DNA from: Muribaculaceae bacterium
GTDB lineage: Bacteria > Bacteroidota > Bacteroidia > Bacteroidales > Muribaculaceae
DNA: 64,000 nucleotides
NCBI GenBank assembly: GCA_029062005.1
Contig: JAIDQZ010000041.1
Span: 946 to 64,945 of the forward strand
Direction of reading: 5' to 3'
In this document: piece after piece, positions 1 through 64,000 of the stretch
Layout: every line of letters begins with the position of its first letter
Numbering within the stretch: position 1 is the first letter of the stretch
Notes under the pieces: model-generated
Told to the model about the DNA's origin: nothing
What the model saw: the letters and a program-made list of their open reading frames with translations, nothing else
Databases searched by the model: none
Translations under genes and position numbers: made by a program

Positions 1-1466
1 TCAGCAGCTATGCCACGACCTGTATCTCCGGAGGCAGTGCCGCTGAAAAGGATTTCACCGGTGGCGGCATCGTGGAGATCCCAACCATAAGGAGAAGCCT
101 CGTGAATGTCGTAGACCTGCAGACCCTCGCGACCCGGAATCATCTTGCCTAAATGAATTGCATCGCCGTGGCCGTAGCCTGTGGCATACAGCAATTTGCC
201 ATTGTCATCAATAGCACATGCGCCCCATACGATCTCGTCCTTGCCATCGCCGTCGACATCGCCGACGGTGAGATTATGGTTGCCGTTGGTATAGGCGGTG
301 CGGCTGCCTGCACCGCGAGTCGCCTCAGGGGGTGAATAGGTCTGAATGTTGCCGTCGCCATCGGTGACTGTGTACTGAGTTGCAGACTTAGCGGCATGCA
401 GCCAACGAGTGCTTAGTTTCTCGCCGTTAAAGTCAACTGCCCACAAGAAAGCGTAGTCGTAATAACCGCGGCACATCACAGCGCTGGGATTAGCGTCGGA
501 GCCATCGAGATATGCAACAGCTGCCAGGTAGCGCTCTCCACGGTTGCCGTAAGCCCCGGTATCGTTCTTGCCACCGGTTCCCCAGTTGAATGAGCCGGAA
601 GCTTCGCCGCCGAGACCTTGGTTACGGTTGGGGTTATAATATACGGTATGTATAGCTTTACCTGTCGGACCTTCAAACACGGTGAGCCATTCCTGACCGC
701 CGTCCACCCGACCACCTGAGTTGCGCCAATCCTTAGTGTTGCTCGCATTTTTTATGGCTGCGATATCAGCTACGCCGTTGACATATGCGCCGGTGCCGTC
801 TACGGAGCCGGGACCGGTCTTGCAAATCATCTCAGCCTTGCCATCGCCGTCAAAATCGTATACCATAAACTGAGTATAGTGGGCACCCGAACGGATGTTT
901 ATGCCTAAGTCAATACGCCACAGCAGAGTGCCATCAAATTCATAACAGTCGAGTATGGTGTTTCCGGTGTAGCCACCCTGAGAGTTATCCTTGGCGTTTG
1001 AAGGATACCATTTCACGATCAGCTCATAGTCTCCATCGCCATCCACATCGCCTACCGAGCAGTCGTTAGGGGTATAGTCGTATGTTTCCCCCGATGGTGT
1101 CGTGCCTCCATCAGGGCGATTGAGCTGCAGTTGTTGAGATCGTGACCATTTAAGAGGAGAAATCTCCTCGACCTCATTATCGCCGATCATGGCCTTGATG
1201 GTGTAGGTCTGGGTCATCTTGCCGCTGCCATCGCGATAATCAGTGGTTTTCGTTATGGGTTCTTTGTTGATTTTTTTGCCATCCCTATAGATGTCAAAGT
1301 ACATATCAGGACTGTCAGTGGAGAATGAACGCCAAGACAGATAGGGGGTGCGCCCATCCACCATTATAACTGCTCCGCGATTTAGTTTTTCAGGGAATTG
1401 CTGTGAGAAAGTCAGAGGAACCGACATCAAAGTTGCAATACCTGCAATGATTAGTTTCTTCATCAT
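1..1466 (-). CDS. Rhamnogalacturonan lyase, PL11 (YesW/YesX-like); 3' end runs off the window
   Basis: Manual minus-strand translation from ATG at 1466: signal peptide MMKKLIIAGIATLMSVPLTFSQ, then YTPNDCSVGDVDGDGDYELIVKWYPSNAKDNS, GINIRSGAHYTQFMVYDFDGDGKAE, GNHNLTVGDVDGDGKDEI and GHGDAIH, typical of PL11. Not in the ORF track because no stop lies in the window. Confidence 0.9.
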   Translation of the reverse strand, partial: MMKKLIIAGIATLMSVPLTFSQQFPEKLNRGAVIMVDGRTPYLSWRSFSTDSPDMYFDIYRDGKKINKEPITKTTDYRDGSGKMTQTYTIKAMIGDNEVEEISPLKWSRSQQLQLNRPDGGTTPSGETYDYTPNDCSVGDVDGDGDYELIVKWYPSNAKDNSQGGYTGNTILDCYEFDGTLLWRIDLGINIRSGAHYTQFMVYDFDGDGKAEMICKTGPGSVDGTGAYVNGVADIAAIKNASNTKDWRNSGGRVDGGQEWLTVFEGPTGKAIHTVYYNPNRNQGLGGEASGSFNWGTGGKNDTGAYGNRGERYLAAVAYLDGSDANPSAVMCRGYYDYAFLWAVDFNGEKLSTRWLHAAKSATQYTVTDGDGNIQTYSPPEATRGAGSRTAYTNGNHNLTVGDVDGDGKDEIVWGACAIDDNGKLLYATGYGHGDAIHLGKMIPGREGLQVYDIHEASPYGWDLHDAATGEILFSGTASGDTGRGIAA

Positions 1467-1777
1467 AAATTATGGAAAATAAGATTATCTGTATTTGTCG
1501 TATCGAAGTTGTTTAAACAACCTCATATGCGAACTACATATAAAAACCGGGGGTAAAATTATATTTTTTTTTTGAAATGAGCAAATAAAAATGGCTTAAC
1601 TTATTTATTAACTTATTTACGTGAAGAAAAATGCACTCGAAAAAATGACGAAATATTAAAGACCCATTTTTTATTATATGGGTCCTAAAATCGGACGGTT
1701 TGAGGCGGAGATATGAAAAAAAAATTGTAATTTTGCAAGATGTATGTAATGATGGCAGTAAGATAGTTTGAGAATCA

Positions 1778-3598
1778 ATGAAAAAAGAATATATCAGGAC
1801 AATAATCTCAGCCTTGTTAGTTGTGATGACAGGCTTTACAGGTATATTGGCATCCGGTGCCGGGAAGTCGGGCGGCGACAGGGCAAAAGCGCGGTATTAC
1901 TATGTGGAGGGAAGTGTTGCAATGGCTGAGGGAAGACCCTCGGAAGCATATGAGCTTATCAAGAAAGCCGCAATGACAGATCCCGACTATGCGGAAGCCA
2001 ATTACACCTATGCCTTGATGCGCATGACGCTGAGGAACGATACGCTGATGTCGCCTGCCGAAGTCGGGAAGTCCATATCATTGATGCGGGCGTATGTCGA
2101 CCGGTTTCCTGAGGAGACGGAAGAGGCTATGAACTATTCATTCCTTACAGCCCGTAACGGAGATCTTGACGAGGCTATACGGGTAGCGGAACGCAGTGAT
2201 TCCCTTGCATCTGATGTGAGTGTGATCCTGCTGCAGCTGGCGCAATATTATGCAGCAAAACAGAATTACGACAAGGCAATAAGCACACTTGAACGTTACG
2301 AAAGAATAGAGGGAAGTGATCCGGATATAGCATTGCGTAAATTCTCACTGATGTTCATGAAAGGCGACACCGCTGCTCTGCTCAAAGAAAGCGGCAGGCT
2401 CGTAAGAGAGCATCCGCTCAGCACGGAATTCATGCTGATCAGAGGAAATGCCATGGAGGCGCTTGATATGCCGGATTCAGCACTGGTGTGTTATCAGCGT
2501 GCGGAGGCGCTCGATCCGGATGACGGCAAGGTGAAACTGACGCTTGCCAACTATTATCTGCAGATGGGAGATTCCACGGCATATGATCAGAAGAGCCGTG
2601 AAGCGATACTGAGCGAGAATATCATGCTTGACGAGAAGCTTGAGATGATGAGGCGCTATATGCAGAATATCATTGCGGACACCACCGCTGATTCCCGCAG
2701 GGGAGCACGGCTGTTTGACGGACTACTGCTTCAGTATCCTCACGAACCTCAGGTGCTTGATCTCGGAGCTCAATATTCAGCGGCTGTCAATGACTATGTC
2801 CGCGCACAGGAACTGATGTCTTATGCCACAGATCTTGAACCGGAGAATCCTGATTACTGGTTAAGACTCGCTCATTTCTATTTCTCCGACAATAAATATA
2901 AGGAAGCGGTGGAAGTTTGCGAGAAGGCATTCGAAAAGCTTCCCGAAGCCTCTCAGGGACTGCTTCTCGTATATGGCTCCGCATCTTCGATGGAAGGAGA
3001 TTATGACAAGGCACGTCAGGCTTATCAGGGTATGCTTGACCTGGAACTACCCGGTGCCCTTCTAACCGACGACGCGCAGACAATACTTCAAAAGGCGGGC
3101 AAACTTTCTTACGAATCATTGATGAAAGTGGCGGATATATTCCAGATGACGGGAGATGGCAGTTTCAAAAGCGGTGACATAGAACGGTCGGCACAAGAAT
3201 ACGATGTGGTGATTACCCTTAATCCTCAGAATGCGATGGCACTCAATAACTATGCATATTATCTTGCCATCGGTGGTGGAGACCTTTCAAAGGCTGAGGA
3301 ATTGAGCCGTAAGGCTGTATTCGACCAACCCGACAATCCTACTTATCTCGATACTCTTGCATGGATATTATATCTGAAAGGTGAATATTCCGATGCTCTT
3401 GAGATTCAGGAAAAAGCCGTCGGCGAAATGAAATCCGATGAAGAATCAGCAGCTGAATTCTGGGATCATCTCGGAGATATACAGTTCAGGAACAATCAGA
3501 AGGAGAATGCCGTGGAAAGCTGGAAAAAAGCTCTCGATATAGATCCGGATAATAAGGATATCGCTGAAAAAGTCCGAAACAGGAATATAAAGGATTGA
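1778..3598 (+). CDS. Tetratricopeptide repeat protein, exported
   Basis: 606 aa, signal peptide, many TPR-like helices (ALNNYAYYLA, NPTYLDTLAWILY). Usual Bacteroidales neighbour of DUF4292 and EnvC. Confidence 0.85.
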   Translation: MKKEYIRTIISALLVVMTGFTGILASGAGKSGGDRAKARYYYVEGSVAMAEGRPSEAYELIKKAAMTDPDYAEANYTYALMRMTLRNDTLMSPAEVGKSISLMRAYVDRFPEETEEAMNYSFLTARNGDLDEAIRVAERSDSLASDVSVILLQLAQYYAAKQNYDKAISTLERYERIEGSDPDIALRKFSLMFMKGDTAALLKESGRLVREHPLSTEFMLIRGNAMEALDMPDSALVCYQRAEALDPDDGKVKLTLANYYLQMGDSTAYDQKSREAILSENIMLDEKLEMMRRYMQNIIADTTADSRRGARLFDGLLLQYPHEPQVLDLGAQYSAAVNDYVRAQELMSYATDLEPENPDYWLRLAHFYFSDNKYKEAVEVCEKAFEKLPEASQGLLLVYGSASSMEGDYDKARQAYQGMLDLELPGALLTDDAQTILQKAGKLSYESLMKVADIFQMTGDGSFKSGDIERSAQEYDVVITLNPQNAMALNNYAYYLAIGGGDLSKAEELSRKAVFDQPDNPTYLDTLAWILYLKGEYSDALEIQEKAVGEMKSDEESAAEFWDHLGDIQFRNNQKENAVESWKKALDIDPDNKDIAEKVRNRNIKD

Positions 3599-3652
3599 TC
3601 AGTGTATGCTGAGATACATGCATTTTGAGTCAGGACAAAAAATTGAATTCAG

Positions 3653-4516
3653 ATGATGATGAGAAATATTTTGACAGTTGTATTTGCGTTGCTGTTGTCT
3701 TTGGAGACGCTCGGACAGGGTGTGCCGGATTCGATATCGGTCTGTCCTCCGGAAGATACCCCGGAGGTTTCAGATCCGACAATGGACAGGGGAAGTGCGG
3801 CGCGGTTGATGTCTGCTGCGGAGATTGCTGTGGCGGCGGATACCATCATAGCCAATTACGATTCGGACTGGACGGATCTTTCCATGCAGGGCAGGCTGCA
3901 GTTTGACGGTCTCCCTATGCGTGTAAATGTAAAGATCTACATGAAGAGGGGTGAATCGATCATCATGTCAGCGCGAGCACCAATATTCGGAGAAGTGGCG
4001 CGAGTCGAGGTGAATCCGGATTCCATCGTATTAGTAAATAAGCATACGCGTACCTACAATTCGCAGCCATTCGGTTCGCTTGGTGTGGATACAAAAGCTT
4101 ATCTTAGTGATCTCCAGGATATCCTGTTAGGACAAGTGGCATTCCCGGGACATGGCAGGCTGACCCGCGATATCGCCCTTGATTCGCAGTGGATAGCCAT
4201 GCCTGAAGACAATTCGCTCATATACCCAAATCCGGAGATGCAGGTGTCGGGCACTGAATATGGTTTTGTGATGGACTCATCATGCTGGCAGTTGAACTCC
4301 TTTGTGCTGATGATCAAACCCGGAGTGGTTCTGGAGACAGGTTATCGTTATGGAAAGGAAGGGTGGACACTTACGCTGGATATTTCCCTTCCCAAGAAAA
4401 AGATGCATGGGGAGGTGGAGTTGTCCTATCCGGACTATAATCCGTCTCCTCTCGAATTCACCTCCCTGACCGGTAAATACCGCAAGGTAGATTTTAAGGA
4501 GCTGATGAAATTCTAA
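3653..4516 (+). CDS. DUF4292-like exported protein
   Basis: 287 aa, signal peptide, SARAPIFGEVARVEVNPDSIVLVNK segment; synteny between TPR and M23 genes. Confidence 0.7.
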   Translation: MMMRNILTVVFALLLSLETLGQGVPDSISVCPPEDTPEVSDPTMDRGSAARLMSAAEIAVAADTIIANYDSDWTDLSMQGRLQFDGLPMRVNVKIYMKRGESIIMSARAPIFGEVARVEVNPDSIVLVNKHTRTYNSQPFGSLGVDTKAYLSDLQDILLGQVAFPGHGRLTRDIALDSQWIAMPEDNSLIYPNPEMQVSGTEYGFVMDSSCWQLNSFVLMIKPGVVLETGYRYGKEGWTLTLDISLPKKKMHGEVELSYPDYNPSPLEFTSLTGKYRKVDFKELMKF

Positions 4517-4554
4517 TATAATGCAAAATTCGTAATTCAAAATTCATAATCGGA

Positions 4555-6297
4555 TTGATGAAGCGTTTCTCGTTAGGCAAAAATTATATGAGATTACTTG
4601 CCGCCCTGGTGGCAATGGTGATTATCGCGGGTGTTCCTGATTTTGGTGGAGCAGGTATCGTTTCGGCTCAGACCAAGACAGCATCGTCTAAGAAGAAAAA
4701 GACATCTTCTTCCACGTCGCAAAAAAAGAACGGTAACGGGCAGAAGAAGTCTTCACAGAGCCAGAAAAAAGCATCATCAGCGGGGAAGGGACAGACAACT
4801 GCTAAAAAGTCAACCGCCAAGAAGAACTCATCCTCTCCAAAATCGTCGGCTGAGGCAAAGCGTATGCAGGAGGCCGCTCAGCGGGAAATTCAGCAGACAA
4901 AAGAGAAACTCAGACTCAATGAGCAGGAAATAAAGACAGGTCTGTCTGACCTGAACCGCCTTTCTTCGGAAATAGCTGCGGGACGCACCCGTGTGCAAGG
5001 ATTGCAGAAAAAGGTGGAGTCACTTAATACAGAAATCACCTCCCTGAGTGAGGAGATTGCAGCCAATGAATCAGAGCTCAAGCTTATGCGTGATGAGTAT
5101 CTGAAGGCTGTGAAGAAGATGAGGCTTACGAAGAAAAGCCAGTCCGCACTCGCATTTGTTTTTGCTTCTGAAAATTTCAATCAGGCGATGCGAAGGATAA
5201 GATATATGCGGCAGTTCTCGGCATGGAAAGAACGCAAAAGCAGCGACATTGACAAGAAGATAAGTAAGCTCGCAAGTGAGCGTGAGAGCCTTGCCCGTGC
5301 AAAGGATGCACAGGCTGCAGCTCTCGGGCAGCTTACCAGATCACAGGCGCAGCTGGAGGAAAATCACCGTAAGCAGGAGACATTGGTGGCTAAGCTTCGT
5401 CAGAACGGCGATGCCCTGCAGGCTCATCTTGTCGCGAAACAGAATGAAGCTAACAGACTCAAGGAGACTATCTCCGCGCTTATTGCTCAGGAGCAGGCCA
5501 AGGCTGAAGCCGAGCGCAGGGCAAGGGAAAAAGCCGAGGCAGAACGGATTGCAAAGGAAAAAGCGGAGGCTGAACGCATAGCAGCGGAGAAGGCTGCTGC
5601 AGAAAAGGCAGCTGCGGAGCGTGCTGCAGCCGAAAAGAAAGATTCCGAAAAAGCGGTTCCTGCAAGGAAATCGGTCGATGGACCTTCATCAGAAAAGGCT
5701 GTAAAAGAAAAGAAGAGATCAGAAAACGAAAGAAAGAAAAACAGCGAGAAGTCGGCAAGAAAAAAGAACGACCGCAAGAAGCGGAAGCAGGAACCCGAAA
5801 AAGAACCCGAAAAAAGTGTCGGACCGACGCCGAGTGTAAGTCCTAAAACGGTTGAGAAGACAAGTACGACCCCTGCAGCAAATGTCAATTTCGCAAGTCT
5901 TCGCGGCAGTCTGCCCCGTCCGGTGGATGGCAGCTGGAGGATCACCAATCCGTTTGGACGCCATGCCATGCCTGAACTTCCCGAGGTGGAGTATGACAAT
6001 CCCGGTATCGATGCCGAGGTTGCAGTTGGATCTCCTGTCAAGTCGGTGTGCGGCGGAAAGGTGTCGGGAGTATATAAAGTTGCGGGATATGGCACTGTAG
6101 TGATCGTCTGCCACGGCGAATATTATACAGTATATGGCAATCTTGCATCCACAGATGTGGCGGCAGGCACTTCCGTAGGAGCCGGACAGAAGATAGGCAC
6201 CGCCGGGCATGATCCTGATGATGCCGGTCGTGGCTCGGTTCATTTCGAAGTCTGGAAAGGGCGGGAAAAGCAGAACCCCTCGTCCTGGCTGCGATGA
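4555..6297 (+). CDS. envC: Murein hydrolase activator EnvC family (coiled coil plus M23 domain)
   Basis: Long coiled coil, E/K/A-rich linker, C-terminal M23 fold (NPGIDAEV...VIVCHGEYYTVYGNL...VHFEVWKG). Confidence 0.8.
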   Translation: MMKRFSLGKNYMRLLAALVAMVIIAGVPDFGGAGIVSAQTKTASSKKKKTSSSTSQKKNGNGQKKSSQSQKKASSAGKGQTTAKKSTAKKNSSSPKSSAEAKRMQEAAQREIQQTKEKLRLNEQEIKTGLSDLNRLSSEIAAGRTRVQGLQKKVESLNTEITSLSEEIAANESELKLMRDEYLKAVKKMRLTKKSQSALAFVFASENFNQAMRRIRYMRQFSAWKERKSSDIDKKISKLASERESLARAKDAQAAALGQLTRSQAQLEENHRKQETLVAKLRQNGDALQAHLVAKQNEANRLKETISALIAQEQAKAEAERRAREKAEAERIAKEKAEAERIAAEKAAAEKAAAERAAAEKKDSEKAVPARKSVDGPSSEKAVKEKKRSENERKKNSEKSARKKNDRKKRKQEPEKEPEKSVGPTPSVSPKTVEKTSTTPAANVNFASLRGSLPRPVDGSWRITNPFGRHAMPELPEVEYDNPGIDAEVAVGSPVKSVCGGKVSGVYKVAGYGTVVIVCHGEYYTVYGNLASTDVAAGTSVGAGQKIGTAGHDPDDAGRGSVHFEVWKGREKQNPSSWLR

Positions 6298-6436
6298 TGA
6301 ATTGAAATCTTTGCACAGATTGTGGCGGCTCGTGTATTTTTATGAATTGTTTTTATTGAATTTTAAATTATTTTGGCATAAGATTTGGCTGTAAGGATAA
6401 AAAAATGTAAATTTGCATTTTTAACAGGAAAATCTT

Positions 6437-8266
6437 ATGGTAAATCAGTTGAGAAGTCAGGCTGTCACTGAAGGGAGGCGTATGGCGGGAGCCAGAGCCC
6501 TTTGGAGAGCCAACGGCATGAAGGAGGAACAATTCGGCAAGCCTATAATAGCAATTGTCAATTCGTTTACCCAATTTGTGCCAGGACATACGCATCTGCA
6601 TGAAATAGGGCAATTAATTAAGAAAGAAATAGAATCACTCGGCTGCTATGCTGCAGAATTCAATACTATCGCGATTGATGACGGTATAGCTATGGGGCAC
6701 GACGGCATGCTGTATTCGCTGCCCTCACGCGACCTGATAGCCGACTCGGTGGAATATATGGTCAATGCCCACAAGGCTGATGCAATGATCTGCATAAGCA
6801 ACTGTGACAAAATCACACCGGGTATGCTTATGGCTGCTATGCGCCTGAATATCCCTTCGCTTTTTGTATCGGGCGGCCCGATGGAGGCGGGACGGGTAGG
6901 AAACCGCAAGCTTGACCTCATCGATATAATGATCGACTCAGCAGATCCGTCGGTGACTGACAGCGAGGTGAATGAACTCGAACGGGAGGGGTGCCCTACG
7001 TGCGGCTCATGTTCCGGAATGTTTACCGCCAACTCCATGAACTCTCTCAACGAGGCTATCGGTCTTGCACTTCCGGGCAATGGAAGCGTGCTTGCCACCC
7101 ATGTCAATCGCATGAGGCTTTTTAAGGAAGCGGCGCGCATGATAGTGGAGAATGCATTTAAATATTATAGGGATGGAGATGACTCCGTGCTCCCGAGAAA
7201 TATCGCCACGAGGGAGGCGTTTCTAAATGCGATGTCGCTTGATATCGCGATGGGAGGAAGCACTAATACGGTGCTTCATCTTCTTGCCATCGCCAACGAG
7301 GGAAGAGTTGATTTTACTCTTGACGATATAGATGCCCTTTCCCGTAAGGTGCCCGTACTCTGCAAGGTTGCGCCTAACTCTCATTATCATATGGAAGATG
7401 TGAACCGGGCAGGCGGCATACTCTCCATTATGAAGCAACTTGCCGATAAGGGGCTTCTCGACACTTCCGTGAAGCGTGTGGACGGACTTTCGCTTTCAGA
7501 AGCAATTTCGCGTTTTGCGATAGGGGGAGAAAAATATGGAGAAGAAGCTGATATATTATGGCGTTCCGCTCCGGGACTTGTGCATACTACAGAGGCAGCC
7601 AGCCAGACGGCAATGTACCGTGATCTTGACACTGACAGGGGGAATGGCTGTATCCGCGACTATGAGCATGCCTATGTGAAGGATGGCGGACTTGCCGTGT
7701 TGAAAGGTAACATTGCCAAAGATGGATGCGTAGTCAAGACAGCCGGTGTGGACGAGAGCATATTCCGGTTCTCCGGTCCTGCCAAGGTATTTCAGAGCCA
7801 GGATCAGGCTGTAGAAGGTATACTTGGCGGCGAGGTGAAAAGCGGGGATGTGGTGGTCATCACATTCGAAGGTCCCAAAGGGGGGCCAGGCATGCAGGAG
7901 ATGCTTTATCCCACAAGCTATATAAAGAGTATGCATTTAGGAAAGGAATGCGCTTTGCTTACCGACGGACGTTTTTCCGGCGGTACGTCAGGTCTATCCA
8001 TAGGTCACATATCGCCTGAGGCGGCCGCCGGCGGGGAAATCGGACTTGTTCGCGATGGCGACATCATCGATATCGATATTCCGGCACGAAGCATCAATGT
8101 CAGACTTTCTGATGAAGATTTAGAGAAGCGCCGGGAAGAAGAAGCGTCTTTTGGGAAGGAAGCGTTCACTCCGCGCGGACGTGACCGAAAAGTGAGCCGT
8201 GCGCTTCGAGCATACGCGGCAAATGTCACTTCTGCCGACAAAGGTGGAGTGCGGTGTGATATTTAG
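6437..8266 (+). CDS. ilvD: Dihydroxy-acid dehydratase
   Basis: [51 protein letters not shown] motifs. Confidence 0.97.
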
Positions 8267-8306
8267 TTTCAACAAATAAACTTCCAAGCTATAAACAAGA
8301 AAAGAT

Positions 8307-10028
8307 ATGGAAGAAAAGATAACCGGTTCGGAGATATTGATCCGGGCTCTGGCAGACAATGGAGTCGAATGTATGTTCGGCTATCCCGGTGGTCAGATCA
8401 TGCCGGTCTATGACAAGATATTTGAGAATCCGTATGGGTTGCGACATTATCTTGCCCGACACGAACAGGGTGCCATCCATGCAGCCGAGGGTTATGCGCG
8501 GGCTACCGGACGCACGGGTGTCGTCATCACGACCTCCGGGCCCGGTGCAATGAATCTTCTGACCGGGCTTGCTGACGCCCTGATGGACAGCACTCCGCTT
8601 GTCGCGATTTCAGGACAGGTGGGATGCGGGATGCTCGGCAAGGATGCATTTCAGGAGAGTGATGTAATATCAAGTGTGCTTCCGGTCACAAAATGGGCGC
8701 TTCAGGTGAGGCGTCCCGAGGACATTGCCCCGGCAATCAGCCGAGCTTTTTACATTGCAAATTCCGGGCGTCCCGGTCCGGTTGTGATCGATCTTGCTCG
8801 TGACGCGCAGATCGGGATGGCTGTCTACGAAAAGCAGTCTCAACCCTTCATCCGCAGCTATGATTCAGATCCGCAGCCGGAAAAAGAGACAATCGAAAAG
8901 GCTGCCCGCCTTATTAACGAGTCTCAGCGTCCGCTTGTGCTCGCCGGGCATGGCGTCATGATATCAGGAGCTGAAAAAAATCTGGCAGAGCTTGCGGAGA
9001 AGGCGGACCTGCCTGTAGGATGCACCATGCTCGGACTTTCCGCCTTGCCGTCTGATCATCCGCAGTATGTCGGTATGCTTGGTATGCATGGTAATCTCGG
9101 ACCAAACATTAATACCAACCGGGCTGATCTGATTGTTGCTGTCGGGATGCGTTTTGACGACCGCGTCACCGGTGACGTGAAGAAATATGCTCCTGATGCC
9201 AGGATAATTCATATAGATATAGACGCAAGCGAGTTTGACAAGATGATAAAATGCGACCTGCATGTGCATTCCGATGCAGGAAAGGCGCTTGCCGCGCTCC
9301 TGCCTCTTGTAGAGACAGGGAGTCATAAAGAATGGCGTGCTTCTTTCGACCAGCACCGTAGGGTAGAGGAGGATCGTGTCATGGCAAGGGAATTGGGATG
9401 TGCTTCCGAAAAGCGGGGAATGCTCATGGGTGGAGTGATCAGAAAAGTGTGCGAGGCATTTGGAAATGATGCCGTCATTGTCACCGACGTAGGTCAGAAT
9501 CAGATGTTCGCGGTGAAATATTCCAGGTTTACAAGGACGCGTAGCCTGATTTCGTCAGGCGGACTCGGCACCATGGGTTATGGACTCCCTGCCGCCATAG
9601 GAGCCAAGATCGGGGTTCCTGACAGGACTGTGGTACTCTTTTGCGGAGATGGCGGACTTCAGATGACAATCGAGGAGCTTGGCATGATCATGGAGTACAA
9701 TGTCGGAGTGAAGATCGTATTGCTCAACAATAACTTTCTGGGAAATGTACGCCAGTGGCAGCACCTCTTTTATAAAGGCAGATACAGCTGCACCCCGATG
9801 GTGAATCCCGACTTCAGGATGCTTGCAGGCGCATATGGCATCGAGGCTTCCGATGTGGCAGACATATCGCAGCTTGATGCAGCGATCGCCGAAATGCGTG
9901 ACAGCCGGGGCGCATATCTGCTCAATGTCAATATCGATGAGACCGATATGGTGTTTCCCATGACCCCCGGCGGAAACGGGGTCGATGAGATACTTCTTAA
10001 TGAATCTGAATATTATAAACCGGTCTGA
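8307..10028 (+). CDS. ilvB: Acetolactate synthase large subunit
   Basis: FGYPGG, RHEQGAIHAAEGYAR, TSGPGA, GDGG ThDP motif...NN. Confidence 0.96.
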   Translation: MEEKITGSEILIRALADNGVECMFGYPGGQIMPVYDKIFENPYGLRHYLARHEQGAIHAAEGYARATGRTGVVITTSGPGAMNLLTGLADALMDSTPLVAISGQVGCGMLGKDAFQESDVISSVLPVTKWALQVRRPEDIAPAISRAFYIANSGRPGPVVIDLARDAQIGMAVYEKQSQPFIRSYDSDPQPEKETIEKAARLINESQRPLVLAGHGVMISGAEKNLAELAEKADLPVGCTMLGLSALPSDHPQYVGMLGMHGNLGPNINTNRADLIVAVGMRFDDRVTGDVKKYAPDARIIHIDIDASEFDKMIKCDLHVHSDAGKALAALLPLVETGSHKEWRASFDQHRRVEEDRVMARELGCASEKRGMLMGGVIRKVCEAFGNDAVIVTDVGQNQMFAVKYSRFTRTRSLISSGGLGTMGYGLPAAIGAKIGVPDRTVVLFCGDGGLQMTIEELGMIMEYNVGVKIVLLNNNFLGNVRQWQHLFYKGRYSCTPMVNPDFRMLAGAYGIEASDVADISQLDAAIAEMRDSRGAYLLNVNIDETDMVFPMTPGGNGVDEILLNESEYYKPV

Positions 10029-10032
10029 ATCT

Positions 10033-10569
10033 ATGGAAGAACAATTGTTTACTATTGCGGTCTATACCGAAAACAGAGTGACCCTTCTGCATCAGATATC
10101 CATGATATTCAGCCGCAGGTGTCTTAATATCGACAGCATGACTGTAAGTGCTTGTTCAATAGAGGGAGTGCATAAATTCACAATCACCTGCCGCTCCACG
10201 CGCCCGATGATGGAGCACGTGGTGAAGCAGATCGAGAAGCGCGTTGATGTGATAAAGGCTTTCGTGCTCACCGACGACGAGATCCTTTTTCAGGAAGTTG
10301 CCCTTTACAAGGTCCCTACCGAGAATGTGGTCAATACAGATATCGAGGAGATAGTGCGAAAGCATGGTGCCCGTGTTCTTGAGATTCATCCTGAATATAC
10401 AGTCTTTGAGAAGACCGGACACACTGATGAGATAAAGGAACTGTATGAGCATCTGAAACCCCTCGGCATACGGCAGTTTGTCAGGTCAGGCAGAATAGCC
10501 GTCACCCGGTCGTCACGTGAGTTCGTCGACGAGTTTCTTGAAAAGCGATCCGCGGACAGAGACAAATGA
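10033..10569 (+). CDS. ilvN: Acetolactate synthase small subunit
   Basis: ACT domain (ENRVTLLHQISMIFSRRCLNIDS), C-terminal VRSGRIAV. Start moved to the ATG at 10033. Confidence 0.92.
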   Translation: MEEQLFTIAVYTENRVTLLHQISMIFSRRCLNIDSMTVSACSIEGVHKFTITCRSTRPMMEHVVKQIEKRVDVIKAFVLTDDEILFQEVALYKVPTENVVNTDIEEIVRKHGARVLEIHPEYTVFEKTGHTDEIKELYEHLKPLGIRQFVRSGRIAVTRSSREFVDEFLEKRSADRDK

Positions 10570-10606
10570 TTCTCAATTCTGAATTTAAAATCTAAATTAT
10601 ATAGAC

Positions 10607-11650
10607 ATGGCAAAAATGAAATTCGGCTCAGTCGAGGAGACTGTAGTCACAAGAGAGGAATTTCCTCTTGAAAAAGCACGTGAGATACTTAAAGACGAGA
10701 CCATCGCTGTGATCGGGTATGGTGTGCAGGGTCCGGGACAGAGCCTTAATCTCCGCGACAATGGCTTCAACGTGATAGTAGGCCAGCGTCCGGGCAAGAC
10801 CTATGACAAAGCAGTCGCCGACGGGTGGGTGCCCGGAGAAACCCTCTTCTCTATTGAAGAAGCATGTGAGAAAGGCACCATAATCATGTGCCTGCTTTCA
10901 GATGCTGCTGTGATTTCCGTATGGCAGACTATAAAGAAATGCCTTACTCCAGGTAAAGCTCTGTATTTCTCGCATGGCTTTGCAATAGCCTGGCCGGAGC
11001 GTACGGGTGTGGTGCCTCCGGCAGATGTGGATGTCATTCTTGTGGCTCCAAAAGGTAGCGGAACATCTCTCCGCACCATGTTTCTTGAAGGTCGCGGACT
11101 CAATTCCAGCTATGCTATCGAGCAGGATGCCACAGGCAGAGCACTTGACCGAACTCTTGCCCTTGCTATCGGCATCGGTTCAGGATATATTTTCGAGACT
11201 ACCTTCAAGCGAGAGGCTTACAGTGACCTCACTGGCGAGAGAGGTAGCCTGATGGGCGCTATCCAAGGGCTTTTCCTTGCACAATACGAAGTGCTTCGTG
11301 AAAATGGTCACACACCTTCGGAGGCATTCAACGAGACAGTAGAGGAGCTTACACAGTCGCTGATGCCTCTTGTAGCCAAGAAGGGTATGGACTGGATGTA
11401 TGCCAACTGTTCGACTACAGCGCAGCGCGGAGCCCTTGACTGGATGACTCCTTTCCATGATGCCATCAAACCGGTAATGGAAAAGCTCTACAAGAGCGTG
11501 GCTGACGGTGTCGAGGCTCAGAATTCTATCGATTCCAACTCGAAGGCTGACTATAGGGACGGACTTGAGAAAGAACTCAAGGATATGCGCGAAAGCGAGA
11601 TGTGGCAGGCTGGCGCCGTGGTCCGCAGCCTTCGTCCGGAAGGAAACTGA
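10607..11650 (+). CDS. ilvC: Ketol-acid reductoisomerase
   Basis: IAVIGYGVQGPGQSLNLRD, VAPKG, SDLTGERG, NCSTTAQRGA. Confidence 0.96.
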   Translation: MAKMKFGSVEETVVTREEFPLEKAREILKDETIAVIGYGVQGPGQSLNLRDNGFNVIVGQRPGKTYDKAVADGWVPGETLFSIEEACEKGTIIMCLLSDAAVISVWQTIKKCLTPGKALYFSHGFAIAWPERTGVVPPADVDVILVAPKGSGTSLRTMFLEGRGLNSSYAIEQDATGRALDRTLALAIGIGSGYIFETTFKREAYSDLTGERGSLMGAIQGLFLAQYEVLRENGHTPSEAFNETVEELTQSLMPLVAKKGMDWMYANCSTTAQRGALDWMTPFHDAIKPVMEKLYKSVADGVEAQNSIDSNSKADYRDGLEKELKDMRESEMWQAGAVVRSLRPEGN

Positions 11651-11742
11651 TTGATGTCAGAAGGTTTAGGAAGTTTTAGGCGTTTAGGCAGTTTAGCTTA
11701 TTTGAGAAATTATTCTAAACCTTTAAACAAAAAATTTATTAT

Positions 11743-12627
11743 TTATAACTTATCATTAAATTGGGGAGAGGGGAGACCTTCTCCCAATTTCTTTTCTGAT
11801 GTTTCTATTTTAATTTCATCGTAAAGACCAAGGTCAATGAAGCTTTGTAGCAGGGTCGGTCCCCCTTCCACCATTAGGGAAGTCACTCCTTCTTTATATA
11901 GCTCGTGCATCTGCTCTTCAAGATCATGCCGAGGCTCTACGCGGCGCGGTGCACGACCGGGCCAATGTCGACAGTCAAGACGAGGGTGATCAATTTCGAG
12001 GGTGTTTTTGCCCACCATGATAGCATCAACCATTGAGCGGCGGCGATGCATCCAGACAGAAGATACCGGTGTAGAGAACTGTACGGGATACGGCATTCCG
12101 TCTTTGTCGATGCCCGCCATGAACCCGTCGGCACTCTGTGCCCATTTTAATTGTATCCATGGGCGTCCGAGGTGATGTGCTGTCAGGAACCGGACATTGA
12201 GCGCATCGCACTCGTCGCGGAGAACATCTTCCACAACCTCCACACCGGCTTCGCGAAGCATCCTGATGCCTCGTCCGCTCACTTCAGGAAATGGGTCGGC
12301 GCTTCCGACTGCCACACGTGGAATCCCCATGTCGATGATGAGTTTAGCGCACGGGGGGGTCTTCCCATAGTGAGAGCATGGTTCAAGCGTCACGTACATA
12401 GTGGAGTCTGCAAGCAGATGGCGGTCGGAGTCCTTTACGGAACTGACTGCGCATACTTCCGCATGAGGACCACCGTACCTGTGATGGTAGCCTTCTCCGA
12501 TTATCCTTCCGTCATGCGCTGCGATGACTGCACCTACCATTGGATTCGGAGATACAAGCCCTTCGCCGAGACGTGCGAGCTGAAGCGCTCGTTTCATATA
12601 TTTAATGTCAATATCCATATTTATCAT
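11743..12627 (-). CDS. ribD: Riboflavin biosynthesis deaminase/reductase, short reductase domain
   Basis: PNPMVGAVI, HAE, TLEPCSHYGKTPPC, KWAQSADG, VEGG. Confidence 0.93.
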   Translation of the reverse strand: MINMDIDIKYMKRALQLARLGEGLVSPNPMVGAVIAAHDGRIIGEGYHHRYGGPHAEVCAVSSVKDSDRHLLADSTMYVTLEPCSHYGKTPPCAKLIIDMGIPRVAVGSADPFPEVSGRGIRMLREAGVEVVEDVLRDECDALNVRFLTAHHLGRPWIQLKWAQSADGFMAGIDKDGMPYPVQFSTPVSSVWMHRRRSMVDAIMVGKNTLEIDHPRLDCRHWPGRAPRRVEPRHDLEEQMHELYKEGVTSLMVEGGPTLLQSFIDLGLYDEIKIETSEKKLGEGLPSPQFNDKL

Positions 12628-12880
12628 CGATTTTTCGCAAAATTAAGTAAAAAATAGACAACTTGCAAATGAAGTCGGTTCTACTCATTTACGAATATCG
12701 GTCTTGGCAACTTTAATTATACGTGCCGGTTACGTAAAGGTAATGATACTTGCTTAAAAGTTGTTAAAATATGTGCAAAGTGAGGTGAAATGCTAAAAAA
12801 GTTTACCTTTAATATCGGTTTATTTGGCAAATAATGTTAATTTTGCAGATTGAAACCACACGCATTTGCGTTAAAATTAT

Positions 12881-14410
12881 ATGCTTGTGAATATAAAAAG
12901 CTCATTATTAGGACGTTTGGTGCTATCGGCATGTGCTTTGCTGCTGATTGCCGGAGTGTCGTCATGCAATAAGGCGACTGAAACGACAGAAGAACTTTAT
13001 ATGCCGGCCTCCTCGGTTGCTGTCACGGCTTTCAGTCTGAAATCCAAGAGCGGCACAAAAGTCAAGCTTGACTCCGTGTTTTTTTCAATAGACCTTAACA
13101 AAGGCGTGATATTCAATGCGGATTCGCTTCCGGTTGGCACGGATGTCACAAAATTAGTGGCGGATATTTCTTACACCTCTTCAGCATCAGAGGTCACTCT
13201 TACGCAGAGCGGTGGCAAGACCACAGGCGATATCGACTATAAGTCGAATCCAACGGATTCAATCGATTTTTCAGGCAAAGTCGTACTGAAGATCACTGCT
13301 GAAGACAAGACCACCACCCGTTCATACAATATCAAGGTAAACGTGCATAAAGTTGAGCCTGATTCTCTTGTCTGGGATCGTCTTGCAGTGACACCGATGC
13401 CGTCGCGTCACGATTCCCCGGAGGCACAGAAGACTGTCAAGTTCAAGGATACTTCCTACACTCTGATTAAGGAGTCGGACGGCAGCTACACGATGTCGGT
13501 GGCGACTGACCTTCTTTCCGGCACATGGGACAAATTGCTTCCGGAATTTGATTTCGAACCGGATGTCAGGTCGCTCAATGCCACTTCCGATCTGTTGTAT
13601 ATGCTGGACAGCACCGGAGTGCTTCATACTTCAGCCGACGGTCTGGCGTGGGAAAATACAGGTGTGACATGGGTAAATATAATAGGTGCCTATAATAGCA
13701 GCATGCTTGGTCTGCGTAGAGAAGGAGGCAAGCTTTTCCATACCATGTGGCCTTCCGATCAATTGCATCCGGATATGCCGGTAAGTGATGAATTCCCGGT
13801 AGCCGGTTTCACAGATTTCGTGCAGTATGACAACAGATGGGCTAATTATCCGATAGGATTCCTGGTAGGTGGCAGACTTTCCGACGGGTCCTTCTCCGAC
13901 AAGACATGGGGATACGACGGTGATCATTGGGCAGTTCTTTCAGAAGGGATGATACCGAAACTTGAGGGCGCTACACTTGTGCCTTATTTCGTGTATCGCA
14001 AGACATCGTCATCCTTGGTGCAGACGGAGTTTGCAGTGTGGATGCTTATAGGAGGCGAGGTCGATGAAGGATATTGCAACTATCAGATCTATGTGTCGTA
14101 TGACAATGGTGTGAACTGGTATTCCGCCGACAGCCAGATGGATCTTCCGGACTACTTCCCCGGCTTGAAATATCTTGACGGTATAGTCATGGACTGGAAG
14201 AAATCTGCTTCGCTCAAAGACAACTGGAGCGAAGTAGCCGGTCGTAATCTTCCGGGAATGGCGCGTATGAAGTATGATGTTAAAGATTATGAGGTGTCTT
14301 GGCAATGTCCCTATATTTACATATTTGGAGGAATTGAGGAAACCGGCTTGCTCAACGATAAGATATGGAGGGGCGTTCTCAACCGACTGACATTTGTACC
14401 GCTGTTCTGA
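12881..14410 (+). CDS. DUF6242-like lipoprotein
   Basis: Lipobox VSSC; FSIDLNKGVIFNADSLPVGT; position upstream of DUF6089-uppS-bamA. Confidence 0.7.
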   Translation: MLVNIKSSLLGRLVLSACALLLIAGVSSCNKATETTEELYMPASSVAVTAFSLKSKSGTKVKLDSVFFSIDLNKGVIFNADSLPVGTDVTKLVADISYTSSASEVTLTQSGGKTTGDIDYKSNPTDSIDFSGKVVLKITAEDKTTTRSYNIKVNVHKVEPDSLVWDRLAVTPMPSRHDSPEAQKTVKFKDTSYTLIKESDGSYTMSVATDLLSGTWDKLLPEFDFEPDVRSLNATSDLLYMLDSTGVLHTSADGLAWENTGVTWVNIIGAYNSSMLGLRREGGKLFHTMWPSDQLHPDMPVSDEFPVAGFTDFVQYDNRWANYPIGFLVGGRLSDGSFSDKTWGYDGDHWAVLSEGMIPKLEGATLVPYFVYRKTSSSLVQTEFAVWMLIGGEVDEGYCNYQIYVSYDNGVNWYSADSQMDLPDYFPGLKYLDGIVMDWKKSASLKDNWSEVAGRNLPGMARMKYDVKDYEVSWQCPYIYIFGGIEETGLLNDKIWRGVLNRLTFVPLF

Positions 14411-14416
14411 TTGCTG

Positions 14417-15100
14417 ATGAAGGCTTTAAATCCGGTCATATTACTTATTGTCGTCTTTTGCACCGCGGCTTCAGCTTCGGCGCAGGAAGACTATAGGTTT
14501 GACATCGGCGGCGGCATCGGCATGACCGGATATTTAGGTGACGCCAATTCATCCAACCTGTGGAGTCATCCCGGCATTGACGGCATGTTGCTGTTCAGGT
14601 ATTTGCGTAGTCCGAGGATAGCCTTCAAGACCGGCTTTTATGCAGGTTCTCTTTCTGGTGACACCAATGATATGGCAGACGTGCTTCCTGATGCCGGTCA
14701 GTTTAAGTTTTCCACTACATTCTTTGAGTTGTCGGAGATGTTTGAATTTAATTTCTTCAACTACGGGATCGGTGAGAAATACAGGAAACTGAAGAGATGG
14801 AGCCCATATATCACGGCGGGACTCGGCGCAACCGTGTGGATGACTTCCGGATATACGGGTGCGGCTTTCACTCTTCCTTTTGGCATAGGTGCCAAATATA
14901 AGATTAATGAAAGGTTGAACCTCGGGCTGGAGTTCCTGATGAAGAAGACTTTCTCCGATCGTCTTGACGGGACAGACCTTGCGGATCCTCATGCTGTAAA
15001 GTCAGCGTTTGCTAAGAACACCGACTGGTATTCAACCCTTTCGGTGACACTAAGCTATGAATTTTCAAAGCGATGTGCCACGTGCAATTATAAAGATTAA
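14417..15100 (+). CDS. Outer-membrane beta-barrel, DUF6089/PorG-like
   Basis: Signal peptide, GGGIGMTGYLGDAN, alternating beta strands, C-terminal C-x-x-C-N; conserved position before uppS. Confidence 0.7.
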   Translation: MKALNPVILLIVVFCTAASASAQEDYRFDIGGGIGMTGYLGDANSSNLWSHPGIDGMLLFRYLRSPRIAFKTGFYAGSLSGDTNDMADVLPDAGQFKFSTTFFELSEMFEFNFFNYGIGEKYRKLKRWSPYITAGLGATVWMTSGYTGAAFTLPFGIGAKYKINERLNLGLEFLMKKTFSDRLDGTDLADPHAVKSAFAKNTDWYSTLSVTLSYEFSKRCATCNYKD

Positions 15101-15111
15101 AAATCTCCTTT

Positions 15112-15879
15112 ATGGAAACACTTGAAGATATACTGGACAGGCTCGACATGACGAGGATTCCCCGGCATGTGGCAATGATAATGGACGGAAACGGGCGCTG
15201 GGCGAAAAGCCGGGACAAGGTTCGTAGCGACGGTCACTACGAAGGCATAACCAGCGTGCACAACGTCACAGCATTGTCATCCGACCTGGGTATGGAATAT
15301 CTCACGCTATATGCTTTCAGTACCGAAAACTGGAACCGTCCGAAGGAAGAGGTCGATACCCTGATGACCATTATAGGATGGGCAATAGCAAGGGAACTGC
15401 CTGAGCTTCTTCAGAATAATGTCAGGATCAATCTTCTTGGCGATATAGAGAGGGTGCCGGAGGGTCCACGCGGAGAGCTTTATGACTCACGTGACAAGAC
15501 CGCTCACTGCACGGGACTGCAGCTGAATATCTGCATCAGCTATTCATCAAGATGGGAGATCACAGAAGCAGCACGCCGTCTCGCCCGCGAGGCTGCCGAA
15601 GGCAGGCTTGACCCTGACGATATCGATGAGGGAATGTTCAGCAATCATCTTGCCACAGCCGGAATGCCCGACCCCGACCTGCTTATCCGCACAGGTGGAG
15701 AAGAGCGTATCAGCAACTACCTTCTTTGGCAGATAGCGTATAGCGAGCTTTATTTTACTCCGGTGCTCTGGCCGGACTTCGGTAAGAAGGAATACGCCCT
15801 CGCCCTCATCGACTATCAGCAGCGTGAGCGCAGGTTTGGAAAGACATCAGAACAAGTGACCAACAACCCGACAATCTGA
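15112..15879 (+). CDS. uppS: Undecaprenyl diphosphate synthase
   Basis: HVAMIMDGNGRWAK, YAFSTENWNRP, RTGGEERISNYLLWQ. Confidence 0.96.
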   Translation: METLEDILDRLDMTRIPRHVAMIMDGNGRWAKSRDKVRSDGHYEGITSVHNVTALSSDLGMEYLTLYAFSTENWNRPKEEVDTLMTIIGWAIARELPELLQNNVRINLLGDIERVPEGPRGELYDSRDKTAHCTGLQLNICISYSSRWEITEAARRLAREAAEGRLDPDDIDEGMFSNHLATAGMPDPDLLIRTGGEERISNYLLWQIAYSELYFTPVLWPDFGKKEYALALIDYQQRERRFGKTSEQVTNNPTI

Positions 15880-15889
15880 CAGCATAGAT

Positions 15890-18535
15890 ATGATATTGAC
15901 CAGCCATATAAGACGGATTCTTTCAGCCGTAGTCATCGCAGCCTCCTTTGCTGCAGTCCCAGTCATGAACGCGCAGACGGCGACCAATGACACTGTATAT
16001 TCTCCCGAAATCATATACAGCCCGATTCCTAAGGTCTATGAGATAGCCGGCATTTCGGTGACGGGTGTTCCTGATGTAGAGGATTATGTAATTATCGGAT
16101 ATTCCGGTCTCTCTGTGGGTGAGCGTATAGAGATACCCGGAGATGCGATTTCCACGGCTGTAAAGCGCTTTTACAGGCAGGGTCTCTATTCAAAGGTGGA
16201 GATCAATCTTGAGAAGACCGTAGGCGACAAGGCGTGGCTTCAGATCGCGCTTAAGCAGCAGCCCAGAATGGCTGAGATACGGTTTACCGGAGTTAAGGGC
16301 AATGAACGCAAGGATCTTCTTGAGCGTCTCGGTGTGGAGAAAGGACAGCAGCTCACTCCAAATATCGTGGCGCGTATCGTGCAGGTCGTAAAACAATACT
16401 ATTCCGACAAAGGCTTTAAGAATGTAGTGGTGACTTCGTCCCAGCAGCCTGATCTGTCGCAGGAGAATTATGATTTCCTGACAGTGAATGTGGACCGGCA
16501 GAGCAAGGTCAAGGTGCATAAGATATATGTCAACGGCAATAATGTGCTGAGCGACCGCAAATTCAAAAATGCTATGAAGAAGACGAATGAGAATCATGAC
16601 ATTCTGAATCTATTCAAGCAGAAGAAGTTTGTGGATACAGATTATGCCGATGACAAGAATCGTATTATAGAGAAGTATAACGAGCTTGGTTATCGTGATG
16701 CCGAAATAGTCAGCGACTCCATAGTGAAATATGACGATAAGGAGATTGATATATATCTGACAGTAGATGAAGGCGACAGATATTATATCAAGGATATAAA
16801 TTGGGTCGGAAACACCGTGTATCCCACAGAGTTCCTCAATCAGGTGCTCGGCATGTATCCCGGCGATGTCTACAATCAGAAGCGCCTGAGCAAGCGCACT
16901 ATGGAAGATGATGATGCTGTGGGCAATTATTATCTCGACAACGGTTATCTTTTCTTCCAGCTTGTTCCGATCGAGCAGCACGTGCAGGGCGACAGCATTT
17001 CGCTCCTCATGAGGATCTATGAGGGTCAGCCGGCAAAGATCAACAAGGTTGTCATCAACGGTAACGACCAGCTTTACGAGAAAGTGATCCGTCGCGAGCT
17101 GCGCGTGAAGCCCGGCGATCTCTTCTCGAAACGTGCGCTTATGAATTCAGCGCGAGAGATCGCTGCATCCGGACATTTTGATCCTGAGACAATGGGTATC
17201 AATCCGGTTGAGAATCCTGCCGACGGCACCGTGGATATCGTGTTTGACCTTGAACAGAAAGCAAACGATAAGGTGCAGCTATCACTTGGCTGGGGACAGA
17301 CCGGCGTCACGGGGCAGGTGGCGTTGTCATTTTCAAACTTCTCGATAAAGAACCTTTTCAATCCACAGAGCTATCGCGGCATCATTCCGCGTGGCGACGG
17401 ACAGACATTCTCAATATCGGCTCAGACCAATGCTAAATATTACCAGAGCTACAATATAAGCTTCTTTGATCCATGGCTTGGAGGAAAGCGTCCAAACTCT
17501 TTCTCGTTCTCTGTAGATTACAGCCGTTCAACCGGAGTAAACAGCCGCTTCTATAATCAGAACTGGATGAACGCCTTTACATCCTATCCGTATGCAGGAG
17601 GATCTTATAATTATAATTACGGACAGTATGCTTATCAGAATGCATATGATCCTAACAAGGTGCTTCAGCTTGCAGGAGTCACGGCTGCTTACGGCACACG
17701 TCTGACGTGGCCCGACGATTATTTCCAGTTCCAGGTCTCTCTTGCCTACCGCTGGTATTACCTCAAGAACTGGGAATACCTCCGCTTCATGCAGACAGGC
17801 TCTTCAAATTCCGTGGTGCTCGGTCTTACTCTAAGCAGGAACACCACCGACCAGCCGATCTACCCTCGCAACGGATCAAGCTTCATGCTCTCCCTTCAGA
17901 TGACTCCACCCTGGACAAAGATGCGCCACGGTCATGATTGGAAGACACTGGCTGCGGAGGCTGCCAAATATGATGCGAAGGCACAGGCTGAACTGTATAA
18001 GTGGATTGAATACTGGAAACTCAAATTCCAGGCAAAGACTTTCACCCCGCTTACCGATCCGGAAGGCAACTGGACTCTCGTGATGATGACAAAGGCTGAC
18101 TTCGCTATCCTGGGATCATACAACAAATATGTGAAGTCACCGTTCGAGACTTTCTATTTCGGTGGCGACGGTATGACAGGAAGCTACACCTATGCCACAG
18201 AGACCGTGTCGATGCGCGGATATGAGAACGGTCAGTTTACTCCTAACTTCTACGAAGCCTATGCCTACTCGAAATTTACATTTGAGCTTCGCTTCCCGTT
18301 TATGCTTCAGCCTAACACCACCATCTTCGCACTTGCATTTGCAGAGGCGGGCAATGCGTGGACCGATATAAAGGATTTTGCTCCATTCAACCTGAAGCGT
18401 TCTGCCGGAGTCGGTATCCGCCTTTATCTCTCGATGCTCGGTTTCCTCGGTATCGACTGGGGTTATGGTTTCGACAAGGTATGGGGAAGACGTGGCGGAG
18501 GCAACCTGCACTTCGTGCTCGGACAGGAATTCTAA
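15890..18535 (+). CDS. bamA: Outer membrane protein assembly factor
   Basis: POTRA repeats, MRGY motif, C-terminal HFVLGQEF. Confidence 0.95.
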   Translation: MILTSHIRRILSAVVIAASFAAVPVMNAQTATNDTVYSPEIIYSPIPKVYEIAGISVTGVPDVEDYVIIGYSGLSVGERIEIPGDAISTAVKRFYRQGLYSKVEINLEKTVGDKAWLQIALKQQPRMAEIRFTGVKGNERKDLLERLGVEKGQQLTPNIVARIVQVVKQYYSDKGFKNVVVTSSQQPDLSQENYDFLTVNVDRQSKVKVHKIYVNGNNVLSDRKFKNAMKKTNENHDILNLFKQKKFVDTDYADDKNRIIEKYNELGYRDAEIVSDSIVKYDDKEIDIYLTVDEGDRYYIKDINWVGNTVYPTEFLNQVLGMYPGDVYNQKRLSKRTMEDDDAVGNYYLDNGYLFFQLVPIEQHVQGDSISLLMRIYEGQPAKINKVVINGNDQLYEKVIRRELRVKPGDLFSKRALMNSAREIAASGHFDPETMGINPVENPADGTVDIVFDLEQKANDKVQLSLGWGQTGVTGQVALSFSNFSIKNLFNPQSYRGIIPRGDGQTFSISAQTNAKYYQSYNISFFDPWLGGKRPNSFSFSVDYSRSTGVNSRFYNQNWMNAFTSYPYAGGSYNYNYGQYAYQNAYDPNKVLQLAGVTAAYGTRLTWPDDYFQFQVSLAYRWYYLKNWEYLRFMQTGSSNSVVLGLTLSRNTTDQPIYPRNGSSFMLSLQMTPPWTKMRHGHDWKTLAAEAAKYDAKAQAELYKWIEYWKLKFQAKTFTPLTDPEGNWTLVMMTKADFAILGSYNKYVKSPFETFYFGGDGMTGSYTYATETVSMRGYENGQFTPNFYEAYAYSKFTFELRFPFMLQPNTTIFALAFAEAGNAWTDIKDFAPFNLKRSAGVGIRLYLSMLGFLGIDWGYGFDKVWGRRGGGNLHFVLGQEF

Positions 18536-18551
18536 GTTAAGGGTCAGGGAC

Positions 18552-18607
18552 CAAGGACCAAGAGTCAAGGACCAAGAGTCAAGGACCAAGAGTCAAGAAC
18601 CAAGGGC
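18552..18607. repeat. 14-bp tandem repeat (CAAGGACCAAGAGT) x3 plus one degenerate copy
   Basis: Read directly: units at 18552, 18566, 18580 and 18594, just after the bamA stop. Confidence 0.9.
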
Positions 18608-18703
18608 AGGAACCATGCGCGGATCCTTGCAGGTGCAGGTATTTAAACTTTAATGACGCTATTTTGTCTTTAAGTTAGTATGAACTTTTAAAATAGAAAT
18701 AAC

Positions 18704-19219
18704 ATGAAGAAACTTATCATATCATTCGCACTGGTAATGACGGCGTTTCTTGGAGCATATGCACAGAAGTTCGCTCTCGTGGACATGGACTACATATTGC
18801 GTAATGTGCCGAGCTATGAGATGGCTAACGAACAGCTCAATCAGGTGTCGCAGCGCTGGGAGCGGGAAGTGACGGAACTCTCCAAAGAAGCGGAGACGAT
18901 GTATAAGAATTATCAGTCTGAGATGATATTCCTTACCGATGATCAAAAGAAGGCCCGTGAAGAGGAACTTGTGGCTAAGGAGAAGGAAGTGACCGATCTC
19001 CGTTATAAATATTTCGGTCCGGAAGGTGAGCTGTTTAAAAAGCGCCAGAGCCTCATGAAGCCTATTCAGGAAGATGTGTATAATGCAGTTAAGGCTGTAA
19101 GTGAGGAGAAAGGCTATCAGGTGATCTTCGACCGTGCTTCGTCGCAGAGTATCGTATTCGCCTCCCCTAAGATCGATGTCAGCAATGAAGTGCTTGCAAA
19201 ACTCGGATATTCAAAATAA
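18704..19219 (+). CDS. skp: OmpH/Skp periplasmic chaperone
   Basis: KFALVDMDYIL, coiled coil, VIFDRAS, DVSNEVLAKLG. Confidence 0.9.
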   Translation: MKKLIISFALVMTAFLGAYAQKFALVDMDYILRNVPSYEMANEQLNQVSQRWEREVTELSKEAETMYKNYQSEMIFLTDDQKKAREEELVAKEKEVTDLRYKYFGPEGELFKKRQSLMKPIQEDVYNAVKAVSEEKGYQVIFDRASSQSIVFASPKIDVSNEVLAKLGYSK

Positions 19220-19275
19220 GTGGAGAATAAAATATATTGAGAATAAACAATAACACATAAAACAAACAAAAAGAA

Positions 19276-19782
19276 ATGATCAAGAAAGTACTTTTAGCTA
19301 TCGCGGTTATCTGCCCGATGCTTATGTCCGCTCAGACCCTCAAGATCGGACTCGTTGATTTTGACGCGATTTTTCAGGTGATGCCTGAGACCGCAGCAGC
19401 ACAGAATCAGGTTAAGGAAGTGGGCGAAAAATACGATGCCGAATATAAGAAACTCAACGATGAGATGAATCGCCTTGTGACTGAATTCCAGAATATGCCG
19501 GAGACTGAGCTTCCTGCCATTAAGGAGCGCAAGACCCGCGAGTTGAGCGACTATCAACAGAAGATCCAGCAGTTTGAGCAGACTGCTATGCAGGATCTGC
19601 AGAAGATGCAGGCTGAGCTTATGGGTCCTATCCAGCAGAAGATCAGCCAGGCTGTAGAGAGTGTAGGCCGTGAGGGCAATTACTCCCTTATCCAGATTTA
19701 TAATCCTCAGCTTACATTGTATCATGCAGAGCCTGTGGAGGATATTACTCCTGCAGTCAAGGCAAAGCTTGGTGTAAAATAA
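19276..19782 (+). CDS. skp: OmpH/Skp periplasmic chaperone, second paralogue
   Basis: KIGLVDFDAIFQVMPE, DITPAVKAKLG. Confidence 0.9.
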   Translation: MIKKVLLAIAVICPMLMSAQTLKIGLVDFDAIFQVMPETAAAQNQVKEVGEKYDAEYKKLNDEMNRLVTEFQNMPETELPAIKERKTRELSDYQQKIQQFEQTAMQDLQKMQAELMGPIQQKISQAVESVGREGNYSLIQIYNPQLTLYHAEPVEDITPAVKAKLGVK

Positions 19783-19814
19783 TATTGCGTCAACGATGTG
19801 TTGAATCCAACACT

Positions 19815-20687
19815 ATGACAGATCAAAATGCAAATATGATGGCGGAGGCTGATGCTTCCGCCATTTCAGTAGGTCCGGTGGGGGTTTTCGATTCCGGCTA
19901 CGGAGGACTGACCATCCTCAGGGAGCTCAGGAAGATCCTTCCAGAGTATGATTATCTATATCTTGGCGACAATGCGCGTGCTCCCTACGGATCGAGAAGT
20001 TTTGAAATAATCTACCGCTATACCCTTGAGGCTGTCAAGGAATTGTTTTCGCGAGGTTGCCATCTGGTGATACTTGCATGCAACACTGCATCCGCCAAAG
20101 CCTTGCGTACCATACAGCAGAAGGATCTGCCTGCGATTGATCCTGCGCGAAGGGTATTGGGAGTCATACGCCCGACTGTGGAGATACTGGACGATGTGTC
20201 GCGGTCAGGGCATGTCGGTGTCCTCGCCACTCCGGGCACTGTGGCAAGTCATTCATATCAGATAGAGACCGTGAAGCTGTTCCCGGAAATGCGCGTCACT
20301 GAGCAGGCGTGTCCGCTATGGGTGCCGATAGTGGAGAACTCTGAGGCTGACAGCGACGGAGCGGACTTTTTCGTGAAGAAATATATAGATGCGCTGATGA
20401 CTGAGGATCCCGAAGTGGACACCTTCGTACTCGGATGTACTCATTATCCGTTGCTGATAGAGAAGATCAGGAAATATGCGCCTGATCATGTCAGAATCCT
20501 TGAGCAGGGACGCCTGGTGGCGGAGTCCCTGAAAGATTATCTGCGCAGACATCCGGAGATGGACATCCGCCTGTCGAGAGGAGGAGGCGTGGAGTATCTC
20601 ACCAGCGAGAATCCCGATAAATTTGATGCCCTGGCATCGGTATTCACCCATCATCCCGTAAAGTCCACCCGCTGTACGCTTGATTGA
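19815..20687 (+). CDS. murI: Glutamate racemase
   Basis: GVFDSGYGGLT, ACNTAS, LGCTHYP. Start set at the first ATG. Confidence 0.95.
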   Translation: MTDQNANMMAEADASAISVGPVGVFDSGYGGLTILRELRKILPEYDYLYLGDNARAPYGSRSFEIIYRYTLEAVKELFSRGCHLVILACNTASAKALRTIQQKDLPAIDPARRVLGVIRPTVEILDDVSRSGHVGVLATPGTVASHSYQIETVKLFPEMRVTEQACPLWVPIVENSEADSDGADFFVKKYIDALMTEDPEVDTFVLGCTHYPLLIEKIRKYAPDHVRILEQGRLVAESLKDYLRRHPEMDIRLSRGGGVEYLTSENPDKFDALASVFTHHPVKSTRCTLD

Positions 20688-20702
20688 AAATGATTCTTGA
20701 AT

Positions 20703-20954
20703 ATGGAAACCAATAATATACCGTCGGATATAGCCGAGAGACTCCGGATGCTTTCCGGGCGTCTGCAAGACGTAGAGGATGAAGACGCATATATAGAGAG
20801 GGGACGGCTTTTGTGGTCGTTAGGATGCCGGCGTGAGGCGATCAACGACTATCTTGCGGCTCAGAAGATAAATCCTGCCGGTAAAGCCACGCAATTGCTT
20901 AAGGCTACCTATGAGATTCTCGACTTCTACAATAAAGATCTCTTCAATCCATAA
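20703..20954 (+). CDS. Small TPR-like protein
   Basis: YIERGRLLWSLG..EAINDYLAAQKINP; ends FYNKDLFNP. Confidence 0.7.
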   Translation: METNNIPSDIAERLRMLSGRLQDVEDEDAYIERGRLLWSLGCRREAINDYLAAQKINPAGKATQLLKATYEILDFYNKDLFNP

Positions 20955-20965
20955 TCGATAATTGA

Positions 20966-21337
20966 TTAGATTTCCCATGGAAAGAACATCGGCACCTGGA
21001 TGGCGTTTACTTTCTGCCGGGGTGTGAATTTGCGCTGTGGATAGAGCATCATGCGGCGTTCGCGTGTCCAGCCTCTGTCATGGTTTCGTATCTGTATTAC
21101 TGCGAGTCCCTGCATCCCTTTGGCGCGGATTCGCAGATCTCCCGTGAGGTCGGTCATGTCTGCTACCTTGCGGGTTTCGTATTCCATCACGCATTGGTTT
21201 CTCATCAGCATTCTTACAGAGATCCTGTCGCCATAGCTGATTAGATTGTCGCTGCGCCCTACCGGGATGCGCCTTTCTGTGCGTGAGGAGAGGATGGGGG
21301 CACCTGATGTGCTGGAGATGTAATACGTACTGTTCAT
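20966..21337 (-). CDS. Hypothetical protein
   Basis: 123-aa ORF filling the gap with plausible composition; no family recognised. Confidence 0.55.
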   Translation of the reverse strand: MNSTYYISSTSGAPILSSRTERRIPVGRSDNLISYGDRISVRMLMRNQCVMEYETRKVADMTDLTGDLRIRAKGMQGLAVIQIRNHDRGWTRERRMMLYPQRKFTPRQKVNAIQVPMFFPWEI

Positions 21338-21482
21338 AGCCGGATATTTTTGCCGGCGGCTGAATAAGCCGCCCTTGTTTTATATTGCAAAAATAGTCCG
21401 GATTACTGCCGGTTTCGGGCAGTTGTTTGTTAATGAATGTTAATGACTGTATGTTTCGCGTGCAGTCATATAAAAATTAAAA

Positions 21483-21506
21483 CCTCGTGATGAGACCATC
21501 ACGAGG
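21483..21506 (-). terminator. Intrinsic terminator of tRNA-Leu
   Basis: CCTCGTGATG-AGAC-CATCACGAGG hairpin followed by a T-run on the minus strand. Confidence 0.8.
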
Positions 21507-21517
21507 CAAATTATTCG

Positions 21518-21602
21518 TACAGGAAATGGGACTCGAACCCACACAGCCCGCAAAGGCCAGGGGATTTTAAGTCCCCCGTGTCTACCATTCCACCATTCCT
21601 GC
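21518..21602 (-). tRNA. tRNA-Leu(TAA)
   Basis: GCAGGAA/TTCCTGT acceptor stem, GGGGA-CTTAAAA-TCCCC anticodon arm, long variable arm, TTCGAGT T-loop; CCA not encoded. Confidence 0.95.
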
Positions 21603-21678
21603 ATCAGGCTGCCGGAGTTGCATTCCGAATGCAAAGTTAATTACTTTTTTGGAGTTGACCAAATATTTTTATTAAAAA

Positions 21679-21705
21679 GATGCCCCGTAGGTTATACGGG
21701 GCATC
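21679..21705 (-). terminator. Intrinsic terminator of the ompA-like gene
   Basis: GATGCCCCGTA...TACGGGGCATC hairpin plus T-run on the minus strand. Confidence 0.8.
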
Positions 21706-21747
21706 CACATTCGCCGCACTGCGGCATTCACTAGCCTAAAGTTATTT

Positions 21748-22920
21748 TTATTTAGTAACGCTGGTTTCAGTTGATACGGGAGCGCCATTGTCAAGAGTGC
21801 AGATTGCAACTCGGTTCCAGCTTTCTTCCTCAAACATGTGGCCGATGCCCATGCCTTCTGCCTTGATTCTGCTTTCAGGTATGCCGTATTTGCTTACGAG
21901 CATGTTCTTGACTGATTCAGCACGCTGGTTGGCGAGACGTTCGTTGACTTCTGCAGGACCATCCTGTGATGCGTATCCCTTGATGCTTACAGTAGCCTTC
22001 GGGTGATTCTTAAGGTAGGAAGCAACTGCTGCTACATTAGGAAGCTGATCGGAAGGAACATTGTAGCGACCGATTGCGAAGTTCACATATCTTACGGTGC
22101 TGAGGAAGTCCTGAGTCTCCTTTACAACGACCGGTTTCTGATTCTTGAGCTTCTGGATCTCTGATGCAAGCATCATGTTTTCATTAGTGCTCTGGTTGAG
22201 GGCGTCGCCTGCTGCTGCGAGATCAGCGCGAAGGTTGGTGACTTTCTCGTTGAGAGCTGCGATTTCATCGAGATTATATTCAGGTAGACTGTATTTGAAT
22301 CCCTTTCCGAGTTTAACAGATACACCAGCCATGACATTGATAGTTGCCTTACCGGCGTCATAGGCAGCAGAAGTCTGCTTTGCGTGTGCGTCGCTCATGT
22401 CGTAGAGCACGCTCGGGCGGATTGAAAGGGTCACATTGTCACTTACATTGAAGTTGAAGTTAAGACCTGCCTTTGTGGCGAAGAAGTTGTGGTCTGTGCC
22501 TTTGCCATTCTGATAAAGGTGTCCCCATCCGGCTCCGGCTACCGCCTCGATGTCAAATACGTTTTTGGTTCCGTATGGCTGGAAGAGCTTGAAGAGGTTG
22601 ACTGCACCGTAAGTACCTACATAGCTTGCATCGAATGCTGTAGTGGAATGAGTCATGCCTTTCCAGTTTGAAGTATTCACAGCGAAATCACCTTCAGCTC
22701 CGAGAGCGAATGCAGGAGTGATCTGCTTGCGGATGTCAAGGCCTGCAACTCCGCGCATGTCCTTGAAGAAATTCTTTCCGCTTGTCATGGGAGTGGTGGC
22801 ACCGCCTTGAACTCCGATAGACATGTTGCTGAAGAAACCGGGTTTCTGAAGAGTTTCCTGGGCTGTCATAGTTGCCGCGCCTGAAAGAAGGACTGTAGCG
22901 GCGAGTAACATCTTTTTCAT
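21748..22920 (-). CDS. OmpA family protein
   Basis: N-terminal beta barrel, C-terminal OmpA_C (GYAS..G..EVNERLANQRAESVK...NRV). Confidence 0.92.
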   Translation of the reverse strand: MKKMLLAATVLLSGAATMTAQETLQKPGFFSNMSIGVQGGATTPMTSGKNFFKDMRGVAGLDIRKQITPAFALGAEGDFAVNTSNWKGMTHSTTAFDASYVGTYGAVNLFKLFQPYGTKNVFDIEAVAGAGWGHLYQNGKGTDHNFFATKAGLNFNFNVSDNVTLSIRPSVLYDMSDAHAKQTSAAYDAGKATINVMAGVSVKLGKGFKYSLPEYNLDEIAALNEKVTNLRADLAAAGDALNQSTNENMMLASEIQKLKNQKPVVVKETQDFLSTVRYVNFAIGRYNVPSDQLPNVAAVASYLKNHPKATVSIKGYASQDGPAEVNERLANQRAESVKNMLVSKYGIPESRIKAEGMGIGHMFEEESWNRVAICTLDNGAPVSTETSVTK

Positions 22921-23193
22921 AATTGTGCGTTTTTAAGTTAAAAAATTAAGATAAATTTATATTGGTTTTTTTAATTATCATTGAGGTTTGTTTCGCCTCA
23001 GTGATTTTGTACCATTAAAACGCGCGAATAAGGCAATTTGCTTAATGAAAATATAAAAAAAAGTTGAATTTAACATTTGTTAAGACTTTTGGTTGTTTTA
23101 AAATTCTGGTTATCAGGCGATAATGTTTTAAGGTAAAATTTAAGTTTTTTACGTCACCTGTATTTGCCTGTGTCCGGAGGAGTTCATTGGCGC

Positions 23194-24309
23194 TTATTTC
23201 AGGAGCTCAAAGGTGGCTTCAATGGGATAATGGTCTGATGTATTTATACGATGTCGTTTGGTCCTGATGGCTCTAAGCCTGTCGCCTCGATAGAATATCT
23301 GGTCGATGTGAAAAAGAAATAAAAACTGATTGAACGTGTTTGTCGGTCCGAAACTTGTCTCGGAATAAGCATCCTTGAATCCGGCTTTACGCATGATGCC
23401 ATACGACCAGCTTCCCGCAACGTCGTTGAAGTCCCCGCATGCGATTATGGGGTTGATTCCTGCTGTGGTCTCTGCCATTTCCGTAACATTATAAGCCCTC
23501 GAACGGAATGCCTGACCAAGTTTTGGAAATATCTCATATTTGAATTCCTCATAGCTTTTTCTGGCGGTGCTTACACCGCGTATTTCAGTCACTACTTCTC
23601 TTTCCGTATCTGTCAGAGAGTAGGATGTCATATGGAAATTCACCAAATGAAGCTTGAAGCCTTTGATGTCGACTTCAAACAGCCTCCAGCGTCTGCGTTG
23701 TCGCCAGTAGTCTTCCTCTTCCTGATCGGAGCAAGCCACCGGAAGAAGCGCCACGGGATATTTCGACAGTACCTTCAGGTCATTATCTTCAGTTCCCGCC
23801 CTATATGGATACGCGGCATAAAGAGAATCGATCAATCCGCGGCTCCAATGATGTATCTCGGAGGGATCTTCAAAATTTTCCAGTTCCTGAAGGCAAATTA
23901 TGTCGGCATTGCTCTTTATAAGGAATTCAATAGACCGGTTGCCCGGAAGTTCCGATTTTGTAGTGTCAGCGAGATGGAGGCAGTTGAATGTCATCAGCCG
24001 GAATGTCCGCTTTTCATCCTGCACGGATTTTGAGAAAGAAAGGGGGGTCACGTCTTTCAGGGTGCTCCAGCTTCCGAAAAGTGTCAGACCTGCGATGGCT
24101 GCCATTATGATTCGTCCTGAAAGCAGCCATCCGATTCCGACGATCAGTGTTGCTATGGCAAGGTAAGGAAGAGCAAGCACGAGCACAGAGGGTACAGTCA
24201 TATATTCCGGATTGCACTTGCCTCCGTATGCCGCGGCTATTGTGACTATGAACAATATTATAGATACGATCTTGAGCGCTAAACGTATTAGTGGTGATAT
24301 TATGATCAT
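23194..24309 (-). CDS. Endonuclease/exonuclease/phosphatase family membrane protein
   Basis: N-terminal TM helices; MTFN, ICLQE, CGDFND, HIDQI, SDHYP. Confidence 0.9.
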   Translation of the reverse strand: MIIISPLIRLALKIVSIILFIVTIAAAYGGKCNPEYMTVPSVLVLALPYLAIATLIVGIGWLLSGRIIMAAIAGLTLFGSWSTLKDVTPLSFSKSVQDEKRTFRLMTFNCLHLADTTKSELPGNRSIEFLIKSNADIICLQELENFEDPSEIHHWSRGLIDSLYAAYPYRAGTEDNDLKVLSKYPVALLPVACSDQEEEDYWRQRRRWRLFEVDIKGFKLHLVNFHMTSYSLTDTEREVVTEIRGVSTARKSYEEFKYEIFPKLGQAFRSRAYNVTEMAETTAGINPIIACGDFNDVAGSWSYGIMRKAGFKDAYSETSFGPTNTFNQFLFLFHIDQIFYRGDRLRAIRTKRHRINTSDHYPIEATFELLK

Positions 24310-24361
24310 GTTTTCTATATATACAATATTATATATTATATAATGTACAGATTGTACGGAA

Positions 24362-25210
24362 TTATTTATTCAGTTTCGCTGAAAGGTCGTTGAGTTCCTT
24401 GCGTTCCTTACGCGAAAGGCTTCCGTAGCCGGACAGCTTTATTTTGTCAAGGAGCATATCAAGACGTTGCAGATCATGCTGACGCTCTTTGAGCACTTCC
24501 ACCATCCTGCCCGGGCTTCGTCGGGCACTGCTGTCTTTGCCGGATGGACGCAGGCCGCCTATCAGCGTGGCAGGAGCGGCAGACAGGTCTTTCCCCTTCC
24601 TGAGCAGCATAGCGAAGATTACGCCCCAGGCAAGACCTCCGATATGTGCCGCCTGGTTGCCGCCACCGCCAAGAAATGTCAGCAGGCAACATATGGTCGC
24701 CACCCATTTGAGTCTTACATTCCCAATAAGGAACAAGCTGACGTTATAGTCCGGATTCATTATGGCTGCTGTGCACATCACCGCTATCACGGCGGCGCTG
24801 CATCCGCAAAGCCAGCCGCTTCCGTATCCTGCAGCCGCAGCGATCAGGAAAAAAATTCCTCCTGCGATACCCCCTCCTGCAAATGCGAAGGCAAGTTGCC
24901 TGTCAGAAAGACTGATCAGCATGATCCGTCCAAACCAGTAGAGCCAAAGCACATTGAAAAGCATGTGAAGCACGTCGAAATGGATTGCCATGTAGCTTAT
25001 CAAGGTCCATGGGCGGGATATAAAGATAGGGAAAGAAGAGGGAAGTGTGAGCCAATCCGCAACCGGGACCTGGAAATGCATGACGCGTCCGGCGAGAGTC
25101 AGGATCGTGACTGCAAGCCAGATAGCAGCCTCGCATAGTGTAAGCCATGCCAGCAGAGTGCTTCCTCCGCAATACGATTTCCACCTGTCGATCATTATCT
25201 TCTCGGTCAC
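24362..25210 (-). CDS. Rhomboid family intramembrane protease
   Basis: HMLFNVLWLYWFG, AHIGGL; GCS at the usual GxS position. Confidence 0.88.
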   Translation of the reverse strand: MTEKIMIDRWKSYCGGSTLLAWLTLCEAAIWLAVTILTLAGRVMHFQVPVADWLTLPSSFPIFISRPWTLISYMAIHFDVLHMLFNVLWLYWFGRIMLISLSDRQLAFAFAGGGIAGGIFFLIAAAAGYGSGWLCGCSAAVIAVMCTAAIMNPDYNVSLFLIGNVRLKWVATICCLLTFLGGGGNQAAHIGGLAWGVIFAMLLRKGKDLSAAPATLIGGLRPSGKDSSARRSPGRMVEVLKERQHDLQRLDMLLDKIKLSGYGSLSRKERKELNDLSAKLNK

Positions 25211-25215
25211 AATAC

Positions 25216-25983
25216 TTAATTAAATCTATGCAGTGTCCCCTTTTTCTTCCAATAAAGGAGCATGAAGATACCAAACAGCATGCCTCCGAGGTGTGCGAAA
25301 TGTGCGATGGTGCTTGCGCTTCCGCTCACTCCGAGGAAAAATTCGATCACGCCGTAGCCTATCACCATATATTTGGCTTTGATCGGCACAGGAATGAAGA
25401 AAAAGTAAAGCGGCATATTGGGAAAAGTAAAAGCGAATCCGAGCAATATACCGTAGATCGCGCCTGAAGCTCCTATAGTGACCATCATTGACTTGAAGCT
25501 GTCGATAGCTTCAATCCATTTGGGGTCTCCGCTGCTCACTGCTGCATCCACGATAGCTCTCATATGTTCGGAGGTGAGGCCGTTGAGGCGTGCTATGCCA
25601 TCTACATATTCTGATTTCCATGTCAGTTCCCACACTCCTTCCTGCACCGCCGCTGCTCCGATTCCACACACGAGATAGAAGATAAGGAAACGTTTTGATC
25701 CCCAGACATGTTCCAAGATCCTGCCGAACATCCATAGGGAGAACATGTTGAAGAGTATGTGCATAGGATTGTCGGGACTGTGCATGAACATATATGTGAG
25801 GAACTGCGCCGGATTGAAAAGACCGCTTCCTATCAAGTGCAGTCCGAGCCTGTCGACAAGAGTCTTCGAAAATCCCGGTACGAGGATTTCTGCAAGCCAG
25901 ACGATAAGATTGATTATTATAAGGTTTTTGGTCACGGTGGGGATGGAGCTCCACCAATTGCCGGAAGAAGATCCGTTGTACAT
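25216..25983 (-). CDS. Rhomboid family intramembrane serine protease
   Basis: HILFNMFSLWMFG, GASGAIYG, AHFAHLGG. Start set at MYNG. Confidence 0.92.
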   Translation of the reverse strand: MYNGSSSGNWWSSIPTVTKNLIIINLIVWLAEILVPGFSKTLVDRLGLHLIGSGLFNPAQFLTYMFMHSPDNPMHILFNMFSLWMFGRILEHVWGSKRFLIFYLVCGIGAAAVQEGVWELTWKSEYVDGIARLNGLTSEHMRAIVDAAVSSGDPKWIEAIDSFKSMMVTIGASGAIYGILLGFAFTFPNMPLYFFFIPVPIKAKYMVIGYGVIEFFLGVSGSASTIAHFAHLGGMLFGIFMLLYWKKKGTLHRFN

Positions 25984-26230
25984 TTTCTGATTCTTTTTTT
26001 CGGTTTTAAGTTTATAAGGAGAACTCTTTGACAAATTCTATGCAAAATTAACAATTTTAGTCCTGATTTCATCTTAAATCATCGAAAAAACATATCTTTT
26101 AATAATTTTTTTAATTTTTTTCTCTAAAAAGTTTGTTATTAGCATTTTTAACATTATATTTGCGACCTGAACTCAACTTTTAAGTAAAAAAATCAGTTAG
26201 TTATAATATATTCAACCAAAATTTAGAATT

Positions 26231-26494
26231 ATGAACAAGACAGATCTCGTCAATGAAATCGCCGCTAAGGCAGGTCTCAGCAAAGTGGATTCAAAGAAGG
26301 CTCTTGATGCGGTTCTTGAATCAATCGAACAGGCTCTCGCAAATGAAGACAAGGTTCAGCTCATCGGTTTCGGCACTTTCGCAGTGGTGGAAAAGCCTGC
26401 ACGCGAAGGCATCAACCCCCGCACAAAGGAAAAGATCCAGATCGAGGCCCGTAAGGTCGTGAAATTCAAACCAGCCGATGGTCTTGGCAAGTAA
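26231..26494 (+). CDS. hup: DNA-binding protein HU
   Basis: MNKTDLVNEIA, VQLIGFGTF, GINPRT, VKFKP. Confidence 0.95.
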   Translation: MNKTDLVNEIAAKAGLSKVDSKKALDAVLESIEQALANEDKVQLIGFGTFAVVEKPAREGINPRTKEKIQIEARKVVKFKPADGLGK

Positions 26495-26537
26495 AAGTCT
26501 TCTTTTATAAAAGCATATAAGGAGATTCCTACAGATT

Positions 26538-26575
26538 CAGCAGACTTCCCGCCCCGCATGGCAGGAAGTCTGCTG
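26538..26575 (+). terminator. Hairpin after HU, probable terminator
   Basis: CAGCAGACTTCC...GGAAGTCTGCTG, 12-bp stem. Confidence 0.65.
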
Positions 26576-26679
26576 CGTTTGGGAATGTTTTGTATGGATT
26601 CAGACAACTTCATCCGCAAGTTCTTTGTATATTTCGGTATTTATTGTTAAATTTGCATACGAATTTGACAACAAAGGAA

Positions 26680-28461
26680 ATGAAAATTGAATCGATAATC
26701 ACTCAGGGCGTAAGCGATGCTGTAAAGGCACTTTACGCTCTTGACTTTCCGGCTGACAAGATTCAGCCTCAGCAGACAAAGAAGGAATTTGAAGGAAACC
26801 TCACGGTGATGGCATTCCCGTTTCTGAAGGCATCCCATAAATCGCCCGAAGCCACAGCTGCGGAGATAGGGGAGTGGCTTGTTGCCAATGTGCCGGCGGT
26901 GGAGAAATTCAATGTGGTGAAAGGATTTCTGAATCTTTCGGTAAATCCTACCTTTTGGCTTACTACGCTGCATTCCATTGCTGAAGATCCTGAATTCGGA
27001 ATCAGGCATGCCGATGAGCATTCCGACCTCGTGATGGTGGAATATTCCAGTCCCAACACCAATAAGCCACTTCATCTCGGCCATGTCCGCAATAATCTTC
27101 TCGGTTATTCCTTGTCGAGGATACTTGAGGCAAACGGTCATAAGGTGGTGAAGACAAATATCGTAAACGACCGCGGCATCCATATATGCAAGTCCATGCT
27201 CGCATGGAAGAAGTGGGGTGATGGCGCCACTCCTGAATCCACCGGCAAGAAGGGTGATCATCTTATCGGCGACTTCTATGTGCTTTTTGACAAGCATTTC
27301 AAATCGGAAGTAAACGATCTGATGGAGAAGGAAGGTCTTTCCGAAGATGATGCGAAGGCAAAGTCCCCCCTCATGCTTGAGGCGCGCGAGATGCTGCGCA
27401 AGTGGGAAGCCGGCGACAAGGAGGTGCGCGACCTCTGGAAGATGATGAACGAATGGGTATATGCAGGCTTCGACGAGACCTACCGCCGTCTTGGTGTCGG
27501 ATTCGACAAGATATATTATGAGAGCGATACATATCTTCAGGGTAAGGATCTCGTGCTTAAAGGTCTTGATGAAGGTATCATGTACCGAAAGGAGGACGGA
27601 TCCGTATGGGCTGATCTTACTTCTGACGGTCTTGACCATAAGCTTCTGCTCCGTGCAGACGGAACATCTGTCTATATGACCCAGGACATTGGCACCGCTA
27701 AGCTGAGATATCAGGATTTTCCTATCGACAAGATGATATATGTGGTAGGAAATGAGCAGAACTATCACTTCCAGGTGCTGTCGCTTCTTCTCGACAAACT
27801 CGGATTCAAATGGGGCAAGGACCTTACCCACTTCTCATATGGAATGGTGGAGTTGCCGGAGGGAAAGATGAAGAGCCGCGAAGGAACGGTGGTTGATGCC
27901 GATGATCTCATCGACAAGATGATAGCCGATGCCGCCGAGACCGGAGCTGAACGTTTTGCCGATATGCCTGAAGAAGAAAGGAAGGAAGTGGCGCGTATAG
28001 TGGGTATGGGTGCGTTGAAGTATTTCCTGCTGAAGGTGGATCCCCGCAAGAACATGCTTTTCAATCCCAAGGAATCAATCGACTTTAATGGAAATACTGG
28101 TCCGTTCCTGCAGTACACGTATGCACGTGTGCAATCAGTGCTCCGTCGTGCCGGTGATGATTTCGACCCACAGACTATGCCTGCTGCCATACCCAACGAG
28201 GTGGAGTCTGACCTGATTCAGAAAGTGGCGGATTTCCCGGAAGTGGTCAAGGAAGCAGGACGTACTTACAGTCCGTCGCTCATCGCCAACTACTGCTTCG
28301 AGCTGGCTAAGGAATACAACAGATTTTACCATGACTACAGCATACTCAGGGAAGAGAACGAATCGGTGCGAAAACTGCGTCTGCTCCTGAGCTATGTCGT
28401 GGCGCGCACACTGAAGGCGGGAGTGGCGCTTCTCGGCATGGAGATGCCCGAGAGGATGTAG
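26680..28461 (+). CDS. argS: Arginine--tRNA ligase
   Basis: EYSSPNTNKPLHLGHVRN, KMKSREG, FNGNTGP..QY, MPERM. Confidence 0.97.
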   Translation: MKIESIITQGVSDAVKALYALDFPADKIQPQQTKKEFEGNLTVMAFPFLKASHKSPEATAAEIGEWLVANVPAVEKFNVVKGFLNLSVNPTFWLTTLHSIAEDPEFGIRHADEHSDLVMVEYSSPNTNKPLHLGHVRNNLLGYSLSRILEANGHKVVKTNIVNDRGIHICKSMLAWKKWGDGATPESTGKKGDHLIGDFYVLFDKHFKSEVNDLMEKEGLSEDDAKAKSPLMLEAREMLRKWEAGDKEVRDLWKMMNEWVYAGFDETYRRLGVGFDKIYYESDTYLQGKDLVLKGLDEGIMYRKEDGSVWADLTSDGLDHKLLLRADGTSVYMTQDIGTAKLRYQDFPIDKMIYVVGNEQNYHFQVLSLLLDKLGFKWGKDLTHFSYGMVELPEGKMKSREGTVVDADDLIDKMIADAAETGAERFADMPEEERKEVARIVGMGALKYFLLKVDPRKNMLFNPKESIDFNGNTGPFLQYTYARVQSVLRRAGDDFDPQTMPAAIPNEVESDLIQKVADFPEVVKEAGRTYSPSLIANYCFELAKEYNRFYHDYSILREENESVRKLRLLLSYVVARTLKAGVALLGMEMPERM

Positions 28462-28583
28462 TGTCCCGATGCAGGATTAAACCTAAGTGCGGATGTCTTT
28501 GTCTAATATATTGAAGGTCTTGTAAAGACAGTAAGACAGATTCGTCAAATCACAATTATGATAAACAAAAATCACAAATAAAT

Positions 28584-29309
28584 ATGTATCCAGATTATAA
28601 CAATCAGCCGCAGACTCCTCCTCCTTATTACGGACAGTCTGCAGTGACACGTCAGGCAAATGCCGTTATGAAGCGTGTATATGTCCGTATGTTTATCGGA
28701 CTTCTTGTGTCGGCTTTCTGCGCTCTCGGCGTGGCATCGAGTCAGACTATGATAAATATCATTTTCGGCAATCAGATCGTGATGTGGGGTCTGGTCATTG
28801 CAATGTTTGCTATGGCAATCCTCATTCCGGTGCGCATGCAGAAGATGTCGAGCGGAATGGTGCTCCTGCTATTTATTATATATTCGGCACTCATGGGCAC
28901 TTTCCTAAGCAGCATTTTTATAGTCTATAAGCTGTCAGCCATTGTCTCCACCTTCTTCATCACGGCAGGAACATTCGGTGCTATGACGGTGTACGGCTAT
29001 TTCACCAAGTCAGACCTGACTAAAATGGGCTCATTCCTGATGATGGCATTGTTCGGACTCCTTATAGCCATGCTTGTGAATATATTCATCCACAGCAATA
29101 CTATGGGATTCATTATCTCGATTGCAGGAGTGCTGATATTCACGGGTCTGACTGCATGGGACACCCAGCAGGTGAAACAGCTTGCGGCAGCCAATCTTGA
29201 TCCGGCGCTTGCTGACAAACTTGCTACAATGGGCGCCATGAACCTCTATCTTGACTTCATCAACCTCTTCCTCTTTATCCTGCGTATATTCGGTGGAAAC
29301 CGAGACTGA
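28584..29309 (+). CDS. Bax inhibitor-1/YccA family membrane protein
   Basis: About 7 TM helices, AWDTQ, LYLDFINLFL. Confidence 0.9.
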   Translation: MYPDYNNQPQTPPPYYGQSAVTRQANAVMKRVYVRMFIGLLVSAFCALGVASSQTMINIIFGNQIVMWGLVIAMFAMAILIPVRMQKMSSGMVLLLFIIYSALMGTFLSSIFIVYKLSAIVSTFFITAGTFGAMTVYGYFTKSDLTKMGSFLMMALFGLLIAMLVNIFIHSNTMGFIISIAGVLIFTGLTAWDTQQVKQLAAANLDPALADKLATMGAMNLYLDFINLFLFILRIFGGNRD

Positions 29310-29387
29310 TAAAAGCAATCCGGGCTTGTAATGCTCATGCATTACAAGCCTTTTTTCATATTTTAAATTACTTATACCTGACAACTC

Positions 29388-31166
29388 ATGACAAAATATC
29401 CCAAAATCGGTATACGCCCCACTATTGACGGACGTCAGGGAGGTGTACGCGAAAGTCTTGAAGACAAGACCATGAACCTCGCAAAGGCTGTAGCAGACCT
29501 TATTTCGGCAAATCTTCGCTATCCGGACGGCACTCCGGTGGAATGCGTTATAGCAGACGGCACTATAGGAAGATTTCCGGAGACGGCGGCTTGTGCCGAG
29601 AAATTCGAACGCGAAGGCGTAGGCGCTACAATTACAGTTACATCATGCTGGTGCTATGGGTCGGAGACCATGGACATGCATCCTCATTGGCCTAAAGCAG
29701 TGTGGGGGTTCAACGGCACGGAACGCCCGGGTGCAGTTTATCTTGCCGCCGTGCTTGCCGCCCATGCACAGAAGGGACTTCCTGCATTTGGCATATACGG
29801 TCGCAATGTGCAGGATATCGACGACAACAGTATTCCTGCCGATGTGGCAGAGAAGATCCTGCGTTTTGCCAGGGCTGCGGTTGCCGTGGCTATAATGAGG
29901 GGAAAATCCTATCTATCGATCGGTTCGGTCTCTATGGGAATCGCCGGCTCAATCGTCAATCCCGATTTCTTCCAGGAATATCTCGGCATGCGCACGGAGT
30001 CTGTGGATGCTACCGAGATCATTCGCCGTATGAGCGAAGGCATCTACGATAAGGATGAGTATGAGAAAGCAATGGCATGGACTGAGAAATACTGCAAGAC
30101 CCGTGAAGGGGAGGACTTCAAGAACAGAGAAGAGAAAAAGAAGACACGTGAGCAGAAGGATGCGGACTGGGAGTTTGTGGTGAAGATGACTCTCATCGTG
30201 CGCGACCTGCTCAAGGGAAATCCCAAACTTAAGGAAATGGGATTCAAAGAGGAGGCGCTCGGACATAATGCCATAGCCGGAGGTTTTCAAGGTCAGCGCC
30301 AATGGACTGACTTTTATCCCAACGGAGACTTTACCGAGGCTCTTCTCAACACCTCCTTCGATTGGAACGGCATAAGGGAGGCGTTTGTGCTGGCGACTGA
30401 GAATGATGCCTGCAACGGGGTGGCGATGCTTTTCGGACATCTGCTCACCAACCGGGCGCAGTTCTTCAGCGACGTCCGCACATACTGGAGCCCGGAAGCT
30501 GTGTACAGGGTTACAGGTAAGGAACTGACCGGGCGCGCAGCCGGAGGCATGATCCATCTTATCAATTCAGGAGCTACCACTCTTGACGGTACGGGTCAGT
30601 CGGTGGATTCAAACGGTATGCCTGTGATGAAGGCGCATTGGGAGATGACAGAAGCCGATGCAGAGAAATGCCTTGAGGCCACTACGTGGTATCCGGCAGA
30701 CAGAGACTATTTCCGTGGTGGAGGATTCTCTTCAAATTTCCTTACCAAGGGAGGTATGCCCGTCACCATGATGCGTCTGAATCTCGTGAAAGGACTCGGT
30801 CCGGTGCTTCAGATCGCCGAAGGCTGGACTGCTGATGTCGATCCCGAGATAAACCGCGCGCTCGACATGCGTACAGATCCGACCTGGCCTACAACCTGGT
30901 TCGTGCCACGTCTATGCAGGGACCGTGATGCATTCAAGGATGTATATTCAGTGATGAATAACTGGGGAGCCAACCATGGAGCCATATCCTACGGACATAT
31001 CGGCAAGGATCTCATCACTCTTGCTTCGATTCTTCGTATTCCCGTCTGCATGCACAATATCGAGGAGGAAGATATATTCCGTCCTGCCTCATGGAATGCT
31101 TTCGGTATGGACAAGGAGGGGGCTGACTATCGTGCGTGCGCGGCATACGGACCGATTTATAAGTAA
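29388..31166 (+). CDS. fucI: L-fucose isomerase
   Basis: [38 protein letters not shown]. Confidence 0.96.
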
Positions 31167-31181
31167 AGAAAACAGAATATC

Positions 31182-32510
31182 ATGAAAAATACTGAACCCG
31201 ACGCACCAAAAAGAGAGACCGCTTCGTTGCTCAGCATGAACGGTGTAAGTTATCTTGTGCCATTCATTCTCATCACGAGCTGCTTTGCCTTGTGGGGATT
31301 TGCCAATGACATCACCAATCCTATGGTGAAAGCGTTTTCGAAGATCTTCCGTATGAGCGTGACCGACGGCACTCTTGTGCAGGTCGCTTTCTACGGCGGC
31401 TACTTCGCTATGGCTTTCCCTGCCGCAATCTTTATCCGTCGCTTTTCCTACAAAGCGGGAGTAATGCTCGGTCTTGGACTTTATGCCTGCGGAGCATTCC
31501 TTTTTTATCCGGCGATGCTGACCGGCAGTTACTATCCATTCCTCATAGCTTATTTCATCCTGACCTGCGGACTGTCTTTCCTTGAGACAAGCTGCAATCC
31601 ATATATCCTTTCGATGGGACCGGAAGAGACGGCTACACGCAGGCTCAACATGGCGCAGTCGTTCAATCCTGTAGGCTCGCTTCTGGGAATGTGGGTGGCT
31701 ATGAATTTTATACAGGCCCGTCTGAATCCGCTTGAAACAGAGGCCCGATCGCGTTTGACCGATGCCGAGTTTGAAGCCGTAAGGGATGCAGATCTGCTTA
31801 CACTTATCACTCCTTATGTCTTCATTGGAATTGTAGTGGTGTTGATGTTTGTGGTGATAGCGGTAGTGAGGATGCCTAAAAACGGCGACAAGTCACATTC
31901 CATTGATTTTATTCCCACTATAAGGCGTATCTTCTCAGTGGCACACTATAGGGAAGGCGTGGTGGCGCAGTTTTTCTATGTTGGGGCGCAGATCATGTGC
32001 TGGACTTTTATAATCCAATATGGAACAAGAGTTTTCATGCTCGAAGGACTCGATGAGAAGAGTGCGGAGGTCTTGTCGCAGAAATACAATATTGTCGCCA
32101 TGGCAATTTTCTGCGGAAGTCGTTTCGTATGCACCTATCTTCTACGCTACATCAATGCCGGACGTCTTCTGGCAGTGCTTGCGTCAGCGGCGACTGTTCT
32201 GACTGCAGGAGTAATAGTCTTCCAGGGACGACTGGGACTGTATTGTCTTGTCGGTGTTTCCGCCTGCATGTCGCTTATGTTCCCGACTATATATGGAATA
32301 GCGCTTGATGGCATGGGCGATGACGCCAAGTTCGGGGCAGCGGGTCTTATTATGGCTATTCTGGGAGGCTCCGTGCTTCCTCCTCTTCAGGCAAAGATAA
32401 TCGATTGTGGGGAAATAATGGGATTTCCGGCAGTCAATCTTTCGTTTGCATTGCCACTGATATGCTTCCTCATCATCATAGTCTACGGCTTGCGATGCAG
32501 TCGCCGATAG
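31182..32510 (+). CDS. fucP: L-fucose:H+ symporter (MFS)
   Basis: FALWGFAND, LSFLETSCNPY, YVGAQI, SLMFPTIY. Confidence 0.92.
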   Translation: MKNTEPDAPKRETASLLSMNGVSYLVPFILITSCFALWGFANDITNPMVKAFSKIFRMSVTDGTLVQVAFYGGYFAMAFPAAIFIRRFSYKAGVMLGLGLYACGAFLFYPAMLTGSYYPFLIAYFILTCGLSFLETSCNPYILSMGPEETATRRLNMAQSFNPVGSLLGMWVAMNFIQARLNPLETEARSRLTDAEFEAVRDADLLTLITPYVFIGIVVVLMFVVIAVVRMPKNGDKSHSIDFIPTIRRIFSVAHYREGVVAQFFYVGAQIMCWTFIIQYGTRVFMLEGLDEKSAEVLSQKYNIVAMAIFCGSRFVCTYLLRYINAGRLLAVLASAATVLTAGVIVFQGRLGLYCLVGVSACMSLMFPTIYGIALDGMGDDAKFGAAGLIMAILGGSVLPPLQAKIIDCGEIMGFPAVNLSFALPLICFLIIIVYGLRCSRR

Positions 32511-32547
32511 GCGTTTGCGTATCAGTTGAAAATACAAAACTTGTTGT

Positions 32548-35500
32548 TTAATCCGAACAATGTATAATTTCGCCGAGGCTTACATACCATATGTAGGCCT
32601 CGCATTTTTTTGCTATGTCCGCCCGGATCACTGCATCCCGATAACGTTTCACCTGTCGAATGTAGTTTGCGTCATTGCGGTGGTTGCCGAATTTGTAGTC
32701 GATGACAACAGCTGTCCCATCCGGACGGATAACAAGACGATCAGGTCTTCTAATTTTCCCATTGTCGATGATGCCGCGTTCGTTGATCACCCGCAGTCCT
32801 TTGTCAAACCATCCGTAGTCACTGACACTTTCCAGAGTTTTGGTGACTTCAGTCTTCAGCATTTTCATCTGATGACGGTTTATGTAGCCGGCTGTTTTCA
32901 TCCTCAGGAGTGCTTTGTCAAGATCAGCAGCGGTATTCAGTTGTTCCATCAGGGAGTGCATAAGTTCACCGTATTTTCTTGTTTCGTCCGTTTGTGCTGT
33001 GTCTTTCTCATCGTCATCCGTTTCGAATGGCAGCAGATTGGTGTCAGGACTGGTTGGATCGGCATATTTGAGTGCGGGAATAATGGTTCCGCAGCCATAA
33101 TCGCTGACAATCACATTTTTCGGTCCCCCATCATTCACCTTTCTGCCCGAAACTATTTCTATCCGGGAAAGCGGGTTGCCGAAGGTCCAGCTCCGGCTGT
33201 CAATGTCCACATTTATTTCTTCAGGTGCCGGGATGTATGCGGCAGTCTCAGGGTAAGATTCCTTTATGCCGGCGATTATCTTATCCGCATCAGCGCCGCA
33301 TTTCCAAAGGTATGCCCCAATGCGCTCTGTGTCTTTGACGGTGCCGTCTTCCTTAATGGAGCATGGAGTGTAGATATATAGCTCATCCTTGGCTCTGGTA
33401 TAGGCCACATATGCCATGTTGACCTTATCCGATTGGTACTCGTCGAGATATTTTCTGTAGGTATCGGCATGTATTGTGTTTTTAAGCGTCGGATCACTCC
33501 ATACGGGTATCCATGGGATATGCGGAATGCCTTCCGCCTCCGATAGGTCGGGCTTGACCCATAGCCACTCGCGCTGCAACGCAGACATAGGCTTCACCGT
33601 CTGCTTGGAGAAAGGCACTATGACGCATCTGAATTCAAGTCCTTTTGACTTATGAACGGTCATTATATTTACGGCATCTGTCTCTTCCGGCGATGATATG
33701 GACCGGAATTTGCCTTTCTTATCCCACCATTGAAGGAAGGATGCAATGTCGGCGGTATGGCTTTCGCAGAATTCAAGTACCATGTCCTGAAGTGCGGCAA
33801 GGAAGGCTGCCTCCGATTTTCTTGTATGTTCCGGAATAAATTCACGGATTATGTTTTCAACGAGTGCGGGGAGCACTGTCGTACTCATTCCGGAGAGCAT
33901 GTCGCGTATGGAATCGGGGTTGTATTCCCCTTCAAGGAAGCGGGTTAGAATTTCAGAGAGTTCCATTTCCTGATGTCGCATGGCGAAAAAACTGAAATCA
34001 GCCTTCAGTTTGCTCCAGTCTCCGGCTCCTTTTTCCTTTCTCTGTTCCTTGGGGTTGAGTCTGGCATTAGTGCCGTTGCAGATCGCCTCAAGAATTGACA
34101 ATGTGGTCTGCACGGCAGGAGATTCTCCTGCCTGAAGGGAATCTGCGCTAATAAAATTGATTTTCTCATCCACATCTTCCCTCCTGTTGTAGAGCATGAT
34201 GCGGTCGATGATCTGTGCGCCCTGTTCGTGTGTGTCGACAAGCACGGCTATCTCGCCCATCCTGTAACCCCGGCGGAGCATTTCTGCGATAAGTTCAGGG
34301 ATATCATCAAAATGCGCCGGCATGTCATCGCCGCTATCTTTCTTGAAAAGCTGGATCTTCACATACCCGGTGTCAGATGTGCGGGAGGCAGGCTGGACCG
34401 TGTTGGCGTACAGACGTTCCATCCTTTGTCCCAGTTCTTTTGAGAAGTAGCGGAAGAAGAGGTTGTTGAATTTCACTATTCTCAGGCTGCTTCTCCAGTT
34501 CTTGTTTTCAGCCGGAGTGTTTCCGCATTCGCGGCATGTGTCTGAGAATTCCCTGGGCACCTTGTCGGTGATGAGACTCGGGTCAGCGTTTCGGAAGCGG
34601 TATATGCTTTGCTTTGCATCTCCGATAATGAGGTTGTCGTTTCCTTTACCTTCACTTTCGATCAGGAGAGGGCGAAGATTGCGCCATTGAAGATTGCTTG
34701 TGTCCTGGAATTCATCGATGAGAAAGTGCTCCAGTCGGCTGCCGAGGCGTTCATAGACAAACGGAGCGTCGTCATCACCGATGATCCTGTTCAGGATTGA
34801 ATTGGTCTCCGCAAGCTCTACGGTATTGCTGTCCGTGAGAAAGAGCCTGGAATTGTTTCTGATGCTCTGCAGAAGCCCGACATAAGGCATTGTGGATCGG
34901 TAGATACGCCATTTTATCATTCTTTCAGAAGAAATTTCATTTCTCCATGTTTCGAAATGCTCATACATTTTTGTGGCGAGCTCTTCTATATGGTCTTCTA
35001 CCGTGGTGCCGAGATAGGGATTTGACTTTTTGGGATGAAACACTCTTGTAGTTGCACCCTTGCGTGTGAATTCAGGAATTTTGAAAGTAGCGTTCTTCTC
35101 TACAGGATGATCCCATTTCCAGTTCTCTGCCATATTCCTGACCCTTGATGCAAGGTATGTGCCGGCGGTGTCGTCCATGTCGAGTCCTGCATCCGAGAAT
35201 GCTTTTTTTACAGCTCCGGCAGATTGCTTCATTCTCTCGAATGCTTCTCGTGGGCGCTTTTCGTAGAACTGGCAGAGTTGATGGTATGTATGGAAAAAGT
35301 CGGGATTTTCCTCAAAGTAGCTGTCAAGACTTTCCCTAATCTCCTTGAAGTTTTCTTTCGCAAGATTTTTTGACGCATTCAGGATTTCTCCATAGACGCT
35401 ATATTTGTTCCGGTTTCTTTGAAATATATTCCACCCTTTCCCGGCAGTGGCTTTATTTTCCATCAGAGATTCTATCCAGGCTGATCCCTGAGTGGACTGC

Positions 35501-36015
35501 TTCTCGCTGTCGATCTCGTCTAATGTGGTGTCAAGACCCATCTGCGACACATAGTCGGAGTCAAGTTCGAGCTGATATGTGTCGTCGAGATCAGCTTCGT
35601 AGGCAAATGTGCGGAGCACGGTCTGGAAAAAGGAGTCTATCGTAGATACCTTGAAATCGCTATAATCGGTGAGCAATACTTTCAGGGCATATTTGCAGCA
35701 GCTTGCTATTTCGTCAGGAGTGCAATTGAACTCGTCAACAAAGTCCTTTAGATAGTCCACGTCTTTCAGCGGAATTCCCGGTGTCCATGAGGCGAGTGCA
35801 TTAAGTTTGTCGACAATGCGGAGTTTCATCTCGTTGGTCGCCTTGTTTGTGAAGGTGATTGCGAGAATGTGCTGGAGCGAATCGCGGAGTCCGCGCACGG
35901 GAAGCAGACGGCGACAGCCTTTGTCATCCGGTCGGGAAATATAAAATTCGATAAACTTCTTCGCCAGCGTATATGTTTTGCCTGAGCCTGCGGAAGCCCT
36001 CTGAAGCTGCAACAC
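32548..36015 (-). CDS. UvrD/AddA-like helicase-nuclease
   Basis: ASAGSGKT, AITFTNKA, IDEFQDTS, GDAKQSIYRFR, MTVHKSKGLEF, YVAYTRA, C-terminal RecB-type RPD...IDYK. Confidence 0.92.
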   Translation of the reverse strand: MLQLQRASAGSGKTYTLAKKFIEFYISRPDDKGCRRLLPVRGLRDSLQHILAITFTNKATNEMKLRIVDKLNALASWTPGIPLKDVDYLKDFVDEFNCTPDEIASCCKYALKVLLTDYSDFKVSTIDSFFQTVLRTFAYEADLDDTYQLELDSDYVSQMGLDTTLDEIDSEKQSTQGSAWIESLMENKATAGKGWNIFQRNRNKYSVYGEILNASKNLAKENFKEIRESLDSYFEENPDFFHTYHQLCQFYEKRPREAFERMKQSAGAVKKAFSDAGLDMDDTAGTYLASRVRNMAENWKWDHPVEKNATFKIPEFTRKGATTRVFHPKKSNPYLGTTVEDHIEELATKMYEHFETWRNEISSERMIKWRIYRSTMPYVGLLQSIRNNSRLFLTDSNTVELAETNSILNRIIGDDDAPFVYERLGSRLEHFLIDEFQDTSNLQWRNLRPLLIESEGKGNDNLIIGDAKQSIYRFRNADPSLITDKVPREFSDTCRECGNTPAENKNWRSSLRIVKFNNLFFRYFSKELGQRMERLYANTVQPASRTSDTGYVKIQLFKKDSGDDMPAHFDDIPELIAEMLRRGYRMGEIAVLVDTHEQGAQIIDRIMLYNRREDVDEKINFISADSLQAGESPAVQTTLSILEAICNGTNARLNPKEQRKEKGAGDWSKLKADFSFFAMRHQEMELSEILTRFLEGEYNPDSIRDMLSGMSTTVLPALVENIIREFIPEHTRKSEAAFLAALQDMVLEFCESHTADIASFLQWWDKKGKFRSISSPEETDAVNIMTVHKSKGLEFRCVIVPFSKQTVKPMSALQREWLWVKPDLSEAEGIPHIPWIPVWSDPTLKNTIHADTYRKYLDEYQSDKVNMAYVAYTRAKDELYIYTPCSIKEDGTVKDTERIGAYLWKCGADADKIIAGIKESYPETAAYIPAPEEINVDIDSRSWTFGNPLSRIEIVSGRKVNDGGPKNVIVSDYGCGTIIPALKYADPTSPDTNLLPFETDDDEKDTAQTDETRKYGELMHSLMEQLNTAADLDKALLRMKTAGYINRHQMKMLKTEVTKTLESVSDYGWFDKGLRVINERGIIDNGKIRRPDRLVIRPDGTAVVIDYKFGNHRNDANYIRQVKRYRDAVIRADIAKKCEAYIWYVSLGEIIHCSD

Positions 36016-36084
36016 TTGGGTTAATGATTAAATATCAATGATAAATTATAAATGGTTCCTGACTCTTGGTTCCTGTCTCTTGTT

Positions 36085-36429
36085 TCACCCCTTGACTTTG
36101 AACCCCATTTCTTTAAGCAGTCTTACTGTGTCAGCCTTGCGATCGCCCTGGATCAGTATTTCCCCTCCTCTTGAGCTGCCGCCTGTGCCGAGCTTCTTGC
36201 GCAAGGTACGCGCTATATCATCGACCTCGTTATCTGAAATCTCAAAGCCTTCCACTATTGTGGCGGTCTTCCCTCCACGTCCTTTTTTCTCGATAAGTAC
36301 GTGTAGCGGTGCTTTTTGGTTGTTGGGTTGTTGGGTTGTGGAGTTGTTGGGTTTTGGGGTTGTTGGGTTGCTGGGCTCTTCTCCTTCAGGGAGACCTGTC
36401 AGGGAGGCGAGTGCGTCTTTCCAGTCCAT
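36085..36429 (-). CDS. SUI1/YciH family translation initiation factor
   Basis: KKGRGGKTATIVEG, LRKKLGTGGS, ILIQGD. Confidence 0.9.
   Translation of the reverse strand: MDWKDALASLTGLPEGEEPSNPTTPKPNNSTTQQPNNQKAPLHVLIEKKGRGGKTATIVEGFEISDNEVDDIARTLRKKLGTGGSSRGGEILIQGDRKADTVRLLKEMGFKVKG
36318..36373. repeat. Seven degenerate 8-bp units (GGTTGTTG) inside the SUI1 gene
   Basis: Read directly; encodes the PSNPTTPKPNNSTTQQPNNQ linker. Confidence 0.85.
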
Positions 36430-36430
36430 A

Positions 36431-37513
36431 TCAGAGTTTTTCCTTTATTTCACTGACAGTGGCGCAACGCGCTGACAATTCACCATTGGCGTTATAGATG
36501 AAGAATGTAGGAAGTTGACCTACATTGTACTGAACGAATACCTTGTCCTGACCGGCAGAAGGATCGAGCACCGTTGTCCACGGGAGGTTGGCTGCAGCTT
36601 CATGCCATCCGTATTGGTCGCGGTCCGGACTCACATTATAGATTTCTGCACGTCCTGCTTTGTAGAGTTCAGCCAGCTGGCGGTTGATCTCAGGAGTGGC
36701 ACCGTCACGCATCAGGGTGAATGCTACTATCACCGGTTTCCCTTTCCCTACAAATTCTGAAAGTTTCCTCTCCTTTCCATTCTCATCGTTGAGTGCGATC
36801 TCAAACATAGTGATCTCCTCCGCATTGATTACGGTGTGGATGCCGCTCATGTCATTATGGTGGCGCTGGGCTGCCCGTGCAAGGTTGAGCAGGAATGGTG
36901 TGTGGGCGTCTTCCGGTCGAAAATGATTGTAATTATTTGCAACAGCTACTATATAGCGGAAATCTTCTGTGGTAGGATCGAAGAGCGGTTGGTTTCCGAC
37001 AGTCTTTGTAAGTATATAGTATGACATCACATTCCCTTTGCTATCGTGCATATACTCATTGTAGATACGCTTCTTGAAGTTTTTAAGCGAGTCCGCATCG
37101 TTGATATAGGGGACGAATGCTATAAGATCCTTTTCAAACTGTGCCATACGCTGTGCCTGCTCCGTGCCGGTCACAGTGAAGTCATGACCAAATCCGTTTT
37201 TCGAGCTTGCTACGGATAGAGTCTCGGTTGAGTCGATGGGGAGATAGATGTATTTGTCGTCGAGCGACAGACGGAAGATCTCGGGTCCTCCCTGCTGAGG
37301 CTGAGAGAAACTGAACTTGCCTTTGCTGTCTGTACGTGTGGAATCCACTATGGTCCAGTAGCCTGCAAAATCAGCCTTCTCAAGAAGAATCTTGTCATTA
37401 TCACTATCGGCGAGCTCTCCTTCGATCTTGAAACCCTTTTCGCCGCATCCGCCGGCGAATGCAATGGCGGCAATGGAAGCCGTAATTGCGAAATATCTTG
37501 CTATTTTGTTCAT
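36431..37513 (-). CDS. DUF4369/thioredoxin-like lipoprotein without CxxC
   Basis: Lipobox AGGC, N-terminal DUF4369-like region, C-terminal TlpA-like fold (YNVGQLPTFFIYN) with no cysteine pair. Confidence 0.7.
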   Translation of the reverse strand: MNKIARYFAITASIAAIAFAGGCGEKGFKIEGELADSDNDKILLEKADFAGYWTIVDSTRTDSKGKFSFSQPQQGGPEIFRLSLDDKYIYLPIDSTETLSVASSKNGFGHDFTVTGTEQAQRMAQFEKDLIAFVPYINDADSLKNFKKRIYNEYMHDSKGNVMSYYILTKTVGNQPLFDPTTEDFRYIVAVANNYNHFRPEDAHTPFLLNLARAAQRHHNDMSGIHTVINAEEITMFEIALNDENGKERKLSEFVGKGKPVIVAFTLMRDGATPEINRQLAELYKAGRAEIYNVSPDRDQYGWHEAAANLPWTTVLDPSAGQDKVFVQYNVGQLPTFFIYNANGELSARCATVSEIKEKL

Positions 37514-37681
37514 AGTTGTTAAGTCTTGAGTCTTCAGTATGATAATTCTGAATTCAAAATTCAAAATTAATTATGCAAAGTTAATTAAAACTACGCGTAT
37601 AAGCAATTATCTTTCTATAAAAATAAAAGGAGAGCTGACTTTCTATAGCCATCTCTCCCTGTAGTCACTTATCAATAATCG

Positions 37682-38059
37682 TTATTCAGAAAGCTCTTTC
37701 GCTTTCTTTGCGGCGGCATCGGCAGCCTTTGAGGCAAGATCCGATACCTTATCCAGAGCCTGAGCAGCGAATCCGCTCAAAGCATCTTTAGCCTGATCCA
37801 CTTTGTCGCCGAGAGCATCCTTGGCGTCAGTGAATTTGTCTTGCAGGTTGTCTTTTAATTGGGCAGCTTTATCCTGAGCCTGGGCGACTGCTGACTGCGT
37901 TGCTTCTTTTGCATCGGCAAATTTGTCAGCAGCCATATCCTTGGCAGCCGCAATTCCTGATTCAGCAGCAATCTTAGCTGATTCCGATGATACTTCCGCC
38001 GCTGCCTTTGATATTGCCGCCGCTGCCTGAGCCTGCGTGAGATTGATATTGTTTTCCAT
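37682..38059 (-). CDS. Ala/Lys/Asp-rich helical-repeat protein (LEA/YtxH-like)
   Basis: Periodic KDxLxDKF / DAKD repeats. Confidence 0.55.
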   Translation of the reverse strand: MENNINLTQAQAAAAISKAAAEVSSESAKIAAESGIAAAKDMAADKFADAKEATQSAVAQAQDKAAQLKDNLQDKFTDAKDALGDKVDQAKDALSGFAAQALDKVSDLASKAADAAAKKAKELSE

Positions 38060-38211
38060 AGTTTTTAAGTTTTTAATATTAAAGTCTATAAGTTTAAGGT
38101 CGAATTAGTCAGATATTTCTGATTTGACTGATAATTCTCATTGGTATAAACGCCGGATGCATCGTCTTGGTTCAATATCACGCCGCTACCCCGATCAATT
38201 ATGCATTTGAA

Positions 38212-39435
38212 TTATTTCTTATGCATTCGCTGCATGGCTTCTTCGGTTGCCTCATGAGTATTGAAGGCAGTCAGTCGCAGATATCCCTCACCTTCGGCAC
38301 CGAACCCGGAGCCCGGAGTGCCCACGATGCCGTGCCTGCTGAGCAGAAAGTCAAAGAATTCCCACGAAGACATGCCGTCAGGAGTCTTCATCCATATATA
38401 TGGGGAGTCTATGCCTCCGACTATCTCATATCCCGCTCCGGCGAGTGATTCTCGCATCATTCGAGCATTCTCCATATAGTATTCCACGGTCTCCATGATC
38501 TGCTTTCTTCCTTCCGGAGAGTACACAGCCTCCGCCGCTCTCTGCGAGATATATGATGCCCCGTTGAATTTAGTGCACTGCCTTCTGTTCCACAGCCTGT
38601 TAAGGCTGATGACATTTCCTTCAGAATCCTTGCCTTTCAGGACTGACGGCACTACAGTATAGCCACAACGTACTCCCGTAAATCCGGCAGTTTTTGAAAA
38701 ACTGCGGAATTCGACCGCCACCTCCTTGGCTCCCTCTATCTCATATATGCTGTGAGGGACATCGTCGCTGTGTATATATGATTCATATGCCGAGTCAAAG
38801 AGTATCAGGCAATTCTCTTTCCTTGCGTATTCTATCCATTTCCGTAGTTCTCCGCGTGTCATTGCTGTTCCGGTGGGATTGTTGGGACTGCACAGGTAGA
38901 TTACGTCGGGACGGACCCCCGGCAGCTGCGGGATGTAATCGTTGTCTTTATTGATAGGAATATATATGATCCCCTCATGATGTTCGCCGGTACGCTTTCC
39001 TCCTCTTCCACCCATCACGTTGGTGTCTACATAGACCGGATAGACGGGATCTGTAACAGCCACTGTATTGTCTTGTGCCAGGATATCAAAGAAATTTCCG
39101 AGATCGCTCTTTGCTCCGTCGCCGATAAAGATTTCATCTGCAGAGATATCTATGCCACGTCTCTGATAGTCGAAATCCGCAATCTTGTCGCGCAGGAATG
39201 AATAACCCTGTTCCGGACCATAGCCGTGGAAAGTTGCTGTGTCCGCCTCATCGTCTGCTGCACGGTGCATGGCTTCAACAGATGCACGGCAAAGGGGGCG
39301 CGTCACATCCCCGATTCCCATTCTGATTATCTTCACATCGGGATTCTTTTCCTGAAACTCTTTTACCCTTCTTGCCACTTCCGAAAAGAGATAAGACTCC
39401 GGAAGCAGTCCAAAATTATCATTTACCCTAATCAT
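38212..39435 (-). CDS. dapL: LL-diaminopimelate aminotransferase
   Basis: [43 protein letters not shown]. Confidence 0.96.
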
Positions 39436-39447
39436 TTTTATAGAAAT

Positions 39448-40251
39448 CTAAATTGAACCTTCAAAGACAGTGGTTGCCGGTCCGGTCATCAGTACATGTC
39501 CACGCTCATCAAGACTTATTATAAGGTCGCCGCCCCGCAAGTGTACTGTCACGTCATTTTCTGTCAGTCCCTTGCCAATGGCTGCGACGGCAGTGGCACA
39601 GGCTCCTGTCCCGCATGCCATGGTCTCGCCGCTTCCACGTTCCCAGACCCTCATTCCCACTTCATTTTTACCTGTAACTTTTGCAAACTCAATGTTGGAG
39701 CGTTCCGGAAAACGTTCGTGCCTTTCAGCGAGAGGACCTTTCCCGAGAACCATCGCATCGGTTGGATCTTGTTCGGAATAGCAGACAAAATGAGGGTTTC
39801 CCATTGAAATTATGCTGCCTGTCAGTGTCGAACCGTCAGAAAGTTTTATTGTCTCCTCCAATGTCTCTATTTCAGGTTTCCCCATGTCGACGGTGATCCA
39901 TGTTTCCGGATCTCCAGGTTGTGCATCCGGGGCTATATCTATTATCTTGATGCCGGAAAGAGTGTCGATTTCAAGATGTCGCTTGCCGGTCAGTCCTTTG
40001 TCGAATACATATTTGGCTACGCATCTGATGCCGTTGCCACACATTTTACCTTCAGACCCGTCAGCATTGAATATACGCATCATGAAGTCAGCTTTTTCTG
40101 ATCCGCATATCAGTATTATTCCGTCGCCTCCTATTCCCTTATGCCGGTCGCTGAGCCTGATGGCAAGTTCCCCTATATTTTCGGGCACTCCATTGCGGCA
40201 GTCGATATAGACATAATCATTGCCGCATCCATGCATTTTGGTGAATTTCAT
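39448..40251 (-). CDS. dapF: Diaminopimelate epimerase
   Basis: KMHGCGNDY, MCGNGIRC, MGNPH, ERGSGETMACGTGAC. Confidence 0.97.
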   Translation of the reverse strand: MKFTKMHGCGNDYVYIDCRNGVPENIGELAIRLSDRHKGIGGDGIILICGSEKADFMMRIFNADGSEGKMCGNGIRCVAKYVFDKGLTGKRHLEIDTLSGIKIIDIAPDAQPGDPETWITVDMGKPEIETLEETIKLSDGSTLTGSIISMGNPHFVCYSEQDPTDAMVLGKGPLAERHERFPERSNIEFAKVTGKNEVGMRVWERGSGETMACGTGACATAVAAIGKGLTENDVTVHLRGGDLIISLDERGHVLMTGPATTVFEGSI

Positions 40252-40254
40252 GAT

Positions 40255-40818
40255 TTAAAGATGTTTGATGATTTTTGCCGGATTGCCGGCTGCCACTACA
40301 TTGGACGGGATGTCCTTTACAACGGTTGATCCCGCCCCGATCACTACATTGTCGCCTATGCTTACCCCGGGACATATCGTGACGCTGCCCCCTATCCATA
40401 CATTGTCGCCGATAGTGACAGGTTCCGACCATTCCAATGCCTTATTGCGATCTTCCGTATCAAGCGGATGGCATGCGGTGTAGATGCTTACGTTCGGACC
40501 GATGAAACAATGGTGCCCTATCCTGACCTCCGCTTCGTCAAGGACGGTAAGGTTGAAGTTTGCGAAAAAAAAATCACCGATATGAATATTTTCTCCATAG
40601 TCGCAGCGGAAAGGCTGATTAAACTGAAAATGCTCTCCGTGACTTCCTAACAGGGAGTGCAGTATCTCGCGCTGCTCCTCAATCATATAAGGATTAAGGG
40701 AATTGAATCTCCAGAGTTTTTCCCTGGTTACCTCAAGTTTCTTTATCAGATAGGAATTAGTGGCATCATATACTTCTCCTGCCATCATCTTCTTCCAGAT
40801 ATCATCTTCCTTTTGCAT
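40255..40818 (-). CDS. Sugar (maltose/galactoside) O-acetyltransferase
   Basis: CDYGENIHIG, hexapeptide repeats, VAAGNPAKII. Confidence 0.9.
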   Translation of the reverse strand: MQKEDDIWKKMMAGEVYDATNSYLIKKLEVTREKLWRFNSLNPYMIEEQREILHSLLGSHGEHFQFNQPFRCDYGENIHIGDFFFANFNLTVLDEAEVRIGHHCFIGPNVSIYTACHPLDTEDRNKALEWSEPVTIGDNVWIGGSVTICPGVSIGDNVVIGAGSTVVKDIPSNVVAAGNPAKIIKHL

Positions 40819-40982
40819 AATTCGATCTCTGTGTGATGAAAATTTCAAGCAAAATTACAAAAAAATCATATACAACGGTGACATTTTTTTCTTTTTTTAT
40901 GAAGCGGGTCTTAATGCGGATTTGCCGGATAAGGGATGAATGACGATGTCGCCTTGTAATTTTGCCGAAAAAACAAATGCAA

Positions 40983-41336
40983 ATGGATATTACAGAACTT
41001 GTCACACTTGCAGGAGCCGTAGGAGGCATGCAAGGTATCGTGGAACTTGCCAGATGGTTGCGTTCCCGAAAAATGGAACAGAGAAAAGAGGATGCGGATA
41101 TTACTGCAGTGGAAAATCAAAACAGCAGGATGCAGATAGACTGGCTTGAAAAACGCCTTGCCGAGCGCGATGCAAAGATAGATGCCATCTATGCGGAATT
41201 TCGCAAGGAGCAGACTCTCCGTATAGGCGAGATACATCAGCGTCACGAAGTGGAACTGAGGCTTACAGAAGCCGAAGCACGTAAATGCCTCGTACGCGGC
41301 TGCCCGTCGCGGATCCCGCCTGAAGTCAATTCATGA
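40983..41336 (+). CDS. Holin-like protein of Bacteroidales lysis cassettes
   Basis: One N-terminal hydrophobic segment, coiled coil, C-terminal KCLVRGCPSRIPP; lies upstream of a spanin-like and an endolysin gene. Function inferred from context. Confidence 0.55.
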   Translation: MDITELVTLAGAVGGMQGIVELARWLRSRKMEQRKEDADITAVENQNSRMQIDWLEKRLAERDAKIDAIYAEFRKEQTLRIGEIHQRHEVELRLTEAEARKCLVRGCPSRIPPEVNS

Positions 41337-41427
41337 TCCATGTAATGTCCGATTTTTTATGTGATGCGACCTGAACCTTCTAACCATCAGCTTGAGCTTG
41401 CGAAAGTTGAGTAAACAAGTATTTATT

Positions 41428-41937
41428 ATGTATTCTTTAGTTTTTAAGTTTATTACCATGCTCTCCTGTGCCGCTTTGATCTCCTGCAGATCCTCAAAAC
41501 CGGCAAACATATTTTATGAAGTGAGCGATACTCTGGCAGCTTCTATCGATACGTCTTTCAGTCTGTGTAAGGATTCCTCAGTCAAGACCGAAGATAAAAT
41601 GACTCATGTCTGCGGCGTGGTGGAATTTATAGATTCAGGAGGATCTATATCAGTGGTTGCCGATGGTTCGTTGGTCATGTCAGGAGTCACATACTTGCAT
41701 TCCTCCAGACTTGACGCTTCTTCCGGAAAGGAAGATAACAGCAGTTCTTCACTTCAGATTCAAAGAAAAGACAGTCTATCGTCCTCCAAGAAAGAAGCGG
41801 TACATTCCGAATTCCAGGTCAAGGACTCCAATTCCCGAAGATTTCTTATGAAATGCATTTATATATCTGCTATCGTTATTCTCGTGTTGACACTAATCCT
41901 TGTAAAGATCCGCCCCCTTCGGAAGCGACAGGAGTAA
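41428..41937 (+). CDS. Lipoprotein with C-terminal TM helix (u-spanin-like)
   Basis: Lipobox LISC-RSS; C-terminal CIYISAIVILVLTLILV followed by KIRPLRKR. Confidence 0.6.
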   Translation: MYSLVFKFITMLSCAALISCRSSKPANIFYEVSDTLAASIDTSFSLCKDSSVKTEDKMTHVCGVVEFIDSGGSISVVADGSLVMSGVTYLHSSRLDASSGKEDNSSSSLQIQRKDSLSSSKKEAVHSEFQVKDSNSRRFLMKCIYISAIVILVLTLILVKIRPLRKRQE

Positions 41938-41950
41938 CGGAAACAAAAAT

Positions 41951-42048
41951 CTCAATCCTCAATCCTCAATTCTCAATTCTCAATCCTCAATCCTCAATCC
42001 TCAATTCTCAATTCTCAATCCTCAATCCTCAATTCTCAATTCTCAATT
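41951..42048. repeat. Heptamer array (CTCAATY) x14
   Basis: Counted 14 units, then degenerate AATTCTA copies up to the lysin start. Confidence 0.95.
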
Positions 42049-42084
42049 ATTCTAAATTCTAAATTAAAAATTCTAAATTAAAAA

Positions 42085-42648
42085 GTGGCACATCTCGAAA
42101 AATTCATCCCGTTTCTGATCTTCTGGGAAACCGGCATCAAAGACACGACGCTCGGCAATAAGCATCTGTTTGGCAAAGCTAAAGCAAAAGGCATAGCCAA
42201 TGATCCATATGACATGGGAGGGGCAACTATGGCAGGTGTGACTATAGGCACTTACCGCACATATTGTATCCGTAAAAATCGCCCTGTCCCATCTGTAAGA
42301 TCTTTGTCAAGACTGTCATATGAGGAATGGCTTGATATCCTCAAGACAATGTTCTGGGATCGTTGGCAGGCAGACAGGATACTGGATCAGAAAGTGGCGG
42401 AGATGCTTGTGGACTGGGTATGGACCAGCGGCAGCTACGGGATCACCATTCCGCAACGGCTCATAGGAGTAAAAGCAGACGGCATTGTGGGTCCGAAAAC
42501 CCTCGATGCCGTCAACAGATCTGATCCCGATGAATTATTCCGGCTTATAAAACAGGAGAGGATCGCCTACATAGACCGCATCTGCACCTCCCGTCCCGCC
42601 AACCTCCGCTTCCGCTCCGGCTGGCTTCGCCGCCTCCACGCCCTTTGA
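42085..42648 (+). CDS. GH108 N-acetylmuramidase with C-terminal peptidoglycan-binding domain (endolysin-like)
   Basis: WE...NDPYDMGGATMAGVT, VKADGIVGPKTL, NLRFRSGWLRR. Confidence 0.88.
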   Translation: MAHLEKFIPFLIFWETGIKDTTLGNKHLFGKAKAKGIANDPYDMGGATMAGVTIGTYRTYCIRKNRPVPSVRSLSRLSYEEWLDILKTMFWDRWQADRILDQKVAEMLVDWVWTSGSYGITIPQRLIGVKADGIVGPKTLDAVNRSDPDELFRLIKQERIAYIDRICTSRPANLRFRSGWLRRLHAL

Positions 42649-42713
42649 AAGATAATTTATTTAAGTTGAGCTTATGAGATGGGGAATTCCGAATTCGAAA
42701 AAAGAGTATTTTT

Positions 42714-42745
42714 TTTGCATAAATAGATAAATATGTCTATCTTTG
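42714..42745 (+). promoter_or_regulatory. Bacteroidetes housekeeping promoter
   Basis: TTTG (42714-42717), 20-nt spacer, TATCTTTG (42738-42745); matches the TTTG-N19-21-TAnnTTTG consensus. Confidence 0.75.
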
Positions 42746-42747
42746 CA

Positions 42748-42852
42748 ATGGAAGTTGTTTAAGCTTATTTCCGATTGGCTCCCTATTAAGCCAAAGCAGG
42801 TCTGCACGAAAATATGACGAAATCTTAATAAAATAGGTCGAAACAACTTCAT
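42748..42852 (+). ncRNA. Candidate structured RNA or leader starting at the promoter
   Basis: GAAGTTGTTT/AAACAACTTC 10-bp closing stem with inner stems (see findings). Confidence 0.45.
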
Positions 42853-42995
42853 ATGGTATTCATTATATAGACCTTGAAGGATGCGAGCTGCGAGCTGACG
42901 ACCGCCTTCATTTCAATGGTAACGGGTGTCGTGAGGCAGCCAATCGCTTCTTCCAATGCCTACAAGATCTGGATCTCCTTCCCGTTGAAAAGTAG
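42852..42995 (+). pseudogene. 3' fragment of an SGNH/GDSL-like hydrolase gene
   Basis: YGIHYIDLEGCELRADDRLHFNGNGCREAANRFFQCL...*: a DxxH block-V-like motif with no start codon. Confidence 0.4.
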
Positions 42996-43135
42996 GTGTA
43001 AAAAACTCGCTCCAATGCGTAATATGTAAAGATGTATAAAAGAAGAAATATAAGGTGATTAATGTAGGTTGGGAGATCAGAAAAGGAGTATTCTAATAAT
43101 AATGTAACTGTTCTCCGGTAAAAGACAAGAAAGAT

Positions 43136-43666
43136 ATGAAAGATTTTGCGGCAATAGATTTCGAGACAGCCAACGGCAGCCGTTCTTCGGTATGCAGTGT
43201 CGGTATCGTCATCGTGCGTGACGGGGAAATAGCAGACAGATTCTATAGCCTTATACGTCCTACTCCCAACTATTACAGCCCTTTCACCACCCGTATTCAC
43301 GGGCTAACGCGTCGCGACACCGATACGGCTCCGAAATTCCCAGATGTATGGTCTCAGGTCCGGGACCGGATAGCAGGTCTTCCTCTTGTGGCCCATAACC
43401 GTCCGTTTGATGAAAGTTGTCTCAAGGCGGTTTTTGCTGAGTATGGGATGGATTATCCCGGCTATGAATTCCACTGCACCCTCGCAGCCTCAAGACGTAC
43501 GCTCAAGCTGCCATGTCATCAGCTACATGTAGTGGCGGCAGCCTGCGGGTATGCTCTCGACCACCACCATCACGCTCTGGCAGATGCAGAGGCATGCAGT
43601 TTTGTGTGTATTGATATACAGAGGAGATTTGGTTGGGAAGTGTTTGAAAATCAAAATCATAAATAA
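43136..43666 (+). CDS. DEDDh 3'-5' exonuclease (DnaQ-like); C-terminus supplied by the inserted element
   Basis: AIDFETAN, AHNRPFD, HHALADAEAC; the native tail is displaced to 44403-44444. Confidence 0.92.
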   Translation: MKDFAAIDFETANGSRSSVCSVGIVIVRDGEIADRFYSLIRPTPNYYSPFTTRIHGLTRRDTDTAPKFPDVWSQVRDRIAGLPLVAHNRPFDESCLKAVFAEYGMDYPGYEFHCTLAASRRTLKLPCHQLHVVAAACGYALDHHHHALADAEACSFVCIDIQRRFGWEVFENQNHK

Positions 43667-43734
43667 GGTTTTATTAGTTTTCAATAGAGAATAACAGGAT
43701 AATTTGGAACTGTTATTTAACTTAATTTAACAAT

Positions 43735-43764
43735 AAAAGAGGTATGAAAAATCATACCTCTTTT
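43735..43764. terminator. Bidirectional terminator-like palindrome
   Basis: AAAAGAGGTATGA-AAAA-TCATACCTCTTTT, 13-bp perfect stem. Confidence 0.75.
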
Positions 43765-43786
43765 TCTTATATTTTTTTGAAAAATA

Positions 43787-43818
43787 TTTGTGTAATTCAA
43801 AAATTTTCATTAACTTTG
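43787..43818 (+). promoter_or_regulatory. Bacteroidetes promoter of the peptide/RHH module
   Basis: TTTG (43787-90), 20-nt spacer, TAACTTTG (43811-18). Confidence 0.75.
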
Positions 43819-43895
43819 TAATGTCAAACAAAGGGAGTTTGACAAGGTTAAGTTTCTTCACCCGAAGTAAGAAACAAAATGAAAAGCCAATGATT

Positions 43896-43964
43896 ATGAA
43901 AGCGACCCTCAAAATTGTTTTCAAAATCTGGAAGTTTAAAATAGAACTAACATATAAGTTCTAA
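43896..43964 (+). CDS. 22-aa cationic amphipathic peptide MKATLKIVFKIWKFKIELTYKF (alternative start 43890)
   Basis: Translated by hand; promoter and A-rich initiation region upstream, hairpin directly after the stop. Below the ORF-track cutoff. Confidence 0.6.
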   Translation: MKATLKIVFKIWKFKIELTYKF

Positions 43965-43967
43965 CTT

Positions 43968-43998
43968 CCAAGGTAGGGGCAAGACCCCTACCACTTGG
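43968..43998 (+). terminator. Hairpin plus T-rich tract between the peptide and RHH genes
   Basis: CCAAG-GTAGGGG-CAAGA-CCCCTAC-CA-CTTGG followed by CTTTTCATTTTTT. Confidence 0.65.
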
Positions 43999-44042
43999 CT
44001 TTTCATTTTTTCAAACACAAAGTTAATAAAAAAAAATCAATT

Positions 44043-44249
44043 ATGGAAATCAGTCTTAAAATTGAGAAGGTTGAAAACCGAGGAGGAGCGAGAAAAGGCG
44101 CAGGACGAAAGAAAACAGAAAACAGTCGCAACATTTCAGTTGCTTGCAGTCTTTCCCCAAAGGCATATGAAAACCTACAGAAACTTGTAGAGAAGGAGGG
44201 AAGCAATAAGAATGATGTTATAAATAAGATTCTTGAGAATCTTTCCTAA
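44043..44249 (+). CDS. Small DNA-binding protein (RGGxRxGAGRK motif plus ribbon-helix-helix-like region)
   Basis: NRGGARKGAGRKK, then SVACSLSPKAYENLQKLVEKEGSNKNDVINKIL (strand-helix-helix pattern). Confidence 0.7.
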   Translation: MEISLKIEKVENRGGARKGAGRKKTENSRNISVACSLSPKAYENLQKLVEKEGSNKNDVINKILENLS

Positions 44250-44251
44250 TC

Positions 44252-44288
44252 AATAAATGAGAGTGCGTTATTTGCGCTCTCATTTATT
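44252..44288. terminator. Bidirectional terminator
   Basis: AATAAATGAGAG...CTCTCATTTATT stem. Confidence 0.75.
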
Positions 44289-44402
44289 TTATACAATAAG
44301 TCAATCATTGGAGTTTAAACTGTTCTCTTACCTTCTCAATATTTGAAAGAATAAGTTCCCTGTTGTGTTTCTTATATATACACAAGACTGTGTGCGTCTG
44401 TT

Positions 44403-44444
44403 GACGCCGAGGCCTGCGCGGCAATAGCTCTTAAAATTCTCTGA
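44403..44444 (+). pseudogene. Displaced native 3' end of the exonuclease gene (DAEACAAIALKIL*)
   Basis: GAC GCC GAG GCC TGC GCG GCA ATA GCT CTT AAA ATT CTC TGA joins in frame after HALA at 43582. Confidence 0.85.
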
Positions 44445-44694
44445 AGTGAAGAAAGTCGCTTGGAAAAGTTGATATCGGGAGGTGATAATCTATATGAAAA
44501 CTTCGTTATATAATAAAGTTACATAATAGAATAGGCGAGATATACTATACGGTATATACAAAGTCTTATGTTTTGGCAAAGCATAAACTATACAAAAAGG
44601 GTCGATGCCTTCAAATGGAACCGACCCAATCTTATTTCTATTCAATTTTTTTTATCTGACAGTAAAAAGATTAATAGATAAATTGATTTCTAAA

Positions 44695-45792
44695 TCAATT
44701 TAGCCATTTTTTGTTTTTGGTATCGTATATTTTTGCTCCAGCAGTAAACGATCCTTTGGCATTGCTTACAACGATTCCAGCTTTTACATATCCACTATTG
44801 TCTATTTTGGTAGAATAGTTAAACGATGCGGAAGTTGCTGTGGCATTCAATTTTGTATCTTGCCATTCTTCAGCATAAGGATTCCAAACTCGTAATACAA
44901 TCTCTGTTGCTTTGCCATATCCATTGCCAGTGGAATTTTTCCAATTTAGAGTCATAGTGCTTCCGCTGACTGTACAATTACCGTAAGTATATGCTGGAGC
45001 AAATGCTTCATCATTGCTTGTTGCTGTGTATTTTGCATAATCGCTAAAGGGGCTCTCTCCTGCGCTATTAACTGCTTTCACTTTATAATAGGCAGTTGCT
45101 CCATTTGTTGGCGCATTTGAATCTGAATAACCATATTGCGCGTAAGATGTTTCACCAATTTTTGAATAGCTGCCGTTTGCGGAAGAACTTTTGTAAATAT
45201 AATATGTTGTTGCATTGTTGACTGAGTTCCAACGCACTCTAACATCAGGAATATAATTATTCCCTTCATTTGATACCGTTACGCCAGTAGGTGCTTGAGG
45301 TTTTTGTTGATTATTGTCTCCGCCTTGGTTGTCGTTGCCACTACCGCCAGGATTATCATTGCCACCACCTGAATTGCTGCCAATGTATTGAACGTAAATT
45401 GGTGATGATTTAGAACTTATCGAGTAAGTATTTCCTCTAAGGTTGTTACAGGCATAAATATAATAATAATTATCTCCTTCCAGGGGTTTAGTGTCTATTA
45501 CATTTGTATTATAGATTTTCCCGGAATCACCAATATACCCTAATGATACAGTAGTCCCATTTTTAGAATTTGACCGAGAAATTGTATAGAACTCTGCAAC
45601 ATCTACTGGATTCCAAGATAGCCTTACTCCATTGGTAACAACTGTCCCGGATACACCGGTCGGTGCTGTTAAGGAACTGGTGATGGGTGGGTTGTAATCC
45701 GGCTCGTCATCATCGTCTCCTCCGCAGGAAACGAAAGTAACGCTAAATGTCGCGACGAGCATCACTTTCAGATACTTTAGTAATTTTCCCAT
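44695..45792 (-). CDS. Surface lipoprotein with fibronectin type III repeats
   Basis: Lipobox FVSC-GGDDDDE (acidic export signal); APTGV...W..V..A..Y.IY.S FN3 units; AT-rich. Confidence 0.85.
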   Translation of the reverse strand: MGKLLKYLKVMLVATFSVTFVSCGGDDDDEPDYNPPITSSLTAPTGVSGTVVTNGVRLSWNPVDVAEFYTISRSNSKNGTTVSLGYIGDSGKIYNTNVIDTKPLEGDNYYYIYACNNLRGNTYSISSKSSPIYVQYIGSNSGGGNDNPGGSGNDNQGGDNNQQKPQAPTGVTVSNEGNNYIPDVRVRWNSVNNATTYYIYKSSSANGSYSKIGETSYAQYGYSDSNAPTNGATAYYKVKAVNSAGESPFSDYAKYTATSNDEAFAPAYTYGNCTVSGSTMTLNWKNSTGNGYGKATEIVLRVWNPYAEEWQDTKLNATATSASFNYSTKIDNSGYVKAGIVVSNAKGSFTAGAKIYDTKNKKWLN

Positions 45793-45850
45793 TTGTTTTG
45801 TTTGGTGTCGCCTCCATTCCTGATTTGACTTTTAAGTTGTTATACGAAAA

Positions 45851-46086
45851 AAGCGTGGAATGATATCTTGTCTATCTTCAAGGAGGCATCGCCAAACGCC
45901 TATCAGAGAAATAAACAGTCCACTCCCACGCCTTATCGGATATCGATACCCCTTGTCGGGGAGTGGATATACGACAAGCATGAGCGTTTTATTGACTGCT
46001 CATCCTTCTCTGATTTTGAAATTGGCGATTTCCTTGAAAGGATAAAGCAAAAAACGCTTCTATATGTCCGCAGAGTTATCTCTGCG
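45851..46086 (-). ncRNA. Candidate highly structured 5' leader RNA of the FN3 lipoprotein gene
   Basis: At least seven nested stems (see findings); a TAACTTTG -7 box sits on the minus strand at 46090-46097. Confidence 0.55.
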
Positions 46087-46197
46087 TTGCAAAGTTACGA
46101 AAAATTCATGAATTAGAAGCCATGAATCTCAGTTTTTTTTGATTTCATTCTATCATTGGCTGATCGCAATACTCACATTTTGGTCAATGCCGATAAA

Positions 46198-46218
46198 AAA
46201 ACCGCTATTAAGCGGTAT
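46198..46218 (-). terminator. Terminator of the TlpA-like genes
   Basis: ACCGCT-TAAT-AGCGGT followed by a T-run on the minus strand. Confidence 0.55.
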
Positions 46219-46330
46219 ATTCCCTACTACTGGAGAAAACCTACACAACATCGTCACCAATTATAGGGAAAAGGGATGTCGCAACGAGATAGCCTTGTGG
46301 CTGTCAAGTTTCTAAATATTGAGCACGTTC

Positions 46331-48289
46331 TTATTTAAGCCATCTGTCCAGTTCTTCCGTCAGGGAATGGATATGGTTTGAGGTGCAAAGGATATCACCG
46401 TTACTGCCTATGATGATGTAAGATGGATATGAGTGAAAATTGAAACGCTGCATAAGTCTCTGATGCTGGTCGAGAGGCAGACGGTAATGGTCGCCGGTGA
46501 AGCTCTTGATGCGTTCATTCCATAAAGCCTCCGGACTGGTCTCGTCGGCAAGGTAAACGAAAGCGACATTATCGGTGTAATCTCCTTTTACCTGTTCATG
46601 CTCCGCCATTGCTACCAGACAACCTCCACACCAGGTGTTCCATATATCAATGAATATCATTTTCCCCTTGTGTTTCTCCACCAGGTTAAGGATTATCTTG
46701 TCGGCGTCATCGTCGAGCGACATCTGGCTTACATTCGACACGGCTTTGCCAAGTATCTCCCTCTGCACATTGTTCTGCTCAGTTAGAAATGCCACTGCCA
46801 CCGGAGAAAAATCCTTGATCTCTTCATTCAATACTTCATCAGGCAACAAATCTCCTCTTAGCAACATAGCGGAATACGAACTGATGATCATATTCTGTCT
46901 GATGTCTTCATCATCGATGCCGGTGATATCGCTGAAACGTTGAATGTTTTCCGCCATATCATGACGCTTGAAGATCATTTGCAAGTCATTATTGTACTTT
47001 TCATAAAGAGAATCCAAGGCATCGCTGTTGGCCTCAAAGAATGCCGATTGCCTGCGACTGAAATCATCATTGGTCATCTCTTTATGGTAGCTTGATAATG
47101 ATATGCCATGATTATTCTCCATCTCACTGATGAACTTCAGATAAGCGTTGTAAATCTTTCTTGCATCCCTGATATTATCATCGGCAAGCATCGCCCGCAG
47201 GTTTCCGGCCTTTACCTTGTCTGCGCCGTCAAGCTGCAGGGAATCGCACAGGAATGCGACGCGGACTGACAAGCGCTTCCTGCCATCTTTCAGCACGTCG
47301 GCAGGCAGTCTGTCGATGTTGAACCCGAGCATACCCTCCACAAGTTTTGTCTCGTCTGCATCGAGTTTGCCGGTTGCCAGCAAATCTTCAAGTATATATG
47401 CCTCTATCTGTGCCGTCTCCGGACCTGAATCATCCGACAGATAAAGGCGACTGCAATAGGATACGGCAGAATCATAATTTCCTGCCCACCTTAGCCTGTG
47501 ACTATCTAAACCCAGCGCCGGAATAAAGGAATAGTAAGCGGAATCAGGCTTTACAAGCTGATAATACGGCGCCATCAATTGAGCCTGCGCTGCATCACAA
47601 TCAATATTTAGTCTCAGAAGCTGTTTCATCCTGTCGGTATATGGCAGCGTATCGACATGGGCATACTGTGAGGCACGGTGCTCCATCACTGCATGTACAA
47701 ACTCGGTGTTGTCGGCATATTTCTTATAGTAGGCTCCGTTTTTACCGAATGAGTTCCATATCACGTCATGGCCCGTATTTGTGGCAAGCATGTTGTTGAT
47801 GTCGCTGTCAGCGCCGCCGGCAAAGATCACGGTGCCGTCGTTACCCTGATGTCCGTTTGCCAATCGACCGGCATAATCGACGGTGATATTCACGTTTTCG
47901 CCTGGTGAGAGATACATGAGTCCGTAATAACCCGGTATGTCTATGAAGCAAGGCTGATGTGTCTGATAAAGTTTGACGTGCAAGTTGTAATTACCTGACG
48001 AATCAACCGGGGCAGTCCCATGCTTTTGATCAATATATCGTCCGAAAGAACTGCGGGGATAGATCTTGGCATTCGGATTGTCATCTTTTGCCCGATCATA
48101 GTTGATGGTGGTTCCAGTGATCGTGGCATATCCTTCCTCCCATAGCGGTGTAGGCAGCAAGTCTTTTCCGAGGCTATTCTCTTTTGTGGCAGTCACCGGT
48201 TTAGGCTCCGTCGGTTTTGTCTGCCGCCCGGAGATCGACATGCTTCCGCAGATGCAGATTGCCATGAGAAAAAGAAGTTCTCTTTTCAT
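46331..48289 (-). CDS. Exported protein with C-terminal TlpA/thioredoxin-like domain (CGGC)
   Basis: FIDIWNTWCGGC, SYPSYIIIGSNG. Confidence 0.8.
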   Translation of the reverse strand: MKRELLFLMAICICGSMSISGRQTKPTEPKPVTATKENSLGKDLLPTPLWEEGYATITGTTINYDRAKDDNPNAKIYPRSSFGRYIDQKHGTAPVDSSGNYNLHVKLYQTHQPCFIDIPGYYGLMYLSPGENVNITVDYAGRLANGHQGNDGTVIFAGGADSDINNMLATNTGHDVIWNSFGKNGAYYKKYADNTEFVHAVMEHRASQYAHVDTLPYTDRMKQLLRLNIDCDAAQAQLMAPYYQLVKPDSAYYSFIPALGLDSHRLRWAGNYDSAVSYCSRLYLSDDSGPETAQIEAYILEDLLATGKLDADETKLVEGMLGFNIDRLPADVLKDGRKRLSVRVAFLCDSLQLDGADKVKAGNLRAMLADDNIRDARKIYNAYLKFISEMENNHGISLSSYHKEMTNDDFSRRQSAFFEANSDALDSLYEKYNNDLQMIFKRHDMAENIQRFSDITGIDDEDIRQNMIISSYSAMLLRGDLLPDEVLNEEIKDFSPVAVAFLTEQNNVQREILGKAVSNVSQMSLDDDADKIILNLVEKHKGKMIFIDIWNTWCGGCLVAMAEHEQVKGDYTDNVAFVYLADETSPEALWNERIKSFTGDHYRLPLDQHQRLMQRFNFHSYPSYIIIGSNGDILCTSNHIHSLTEELDRWLK

Positions 48290-48433
48290 ATTTATCAGGT
48301 TATTGTTTATGAGGCAAAATTAATATGAAAGATCAAAATGAGCAATACCCAAAAGAGTATTCCAATTTTTTTAAAGCATAAATTCGATGTATAATTGACA
48401 CAAATCAATCATTTTTTTACATTCCGGTCGATA

Positions 48434-49804
48434 CTATTTATAGAGATTTAAGAAGTCGGGGAGCTCCGGAGACAGGTACCGTGGCACGCCATCTTTTATT
48501 ATGTTGCCGTTTTTATCAATCATTAAATAAGTCGGAAAGCTATGAACATTAAGATGCCCCATAATCCGATCGGTCATTTCTGCATCGTCTATAAAAATCT
48601 GTATAGTGTTTGATATAGTAGGGGCTAATTTAATCCAGTCTTCCTTGGTTGAACGAAGCCAAATTACAGCAAATCGGATGTCGCTGTCTTTGAAATGTTC
48701 CCTCAGTGACTTACTCCCCTTTAGTCCTTCCCGGCATGGACCGCACCCAGTCTCGCTTATGTCAAGGTATATAGGATGCCCTTTGTATTCATTTATAAGC
48801 CATTTCACAGGATTCTCGTCAGCAAATTCCTTGATTTTACCATCGGTATAGACAATGGCGCTACCGGTCTTAATTCCGTCAATTGAAATGTCGTTGATAG
48901 GCTCATCATGCCCATAAAGCCGGTCATAATATTTGTTATTGAAAAACACAGATCTGTCCGGTACCGGAGCATCTTCATCACAGGCATACATTATATCGCG
49001 GACAGTTCCTTTCGGGGCGTTGTCCCTGACATCCGGGAAATAATTCATTATCGCGGAAAGGTGATAGGGAAAGATCATTACCTTTGTATTTTCTTCATTA
49101 AAGATATCAAAGATCGGATCAAGGAAAAAAGCACGCTTTTCTTCAATATTCCTTCCGCTGTAGTCTAATGCGAGATTTGCAAGAGCATAAAGATTATCTG
49201 CATATAACATTGATATTACTTTATCTGACAAATTGTGCTTACGAGCATAGCTGTCGATACTGTCACGTACATAACTTACATATTTTTTAAATACGGGCAT
49301 ATATTCCTCAAATGCAATAGTATCAGGGGGCAAAACCACTGCATTTATTAATGAACTGATATTCTGAAAGGCATGGTCATACTGCTGATTTATTTCTGCA
49401 TGGTCTCCGGAAAATGAGACTGAAAGCGGAGAGGTGGAAGCATCTATGTCCATATATATGGAATCGCCAGGAGCTGCAAATGCGTTGATAAAGTTGCGTT
49501 TATTATAGTTTACAGTGAATGTGTGAGGATATGACAATGGAATATTTTTGCAGAAAGATCCATTGCTGTCAAGCTCACATATCTCCCTCACACTCTTGTC
49601 TGATGGATCACATTCTATTATCACTGTGGTGCGAGGCATTCCTTCCACGATATTCCTGAAACGTCCTGAGACTATTATTGAGTCTGATATTGATTCTTCA
49701 TCTGAAGAATTAAGATATTTATTGGTCGACTCTTTTGCCATGACGCATAGAGTTGATCCGATCAGCATCAACGATGCGACTATCATATATATTTTTTGAG
49801 TCAT
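48434..49804 (-). CDS. Exported protein with C-terminal TlpA/thioredoxin-like domain (CGPC)
   Basis: YLDISETGCGPC, SFPTYLMIDKNG. Start set at MTQKIY. Confidence 0.8.
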   Translation of the reverse strand: MTQKIYMIVASLMLIGSTLCVMAKESTNKYLNSSDEESISDSIIVSGRFRNIVEGMPRTTVIIECDPSDKSVREICELDSNGSFCKNIPLSYPHTFTVNYNKRNFINAFAAPGDSIYMDIDASTSPLSVSFSGDHAEINQQYDHAFQNISSLINAVVLPPDTIAFEEYMPVFKKYVSYVRDSIDSYARKHNLSDKVISMLYADNLYALANLALDYSGRNIEEKRAFFLDPIFDIFNEENTKVMIFPYHLSAIMNYFPDVRDNAPKGTVRDIMYACDEDAPVPDRSVFFNNKYYDRLYGHDEPINDISIDGIKTGSAIVYTDGKIKEFADENPVKWLINEYKGHPIYLDISETGCGPCREGLKGSKSLREHFKDSDIRFAVIWLRSTKEDWIKLAPTISNTIQIFIDDAEMTDRIMGHLNVHSFPTYLMIDKNGNIIKDGVPRYLSPELPDFLNLYK

Positions 49805-50238
49805 AATTATATTGTTACGTTTTATGTATGTTCTGCCTGCACAAAAGGTGTTCAACCTATCGTGCATAATATTTACCGGAAATATTTTACACTAATAATT
49901 CTTCTGGCAAAGATACTCAAAAATTTAGATAATATCGTAAAATAAACCGGGAATAGTCTCCAAATTTGAAATAATTTTATCATTACGATAATCACAAAAT
50001 GGCTACATTTCTTGGGCAGTGCATGGCTGCTTGAGATTGCGAAATTTGATTTAGTTAAATAAATGCATATTGTTGCAGTTGTGGAAATTTAATATTACCT
50101 TTGTGAATCTGAATCCATGCATATCTCAATGTAAAACGGTTTGATGAGATATATTGTTGAGTTTAAGGTAATTAGGTTTATGTTTGGAGATATGCGGTGA
50201 TGATGACCGTGAATTTGTTCTTTAACCAGTGTTTTTTT

Positions 50239-50730
50239 ATGAAAAAGTATCCAAATGTCCGCATTGCGCTCACATTGGCATCGATTGCAGCAGTCGGTGT
50301 CGCTTTCGGTTCTCCGGATGACATTGTGGTCCGGATGTCGAATGGCTCGGCTTCCTATAAGGCGGATTTAAGTAAGAGTCCCCGAATCACATTCCAGGGG
50401 TCTTCGATGGTGATAAACACCGCCGGGGAGCCTGAAGTGTCGTTTCCTGTAAGGGATATCGAACGCTTGGTGTTCGATCTTGCCACATCCTCAATAGAAG
50501 AACTGGAGTCTTCCTTGACAGAAGAACTGACTTTCGTCGTAGAACGAAAGAAAGTCAGAATAATATCAGCATCGGGAGGCGATGTCGAACTGCGTGTCTT
50601 CGATGCATCCGGTCGGCAGATCGACGCAGTGTCTGCCTCAGGAGAGGCTGAATATGATTTCTCCGGCATGAATACCGGGGTGTATATTATCACCTCTGCA
50701 GGTAAAAGTATTAAATATCTCAACAAATGA
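50239..50730 (+). CDS. Small T9SS type-A CTD protein
   Basis: Signal peptide; C-terminus LRVFDASGRQI...GVYIITSAGKSIKYLNK resembles a type A CTD. Confidence 0.75.
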   Translation: MKKYPNVRIALTLASIAAVGVAFGSPDDIVVRMSNGSASYKADLSKSPRITFQGSSMVINTAGEPEVSFPVRDIERLVFDLATSSIEELESSLTEELTFVVERKKVRIISASGGDVELRVFDASGRQIDAVSASGEAEYDFSGMNTGVYIITSAGKSIKYLNK

Positions 50731-52487
50731 AGCTAAAATCCATAAAGATGAAAAAAATATACGCGATAATATCAATATGCTGCATCGCAGTTAGTGCAAT
50801 AGCGTTTGCTGTTGGTCCGACAATGGTAGTGAAACTCAAAGACGGGAGCAAGCAGGAATATGCTATCTCAGATATCGAGGAGATCACATTTGATGATGAT
50901 GGTGAAGCCGATCCGGAAAACGATATAGCAATAGACGTTACACAGCTTACCGTAAGTTCAGTAAAGGCAACATTCAAAGCGTCAGATCCAACCCAGACAT
51001 TCCTCTTCGGAATAGTAGCAAAGGAAAAATTTGATGAGATCGGCGGCGACAGTGAATTTCTTGATTATGAGATCTCGCGTCTGACTGCTGAAGCAGAAGA
51101 CTGGTGGTTCGATTCTCTTTCCGACTATCTTGATTTCCTGCTGTCTGACTGGAATCCGGACGACCAGAAGCTGAACCGGGATAATCTTTCAGTAGACACA
51201 GACTACTATATTTATGCCTATGGCATAACCATTTCGGGCGAATTTACCACCGGTCTTATCAAGAAACCGGTTCATACCCCCGGCTATATGGATGTTAACT
51301 TTAATCTGAAAGCAACAGATATCACCTCTTCTTCGGTTACGCTGACCGCATCTCCCGACAATCAGTCGATATATTACTATCTCGGTTTCATCTCCAAGAA
51401 TGAATTTGAAAATGAATTCAGAGGTGACGAAGAGTACGTGATCAATAATGCTCTCGCTTCCATACGCATGGCTATAGGTAACGACGGATCGAAGCTCGGA
51501 GAGATGGCTTCAGTTCGCAAGGGTAACGGTACTCAGGAGCTGACCCACCTTACGCCGGACATGGAATACTATTGTCTCGCCTTCGGAATTGACGAGAGTG
51601 TTTCCGCCTCCACGACACTGTCGAAAATTCCCTTCAAGACTTCTCCGGTTGCAATCACCGATGATTGCACGTTTGATGTGACTGTTGCTTCGGTCGAACC
51701 TATGTTTATTAACCTTGACGTAAAGCCGAGCAACCCGTCGACACGTTATTTCGTGACAATCCGCAAGACTGCCGATACAGCTTCTCTCACTCCCGGTCAG
51801 GTTGCGGACAATGAGATCGCATTTCAGAATGGTTTCCAGCCTCCTATCGACTGGAGTAAAGATCCGCGTGTGTTCTCAGGCGACCGCACTCTAAACTCAC
51901 GCAGGAATCTCGGTGTGACCATCATCATGCCTTCTACAGAATATACAGCCTATGTCTTTGGCGTAAGCTCTGAAGGAGTCCGGACTACCGCAGTCTCGAC
52001 ACTCAGTGTGACCACTCCTGCACCGGAGCCTTCATCGATGACACTCAAGATTTCAGACGTAACAGCAGGAGGCGAATCAGATCCGAATGACTGGTCGGGA
52101 TGGGGTCCTAAACTTTGCTATTTCTCATATAGTGTGACTCCGTCGGTAGACAACCAATACTATTACACAGGAGCCGTGAAGAAGTCAGACTACGAGAAGT
52201 TTGCCACTGATGCAGACTTTATGGCAGATGTGATCAAAACTGCGGGTGAGACGATAATGATGAACTGCTATATGGGCGCTGACAACAGCGTGCTCACATC
52301 CTCGCCCGTTCCTTTTAAGACTACTGCAGACTATGCGGGTGCATCAATCGTCAACGGTCAGGATTACTATGTGTTTGCGTTTGGTTTCGCCGGCATAGCT
52401 ACTACTTCTTTATATAAAGAAGAGACTAAAGCCGACGACGGTTCCGGTTCTTCCGGCGGCGGTGACTGGGGCTGGGGTGATTTCTGA
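50727..52487 (+). CDS. Exported protein with four FN3-like beta-sandwich repeats
   Basis: SPI-type signal; four units each ending Y.(I/C/A/V)(Y/L/F)(A/V)(Y/F)G; 4-nt overlap with the upstream gene. Confidence 0.75.
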   Translation: MKLKSIKMKKIYAIISICCIAVSAIAFAVGPTMVVKLKDGSKQEYAISDIEEITFDDDGEADPENDIAIDVTQLTVSSVKATFKASDPTQTFLFGIVAKEKFDEIGGDSEFLDYEISRLTAEAEDWWFDSLSDYLDFLLSDWNPDDQKLNRDNLSVDTDYYIYAYGITISGEFTTGLIKKPVHTPGYMDVNFNLKATDITSSSVTLTASPDNQSIYYYLGFISKNEFENEFRGDEEYVINNALASIRMAIGNDGSKLGEMASVRKGNGTQELTHLTPDMEYYCLAFGIDESVSASTTLSKIPFKTSPVAITDDCTFDVTVASVEPMFINLDVKPSNPSTRYFVTIRKTADTASLTPGQVADNEIAFQNGFQPPIDWSKDPRVFSGDRTLNSRRNLGVTIIMPSTEYTAYVFGVSSEGVRTTAVSTLSVTTPAPEPSSMTLKISDVTAGGESDPNDWSGWGPKLCYFSYSVTPSVDNQYYYTGAVKKSDYEKFATDADFMADVIKTAGETIMMNCYMGADNSVLTSSPVPFKTTADYAGASIVNGQDYYVFAFGFAGIATTSLYKEETKADDGSGSSGGGDWGWGDF

Positions 52488-52524
52488 CAATAATTCGCTC
52501 TCCTGAAATCCCGCCAGGAAATAT

Positions 52525-52565
52525 AGAATCGCAACTACGGCTGCATCTGCCGTGGTTGCGATTCT
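52525..52565 (+). terminator. Long hairpin ending the T9SS pair
   Basis: AGAATCGCAACTACGGC/GCCGTGGTTGCGATTCT, 17-bp stem. Confidence 0.75.
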
Positions 52566-52662
52566 CTTGTTCTGTTTGTATATGTTTCCTGCTCAAAAAA
52601 ACTTCATTTGCAGATTTCACAGATTATGACTATCTTTGCAGAAACATACCTGAATATCTGAG

Positions 52663-55600
52663 ATGAAACTAACCTATTTTCGAATACTTGCTCTCATTGC
52701 AATGGCAGTCCCGGGAGTGACAGCCATGCATGCCGGAAAAGCAGTCTCCGGTCTAAACGCCAAAGAATTTAAGAAGTATTGGACAGTAGAATCGGAAGGA
52801 CCCTGCAAAGTCACTTTCAGGGGTGATACAGCTGAATTCACCGCGCCGAAAGGATTGAGTGTATGGCGTAAGGAAAAGATGAGCGGCAGAACAGTCATCG
52901 AATATGACGCACAGGTCGTGACTGAAAGTCCGGATGACCGGCTCAGCGATCTCAACTGCTTCTGGATGGCTTCAGATCCCAACGCTCCGGATCCTTGGAA
53001 AAACCTTAATAAAAGAGGGGGCAAGTTTGTCAATTCATATTCATTGCAATTGTATTATCTCGGTTATGGGGGTAATCACAACTCCACCACACGTTTCCGC
53101 CGCTACAATGGCGATGCCAGAGGTGTGGATGATCCGGAGTATCGTCCCGTCGTAATTACAGAGTATACCGATGCCGACCACCTTCTGAAACCGGGCAAGT
53201 GGTATCATATCAAGATCACTCATGACGGTCTGCGCACACAATATTTCATTGACGGCGAGCGTCTGGTAGATTTTCGCGATCCTGCTCCTCTTACAGAAGG
53301 ATGGTTCGCATTCCGCACTACGCTCAGCCGAACCCGGATGACCAACTTCTCTTATTCTTGCGAACCCCTTCAGGAGACCGAAGTTCCTCTCGCGTGGGTA
53401 GGAAAGGCACCTGAATCGGATGTGCCGGTGACATTCGGCGTGCCGTTTGATGCCGGTGCTGTCACAAAGACGACACCGTTGTCCATCGCTTCCGGAGCTT
53501 TGGAAATCCCCACGGAAAGCTGGCCTCTTGCATTCTGGCCTGACGGCACGGTGAAATGGGCAGCTGTTTCCGGCACCATACCGGCTGGAGCTGACAATCT
53601 CACAGTGTGCATCGGAACCCGGGACAAGAAGTCACCGGATAAGGTAAAAAAGCATCTTCTGGCAGAAGATGACGGAAATCGCATAGTGGTGCGGGCAGGC
53701 AATTCTAACGTCTATATCCCCAAAGTCTCTTCGTCGGTGCACACAGTAGAAAATATCATAGATTCAATTGTGACCGCGGGCGTAAAGACTGCTGTCGACG
53801 GTCATCTTGTGGGGACTGTGAAGGATTCTCCCTATGAGGGTTCTGTATCTTCTGCTTCCATGAAGAGCAGGCTGCTATATTCCGGTATCGAGCGAAACGG
53901 TGCCGAGCGGGCTGTGATATTACTGAAAGGAGTTCACAGATCGGAAGATGGACGTGAATGGCTCCCATGGACAGTCCGTCTGATCGCATCGGGTACGAGC
54001 CCCGAAATCAAGATGACTCATTCTTTCATTTTTGACGGAGACCAGGATAAGGATTTCATTTCATCACTCGGCATTGCCTTCGGCGTGCCTATGAGAGAAC
54101 GTACATACAACCGGCATGTAGCCTTCTCCACTGCAGACGGCGGCGTATGGAGCGAGCCTGTGCAGCCGCTTGTGGGCAGACGAGTGCTCCGAAATCCTGA
54201 GACCGGTCAGTTCACCCCGTCAGTTCAGGAAATGCAGATGAAGGGAGAAAGAGTCTTCGATTATTCCGAATTTGATGATGCCGGACAAAAGCTTATCGAC
54301 GAATGGGCGGAGTGGGACGGTTTCCGTCTGTCGCAGAATGGTCCTGATGGATTCACAATACGCAAGAAAGCGACTTCGGGATCGCCGTGGATAGGCACTT
54401 ATGGAGGACATCGTGCCGACGGAGCCGTCTATGCCGGAGATGTGACAGGAGGATTGACAATATCAATGAAAGACTTCTGGCAGTCATATCCTTCCGGACT
54501 TGAGGTGGAGGGTGCGCGGACTCCTGTCGCTACCATTACAGCATGGCTCTGGAATCCGGATGCATCGCCGATGGATCTCCGCCACTACGATGAGCGCCCG
54601 CATGGCCTGAATTCAAGCTATGAGGACGTGCAGGAAGGAATGAGCACGCCTTACGGCATTGCCCGCACATCGAGTATCACCATACGCCCCGACGAAGGCT
54701 ACAGGGGCAAACAGAACTTTTCCGCCAATGCGGCTGCAGCCGGACTTGAGAGTGTGTTGCTCCCGACTCCCGACTATCTGCACCGGCACAAGGCATTCGG
54801 CATATGGGGCCTGCCTGACCGTTCTACCCCCTCACGAGCCGAGGTAGAAGATCGTCTTGACGATTATGCTGATTTCTATAAGCATGCAATCGAAGAAAAC
54901 CGCTGGTATGGATTCTGGAATTACGGTGACGTGATGCACGCCTATGACCCCGTACGCCATGAATGGCGATATGACGTGGGCGGATATGCCTGGGACAATA
55001 CAGAGCTCGGCAGCAATCTCTGGCTATGGTATCAGTTTCTGCGCACGGCGGATCCGGAGCTATGGAGAATGGCTACAGCCATGACCCGGCATGCATCGGA
55101 AGTGGATGTGTATCATATCGGTCCCAATGCAGGTCTCGGCAGCCGCCACAATGTCAGCCACTGGGGGTGTGGTGCAAAAGAGGCACGTATCAGTCAGGCG
55201 GGATTTAACCGTATCATGTATTATCTCACCGCGGACGAACGGCTCGGCGACCTTATGAGCGACGTCACCGATTCGGATCATAAATTATATACGATAGATC
55301 CTATGCGTCTTGCACAGCCCCGTGAGCAATATCCCTGCAGTGCCCCTGCCAGACTACGCTTCGGACCGGACTGGCTTGCGTATGCCGGCAACTGGATGAC
55401 AGAATGGGAGAGAACCGGAAATACAGCCTACCGCGACAAGATAAAGGCTGGAATGAAGAGTATATGTGCGCTTCCGAGCAGGCTCTTCACCGGACCGCTT
55501 GCCCTCGGATATGATCCAGCCACAGGCGTGATAACATCGGAATGCGACCCTGCTCTTCAGACCACCAACCACCTTATGACAATCATGGGAGGATTCGAGA

Positions 55601-55953
55601 TCAACAATGAGCTTATGGATCTGATTCCTGACGAAGACTGGGAAGACGCATGGCTTGAGCATGCGGCGCATTATAAGCATAAGGCACGTGAGATATTGCG
55701 CAATAAATTCAGGGTGTCACGTCTGCAGTCTTATGCAGCGTGGAAACTTGGCGACAAGGCGCTCGCCGAGGAGGCTTGGCACGATCTCATGACCACTTCC
55801 GAGCATGCGGAGGCCCCGCGTATGGAAGTGAGCGTGATTGAAGGGGCGGAGGTTCCGGCTCCGTTGCATGAGGCATCACCGATCAGTACCAACGACGCCG
55901 CGCTCTGGAGTCTTGATGCTATATATATGCAGGAAGTGATACCACGTGATTAA
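52663..55953 (+). CDS. DUF6250-like lectin-fold domain fused to an exo-rhamnogalacturonan lyase (PL26/YetA-like)
   Basis: N-terminal SDLNCFWMA...YYLGYGGNHNSTTRFRRY; C-terminal WYGFWNYGDVMHAYD..RHEWRYDVGGYAWDNTE and GLGSRHNVSHWG. Confidence 0.75.
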   Translation: MKLTYFRILALIAMAVPGVTAMHAGKAVSGLNAKEFKKYWTVESEGPCKVTFRGDTAEFTAPKGLSVWRKEKMSGRTVIEYDAQVVTESPDDRLSDLNCFWMASDPNAPDPWKNLNKRGGKFVNSYSLQLYYLGYGGNHNSTTRFRRYNGDARGVDDPEYRPVVITEYTDADHLLKPGKWYHIKITHDGLRTQYFIDGERLVDFRDPAPLTEGWFAFRTTLSRTRMTNFSYSCEPLQETEVPLAWVGKAPESDVPVTFGVPFDAGAVTKTTPLSIASGALEIPTESWPLAFWPDGTVKWAAVSGTIPAGADNLTVCIGTRDKKSPDKVKKHLLAEDDGNRIVVRAGNSNVYIPKVSSSVHTVENIIDSIVTAGVKTAVDGHLVGTVKDSPYEGSVSSASMKSRLLYSGIERNGAERAVILLKGVHRSEDGREWLPWTVRLIASGTSPEIKMTHSFIFDGDQDKDFISSLGIAFGVPMRERTYNRHVAFSTADGGVWSEPVQPLVGRRVLRNPETGQFTPSVQEMQMKGERVFDYSEFDDAGQKLIDEWAEWDGFRLSQNGPDGFTIRKKATSGSPWIGTYGGHRADGAVYAGDVTGGLTISMKDFWQSYPSGLEVEGARTPVATITAWLWNPDASPMDLRHYDERPHGLNSSYEDVQEGMSTPYGIARTSSITIRPDEGYRGKQNFSANAAAAGLESVLLPTPDYLHRHKAFGIWGLPDRSTPSRAEVEDRLDDYADFYKHAIEENRWYGFWNYGDVMHAYDPVRHEWRYDVGGYAWDNTELGSNLWLWYQFLRTADPELWRMATAMTRHASEVDVYHIGPNAGLGSRHNVSHWGCGAKEARISQAGFNRIMYYLTADERLGDLMSDVTDSDHKLYTIDPMRLAQPREQYPCSAPARLRFGPDWLAYAGNWMTEWERTGNTAYRDKIKAGMKSICALPSRLFTGPLALGYDPATGVITSECDPALQTTNHLMTIMGGFEINNELMDLIPDEDWEDAWLEHAAHYKHKAREILRNKFRVSRLQSYAAWKLGDKALAEEAWHDLMTTSEHAEAPRMEVSVIEGAEVPAPLHEASPISTNDAALWSLDAIYMQEVIPRD

Positions 55954-55993
55954 TATAGAATTGAGAATGTAGAATAATAGAGAATTTAGGATT

Positions 55994-56203
55994 ATGATTT
56001 GTTTTATAGGCGGTCTCGGTCTTTCAGAGGTATTGGTTATCGCACTTGTGGTGCTTCTTTTCTTCGGAGGGAAGAAAATCCCTGAACTTATGAAGGGACT
56101 TGGCAAGGGAGTGCGATCCTTCAAGGACGGCATGAAGGAAGTGCAGTCCGGTCTGGACGATGACAGTAAGGAGGAAACTAAAAAAGAAGAGGAAAAGAAG
56201 TAA
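55994..56203 (+). CDS. tatA: Twin-arginine translocase TatA/TatE
   Basis: [26 protein letters not shown]. Confidence 0.93.
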
Positions 56204-56207
56204 GGCG

Positions 56208-57002
56208 ATGAAGGAATCGTCTGAAAAACAAGGAGATGGTTCCGAACAGACATTCTGGGATCATCTTGATGTGCTGCGTGGCGTGCTTATCCGTATCCTC
56301 GTGGTAACGCTTATATTGACAGTGGTGGCATTCTGCCTCAAGGATGAGGTTTTCGCTATAGTGCTTGCTCCTAAATCGCCTGATTTCATCCTTTACCGTC
56401 TGCTCTCAGATCTGTCTGCAAGAATTGGCTTCAGCGTGACTGACACTTTTGATGTGAGTCTTATCAACACTGGGCTTGCCCAGCAGTTTATGATACATAT
56501 GAAGACAGCCTTCTGTGTCGCCCTGATCGTAGCCTCGCCCTACATCCTTCATCAGCTCTTCAGCTTTGTGTCTCCGGCACTTTATGAGAGCGAACGGAAA
56601 TCTTCACTGCGACTCCTGATCGGTGGATATGTGATGTTTATGATTGGGGTGGCATTAAGCTATTTTATAATCTTTCCACTTACATTCAGGTTTCTTGGCA
56701 CTTATCAGGTTTCGGCGGAGGTGACCAACCTGATATCGCTTGAGTCATACATGAGTGTGCTGATCATGCTCTGTCTTTTCATGGGCATCATGTGTGAGCT
56801 CCCTGTCATTTCGTATATAGCCGCGAAAGCCGGAATCATTGACTCCGGCTTTCTGAAAAGATACAGGCGGCATGCCGTCCTGGTAATACTTGTAGTCTGT
56901 GCGATAATCACGCCTACATCCGACGCATTCACGCTTCTTATAGTCTCTCTTCCGATCTGGCTCCTTTATGAAGTTTCGATCTTGATATCACGCAGAGCCT
57001 GA
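56208..57002 (+). CDS. tatC: Twin-arginine translocase TatC
   Basis: FWDHLDVLR, FVSPALYESE, ELPV, AIITP..D, PIWLLYEVS. Confidence 0.94.
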   Translation: MKESSEKQGDGSEQTFWDHLDVLRGVLIRILVVTLILTVVAFCLKDEVFAIVLAPKSPDFILYRLLSDLSARIGFSVTDTFDVSLINTGLAQQFMIHMKTAFCVALIVASPYILHQLFSFVSPALYESERKSSLRLLIGGYVMFMIGVALSYFIIFPLTFRFLGTYQVSAEVTNLISLESYMSVLIMLCLFMGIMCELPVISYIAAKAGIIDSGFLKRYRRHAVLVILVVCAIITPTSDAFTLLIVSLPIWLLYEVSILISRRA

Positions 57003-57007
57003 TCGCG

Positions 57008-57505
57008 TCACTTGCCTGCCTCTTCCTTTATCTTGGAAAGGGCTTCGATCGGACTGTAGGTGTTGCGCGCTTTCGGGTTGAAAGTGATTGTTACGGTATC
57101 GTTGTTGGCTATGTAATTTACATACATTTCAGTGCTGTCATTGCCAACTGTGACGGGGAGACCGTTCTTGTCGGTGGCTACATATACGCTGTCTTCCTTC
57201 TGGAAGCCTTTCTCAAGCATAAGGATCTGCTTGATCTTGGTGCGGTTGCCGTTTTCGTACACGAATACTACAGATTGCTCCGGGCTAAGGGCATATATCA
57301 CGCGTCCGTCAAACTGCCCTTTGCGGGAGTCCTTGCCTTTTATGTCGAAATACGTGGCATCATAAATACCGCTTTCCACCGGTTGCTTCTCAGCGAACGC
57401 CTCATTTGCTTCAGCCTCGGCTTCCTTTTCCTTGCTCGCGTTGCCGCCGCATGATGCCATCATGAAGGCAACTCCGCAGAGTCCTAAGAATTTCAAAGTT
57501 TTCAT
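57008..57505 (-). CDS. Hypothetical lipoprotein
   Basis: Lipobox MASC-GG. Confidence 0.65.
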   Translation of the reverse strand: MKTLKFLGLCGVAFMMASCGGNASKEKEAEAEANEAFAEKQPVESGIYDATYFDIKGKDSRKGQFDGRVIYALSPEQSVVFVYENGNRTKIKQILMLEKGFQKEDSVYVATDKNGLPVTVGNDSTEMYVNYIANNDTVTITFNPKARNTYSPIEALSKIKEEAGK

Positions 57506-57731
57506 GTCTTTAGTAATTTGGGGTTATACTCATATAGTTATAACGTCTCCCGGAGATGAAATGTTATATAGCTTCTTATCTGTTTTTAATTAAGAAATAT
57601 ACATGGATCATTATGAATTGACCTGCAACTTTTGTGCGCCGGGGGTGTTATAAAGGTAAAGGAGGATAGATGCAGATGGAGCGGGGGAGTTCTCTCCGGT
57701 ATTGTTCAACCACCTTTAAATCTCATTGACT

Positions 57732-58025
57732 ATGGACGTTAAGATCAAAGCGATTCATTTCGACATCAGCGACAAGCTTGAAGCTTTCACCAACAAGAAA
57801 ATCGAGAAACTCGTCCGCAGGTTCGATGCCATCGGCGGCGTAAATGTCAACTATACCCTCGTGAAGCCGGAAACCAACAATAATAAGGAAGCCGGTGTGG
57901 AACTCATCGTTCCCGGATCATCTCCCATTTTTGCATCAAAGACAGCAGACTCTTTCGAAGAGGCTCTTGACCTCGCTCTTGTGGCTCTTGAAAACCGTCT
58001 CGAACGCAACAAGGAAAAGAAGTGA
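57732..58025 (+). CDS. hpf: Ribosome hibernation promoting factor (RaiA/HPF)
   Basis: MDVKIKAIHF, TADSFEEALDL. Confidence 0.88.
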   Translation: MDVKIKAIHFDISDKLEAFTNKKIEKLVRRFDAIGGVNVNYTLVKPETNNNKEAGVELIVPGSSPIFASKTADSFEEALDLALVALENRLERNKEKK

Positions 58026-58028
58026 CGG

Positions 58029-58451
58029 ATGGGACGCCTTCTCGACAAAGTAAGGATATTTGAATTCTCAAAAGTATGTGACCCGCGCGGCAACCTTTCT
58101 TTTATAGAGGAAGGTTGCCACGTGCCATTTTCCATAAAAAGGGTATTCTATATCTATGATGTACCCGGCGGAGAGACCCGCGGTGGACATGCGCACAGGG
58201 AAAACTCGACTGTGCTGATAGCTGTGTCAGGCTCGTTCGATCTTCATCTCACGGACGGAGAAGACACTATGGTGATCCGTATGAACCGTGCCAACAAGGG
58301 AGTGCTGATCCCCCCGGGAGTCTGGGATTCGATGCATGATTTCACTACCGGCACTGTCTGTCTCGCCCTATGTGACCATCATTATGAAGAAGAAGACTAT
58401 ATAAGGGATCTTGACGAATATAATGAATTTCTTAAATCTCGCAAAGACTAA
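58029..58451 (+). CDS. dTDP-4-keto-6-deoxyhexose 3,4-ketoisomerase (FdtA/QdtA/WxcM-like cupin)
   Basis: DPRGNL, KRVFYIYDVP, RGGHAH, YEEEDYIRD. Confidence 0.88.
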   Translation: MGRLLDKVRIFEFSKVCDPRGNLSFIEEGCHVPFSIKRVFYIYDVPGGETRGGHAHRENSTVLIAVSGSFDLHLTDGEDTMVIRMNRANKGVLIPPGVWDSMHDFTTGTVCLALCDHHYEEEDYIRDLDEYNEFLKSRKD

Positions 58452-59571
58452 TGCACCGCTTCTTAAAGAGCTTGAGGATGCCGCTTCCAGGGTGATAAGG
58501 AGCGGCTGCTATCTGCATGGACCGGAGACAAAGGCTTTCGAGGAAGAACTCGCCATGCAGTGCGGCTCTAAATATGCCATCGGTGTCAGCAACGGGCTGG
58601 ATGCATTGAGGCTTATCATCCGCGGATATATCGAAACAGGTCGTCTGCGACCGGGAGATGCAGTAATGGTGGCTGCCAACACCTACATTGCCACTGTGAT
58701 GCCCGTCACGGAGTTCGGACTGGTCCCAATATTTGTGGAGCCGGATGCCGATACAATGAACTTCAACTGGGAAGAAGCATCGCGGATACTGGCTGAGAAT
58801 GATGACTCGCAGTTTCCGTTGAATATCAGATGCGCTCTTATCACTCATCTTTATGGCACACCTTGCTGGGATAGCACTGTGGCAGACATGATGAGGAGCA
58901 GAGGCATGATCATAGTGGAGGATAATGCCCAGGCTATTGGGGCTGAGGCTTCGGAAGAGGGTTTTAACGGCGTTAGTCACACCGGAAATCTTGCAGATGC
59001 TGCGGCGTTCAGCTTTTATCCCACTAAAAATATCGGAGCTCTCGGCGATGCCGGCGCTGTCACTACCAATGATCCGGTTCTTGCCGATGCCGTAAAGGCA
59101 CTTGCAAACTACGGCACCGACCGCAGGTATCATAACATTTATGCCGGCTTCAACTGCCGTCTTGATGAGATACAGGCAGCCATGCTCAGGATCAAACTGC
59201 GCCATATGGGGGAGGAAACCCGACGCCGTCGGGAAATAGCGGAGATATATTCCCGGGAGATTAATAATCCTATTGTTGAACTGCCGGCTATATTTCCCGA
59301 TATGATTCAGGTGTGGCATCAGTATGTGGTGCGCGTTCCGGAAGGTTTACGTGACAACATGCGAAATTATCTTATGGAGCACGGGATCCAGACCGATGTG
59401 CATTATCCGTCGCCTCCATATATGCAACCTTGCTATGTGGAAGACTATGCGCCGGAAGCTGAAACACTGTCGGTCCGTCTTTCCAACAGCTGCATAAGTC
59501 TTCCAATCGCGAATTTAACTTCAGAAAATGCCGTCGAGGTGTCGGAAATCATAAATAAATTCAGATCATGA
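58423..59571 (+). CDS. DegT/DnrJ/EryC1/StrS aminotransferase (FdtB-like)
   Basis: VSNGLDAL, EDNAQAIG, FSFYPTKNIGALGDAG, NCRLDEIQAA. Confidence 0.9.
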   Translation: MNFLNLAKTNAPLLKELEDAASRVIRSGCYLHGPETKAFEEELAMQCGSKYAIGVSNGLDALRLIIRGYIETGRLRPGDAVMVAANTYIATVMPVTEFGLVPIFVEPDADTMNFNWEEASRILAENDDSQFPLNIRCALITHLYGTPCWDSTVADMMRSRGMIIVEDNAQAIGAEASEEGFNGVSHTGNLADAAAFSFYPTKNIGALGDAGAVTTNDPVLADAVKALANYGTDRRYHNIYAGFNCRLDEIQAAMLRIKLRHMGEETRRRREIAEIYSREINNPIVELPAIFPDMIQVWHQYVVRVPEGLRDNMRNYLMEHGIQTDVHYPSPPYMQPCYVEDYAPEAETLSVRLSNSCISLPIANLTSENAVEVSEIINKFRS

Positions 59572-60629
59572 CAGAAGAAAAGAAGAGTAATATAAGATCA
59601 GTAGACAGTCCCGGAGCTGGTAGACGACGGGTGTACTGGATGTTCGGTCTGTCCGGACTCTTTGTCATTGCCCTTGTGGGCATATATTTAATGTTGCTTT
59701 CAGGGCAGGCTCCTTCAGGCGCCGTGATAAAGATCCCCTCGGCAGCCACTTCGGAACAACTGCACGACTCCATATCGAAATATCTTGGAGAAAGCTATGC
59801 TAAGAAGGTAAGCAGACTTGTCGCACTCAGAGGAACAGATCTGAATTCTCGTCACGGGGCATATCTGATTGAGGCAGGCATGAGCCCTCTCGACGCTATG
59901 CGTCGTCTTACCGGCGGACCACAGGAACCTCTGACCATCACCATCAACGGATTTCGTCTTCTTCCGGTGCTTGAGGAAAAAGTGGCTGCCAGATTTGATT
60001 TCTCTCAAGATGATTTAGCCGGCGTGCTTGCCGATTCTACAGTCGTTAAGCCGTATGGACTGACGCCGGAGCAGGCGCTCGCTCTTTTTTTTAATGATTC
60101 ATATGATTTTTATTGGAGTGCTTCTCCTGAGGATGTCATAGAGAAGATAGGTTCGCATTATCTTGATGTCTGGACTCCTGAACGGAAGGCAAAGGCGGAA
60201 GCTCTCGGACTTACTCCTGCGGAAGTGATGATCGTAGCTTCAATAGTAGACGAGGAGACAAATGCAAAAGAAGAAAAAGGCACTATCGGCCGCCTTTACA
60301 TCAACCGATTGAAAAAGGGCATGCGTCTGGAGGCGGATCCGACTGTAAGGTTTGCAGGAGGAGACTTCACAATCAAGAGAGTACGCAATCCAAAGTCGGT
60401 GGAGAGTCCGTATAATACCTACATTCATGCGGGTCTTCCGCCGGGTCCTATCCGCACTACGTCGGTAGAGACAATTGATGCCATACTCGACAGCCAGCCT
60501 CACGATTTCATCTTTATGTGTGCCAAAGAGGACTTTTCCGGCCGTCATAACTTTGCCGTGACTTATGCCGAGCATCAGGCTAACGCAAGGCGATATAAGC
60601 GGGAACTTGACCGTCGCGGCATATTGTGA
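59568..60629 (+). CDS. mltG: Endolytic transglycosylase
   Basis: ASIVDEE, RLEADPTV, SPYNTY..GLPPGPI, H.FA. Confidence 0.93.
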   Translation: MTEEKKSNIRSVDSPGAGRRRVYWMFGLSGLFVIALVGIYLMLLSGQAPSGAVIKIPSAATSEQLHDSISKYLGESYAKKVSRLVALRGTDLNSRHGAYLIEAGMSPLDAMRRLTGGPQEPLTITINGFRLLPVLEEKVAARFDFSQDDLAGVLADSTVVKPYGLTPEQALALFFNDSYDFYWSASPEDVIEKIGSHYLDVWTPERKAKAEALGLTPAEVMIVASIVDEETNAKEEKGTIGRLYINRLKKGMRLEADPTVRFAGGDFTIKRVRNPKSVESPYNTYIHAGLPPGPIRTTSVETIDAILDSQPHDFIFMCAKEDFSGRHNFAVTYAEHQANARRYKRELDRRGIL

Positions 60630-60683
60630 TGTTGACTGCCGAATATTCTGATTCCGGAATTATGGATTATATATGTTAAGACT

Positions 60684-61889
60684 ATGAAGCGTCTGCTGTC
60701 AACAGTCATCCTTTCAGTTGTCTTTTTCATGGTAGTTGCCAAAGAGCATCTGCCTGATGAGTTGTGCTGGAATCCCGTCTGTGCAGTGAGTGTTCCGGAA
60801 GTGGATTCTATCATTCCTGTAGCTCCGAGATTCACCGATCCTGAATTGAGGATGCAGTCCATACGCGATGCGGAAGCGGATGATAACAGAAACTGGTGGT
60901 ATCTATTTAGAAAGGGTGAATTGAAGATGGATGATCCAACCGTAGAGTGGCCGCGTTTTCTTGGATTCTGTGTGAAAGTATATAATTGGGGCGATCATGT
61001 GTTCAGTTCCTTCAATCCGGAGTATGTGGAGGGCACAGGAAAGAAATGGCGTGCACGGGTGCTCAACGATAACTGGAATGATTCATACTATATCCGCTTC
61101 ACTAATAAGTTCAAGTCACTTATGAGCGGTAATCTCCATATCCTGGCAGGCGCATCGATTCAATATATGGCGGTAAGCTATACATATACCGTGGATATAT
61201 CCCACCTGCTGAATGGAGGTCCTATCAATTACAAGAAGCAGGAATTCGGTTTCAACTGTGCCCGTTTCAGTATCGACGGCTATTTCTATTCTAACGGAGG
61301 AGGTACGTATATCCGGAATTTTGGGCAGTATAATGATCATGGGGCTGTGAGGATACCGTTTTCAGGCGTGTCGATGACCTCTTTCGGTCTGGAAGGGTAT
61401 TATTTCGTCAATGGCTATAAGTATTCGCAGGCGGCAGCCTATGCCTTCTCAAAAATACAGAAAAAAAGTCAGGGATGCTTTATGGCAGGTCTTGCATACT
61501 GCAATCAGAATATCGATTTTGATTTCGACAAGCTTCCCGAGGAGCTGAAACCATTCATGACATTCAACAATACGAATTACCGTTTTCATTACAACGACTA
61601 TAATCTGCTGTTCGGGTATGGCTACAATTGCGTGATGGGTCCGCATTGGCTATATAATATAACGGTGATACCGGGAGCCGGCTTCAACCATTGCTATGAG
61701 GATTCGGCTGATGGAAGCACGAAGCTCCTGTCGATCAGCGGACGCGCAATGACTTCATTCACTTACAACAACGGCAATTGGTTTGCCGGATTACAGGGCA
61801 AGATAAGGGGAAACTGGTATCATTCCGGTCAGGCATCGCTCTTCAATACAGTGGAAAGCATAGTCCTCTCAGGTGGTATCCGTTTCTGA
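60684..61889 (+). CDS. DUF4421-like outer-membrane beta-barrel
   Basis: Signal peptide, aromatic beta strands, C-terminal GGIRF. Confidence 0.7.
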   Translation: MKRLLSTVILSVVFFMVVAKEHLPDELCWNPVCAVSVPEVDSIIPVAPRFTDPELRMQSIRDAEADDNRNWWYLFRKGELKMDDPTVEWPRFLGFCVKVYNWGDHVFSSFNPEYVEGTGKKWRARVLNDNWNDSYYIRFTNKFKSLMSGNLHILAGASIQYMAVSYTYTVDISHLLNGGPINYKKQEFGFNCARFSIDGYFYSNGGGTYIRNFGQYNDHGAVRIPFSGVSMTSFGLEGYYFVNGYKYSQAAAYAFSKIQKKSQGCFMAGLAYCNQNIDFDFDKLPEELKPFMTFNNTNYRFHYNDYNLLFGYGYNCVMGPHWLYNITVIPGAGFNHCYEDSADGSTKLLSISGRAMTSFTYNNGNWFAGLQGKIRGNWYHSGQASLFNTVESIVLSGGIRF

Positions 61890-61946
61890 TGCTTCCCATT
61901 GGATTCTGCCTCTTGTTTCCTGTTTCTTGGCTTTTGACTTAAAAAA

Positions 61947-61976
61947 ATAATCCATCCCGGATTTGGAATGGATTAT
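61947..61976 (-). terminator. Terminator of pnp
   Basis: ATAATCCAT...ATGGATTAT stem plus T-run on the minus strand. Confidence 0.7.
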
Positions 61977-61998
61977 CTTGTTTCTATTTATATTTTAT

Positions 61999-64000
61999 TT
62001 ATTCGTGTCTTGGTCCGCGAGGTCCGCGGTCGTTTCCTCCGTCGCGTCTCGGTCCGCGAGGTCCGCGGTCACCGTCTCTGCGCGGTCTGTCTCCATCGCG
62101 GCGCGGGCGGTCGCCTCTTTCACCCCTCGGGCGAGACTCTCGCTCTACGTAGCCCTCTGGCTTCTCTGTAAGAGCTCGCATCGACAGACGGTACTTGCCT
62201 GTCTTCTTGTCGATTTCAATGAGCTTGACCTTGACTGTATCACCTTCCTTAAGACCTGATGCCTCCATGTTTTCAAGACGATCCCAAGAGATCTCGCTGA
62301 TGTGGAGAAGTCCGTCACGTCCCGGCATGAATTCTACAAACGCACCGAAGTCGAGGATCGAGCGGACTTTGCCTTCATATGTCTCACCCTCTTCAGGCAT
62401 AGCTACGATTGCCTTGATCTTTGCAAGTGCTGCGTCGATGCTTGCCTTGTCTTTGGAAGCGATCTCGACCTTGCCTATGCCGAGTTTCTCGTCTTCGTCA
62501 ATTGAGATGGTAGCGCCTGTCTCTTCCTGAATGCCCTGGATGATCTTGCCCTGTGGACCGATGACGGCACCGATCATTTCTTTCGGGATCTCGATGGTCA
62601 CGAGGCGGGGCACATGCGGCTTGTAGTCTTCACGTGCTTCCGGAATTGCTTCCGCAATCTTGCCGAGGATATGAAGACGACCCTGGCGTGCCTGATCAAG
62701 AGCCTTTGCAAGGATCTCGTAGCTGAGACCGTCGCACTTGATGTCCATCTGAGTTGCCGTGATGCCGTTTTCTGTACCGGTCACCTTGAAGTCCATGTCT
62801 CCGAGGTGGTCTTCGTCGCCGAGGATATCGGAAAGCACGGCATATTTTGTTGCTCCCGGATCAGAGATGAGACCCATAGCCACTCCGGCTACCGGACGCT
62901 TCATCTTCACTCCGGCATCAAGCAGGGCGAGTGTACCGCCGCATACAGTAGCCATGGAGGAACTGCCGTTTGATTCGAGAATGTCGCTGACGATGCGGCA
63001 AGTATAGGGGAAGCCCTCAGGGAACATACGCTTAAGCGCCCTGTGTGCAAGGTTGCCGTGACCTATCTCGCGGCGGCCTACGCCACGTTGCGGACGGGCC
63101 TCGCCGGTAGAGAAGGGTGGGAAATTATAGTGGAGCAGGAAGCGCTCCTTGCTCTGGTTGAGTACGTCGTCTACTATCTTTTCGTCGAGAGTAGTGCCGA
63201 GAGTGGCTGTCACCAGAGCCTGTGTCTCGCCACGTGTGAAGACGGCAGATCCGTGAGGTCCGGGTATATAGTCGGTCTCGATCCAGATGGGGCGGATCTC
63301 GGTGGTCTTGCGGCCGTCGAGACGGATGCCTTCGTCGAGGACACAACGGCGCATTGCCTCTTTCTCAACATCGTGGTAGTAGCGCTTCACCATTGCTATG
63401 CGCTGCTCCTCATTGTAGTTGGCAAGCTGCTCCTCCGTCATCTCGGGGAGTGATTCGATATATTCGTCGCGAATAGCCTTGAACGATTCATTGCGCCACT
63501 GCTTGTCGGCGCTTCCGGTCTTTGCTATTGCGTATGCCTTGTCGTAGCATTTCTCATGAACATCGGCACGGAGTGCATCGTCGTTCACTTCATGGCAATA
63601 TTCACGTTTGGTTTCCTTGCCAGCCTCTTTCATGAGTTCCATCTGAGCCACGCAGTGCTTCTTGATTTCCTCATGAGCTACCTTGAGAGCCTCAAGGAGT
63701 TCTGCTTCGCTCACCTCGTTCATCTCACCTTCCACCATCATGATATTGTCGTAGGTGGCGCCGACCATAAGTTCGATGTCGGCTTCCTCGATCTGTGCGA
63801 AAGTGGGGTTGATCACCCATTCGCCGTTGACACGGGCAACTCGCACTTCGGAGATCGGGCCGTTGAAAGGAATGTCGCTGCATGCGAGGGCGGCAGAAGC
63901 GGCTATGCCGGCAAGTGCGTCCGGAGCATCATTTTCATCGGCTGAGAAGAGTGTGACGTTGACAAATGTCTCGGCATGGTAATTGTCAGGGAAGAGAGGG
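61999..64000 (-). CDS. pnp: Polyribonucleotide nucleotidyltransferase; 5' end outside the window
   Basis: [36 protein letters not shown] and S1 domains. Confidence 0.97.

Follow-up and report, generated by a model that had tools for sequence, protein, structure and literature searches.

A recombinase-less 818-bp insert with probable serine-integrase-type attachment sites in a Muribaculaceae exonuclease gene

Results

An insert between two GA dinucleotides

The window analysed here is a 64,000-nt stretch of contig JAIDQZ010000041.1 from a Muribaculaceae bacterium (GCA_029062005.1), and the genus Sangeribacter was used for comparison. It contains a DEDDh exonuclease gene whose 3′ end holds an 818-bp insert (43585-44402), with the dinucleotide GA at either side.

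43136-43666, + strand: DEDDh (RNase_T family) exonuclease gene as now read, 176 aa (Pfam PF00929, E 3e-17, and the list of open reading frames)
43583-43584, + strand: GA crossover dinucleotide of attL, bases 1 and 2 of the Asp codon in ...HALAD-AEAC (ExoIII motif)
43585-43688, + strand: alternative tail of the exonuclease and a further 22 nt; identity to the tail in the comparison genome G317, 87.5%
44403-44404, + strand: attR crossover dinucleotide GA, read from the sequence
44405-44444, + strand: native end of the exonuclease gene, now displaced ((D)AEACAAIALKIL*), reading frame intact

The 176-aa protein combines the host body, encoded up to 43584, with an alternative C-terminus (SFVCIDIQRRFGWEVFENQNHK*) that comes from the insert. 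On re-reading the sequence, we found both GA dinucleotides and the 818 bp between them just as the preliminary description gave them. The same non-palindromic GA stands at both junctions, and the neighbouring bases differ on each side. Joining the flanks without the insert yields the empty-site sequence ...CACGCTCTGGCA-GA-CGCCGAGGCC... and a 162-aa protein ending in ...HHHHALADAEACAAIALKIL*; excision would thus restore the exonuclease as had been proposed, with the small correction that the stop codon of the displaced tail lies at 44442-44444. The corresponding circle junction (attP) reads ...GTGTGCGTCTGTT-GA-TGCAGAGGCATGC....

Uninterrupted 162-aa orthologues with the native tail are the norm for the genus, being present in most of the 171 genomes, out of 221, that carry the gene, and the database proteins closest to the restored form are 88-90% identical to it. 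A search for the empty attB had been set beforehand as a test, and such sites occur in sister species and throughout the genus, in many congeners. An empty site in the same species was not found; the only other contig from this strain is identical.

Cargo of phage type

The insert is mostly phage-derived, a patchwork in which the alternative tail of the exonuclease is followed by a phage moron and then by a truncated mom-like fragment.

43735-43764, no strand: terminator-like hairpin with a perfect 13-bp stem, 3′ of the exonuclease tail
43761-44257, + strand: phage moron (accessory cassette), DNA 68-84% identical to modules in several prophage contexts
43890-43964, + strand: small ORF MIMKATLKIVFKIWKFKIELTYKF* (22-aa peptide)
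44043-44249, + strand: 68-aa ribbon-helix-helix (RHH) protein, with a weak PF01402 match (below the cut-off) and a match to phrog_876, 'transcriptional repressor' (E 3e-4)
44252-44288, no strand: terminator-like hairpin separating the RHH gene from the mom fragment, which converges on it
44305-44373, - strand: 3′-terminal fragment of a Mom-like phage gene, about 22 codons and the stop (...KKHNRELILSNIEKVREQFKLQ*), cut at the edge of the right arm

The moron comprises promoter-like elements (TTTG/TAACTTTG, 43787-43818), a conserved 22-24-aa peptide ORF, hairpins and the RHH gene. The peptide pattern MKAT(L/C/I)KIVFK..KF* is kept in all homologues of the module, and the small ORF is enclosed by a perfect 15-nt long-range stem (43876-43890 with 43995-44009). 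From its sequence, the RHH protein is a probable DNA-binding regulator; its homologues adjoin terminase, Mom and integrase genes. The mom fragment matches a Mom gene (L046) by blastn (E 6e-6; at the protein level it was compared with ...DKKINRELIRKNIEKVRE...), and the family concerned is PF25680/phrog_1384. The suggestion that an addiction module maintains the insert found no support, as neither the RHH protein nor the peptide matched a toxin-antitoxin family or a defence model (PADLOC). An Rfam scan returned nothing meaningful.

Dyad-symmetric arms around the proposed crossover

Two inverted-repeat arms lie at the ends of the insert and meet at GA in the circle junction.

43585-43611, + strand: P′ arm, the left 27-nt inverted repeat, which also encodes AEACSFVCI
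44376-44402, + strand: P arm, the right 27-nt inverted repeat

Counted from GA, the arms are symmetric at 20/27 positions, as first described, and 43587-43611 and 44376-44400 are 80% complementary. Among all 27-mers of the same genome, compared at fixed positions, a match of at least 20/27 has a background frequency of 6.5e-7. The two terminal bases, which adjoin GA, mismatch, so that the repeats begin 2 nt from GA on each side. The P′ arm carries the motif GTTTTGTGT at positions 15-23 from the core.

We compared these arms, of 25-27 nt and spanning about 56 bp, with published attP site sizes and att architecture of large serine recombinases (LSRs) (PMC3783163, PMC12286644). In both the window element and a second element described below, attP measures about 50 bp and its two half-sites are imperfectly symmetric. 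Symmetry of attB is weak (9/27). In A118, the outer (zinc-ribbon) motif of attB lies about 5 bp nearer the core than in attP (PMC3783163). In the B arm here, GTGATGGTG occupies positions 10-18, whereas the GTTnTGTGT of the P arms occupies 15-23; on the B′ side we saw nothing of this kind, nor a clear zinc-ribbon motif.

A second element with a serine recombinase gene at the GA site

A second element occupies the same GA of the same exonuclease gene in G488, a genome of the same genus (Sangeribacter), and in the metagenome contigs L136 and L137. The sequences of this G488/L136 element are contigs WFLX010017330.1 and WFLX010146325.1 and the MAG contigs CAYQXG010000109.1 and one ending in attL. 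The exonuclease copy of G488 is split, with attL (...CTTGCC-GA-CGCCGTTGCCGCTGGTTATGTGTGGTA...) at one contig end and attR (...ATATACACAACCCCTCTCAACGGTG-GA-CGCTGAAGCATGC...) at the end of another contig; joining the two restores HHHALADAEACAAIALKIL*. The arms of this element are dyad-symmetric at 16/27 positions (background frequency 1.3e-4). These sites support the earlier proposal that a larger element targets this gene.

In L136, 826 bp of the G488-type element are visible, and a serine recombinase gene begins 83 nt from GA inside the right arm, reading inward. It stays open for at least 255 aa up to the contig end. This N-terminal fragment has PF00239 over residues 7-160. A full-length 537-aa LSR, in which Resolvase, Recombinase and Zn_ribbon_recom domains are all present, shares 54% identity with it. 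Between L136 and L137 the element end is identical at 96/96 nt and the exonuclease alleles and flanks differ, the identity ending within GACGC. Because the same element end stands beside two different alleles, the G488-type element has inserted here in at least two exonuclease alleles.

The four half-sites of the two elements share C3, G5 and G8 and an in-register GTTnTGTGT at positions 15-23, with one exception at 17 and one at 22. The outer part of the window P arm, ATATACACAA, matches the right arm of the G488 element at 10/10 positions, and this sequence has just 16 occurrences in the 6.1 million positions of the window's own genome. The inner 14 nt of the window arms differ from those of the G488 element, so the L136 recombinase is a relative rather than the proven cognate enzyme. 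The prediction of an LSR element sharing these arms is supported by this element, which stands at the same GA with an in-register 9-nt motif, with the caveat that its inner arms are different.

Recombinases of the genome and other copies

No recombinase is encoded by the insert, and the earlier statement that the window lacks recombinase and transposase genes holds for the whole window contig, which is free of domains for serine recombinases, tyrosine recombinases and rve-type transposases. Across the genome there are just two serine recombinases (contigs C86 and C144), which we set aside because they are small, at about 220 and 250 aa, and unrelated to the L136 enzyme. The genome contains no large serine recombinase and no homologue of the L136 recombinase. 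A further small serine recombinase, seen in G402 (= G521) with a type-3 tail 180 bp upstream of it, was set aside because neither a displaced tail nor an inverted-repeat partner was found there.

Neither the arms nor the attP junction has a second copy in the genome. The element and its arms were likewise absent from 221 genomes of the genus and 300 of the family, apart from promoter-like short matches and, in G317, the leftmost 104 bp. No copy of either turned up among plasmids and phages, and exact arm and attP patterns had no match in IMG/VR, metagenome contigs or GTDB contigs. A generic attP pattern gave three chance matches in IMG/VR with no recombinase nearby, and IMG/VR also lacked the right end of the G488 element and relatives of the L136 recombinase. 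A cognate recombinase with matching inner arms was not found in the collections searched, in every one of which the window element is a single copy.

These searches bear on the possibility of a miniature derivative of an IS30-like DDE element, with GA as a 2-bp target duplication. IS30-type elements make 2-bp target duplications and have imperfect terminal inverted repeats of about 26 nt, and the insert does show both traits: the 2-bp GA is directly repeated, and the inverted repeats are imperfect and of similar length (26 nt on this reading). However, such an element would have to be single-copy everywhere searched in a genome without an rve-domain gene; its two terminal bases mismatch, and its left 'repeat' is in-frame coding sequence homologous to the target gene. 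The outcome that would have pointed to a DDE transposase did not occur, since the ends were found neither at another target nor beside a DDE transposase, and we regard this explanation as close to refuted.

A tyrosine recombinase that tolerates overlap heterology would place a 6-nt overlap at TTGATG in attP and CAGACG in attB. Heterology-tolerant enzymes of this class have been reported in Bacteroidota (IntDOT of CTnDOT and IntN1 of NBU1), the inverted repeats begin 2 nt from GA on each side and so leave a 6-nt spacer, and the genome has 13 tyrosine-recombinase matches, all on other contigs. Yet attP and attB agree at only 3/6 spacer positions, where a tyrosine recombinase would normally have an identical 6-8-bp overlap, and exchange seems to have taken place within GA alone. 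The arms suit an LSR attP better than short tyrosine core sites, and the sole related element with a visible end has a serine recombinase there, at the usual integrase position. We therefore consider such a tyrosine recombinase very unlikely.

Tail variation at the proposed crossover point

Exonuclease genes that are close in other respects differ in their tails from exactly the GA point onward, with a short tail in G306 and P0160, type 1 in G317 and type 3 in P0220. G480 and G491 are identical over 59 nt up to GA and diverge beyond it. No recombinase was seen in the alternative-tail contexts P0016, P0017, P0161 and P0206. The tail type of the window gene is shared with G317, and the long-tail variant occurs free of any insert in G317, L069, L070 and L095, of which L069 and L070 are other taxa. 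The left arm of the window element is ordinary coding sequence of the long-tail variant, which counts against an integrase-made insertion.

Our initial suspicion was a tyrosine-integrase prophage remnant or a plain homologous exchange of tails; behind it were these insert-free long-tail genes and the presence of the RHH module in unrelated prophages. An orphan-tail scan and the gapped attR pattern overturned it. An inverton, in which inversion would give the tail DADAHSLVYI*, was also rejected because it leaves the displaced tail unaccounted for.

A further explanation is that the locus is the scar of homology-facilitated illegitimate recombination, without a site-specific enzyme. A foreign long-tail exonuclease allele with phage-derived DNA would have undergone homologous exchange within the gene body, and the second joint would have formed by GA microhomology to the last 41 bp of the resident gene. 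The patchwork of gene fragments in the insert fits this scenario, as does the locus itself, which is heavily rearranged among species; in G473, a similar 780-bp insert lies between two tail copies without inverted repeats. Moreover, the clean restoration of the reading frame is no independent evidence of precise insertion, as the same result would follow from joining the 3′ part of any homologous gene at the matching position. The scenario leaves unexplained why there is a 20/27 inverted repeat symmetric about GA, and why an element with a recombinase gene, sitting on that dinucleotide too, has the same motif in register. In addition, identity to G317 stays at 62-72% in the adjacent gene body and rises to 87.5% only once the junction is reached. 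A scar of this kind is, in our judgement, distinctly unlikely.

Discussion

The central claim of the preliminary description, a mini element that lacks a recombinase and is set between att sites of serine-integrase type, is supported by the empty attB, the lack of a DDE link and the LSR element at the same GA. Because an integrase-bearing relative occupies the same two bases in a sister species, the window insert is most likely a stranded, integrase-less derivative. On the sequence evidence, we put at roughly 70% the probability that the 818 bp are a non-autonomous derivative of an LSR-using integrative element, stranded in its present form. Weighing against this reading are the single copy of the element in the collections searched, inner arms unlike those of the G488 element, a left arm of ordinary coding sequence, the weak symmetry of attB and an L136 recombinase visible only as an N-terminal fragment. 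The parent element was probably a temperate phage. We infer that the same kind of enzyme made the window insertion and that internal deletion gave rise to its present form.

We propose a model in which this family of elements would insert by conservative site-specific recombination, with a 2-bp crossover at the GA of the Asp codon right after the ExoIII histidine. Each attP would consist of two dyad-symmetric arms of about 27 nt each, and the P′ arm would double as a replacement C-terminus, so that the interrupted exonuclease gene stays open. In the window, attL and attR would have been kept intact and the recombinase gene and nearly all cargo lost, leaving the replacement tail, the moron (small peptide and RHH regulator) and the final 22 codons of what had been a mom-like gene. 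Since the genome has no large serine recombinase, the element would now be stranded. Excision or movement would be possible in principle only if a cognate integrase were supplied in trans, together with a directionality factor in the case of excision.

The preliminary description had offered two readings, a satellite and the relic of some larger element. The second is somewhat favoured, since both the phage moron and the cut-down mom sequence point to it. An actively maintained satellite would be a selected minimal hitch-hiker on the integrase and directionality factor of incoming LSR phages, with the peptide and the RHH protein as its cargo. This would account for the retention of both arms to within 2 nt of their outer edges while all else between them was lost, for the intact and conserved cargo ORFs, and for the breaks in the G488 contigs at both element ends, which are expected if the insertion varies within the population. 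We nevertheless think it unlikely, given one copy in all collections, no cognate LSR in those searched and a dead gene fragment inside the element. There is similarly a small chance that the 818-bp unit is a living LSR-dependent mini-integrative element, selected to retain just two LSR arms and a little cargo and hopping between exonuclease alleles on the integrase of passing phages. If so, it would swap the exonuclease C-terminus with every hop, and the tail polymorphism of Sangeribacter would be the footprint of such traffic; a sub-kilobase LSR satellite would be the LSR-dependent counterpart of MITEs.

Under the preferred reading, a stranded derivative, the locus is a new natural LSR integration site within the ExoIII-motif codons of a widespread Muribaculaceae DEDDh exonuclease gene, and the elements at its GA would bring a replacement C-terminus that lets the target gene survive. 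Integration at this point may explain why the exonuclease tail is hypervariable and why synteny breaks at exactly one codon across the genus. The locus also provides two natural attP/attB pairs, one with partial integrase sequence and the other a minimal 818-bp cargo unit with both junctions intact. Such paired sites are a test case for LSR mobilisation of non-autonomous elements in gut Bacteroidota, and they are possible tools for a bacterial group poor in genetic tools.

Comparison with known systems

Insertions by LSRs inside genes include Listeria A118 in comK, SPbeta in spsM, the skin element in sigK, and Tn4451 and Tn5397 with TnpX and TndX. The window element resembles these in its 2-bp non-palindromic crossover, its imperfectly dyad attP of about 50 bp and its protein-coding target (PMC3783163 for architecture), and the related element at the GA site has a serine recombinase gene beside attP, as LSR prophages do. 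It departs from them in lacking a recombinase, in its sub-kilobase size and in its host phylum, Bacteroidota (Muribaculaceae). Its P′ arm is also predicted to give a working replacement C-terminus, which leaves the target gene unsplit.

The window element shares with recombinase-less SCC-like elements the bounding of cargo by LSR att sites without a recombinase of its own, so that movement could come solely in trans. Among these, staphylococcal pseudo-SCC and ACME are bounded by Ccr att repeats, with the LSR CcrAB acting in trans; located at orfX, they range in size from kilobases up to tens of kilobases, and their mobilisation has been demonstrated. The window element, in contrast, is 818 bp long and has no helper in its genome.

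Like prophage remnants, it contains a phage moron and a truncated mom gene and has no replication, packaging or integration genes. However, it keeps both att junctions precisely, something that ordinary decay does not require. Like MITEs, it is small and has terminal inverted repeats, a short flanking direct repeat and no enzyme gene. Unlike them, it is present as a single copy in a genome with no DDE (rve) enzyme, its ends match those of a serine-recombinase element, and its left end is homologous to the coding sequence of its target.

The interrupted exonuclease gene

A DEDDh/RNase_T-family exonuclease gene (Pfam PF00929) starts at 43136, and in the ORF listing its frame runs past ...HHHHALAD into foreign sequence to a stop at 43666, giving 176 aa. 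A second GA (44403-04) lies 818 bp downstream of the first (43583-84) and is followed by 40 bases, CGCCGAGGCC...CTCTGA; joining the first GA to these bases yields a 162-aa exonuclease that ends in DAEACAAIALKIL before the stop. Immediately inside the two GAs, the 27-nt ends of the insert form an inverted repeat matching at 20/27 positions. Scored against each of the 6.1 million 27-mers in this organism's genome, arm matches of 20/27 or better have a frequency of 6.5e-7. The preliminary description of a GA-bounded 818-bp insert with inverted-repeat ends, whose excision in silico restores the 162-aa exonuclease, is thus confirmed.

The gene is present in 171/221 genomes of the genus, mostly at full length with a short tail. 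A degenerate pattern for this tail matched 105 genomes, against 0 matches for the reversed control pattern, and the nearest database proteins, at 88-90% identity, all have the short tail. The 162-aa short-tail form is the standard form of the exonuclease in the genus. No same-species empty site was found in the collections, where the sole other contig of the strain is 100% identical.

A conserved motif of ~90 nt (…AAAAATACGCACTCCACTGCGTAAAATGTAAAGA.ATGTATAAAAGG…) lies upstream of the gene in the window (42990-43075) and recurs in the retrieved loci L045 (5486-5581, 6390-6473) and L035 (88-200). The organism's own genome has one copy, and in genome G317 the motif flanks the exonuclease gene on both sides, like a repeat-flanked cassette. 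After the stop codon, AAAGTCGCTTGGAAAAGTTGA occurs once in the window (44449-44472) and as three tandem copies in G306 (L098); similar copies follow both exonuclease tails of G473.

Composition of the insert

The insert (43585-44402) is a four-part patchwork.

Parts of the 818-bp insert
43585-43688: alternative exonuclease tail plus 22 nt; same tail type in the congener G317
43735-43764: hairpin
43761-44257: module with a Bacteroidota-type promoter, a conserved 22-24-aa ORF, hairpins and a 68-aa ribbon-helix-helix (RHH) gene
44305-44373, minus strand: 3'-terminal 22 codons of a Mom-like gene, ...KKHNRELILSNIEKVREQFKLQ and stop, versus ...DKKINRELIRKNIEKVRE... in L046

The tails of G317 and the window are 87.5% identical, whereas the adjoining gene bodies are just 62-72% identical, and remoter versions of the long tail are present in other taxa without any insert. 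The module, whose small ORF encodes MKATLKIVFKIWKFKIELTYKF and variants, has relatives with 68-84% identical DNA in several prophage settings. There it precedes DUF5053-HNH-terminase-portal genes or a Mom-like gene, or adjoins a tyrosine integrase and lysis genes. Its behaviour is that of a phage moron, an accessory cassette. Maintenance by an addiction module, as suggested earlier, is without support, since the peptide-RHH module matches no toxin-antitoxin or defence model. In the closest relatives of the module, the RHH and Mom genes lie in that order and share a strand, whereas the window's mom fragment is inverted and ends abruptly 2 nt from the right arm.

Seven divergent modules conserve the amino-acid sequence of the 22-24-aa peptide ORF. 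A perfect long-range stem of 15 nt encloses it (43876-44009 in the window), and a GC hairpin with a T-run comes next, shortly before the RHH gene; this region might act as a leader/attenuator or give rise to a type I-like toxin transcript. In most of the IMG/VR viral contigs L100-L120, about 27-37 kb where complete, Mom-like genes lie 1-1,100 bp from the end and point outward, the orientation of mom in Mu-like phages.

Tail switching at one codon

Across the genus, the exonuclease tail switches type exactly after DAEA(C), with one short form and three or more longer ones. Near-identical bodies carry different tails: short in G306 and P0160, type 1 in G317 and type 3 in P0220. Genomes G480 and G491 share the left context, with the 59 nt before GA identical, but differ from the first base after it. 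Downstream flanks diverge between species from the stop codon onward, and the orientation of the gene relative to its neighbours flips between species. Taken alone, the recurrent breakpoint could reflect either a site-specific or a homology-driven process. The alternative tails of G317, G491 and G402 may be traces of former insertions or else ancient alleles.

The holin-like/lipoprotein/GH108 lysis cassette and the exonuclease gene are also reshuffled among species (window 40962-42648 versus L128, L123 and L045). In G482 the exonuclease gene is flanked by the holin and GH108 genes, in G491 it is convergent with GH108, and G317 has no lysis cassette; orientation relative to a 1096-aa gene (window 52663-55953) and tatAC flips as well. 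In L121/L125 (G402 = G521; 10001-11330), an exonuclease with the third tail type (…DAEAAVWITLYLQNELGIDLADF and stop) closes an HTH-WYL-RtcB operon. After 180 bp comes a gene for a small serine recombinase of 209 aa, with DprA-like, AAA and kinase genes beyond it. A displaced exonuclease tail was found nowhere in this genome. L131 (G473:C5, 1040-2341) holds a full short-tail exonuclease, ~780 bp with a minus-strand small lipoprotein gene, and a second orphan tail with flank; terminal inverted repeats are absent from the ~780-bp segment. Decayed exonuclease genes occur downstream of WYL-type regulator genes in L096 (G313:C1, 10385-10855), L133 and L134. In one, next to an AAA/vWA/PLD island, a regulator N-terminus is fused to the final 47 codons of the exonuclease; two further ones are copies with internal deletions.

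A recombinase-bearing relative at the same site

Some matches to the short-tail pattern are orphans with no exonuclease body ahead. In G488 (Sangeribacter, the window's genus), an orphan tail lies 50 nt from the end of contig C109, and a gene body with a type-2 tail ends contig C49. The junctions read ...CATCACGCTCTTGCC-GA-CGCCGTTGCCGCTGGTTATGTGTGGTA... (attL) and ...AAATATACACAACCCCTCTCAACGGTG-GA-CGCTGAAGCATGCGCT... (attR), and joining their flanks restores HHHALADAEACAAIALKIL and the stop. The arms, symmetric at 16/27 positions (background 1.3e-4), contain an inner palindrome, CAACGGTG/CGCCGTTG.

A search with a gapped pattern derived from this junction picked up that contig again in GTDB (uncultured Sangeribacter sp.), as well as two contigs from metagenomes. 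One of these, L136, reaches 826 bp into a G488-type element and has an inward-reading gene that starts 83 nt from GA and encodes MKKNEKAIVFVRVSTQRQ..., open for at least 255 aa, an N-terminal fragment only. Its product has a Resolvase domain, and residues 5-254 are 54% identical to a complete 537-aa protein of G450, whose Resolvase, Recombinase and Zn_ribbon_recom domains mark it as a large serine recombinase (LSR). The other contig, L137, has the same element end (96/96 nt) next to a different exonuclease allele and flank, identity stopping inside GACGC. An LSR-bearing element has therefore inserted at this GA in two or more distinct hosts or alleles.

With this relative at the same attB, the serine-integrase-type att sites of the preliminary description are supported; absence of such an element would have told against them. 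The architecture of the window's element is best read as attL plus attR, probably made by an LSR. A heterology-tolerant tyrosine recombinase is very improbable as the source of these junctions, given the position of the serine recombinase gene in the relative.

Half-sites of the two elements

Half-sites, written from the core outward
Window P': TGCAGAGGCATGCAGTTTTGTGTGTAT
Window P, reverse complement: AACAGACGCACACAGTCTTGTGTATAT
G488 P': CGCCGTTGCCGCTGGTTATGTGTGGTA
G488 P, reverse complement: CACCGTTGAGAGGGGTTGTGTATATTT

C3, G5 and G8 are common to all four half-sites, and GTTnTGTGT occupies positions 15-23 in each, with the exceptions of C at 17 in window P and A at 22 in G488 P. The word shared on the P side, ATATACACAA, has just 16 occurrences in the whole of the organism's genome. 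An illegitimate-recombination scar would leave unexplained both the symmetry of the arms and the motif common to the two elements, and strikes us as quite unlikely.

In LSR half-sites the recombinase domain reads the inner part and the zinc-ribbon domain the outer motif, which lies ~5 bp nearer the core in attB than in attP (PMC3783163). In the window's attB, GTGATGGTG is present in the B arm, shifted inward by exactly 5 nt; the B' arm has nothing similar. The inner arm parts differ between the two elements, and the window's element would need an enzyme related to, rather than the same as, the recombinase of the G488 element.

Origin of the element

As first described, no recombinase or transposase is encoded in the insert or elsewhere in the window, and the contig as a whole has none. 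The organism's genome, 95.7% complete, has only two serine recombinases, both small (about 220 and 250 aa), and 13 tyrosine-recombinase matches, all on other contigs. Neither arm, the circle junction nor the whole unit has another copy in this genome, and none was found in 300 genomes of the family, 221 of the genus, plasmids and phages, IMG/VR, metagenome contigs or GTDB contigs. An IS30-like MITE is practically excluded, with no rve-type transposase in the genome and no other copy found.

On C144 (26542-28398), one small serine recombinase is followed by a 396-aa protein without a Pfam match, at a contig end by housekeeping genes; the second is on C86 (8.5 kb), in phage- or plasmid-like DNA.

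Both arms are kept to within 2 nt of their outer edges and the cargo ORFs are intact, as would suit an active satellite. We nevertheless regard a satellite as unlikely and favour a stranded deletion derivative, because the unit is unique in all collections searched, the genome holds no helper, no cognate enzyme is known and a dead mom fragment is carried.

Gene-inserting LSR elements are well known, and recombinase-less elements bounded by LSR sites are known as the staphylococcal pseudo-SCC and ACME. The novelty lies in finding one in Muribaculaceae, in its insertion into the ExoIII-motif codons of a DEDDh exonuclease, where the P' arm itself supplies a replacement tail, and in how very small this non-autonomous unit is.

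Follow-up and report, generated by a model that had tools for sequence, protein, structure and literature searches.

Type I toxin-antitoxin systems have been reported only from Proteobacteria, Firmicutes and Tenericutes, and the membrane toxins known so far are all helical (PMC8309996; PMC12390103). A recognised property of type I toxin mRNAs is the hiding of the ribosome-binding site by cis elements, and since RalR and SymE are cytosolic type I toxins, the membrane toxin is not a universal feature of these systems (PMC8309996). In ibs/sib, a very small ORF (Ibs, 18–19 aa) is fully overlapped by an antisense RNA from a convergent promoter, and in hok/sok long-range pairing within the mRNA hides the start site (fold-back inhibition). 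Type I loci reside on mobile elements and prophages with a patchy distribution, and many chromosomal ones are multicopy.

A ribbon-helix-helix (RHH) repressor and a counter-transcribed RNA share one operon in pMV158 copG-repB (CopG with antisense RNA II) and in immI of phage P22 (Arc/Mnt with sar RNA), where the target of the antisense RNA is the gene that follows the RHH gene (repB and ant, respectively). In omega-epsilon-zeta of pSM19035, a separate RHH protein is the transcriptional governor of a module whose toxin and antitoxin are ordinary-size proteins, with no antisense RNA. RNAIII/delta-haemolysin of S. aureus, SgrS/SgrT and SR1/SR1P are structured RNAs of ~200 nt with an embedded peptide ORF of 20–45 codons, and they act in trans by base-pairing. 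TnaC and ErmCL are short conserved ORFs in the 5′ leader of the regulated gene, with a hairpin between the two.

Here we describe a cassette of ~480 bp that occurs once, at ~43770–44250, in the window (the whole 64,000-nucleotide stretch of Muribaculaceae DNA that was analysed) and whose layout resembles a toxin-antitoxin module of a kind undescribed in Bacteroidota (Table 1). It has in common with ibs/sib a very small ORF (sORF), here for a peptide of 20–22 aa, and a predicted, fully overlapping antisense RNA that would start at a convergent promoter. Concealment of the start site by long-range pairing is shared with hok/sok, and a patchy distribution on mobile elements and prophages with type I loci in general. 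The cassette differs from ibs/sib and hok/sok in its cationic, beta-amphipathic peptide without a transmembrane helix, in an mRNA that also encodes an RHH regulator and in its Bacteroidota host, and it has no sequence or Rfam similarity to either. As in copG-repB and immI, an RHH repressor and a counter-transcribed RNA appear to lie in one operon, and the RHH protein probably autoregulates its own promoter through a dyad operator. However, the antisense RNA would here target the peptide ORF that precedes the RHH gene, and the operon has neither a replication gene nor an antirepressor gene attached. A separate RHH protein as the putative governor of a toxin module recalls omega-epsilon-zeta. 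The structured RNA with its embedded ORF resembles RNAIII, SgrS and SR1 in size and design, but no trans target is evident here, and the convergent antisense promoter and the linked RHH gene set the cassette apart from these RNAs.

Table 1. Positions of the cassette features and of the insertion that carries them, in window coordinates. P(+), predicted sense promoter; P(−), predicted antisense promoter; MFE, minimum free energy.
Feature	Position	Strand	Description and basis
Insertion carrying the cassette	43583–44402		~820 bp, at the 3′ end of a DnaQ-like exonuclease gene
Candidate dyad operator	43774–43803		Arms TTTTTGAA (43774–81) and TTCAAAAA (43796–803), flanking the P(+) −33 element
P(+), Bacteroides-type	−33 TTTG, 43787–90; −7 TAACTTTG, 43811–18	+	Predicted start ~43823
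HP1 hairpin	43822–43844	+	MFE fold; covariation by eye
HP2 hairpin	43852–43875	+	Conserved loop CACCC(R)AAG; MFE fold, covariation
Closed multibranch domain	43876–44009	+	Closing stem, P3, P4 and P5; fold and covariation
Closing stem	43876–90 with 43995–44009	+	Perfect 15 bp, encloses the ORF; MFE fold
P3 hairpin	43892–928	+	ORF-derived sequence; buries the AUG
sORF	43896–43964	+	MKATLKIVFKIWKFKIELTYKF, 22 codons and stop; ATG 43896, TAA 43962–64; pN/pS, stop counts
P4 hairpin	43929–70	+	ORF-derived sequence; conceals the ORF's 3′ half, stop codon included
P5 hairpin	43972–92	+	GC-rich, between sORF and RHH gene; MFE fold
P(−)	44018–44025	−	−7 box TAACTTTG (44025–44018); predicted start ~44011
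RHH (CopG/Arc-like) protein	44043–44249	+	68 aa; family matches, AlphaFold2, PDB matches
Terminator	44252–44288	+	Hairpin then T-run; predicted end of the cassette transcript; homology to other loci stops at ~44250

The extent of the cassette was set by comparing loci, the homology between which is confined to window positions ~43747/43770–44250. The cassette is carried by Muribaculaceae prophages and prophage remnants; the prophages are those of mouse-gut Muribaculaceae. Using a covariance model built from 8 sequences, it was found in 16 of 401 Muribaculaceae genomes, representing 11 of 35 genera, and outside the family in 1 of 400 other genomes of the order. Genomes that carry it always had a single copy. 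The covariance model was needed because blastn failed on these relatives, giving no match in phage and plasmid collections and only generic AT-rich promoter matches in 200 genomes of the family. A scan of IMG/VR viral contigs with an sORF pattern gave 0 matches, and an Rfam scan of 42500–45500 (E ≤ 10) returned only chance-level matches, the best with E ≥ 1.4 and far below gathering scores. A degenerate sORF-derived pattern detected further copies in Muribaculum/Muribaculaceae MAGs and in metagenomes. These genome and metagenome scans yielded one new lineage (a Muribaculum MAG copy, present in both), an intact copy in L060, and L058, a contig already in the locus set. The RHH protein has 12 relatives in a large protein collection, and their contigs all carry the same upstream RNA region and small ORF except L050/51, where a different sequence lies upstream of the RHH gene and there is no sORF domain.

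The genes surrounding the cassette vary. The L039 and L047 cassettes are flanked by terminase/portal operons and head the packaging operon, with DUF5053/HNH/TerS/TerL/portal genes directly downstream in L039 and L047/48. The neighbours are Mom in L033, a methylase in L049, and an integrase and holin/amidase (lysis genes) in L043. In L052 and in the window the cassette is flanked by host-like genes, and nothing follows the RHH gene in the window, L043 or L052. Having only the cassette in common between loci, together with its patchy occurrence in varied contexts, is more typical of a selfish module.

The initial annotation had reported an unannotated 22-aa ORF with 6 Lys and 1 Glu, and had proposed homologue searches and codon-level conservation as a check. 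The ORF is present as described, homologues were found, and the sORF is, by the following comparisons, a real gene under coding selection. Its frame is open for 20–22 codons in about 20 of 23 diverged lineages, all homologues beginning at the ATG of Table 1; an in-frame ATG at 43890 occurs in the window only. In the 8 closest lineages, pN/pS was 0.27 in the sORF frame compared with 0.93–0.95 in the other two sense frames, and the columns that varied at codon positions 1, 2 and 3 numbered 12, 8 and 17 of 22. The wider family gave the same pN/pS ranking despite saturation. Across 19 lineages there were 0 stops in the sORF frame versus 58 and 19 in the others. The 22-codon members align without gaps, and in L039 one base gained and, ten bases away, one base lost (+1/−1) change VFK to SFQ while keeping both the frame and the 22-codon length. 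In GC-richer diverged members Lys is replaced by Arg and I, V, L and F are exchanged, with the alternation of residues kept (e.g. MKTKLTISFKVWRVRITLEIKF, MKLRISFKIWIVRIAFEIAI and MIRIKFELKIWKLKVITINIII).

Some copies depart from this pattern. In L052–54, codon 12 is changed from TGG to TAG, the −7 box has a one-base insertion and the RHH gene contains a TAG, so that on its sequence this is a decayed copy, hit in all three parts. In its sister L060, both sORF and −7 box are intact, and the RHH gene is cut by the contig end. Recoding of TAG to Gln was considered for the two in-frame TAGs of L052 and rejected, since re-reading the contig with TAG as Gln did not convincingly rescue other genes. 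L073 is a degenerate copy with a disrupted sORF, its match spanning only about two-thirds of the model. A Muribaculum lineage has a stop at codon 20, giving 19 aa, and a weaker −7 box, which could mean that the full peptide is dispensable and to that extent counts against a toxin role.

The window peptide has a charge of +5 and is beta-amphipathic, with hydrophobic residues at 3, 5, 7, 9, 11 and at 14, 16, 18, 20, 22 and a register switch at W12–K13. This pattern, already described in the initial annotation, is beyond chance, the strand-wise hydrophobic moment being matched by only 18 of 20,000 composition-preserving shuffles. The moment at 170–180° was 0.54–0.78 for the whole peptide across the family and mostly 0.5–1.4 per half, and at 100° it was low in most members; judged from these profiles, the alternation is a conserved family property. 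Net charge ranges from +3 to +6 and the longest uncharged run from 3 to 8 residues. An uncharged run of at most 8 residues and a periodicity of 170–180° rather than 100° indicate that the peptide is not a classical transmembrane helix, and in these respects it departs from the membrane toxins of type I systems. The beta hairpin proposed initially fared less well than the alternation behind it. AlphaFold2 gave a helix (pLDDT 65–88) from an input with an artificial 58-aa 5′ read-through and a shallow alignment of 8 sequences, a model that we do not treat as evidence for either fold, and the hairpin is put forward here as a hypothesis.

The 193-nt RNA has a minimum free energy of −71.3 kcal/mol compared with −34.3 ± 4.0 kcal/mol for shuffled sequences (z = −9.3), and 0 of 200 shuffles were as stable. 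Both 5′ hairpins and the 3′ hairpin of the initial annotation (HP1, HP2 and P5) are part of the minimum-free-energy fold. The 15-bp closing stem, the ORF-derived P3 and P4, and the conservation of the arrangement elsewhere had been overlooked. In an alignment of 17 sequences, which was fitted to the model so that its pairing counts are somewhat inflated, 88.7% of cells held standard pairs, versus 38–55% when the partners were slid by 1–3 columns. Double changes, affecting both sides, were seen in 35 of 49 pairs, the covariation score was 0.50 versus at most 0.12 in controls, and 0 of 500 shuffles reached any of these measures. An unfitted MAFFT/RNAalifold alignment gave 15 compensated pairs among 8 sequences. 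By helix, HP2 had compensatory changes in 6 of 6 pairs (93% of cells paired), the closing stem double changes in 10 of 12 (91% paired) and P5 double changes in 6 of 7. HP1 was left out of the covariance model; by eye, it covaries between GTCAAAC/GTTTGAC and GCGGTT/AACCGC. On the strength of this covariation, the ~190-nt RNA is a conserved domain of five helices. A terminator scan flagged P5, which was rejected as an intrinsic terminator because the U-run lies 4–8 nt past the stem and is missing in several GC-richer members. The distance from the sORF stop to P5 is variable, and L043 has an extra hairpin there.

The fold buries the sORF start codon and the A-rich region upstream of it. Across 16 lineages, opening the −18 to +10 region around the sORF AUG was calculated to cost a median of 13.9 kcal/mol in the full mRNA and 10.5 kcal/mol in a nascent RNA ending just after the ORF, while opening the RHH start on the same transcript cost 3.9 kcal/mol. 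Initiation in Bacteroidota generally relies on open A-rich start regions and not on Shine-Dalgarno pairing. Given this requirement, the costly sORF start and the cheap RHH start make the sORF look deliberately locked and the RHH ORF open.

The initial annotation had assigned the peptide gene a consensus promoter of its own. A predicted promoter is indeed present, P(+), but it is of the Bacteroides type, following the −33/−7 consensus of Bacteroides sigma-A promoters, and a sigma-70 scan found only weak sigma-70-like sites at the cassette. A TAnnTTTG box lies 71–84 nt upstream of the sORF ATG in most lineages. The second predicted promoter, P(−), would fire in the reverse direction through the entire sORF domain, leaving the RHH gene behind it. 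Its convergent TAnnTTTG box is present in 18 of 19 lineages, with one mismatch in the 19th, and lies 46–70 nt past the sORF stop in the 17 lineages scored (L043 being left out of this count); the sequence around the box varies. In L049 the P(−) region is 82% identical to the window P(+) over 45 nt. Comparison of the lineages revealed no conserved ORF on the antisense strand. The possibility of an inverton, with inverted promoter copies flanking a flippable segment, was rejected because the orientation from sORF to RHH gene is constant in all lineages.

An inverted repeat around the −33 element (arms of 8–12 nt, spacer of 10–17) outranks all other repeats in at least 12 of the 17 lineages compared; for 9 lineages, it was equalled by no more than 3 of 200 shuffles. 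The arms co-vary between lineages (TTTGG/CCAAA, CTTGA/TCAAG). Arms that change together are typical of the site of a dimeric DNA-binding protein, and the dyad is likely, from this pattern, to be the binding site for a dimeric repressor, which we infer to be the RHH protein.

The RHH gene lies 3′ of the sORF domain in 17 of the 19 loci with an intact sORF. An RHH ORF was not detected after L072 or L074, nor after the degenerate L073. No promoter of the gene's own was found, so that the RHH gene is most simply, and on its sequence probably, read from P(+). The N-terminal 30 residues of the protein are basic and disordered (RGGARKGAGRKK), with an invariant GG.R.G.GR motif. Matches to PF01402, PF16777 and the Arc-like/CopG-like repressor families of PHROG are weak but coherent; their E-values are individually not significant, reflecting a domain of only ~35 aa. 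AlphaFold2 gave a mean pLDDT of 73, with helices at 39–52 and 56–67 modelled at pLDDT ~90, and the best PDB matches were CopG (34% identity, TM 0.74), ParG, the TacA antitoxins, Arc and ParD. With its two modelled helices and its RHH homology, the protein belongs to the RHH class, and its best structural match, CopG, is the repressor of the copG-repB operon.

Our best reading, to which we give a probability of roughly 0.4, is that the cassette is a type I-like toxin/antisense-RNA module with an RHH autoregulator. The operator-bearing P(+) would probably transcribe one mRNA whose first ~190 nt encode the peptide, within a fold that buries its start codon, and which runs on into the easily translated RHH repressor gene. 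P(−), situated between the two ORFs, would give rise to an antisense RNA that matches the entire peptide domain in complement and leaves out the RHH gene. The peptide would be the harmful effector of a toxin-antitoxin, addiction or exclusion module. Rather than spanning the membrane as a helix, it would probably act at the membrane's inner face or on a partner, either nucleic acid or protein. Translation of the peptide would be prevented jointly by the mRNA fold and the antisense RNA, and the RHH protein would repress P(+) via the dyad operator.

What points to such a module is the combination of a locked micro-ORF, a convergent promoter, an RHH protein with an operator, a self-contained 480-bp unit and a decayed copy. 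Two traits of type I systems are seen in the cassette, a small protein (<60 aa) on its own mRNA, here the 20–22-codon ORF under coding selection, and a structured mRNA with a sequestered start, here predicted at 13.9 versus 3.9 kcal/mol. The conserved convergent antisense promoter and the start-site lock make the likeness to a type I transcript stronger than initially claimed. What holds the probability at about this level is an unusual peptide, together with the position of the cassette at the head of late operons in some of the phages. Against the toxin-antitoxin reading, the peptide lacks the hydrophobic transmembrane helix that defines membrane type I toxins, each genome has one copy, unlike many chromosomal type I loci, and a position at the head of the packaging operon in L039 and L047 fits a regulatory role equally well. 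More tentatively, and as something that is possible but that we would not bet on, the cassette may represent the first toxin-antitoxin family of type I-like design from Bacteroidota. Its effector would then be a new kind of toxin, a ~20-residue cationic beta-amphipathic peptide in place of a transmembrane helix, under three checks (mRNA fold, cis-antisense RNA and RHH autorepressor) in one 480-bp mobile cassette.

Two alternatives accept the sORF as translated and give it a harmless role. It could encode a non-toxic small phage protein acting with or beside the RHH regulator, for instance as a beta-strand partner of the RHH ribbon, a lysogeny modulator, or an anti-defence or host-takeover factor. 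The RNA would then be dual-function, without a poison-antidote pair, and its fold and antisense RNA would merely time synthesis, as in RNAIII/hld or SgrS/SgrT. Conservation at the protein level is what such a micro-protein predicts, and the peptide is too polar for a membrane-spanning toxin. The RHH linkage (17 of 19 intact sORF loci) includes loci from sORF- and RNA-based searches that did not use the RHH gene, and the RHH relatives without an sORF domain (L050/51) are as expected if the peptide is an accessory partner. There is, however, no pointer to a specific partner, so extreme a translational lock, combined with an antisense promoter of its own, would be a strong restraint on a harmless protein, and the autonomous, patchy, context-independent spread is more typical of selfish modules; we consider this account somewhat unlikely. 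The other possibility is that the sORF and fold form a regulatory upstream ORF or leader, which determines in cis how strongly the RHH gene and, in some phages, the packaging operon are expressed. It would do so through ribosome arrest, attenuation or a refolding that depends on translation; the peptide would have no job of its own, and P(−) would tune the system by transcriptional interference. The RHH gene, without a promoter of its own, must be read through this leader, the cassette sits directly upstream of the DUF5053/HNH/TerS/TerL/portal genes in L039 and L047/48, and P5 lies between sORF and RHH gene, much as a hairpin separates TnaC or ErmCL from the gene it regulates. By analogy, the length of 20–22 codons and the conserved W12 are reminiscent of arrest peptides of the TnaC type. 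Yet in all lineages the sORF start lies deep within the fold, also while the RNA is nascent, which is odd for a translated sensor ORF and unlike the freely translated TnaC and ErmCL, and the RHH start region is open regardless of the leader. Nor does the cassette have the parts of an attenuator: P5 is not a canonical terminator, its U-run being offset or, in GC-richer members, absent and its distance from the stop varying, and no alternative antiterminator pairing was found beside the single dominant fold. In addition, selection keeps a physicochemical pattern over the whole peptide and not just a short arrest motif, and the window, L043 and L052 offer a leader nothing to control beyond the RHH gene itself. 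A leader is therefore, in our estimate, unlikely.

The remaining alternatives dispense with the peptide as an intracellular product, or with the peptide altogether. The domain might have no coding role and be a structured RNA only, either a phage sRNA or a site that works at the DNA level, with the ORF a by-product of A/U-rich self-complementary sequence. Structural conservation is very strong, two lineages have premature stops and, by inspection, AAR (Lys) can pair with YUU (Phe/Leu), so that hairpins in the ORF could themselves yield the alternation of Lys and hydrophobic residues. This would leave unexplained the three-base periodicity of substitutions and the frame-specific pN/pS, the frame free of stops beside two that hold 58 and 19, the compensated frameshift of L039, and a peptide pattern that survives large nucleotide change in GC-rich members through Lys to Arg replacement. 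We regard it as very unlikely. The initial annotation had also suggested a secreted antimicrobial peptide and had likened the C-terminal Y-x-F to a beta-barrel beta-signal, raising the prospect of a peptide that targets the BAM machinery by imitating an outer-membrane beta-signal. The window peptide does end in Y-K-F and is cationic and amphipathic, but across the family the peptide may end in F, I, L, V or W, and in one lineage codon 20 is already a stop, so the C-terminal aromatic of a BAM signal is not conserved. Periplasmic export is equally poorly matched, for no signal peptide, leader, transporter, protease or immunity gene was seen beside the sORF in any context examined, and secretion in either form is extremely improbable.

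If the toxin-antitoxin reading is true, the known range of type I systems would grow in taxonomy, by a family from Bacteroidota, and in structure, by a beta-amphipathic peptide, and the module might be put to use for counter-selection or containment in the genetics of gut Bacteroidales. Should the peptide instead be a regulator and not a toxin, it would still represent a new conserved micro-protein and structured RNA family missed by gene callers and Rfam. The cassette is in any case a compact and well-delimited object for testing RNA-based control in a non-Shine-Dalgarno phylum, comprising two near-identical convergent promoters, an operator, a lock-fold and a 22-codon ORF.

The mini-element postulated by the initial annotation corresponds to a small mobile cassette in prophages, and in the window its arrival can be traced. 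The ~820-bp insertion that carries it supplied a new tail to the DnaQ-like exonuclease gene, the old tail of which, DAEACAAIALKIL followed by its stop, survives at 44403–44444. When the two flanks are joined, they align unbroken across the junction in genomes of the same genus (e.g. G406, query 32–353, 76% identity), and these relatives thus have the empty site of the insertion.

The 3' end of the DnaQ-like exonuclease gene carries an insertion of about 820 bp, which has replaced the tail of the gene. The reading frame now ends in a new tail supplied by the insertion (...DAEACSFVCIDIQRRFGWEVFENQNHK, followed by a stop codon), while the displaced old tail (DAEACAAIALKIL and stop) remains at the far side. 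When the two flanks were joined, genomes of the same genus aligned to them without a break, and this continuous alignment identifies an empty site for the insertion. No recombinase was found within the ~820 bp. Upstream of the exonuclease gene, two small ORFs are followed by a gene for a GH108 muramidase that includes a PG_binding_3 domain; the group looks like a lysis cassette. A Pfam search of the ORFs within window 38-48 kb found no further phage structural genes.

Coordinates of the features discussed
Feature	Position	Remark
GH108 muramidase gene	window 40962-42648	with PG_binding_3 domain; two small ORFs ahead of it
Exonuclease 3' end with insertion	window 43583-44444	tail replaced
Displaced exonuclease tail	window 44403-44444	DAEACAAIALKIL
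Hairpin HP1	window 43822-43844	5' hairpin
Hairpin HP2	window 43852-43875	5' hairpin
Third promoter copy	L039:2414-2460	79% identical to window 43782-43828

In the structured RNA of the cassette, the HP2 loop CACCC(R)AAG is kept in the window and its homologues while the stem covaries, and HP1 has a purine-rich loop (AAGAGA/AAAGGGAG). Both loops may be recognition or kissing-loop sites.

A copy of the cassette on three NCBI metagenome contigs (L052/L053/L054) has two in-frame TAG codons, at sORF codon 12 and RHH codon 52, and a 1-base insertion in the sense -7 box. Either these changes reflect decay of the whole cassette, or the ancestor was a phage with TAG-to-Gln recoding. One of the two TAGs stands opposite a Gln of the homologues (EQ*GSNKN vs EQQGSNKN, asterisk for TAG); re-reading the contig with TAG as Gln did not convincingly rescue its other genes.

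The disordered, basic N-terminus of the ribbon-helix-helix (RHH) protein contains a near-invariant (W/R)GG.R.G.GRK motif in all loci (residues 13-23 in the window protein), common even to RHH domains otherwise only about 25-40% identical. In L050/L051, an RHH relative of 75 aa is followed by DUF5053, and its leader is different, shorter and without the sORF domain; a minus-strand TAnnTTTG-like box (TACATTTG) is retained immediately 5' of the start codon. In L039, a related locus, the third copy of the cassette promoter sequence lies directly 3' of the RHH gene, ahead of the DUF5053, HNH and terminase genes, and because of this placement the packaging operon there may be driven by the same type of promoter/operator as the cassette.

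Follow-up and report, generated by a model that had tools for sequence, protein, structure and literature searches.

A covarying 5'-leader RNA with two competing sets of conserved helices ahead of surface and secreted protein genes in Bacteroidales and their phages

A stretch of 64 000 nucleotides of Muribaculaceae DNA (the window; GenBank assembly GCA_029062005.1, contig JAIDQZ010000041.1, positions 946 to 64 945) carries, on its minus strand, an element that we hold with high confidence to be a genuine, strand-specific and conserved RNA structure in leader position, absent from Rfam 15. Our best reading of this uncatalogued element is as the core of a self-contained cassette of promoter and leader, and as a member of a new class of large 5' leaders acting in cis in Bacteroidales and their temperate phages. 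Such RNAs stand, each with its own putative promoter, ahead of hundreds of genes for surface or secreted proteins in gut Bacteroidales and their phages and probably control the expression of these genes.

The element lies in the intergenic region 45793-46330, which is flanked by two genes.

46331-48289, minus strand: gene for a thioredoxin-like protein, upstream neighbour of the element
44695-45792, minus strand: gene for a lipoprotein of 365 amino acids, downstream of the element, with the signal ...FVSCGGDDDDEP

The original prediction had described the downstream product as an FN3 lipoprotein. The lipoprotein signal is clear (...VSCGGDDDDEP); the FN3 label was left unconfirmed by Pfam, which gave no confident domain, and neither Pfam nor NCBIfam supplied a name for the protein. 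A GH108 lysozyme gene is located about 3 kb from the window copy.

Folded as RNA, the minus strand reaches -101.6 kcal/mol compared with -68.6 +/- 5.2 kcal/mol for dinucleotide shuffles (z = -6.4), and 0 of 100 such shuffles matched its energy; for the plus strand z = -3.7. A repeat search returned the main arms of the rod as the perfect inverted repeats I11, I12, I19 and I20. All the helices listed in the original prediction are present on the plus strand where it had placed them, namely the nested pairs AAGCGT 45851-56 with ACGCTT 46054-59 and TATCTTCAAGGA 45873-84 with TCCTTGAAAGGATA 46031-44, the pairs ATCGCCAA/TTGGCGAT, ATCAGAGAA/TTCTCTGAT, TCCACTCCC/GGGAGTGGA and CTTGTCG/CGACAAG, and the CGCAGAG hairpin, and they are kept across homologues. 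The exception is ATGAGC 45980-85 with GCTCAT 45998-46003, which occurs here but is specific to this copy; in the alignment other copies retain only AGC/GCU. The parts of the leader are as follows.

46090-46097, minus strand: putative -7 promoter box of the Bacteroidetes type, TAACTTTG (TAnnTTTG), recognized by sequence just upstream of the CGCAGAG hairpin
46069-46086, minus strand: P0, the 5'-terminal hairpin CGCAGAG-AUAA-CUCUGCG, kept in position and varying in sequence between copies
46062-46068, minus strand: GACAUAU, a conserved single-stranded motif between P0 and the rod
45847-46060, minus strand: core element of 214 nt, scoring 230 bits against covariance model R1
46054-60 with 45850-56, minus strand: rod helix P1
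46041-46 with 45871-76, minus strand: rod helix P2
46031-38 with 45877-84, minus strand: rod helix P3
46022-29 with 45888-95, minus strand: rod helix P4 (ATCGCCAA/TTGGCGAT on the plus strand)
46006-14 with 45902-10, minus strand: rod helix P5 (ATCAGAGAA/TTCTCTGAT on the plus strand)
45994-46001 with 45913-20, minus strand: rod helix P6
45925-45987, minus strand: apex region, with helices alpha, delta, epsilon/H1 and gamma
45972-78 with 45952-58, minus strand: alpha, CUUGUCG/CGACAAG
45944-48 with 45934-38, minus strand: delta hairpin, UAUCG/CGAUA
in the apex, minus strand: helix epsilon/H1, ACGCUCAUG with GGCGUGGG
45959-67 with 45919-27, minus strand: gamma, pseudoknot-capable, UCCACUCCC/GGGAGUGGA (TCCACTCCC/GGGAGTGGA on the plus strand)
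45885-45900, minus strand: G3, local hairpin GGC-GUUUGGCGAU-GCC, which shows the 3' strand of P4 as its loop
46000-46045, minus strand: Q, alternative hairpin of the 5' half, UUAUCCUUU (46037-45) with GAAGGAUGA (46000-08)
within 46000-46045, minus strand: inner hairpin of Q, GAAAU-CGCCA-AUUUC, which displays CGCC
45847-45858, minus strand: region of the 3' strand of alternative helix T, CCACGCU, which pairs with GGCGUGG 45926-32
45847-52, minus strand: U-tract UUUUUU, directly after the 3' strand of T
45815-45862, minus strand: K, the tail CAUUCC (45857-62) with GGAAUG (45815-20)

Homologues from the genus, once aligned, show an invariant core set between stems that differ from copy to copy and yet remain complementary. 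RNAalifold, applied to the raw MAFFT alignment, gave a poor consensus, as that alignment did not bring the variable stems into register; it was replaced by anchor-based partner-swap tests and by alignment to a covariance model. The partner-swap test requires no alignment; the duplex energy of the two arms of one sequence is compared with that obtained when arms are exchanged between sequences. Own arms gave -9.7 kcal/mol and swapped arms -3.2 kcal/mol for P3, with -10.2 and -4.0 kcal/mol for P5. In the broad set the corresponding values are -8.6 and -1.5 (P3), -9.4 and -2.0 (P5) and -7.4 and -4.8 kcal/mol (P6). In the alignment built with the model, which covers many families with 78 distinct sequences and is biased towards the rod it was fitted to in a way that the alignment-free tests are not, 54 of the 61 rod pairs vary on both sides, 89.7% of rod cells are paired (73.8% with shuffled partners, about 40% with slid partners) and 706 cells carry double changes compared with 228 +/- 13 in shuffles. 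P4 is invariant within Muribaculaceae. Elsewhere it covaries, from UCGCCAA/UUGGCGA to CCGCCAA/UUGGCGG, CUGCCAA/UUGGCAG or UCGCUAA/UUAGCGA, and P4 is therefore a true helix and not a sequence motif alone.

Paired cells contain 420 G-U and 109 A-C combinations, and one-sided changes opposite fixed arms are nearly all wobble-compatible transitions. The strand with the sense of the mRNA is therefore the one that folds, which counts against a role as duplex DNA or as single-stranded DNA of the template strand. An element acting at the level of DNA, whether a MITE-like repeat, an invertible segment, a cruciform, a single-stranded DNA promoter or a recombination site, is in our view highly improbable. 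The long imperfect palindrome, the patchy distribution over phages and accessory regions and an assembly break inside the element in one relative would suit such an explanation. Set against it are the strand-specific G-U excess, the covariation of the local hairpins G3 and Q and of the non-palindromic helix K, and a promoter that lies outside the repeats. Moreover, BLAST finds a single copy in the 3.06-Mb assembly to which the window belongs, the stems are copy-specific and compensated in every copy, and at the nucleotide level there was no match to plasmids and only one, an unannotated record, in the GenBank phage set. The copy number, the compensation and the G-U excess contradict the MITE or DNA hairpin that had been named as an alternative from the outset, and the first two dispose likewise of ERIC and Correia repeats. 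An inverton was rejected since the -7 box is outside and upstream of all inverted repeats; on reading the sequences no TAnnTTTG was noticed within the rod, the formal count covering the spacer only. A promoter of the Frpo type in single-stranded DNA was discarded because the folding strand is that of the mRNA, and no promoter boxes were seen in the stem.

The original prediction had proposed that the top of the rod is switchable. This is borne out in that covariation strongly supports both the rod and the alternative CUUGUCG/CGACAAG pairing, with compensatory changes among homologues in the main rod helices and in this helix. In the long form of the apex, alpha and delta carry double changes, and the variation in gamma, epsilon and P6 consists almost solely of wobble-compatible transitions; for gamma the pairing is retained solely by one-sided changes of this kind. 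Epsilon (ACGCU/GGCGU) and gamma are 97-98% paired, and gamma crosses alpha to give the topology of an H-type pseudoknot. An alternative apex, in which the rod is extended, is the minimum free energy (MFE) structure and is also well paired (93%). Both versions are well paired because CGACAAG and CGAUAAG are near-duplicates, each of which covaries with CUUGUCG. In short forms the apex is the simple hairpin H1 (GCUCACG/CGUGGGC).

There are two extensive sets of conserved helices, not all of which can form together in a simple nested fold. In the first, fold R, the 5' half pairs with the 3' half through P1-P6 to make a long rod capped by the apex. In the second, fold T, the 5' half forms the hairpin Q, displaying CGCC, and the 3' half forms G3, displaying GGCG, a helix T2 and the GC-rich closing helix T that adjoins the U-tract. 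That this second set also covaries suggests a leader with two states. Alternatively Q (or its core), G3 and the rod might coexist, through tertiary, loop-loop or pseudoknot contacts, in one compact fold that does not switch.

Q pairs UAUCCUU with AAGGAUA and, in short forms, UAUUCUUG with CAGGAAUA. Its alignments show numerous compensatory changes, and the partner-swap test gave -7.1 kcal/mol for true partners and -4.6 kcal/mol for swapped ones. G3, T2 and T all show double changes and are 92-98% paired. The GGC/GCC pairing of G3 alternates with GGU/ACC (11 double changes in alignment A1), and in the broad alignment a U-A pair occurs 37 times and C-G 35 times. T2 (GUUUAUU/GAUAAAC) spans this range of pairing, 92-98%, and T (GGCGUGG/CCACGCU) is 96.8-97.9% paired, the variants of its 3' strand (CUGCGC, CUACGC and CCGCGC) being wobble-compatible. 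When the 5' half is folded in isolation, the MFE structure of 94 out of 107 sequences contains a hairpin around UCGCCAA, usually with CGCC in a small loop; with the isolated 3' half, T as the closing helix and G3 are present in 94 out of 95. The two half-folds sum to a mean of -67.5 kcal/mol compared with -79.8 kcal/mol for the full rod. As the gap is only about 12 kcal/mol, the two-domain fold could plausibly exist as a metastable state during transcription.

The order of the parts is constant across loci: TAnnTTTG, P0, GACAUAU, a rod of 160-215 nt, ACGC with a U-rich tract, a hairpin with a G-rich loop, an A-rich stretch and the ATG. Most of the 70 homologous loci listed have a TAnnTTTG box some 25-45 nt before GACATAT, and the position of P0 is occupied in other loci by a hairpin of different sequence. 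GACAUAU is kept in most loci, also in other families; a search for pairing between it and the sequence just after the U-tract gave no signal (-2.1 kcal/mol for true partners, -2.5 kcal/mol for swapped). The nine nucleotides after ACGC contain on average 6.9 U, and the small hairpin that follows the U-tract has a loop with the consensus GGGRAYG. The start codon lies some 45-65 nt beyond the U-tract, the median distance from ACGC to ATG being 58 nt. Within about 110 nt, an open reading frame of at least 60 codons begins on the same strand in 106 of the 120 loci listed (about 88%), which upholds the earlier suggestion of a cis-regulatory leader.

Helix K joins the six nucleotides just 5' of ACGC to the G-rich loop of the hairpin between the U-tract and the start codon; GGAAUG, the partner in the window copy, lies in that loop. 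Loci with a CATTCC tail have GGAATG downstream in 32 of 32 cases, compared with three of 81 other loci, and those with CGTTCC have GGAACG in 20 of 29, compared with one of 84 others. The pairing is also present in divergent paralogues in the window's own genome. Since K ties the element to the hairpin before the start, the conserved unit runs from the promoter through to the start codon. Position and orientation lead us to infer that the downstream mRNA has the element as its 5' part, a leader that starts at its own promoter box and ends at the start codon. The original prediction had underestimated the extent of this module, the scale of the family and the nature of the putative switch, which would involve the whole molecule and not the apex alone.

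A stand-alone small RNA is quite improbable on this evidence. It would be a transcript of about 250 nt that ends at the U-tract and acts in trans as a regulator, a sponge or part of a ribonucleoprotein, with the downstream gene expressed by leakage only. Points in its favour are the element's own promoter, the U-tract behind a closing helix and the occurrence in several copies, as in small-RNA families of Bacteroides (PMC11697453). Nevertheless, the same-strand reading frame at a fixed short distance in most copies listed speaks against a free transcript, and so does the covarying helix K, which reaches sequence beyond the U-tract, so that the functional unit includes RNA that has been read through. 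TAnnTTTG occurs in the spacer of only four of the 120 loci listed, so the gene depends on the promoter of the leader. 6S RNA was also rejected, the element being multicopy (up to 16 per genome), missing from about a third of the genomes of the family, placed as a leader and without a match to RF00013. Attenuation by a leader peptide was dismissed because the conservation is compensatory and not codon-like, with stems that differ in every copy.

The family is large. Of 37 genomes from the genus, 13 contain copies that BLAST detects at 72-88% identity, sometimes two or three per genome. A scan for a conserved motif, with one genome per species, gave at least 120 loci; those listed come nearly all from Muribaculaceae, both metagenome-assembled genomes and isolates, and include Duncaniella muris, Lepagella muris, Paramuribaculum and Sangeribacter, while a few bear Prevotella, Alistipes or Barnesiella labels. 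Covariance model R1 was built from 98 of these sequences. Within Muribaculaceae it detects the element in 204 of 301 genomes and 30 of 35 genera. Across the order, searched with strict filters and with at most five candidates scored per genome, it does so in at least 111 of 401 genomes and at least 71 of 227 genera. The 28 genomes that were fully scored contain 1-16 copies each. In the window's own genome R1 has seven further matches, two at about 65 bits, four at 27-31 bits and one that is the reverse strand of the main copy; the divergent paralogues there thus score 27-66 bits. Divergent relatives keep the core AAUCGCCAA ... AGGYGUUUGGCGAURCC with an apex that is shortened or different, and a form of 160-200 nt is typical outside Muribaculaceae. 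The element is also present in 85 IMG/VR viral contigs.

The genes that follow are diverse. The 107 downstream proteins contain 62 Pfam families and none is dominant; the commonest are type IX secretion system (T9SS) C-terminal sorting domains, BspA-type LRR, PEGA and DUF5036. A signal-like hydrophobic N-terminus was found in 72 of 87 downstream proteins (83%), and 33 of these 72 have a lipobox-like motif. Exceptions include a small HTH-like family (16 loci), which has no match in Pfam or NCBIfam, DUF1643 and a hexapeptide transferase. The products range from 80 amino acids to T9SS cargo of 1800-1900 amino acids, and in two complete genomes the short form precedes T9SS cargo proteins of about 1800 residues. 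In viral contigs 80 of 82 downstream reading frames encode small lipoproteins, secreted or membrane proteins, an arrangement typical of phage morons. The downstream genes have export in common and no shared pathway, which argues against a classical metabolite riboswitch. In a riboswitch one would look for mutually exclusive helices behind a conserved aptamer; competing conserved helices and a U-tract are present.

Such a range of targets bears on a second explanation. The element could be a processive antiterminator like put or EAR, or an insulator against Rho, acting in cis on the polymerase or denying Rho a place to load. Horizontally acquired genes for surface proteins, and phage morons, would thereby be spared premature termination, and the alternative helices would be folding intermediates. 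In every case the element follows immediately on its own promoter, and its core is near-invariant across many families of the order, which a universal partner, for instance RNA polymerase, would lead one to expect. It precedes unrelated genes irrespective of their length and is common in viral contigs ahead of small lipoprotein genes. The enrichment at accessory surface genes parallels that of RfaH/ops, UpxY and EAR. Against this, there is no likeness in sequence or structure to put or EAR and no Rfam match, many targets are single short genes with little need for processivity, and the conserved U-tract and covarying competing helices are left unexplained. We regard antitermination or insulation as unlikely.

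A third possibility is that the leader is a constitutive module for processing or stability, with its imperfect duplex of about 100 bp serving as a substrate for RNase III or another nuclease or as a protective 5' structure. It would set the half-life of the mRNA and insulate translation from the promoter context without regulated switching. The long rod with its regularly spaced internal loops, the 5'-terminal hairpin P0, the modular placement ahead of unrelated genes and the ability of K to keep the G-rich segment apart from the A-rich region around the start are all in keeping with this idea. A module of this type, however, has no need of loops that are near-invariant across the order, of a pseudoknot-capable apex or of a conserved competing fold, and we judge it unlikely.

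Our model is that the leader may be a whole-molecule, kinetic, co-transcriptional attenuator or switch, a proposal drawn from sequence comparison to which we give slightly less than an even chance. It fits best because there are two conserved competing folds, a GC-rich helix at the U-tract and complementary loops. During transcription the 5' domain (Q) would form first. Its loop would kiss the complementary loop of G3 and the pair would then zip into the rod, so that GGCGUGG is sequestered in the apex, the terminator-like helix T is blocked and RNA polymerase reads through. If instead a protein, a ligand or slow refolding, for example, kept the 5' domain in place, the transcript would end before the gene at T and the U-tract. 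In the read-through mRNA, helix K would form between the tail and the G-rich loop of the final hairpin and so fix the structure next to the A-rich site where ribosomes land. As to the terminator, a consensus scan for a compact intrinsic terminator at the U-tract reported none. Either T, a GC-rich helix of 7 bp, or P1 adjoins the U-tract, and each closes a large domain; the one closed by T is 67 nt, which is unusual for a terminator. P1 also adjoins the U-tract in fold R, so that both folds are terminator-like.

Bacteroidales dominate the mammalian gut, and their surface lipoproteins and T9SS cargo are involved in colonization, phage resistance and interaction with the host. To our knowledge, this is a phylum without Shine-Dalgarno-dependent initiation, Hfq or ProQ, in which post-transcriptional control is poorly mapped. 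Tentatively, and with rather less assurance than attaches to an even chance, we raise the possibility of a hitherto unrecognized riboregulator class that spans the order: a leader that refolds as a whole molecule, possibly with a core partner (RNA polymerase, Rho or an RNA-binding protein), that gates in a co-ordinated way accessory surface and secreted proteins and has been adopted by temperate phages for the lipoproteins of lysogenic conversion. With at least 71 genera, up to 16 copies per genome, carriage by phages and a position ahead of surface and secreted protein genes, the element would rank among the most abundant uncatalogued classes of regulatory RNA in the gut microbiome. The covariation data provide a ready structural model, and the two conserved folds a directly testable hypothesis of switching. 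The cassette of promoter, leader and start may also serve as an expression part for engineering Bacteroides and Muribaculaceae.

We compared the element with known classes. The original prediction could assign it to no known family, and Rfam 15 (4227 covariance models) indeed gave no match to this copy. At the gathering threshold the only match in the whole window is a tRNA elsewhere; the region 45600-46500, searched with E values up to 10, gave only chance snoRNA-like matches far below threshold, and 20 homologous loci from other families gave nothing at the element. In the literature searched we found no description of it. Like ERIC and Correia repeats it is multicopy, rod-forming and presumably co-transcribed with neighbouring genes; unlike them, it has a fixed orientation, a fixed distance to the start codon and copy-specific compensated stems.

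As described in PMC11697453, members of the FopS family are short RNAs in which a single-stranded 5' seed (R1) precedes a terminator hairpin; they target susC mRNAs in trans and have been deposited in Rfam. The element shares with the FopS/GibS family a multicopy occurrence in Bacteroidales, a link to outer-membrane or surface proteins and canonical TAnnTTTG promoters, but it is a rod of 160-215 nt in cis and matches no Rfam model. Membership of that family was rejected on these grounds, the architecture described for it being different.

The leaders of HK022 put, Bacillus EAR and the UpxY capsule loci of Bacteroides are likewise promoter-proximal RNAs acting in cis ahead of surface or phage genes. 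The element differs from them in being much larger, in preceding mostly single genes, in having a U-tract and competing folds and in showing no detectable similarity. With hok mRNAs (fbi/tac), CopA/CopT and RNAI/RNAII it would have in common metastable local hairpins during transcription that give way to more stable long-range pairing of 5' and 3' ends, and its complementary loops CGCC and GGCG could nucleate pairing as in antisense kissing systems. In contrast to these, the pairing is all intramolecular, there is no toxin reading frame, antisense gene or 3' processing signal, and the genes that follow are ordinary ones for secreted proteins.

A further parallel is with transcription-attenuating leaders, namely riboswitches and the T-box leaders of Firmicutes. 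These too are long 5' leaders of many helices, present in many copies per genome, with invariant junctions and loops between covarying stems and with competing helices that end at a U-tract before the reading frame. The element lacks T-box and specifier features. It departs from both in that the whole molecule of 160-215 nt would refold, and not only a short expression platform, and in that it has its own promoter and a linked hairpin before the start codon.

Upstream of the leader, the minus strand of the window carries a terminator-like hairpin beyond the 3' end of the thioredoxin-like gene, which keeps the transcript of that gene apart from the leader's own promoter:

46201-46216, minus strand: terminator-like hairpin ACCGCUUAAUAGCGGU followed by UUUUUUU

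Between promoter and conserved core lies P0, the 5'-terminal hairpin of variable sequence. Many of these upstream hairpins (loci L030-L092) have in common an AAGAG-type loop, as in GGAAGAGUCC and GGCAAGAGUGCC; that of the window, with a GCAGAG/CUCUGC stem and an AUAA loop, is a separate class. In one relative (genome G008) two contigs, C57 (locus L003) and C6 (locus L015), terminate within the element, with an overlap of about 75 nt between them, probably an assembly break due to the long inverted repeat.

The commonest single gene directly 3' of the leader, found at 16 of about 115 Muribaculaceae loci among the matches listed, encodes a small HTH-looking protein of about 80-90 amino acids with the pattern MIHIGxLIKxxF...LxCxRxNIYNIFxRxxID. 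Searches of Pfam and NCBIfam gave no match to this family, a possible self-regulated partner of the leader RNA. The family occurs at 13 further loci in addition to the following:

L052, 804-1067
L038, 6249-6947
L135, 2828-3070

In genomes G401 and G519 the 162-nt short form of the element, with flanks conserved between copies, lies about 400 nt 5' of each gene for paralogous proteins of about 1800 amino acids with T9SS C-terminal sorting domains:

L172, 6576-11978
L173, 6562-11952

About 2-3 kb 3' of the lipoprotein gene lies a region of the window that may be the edge of a prophage:

42085-43666: genes for a GH108 lysozyme that carries a PG_binding_3 domain and for an RNase T-like exonuclease

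The element is also present in 85 IMG/VR viral contigs (L200-L284). The gene 3' of it codes for a small protein, either a lipoprotein or a secreted or membrane protein, in 80 of 82 cases, and several protein families recur there, for example MKKLLLCALLPSVLLCGCSSDDEP... and MQIEELLALLTLAAAFLQIILFF...; these genes look like lysogenic-conversion or moron genes.
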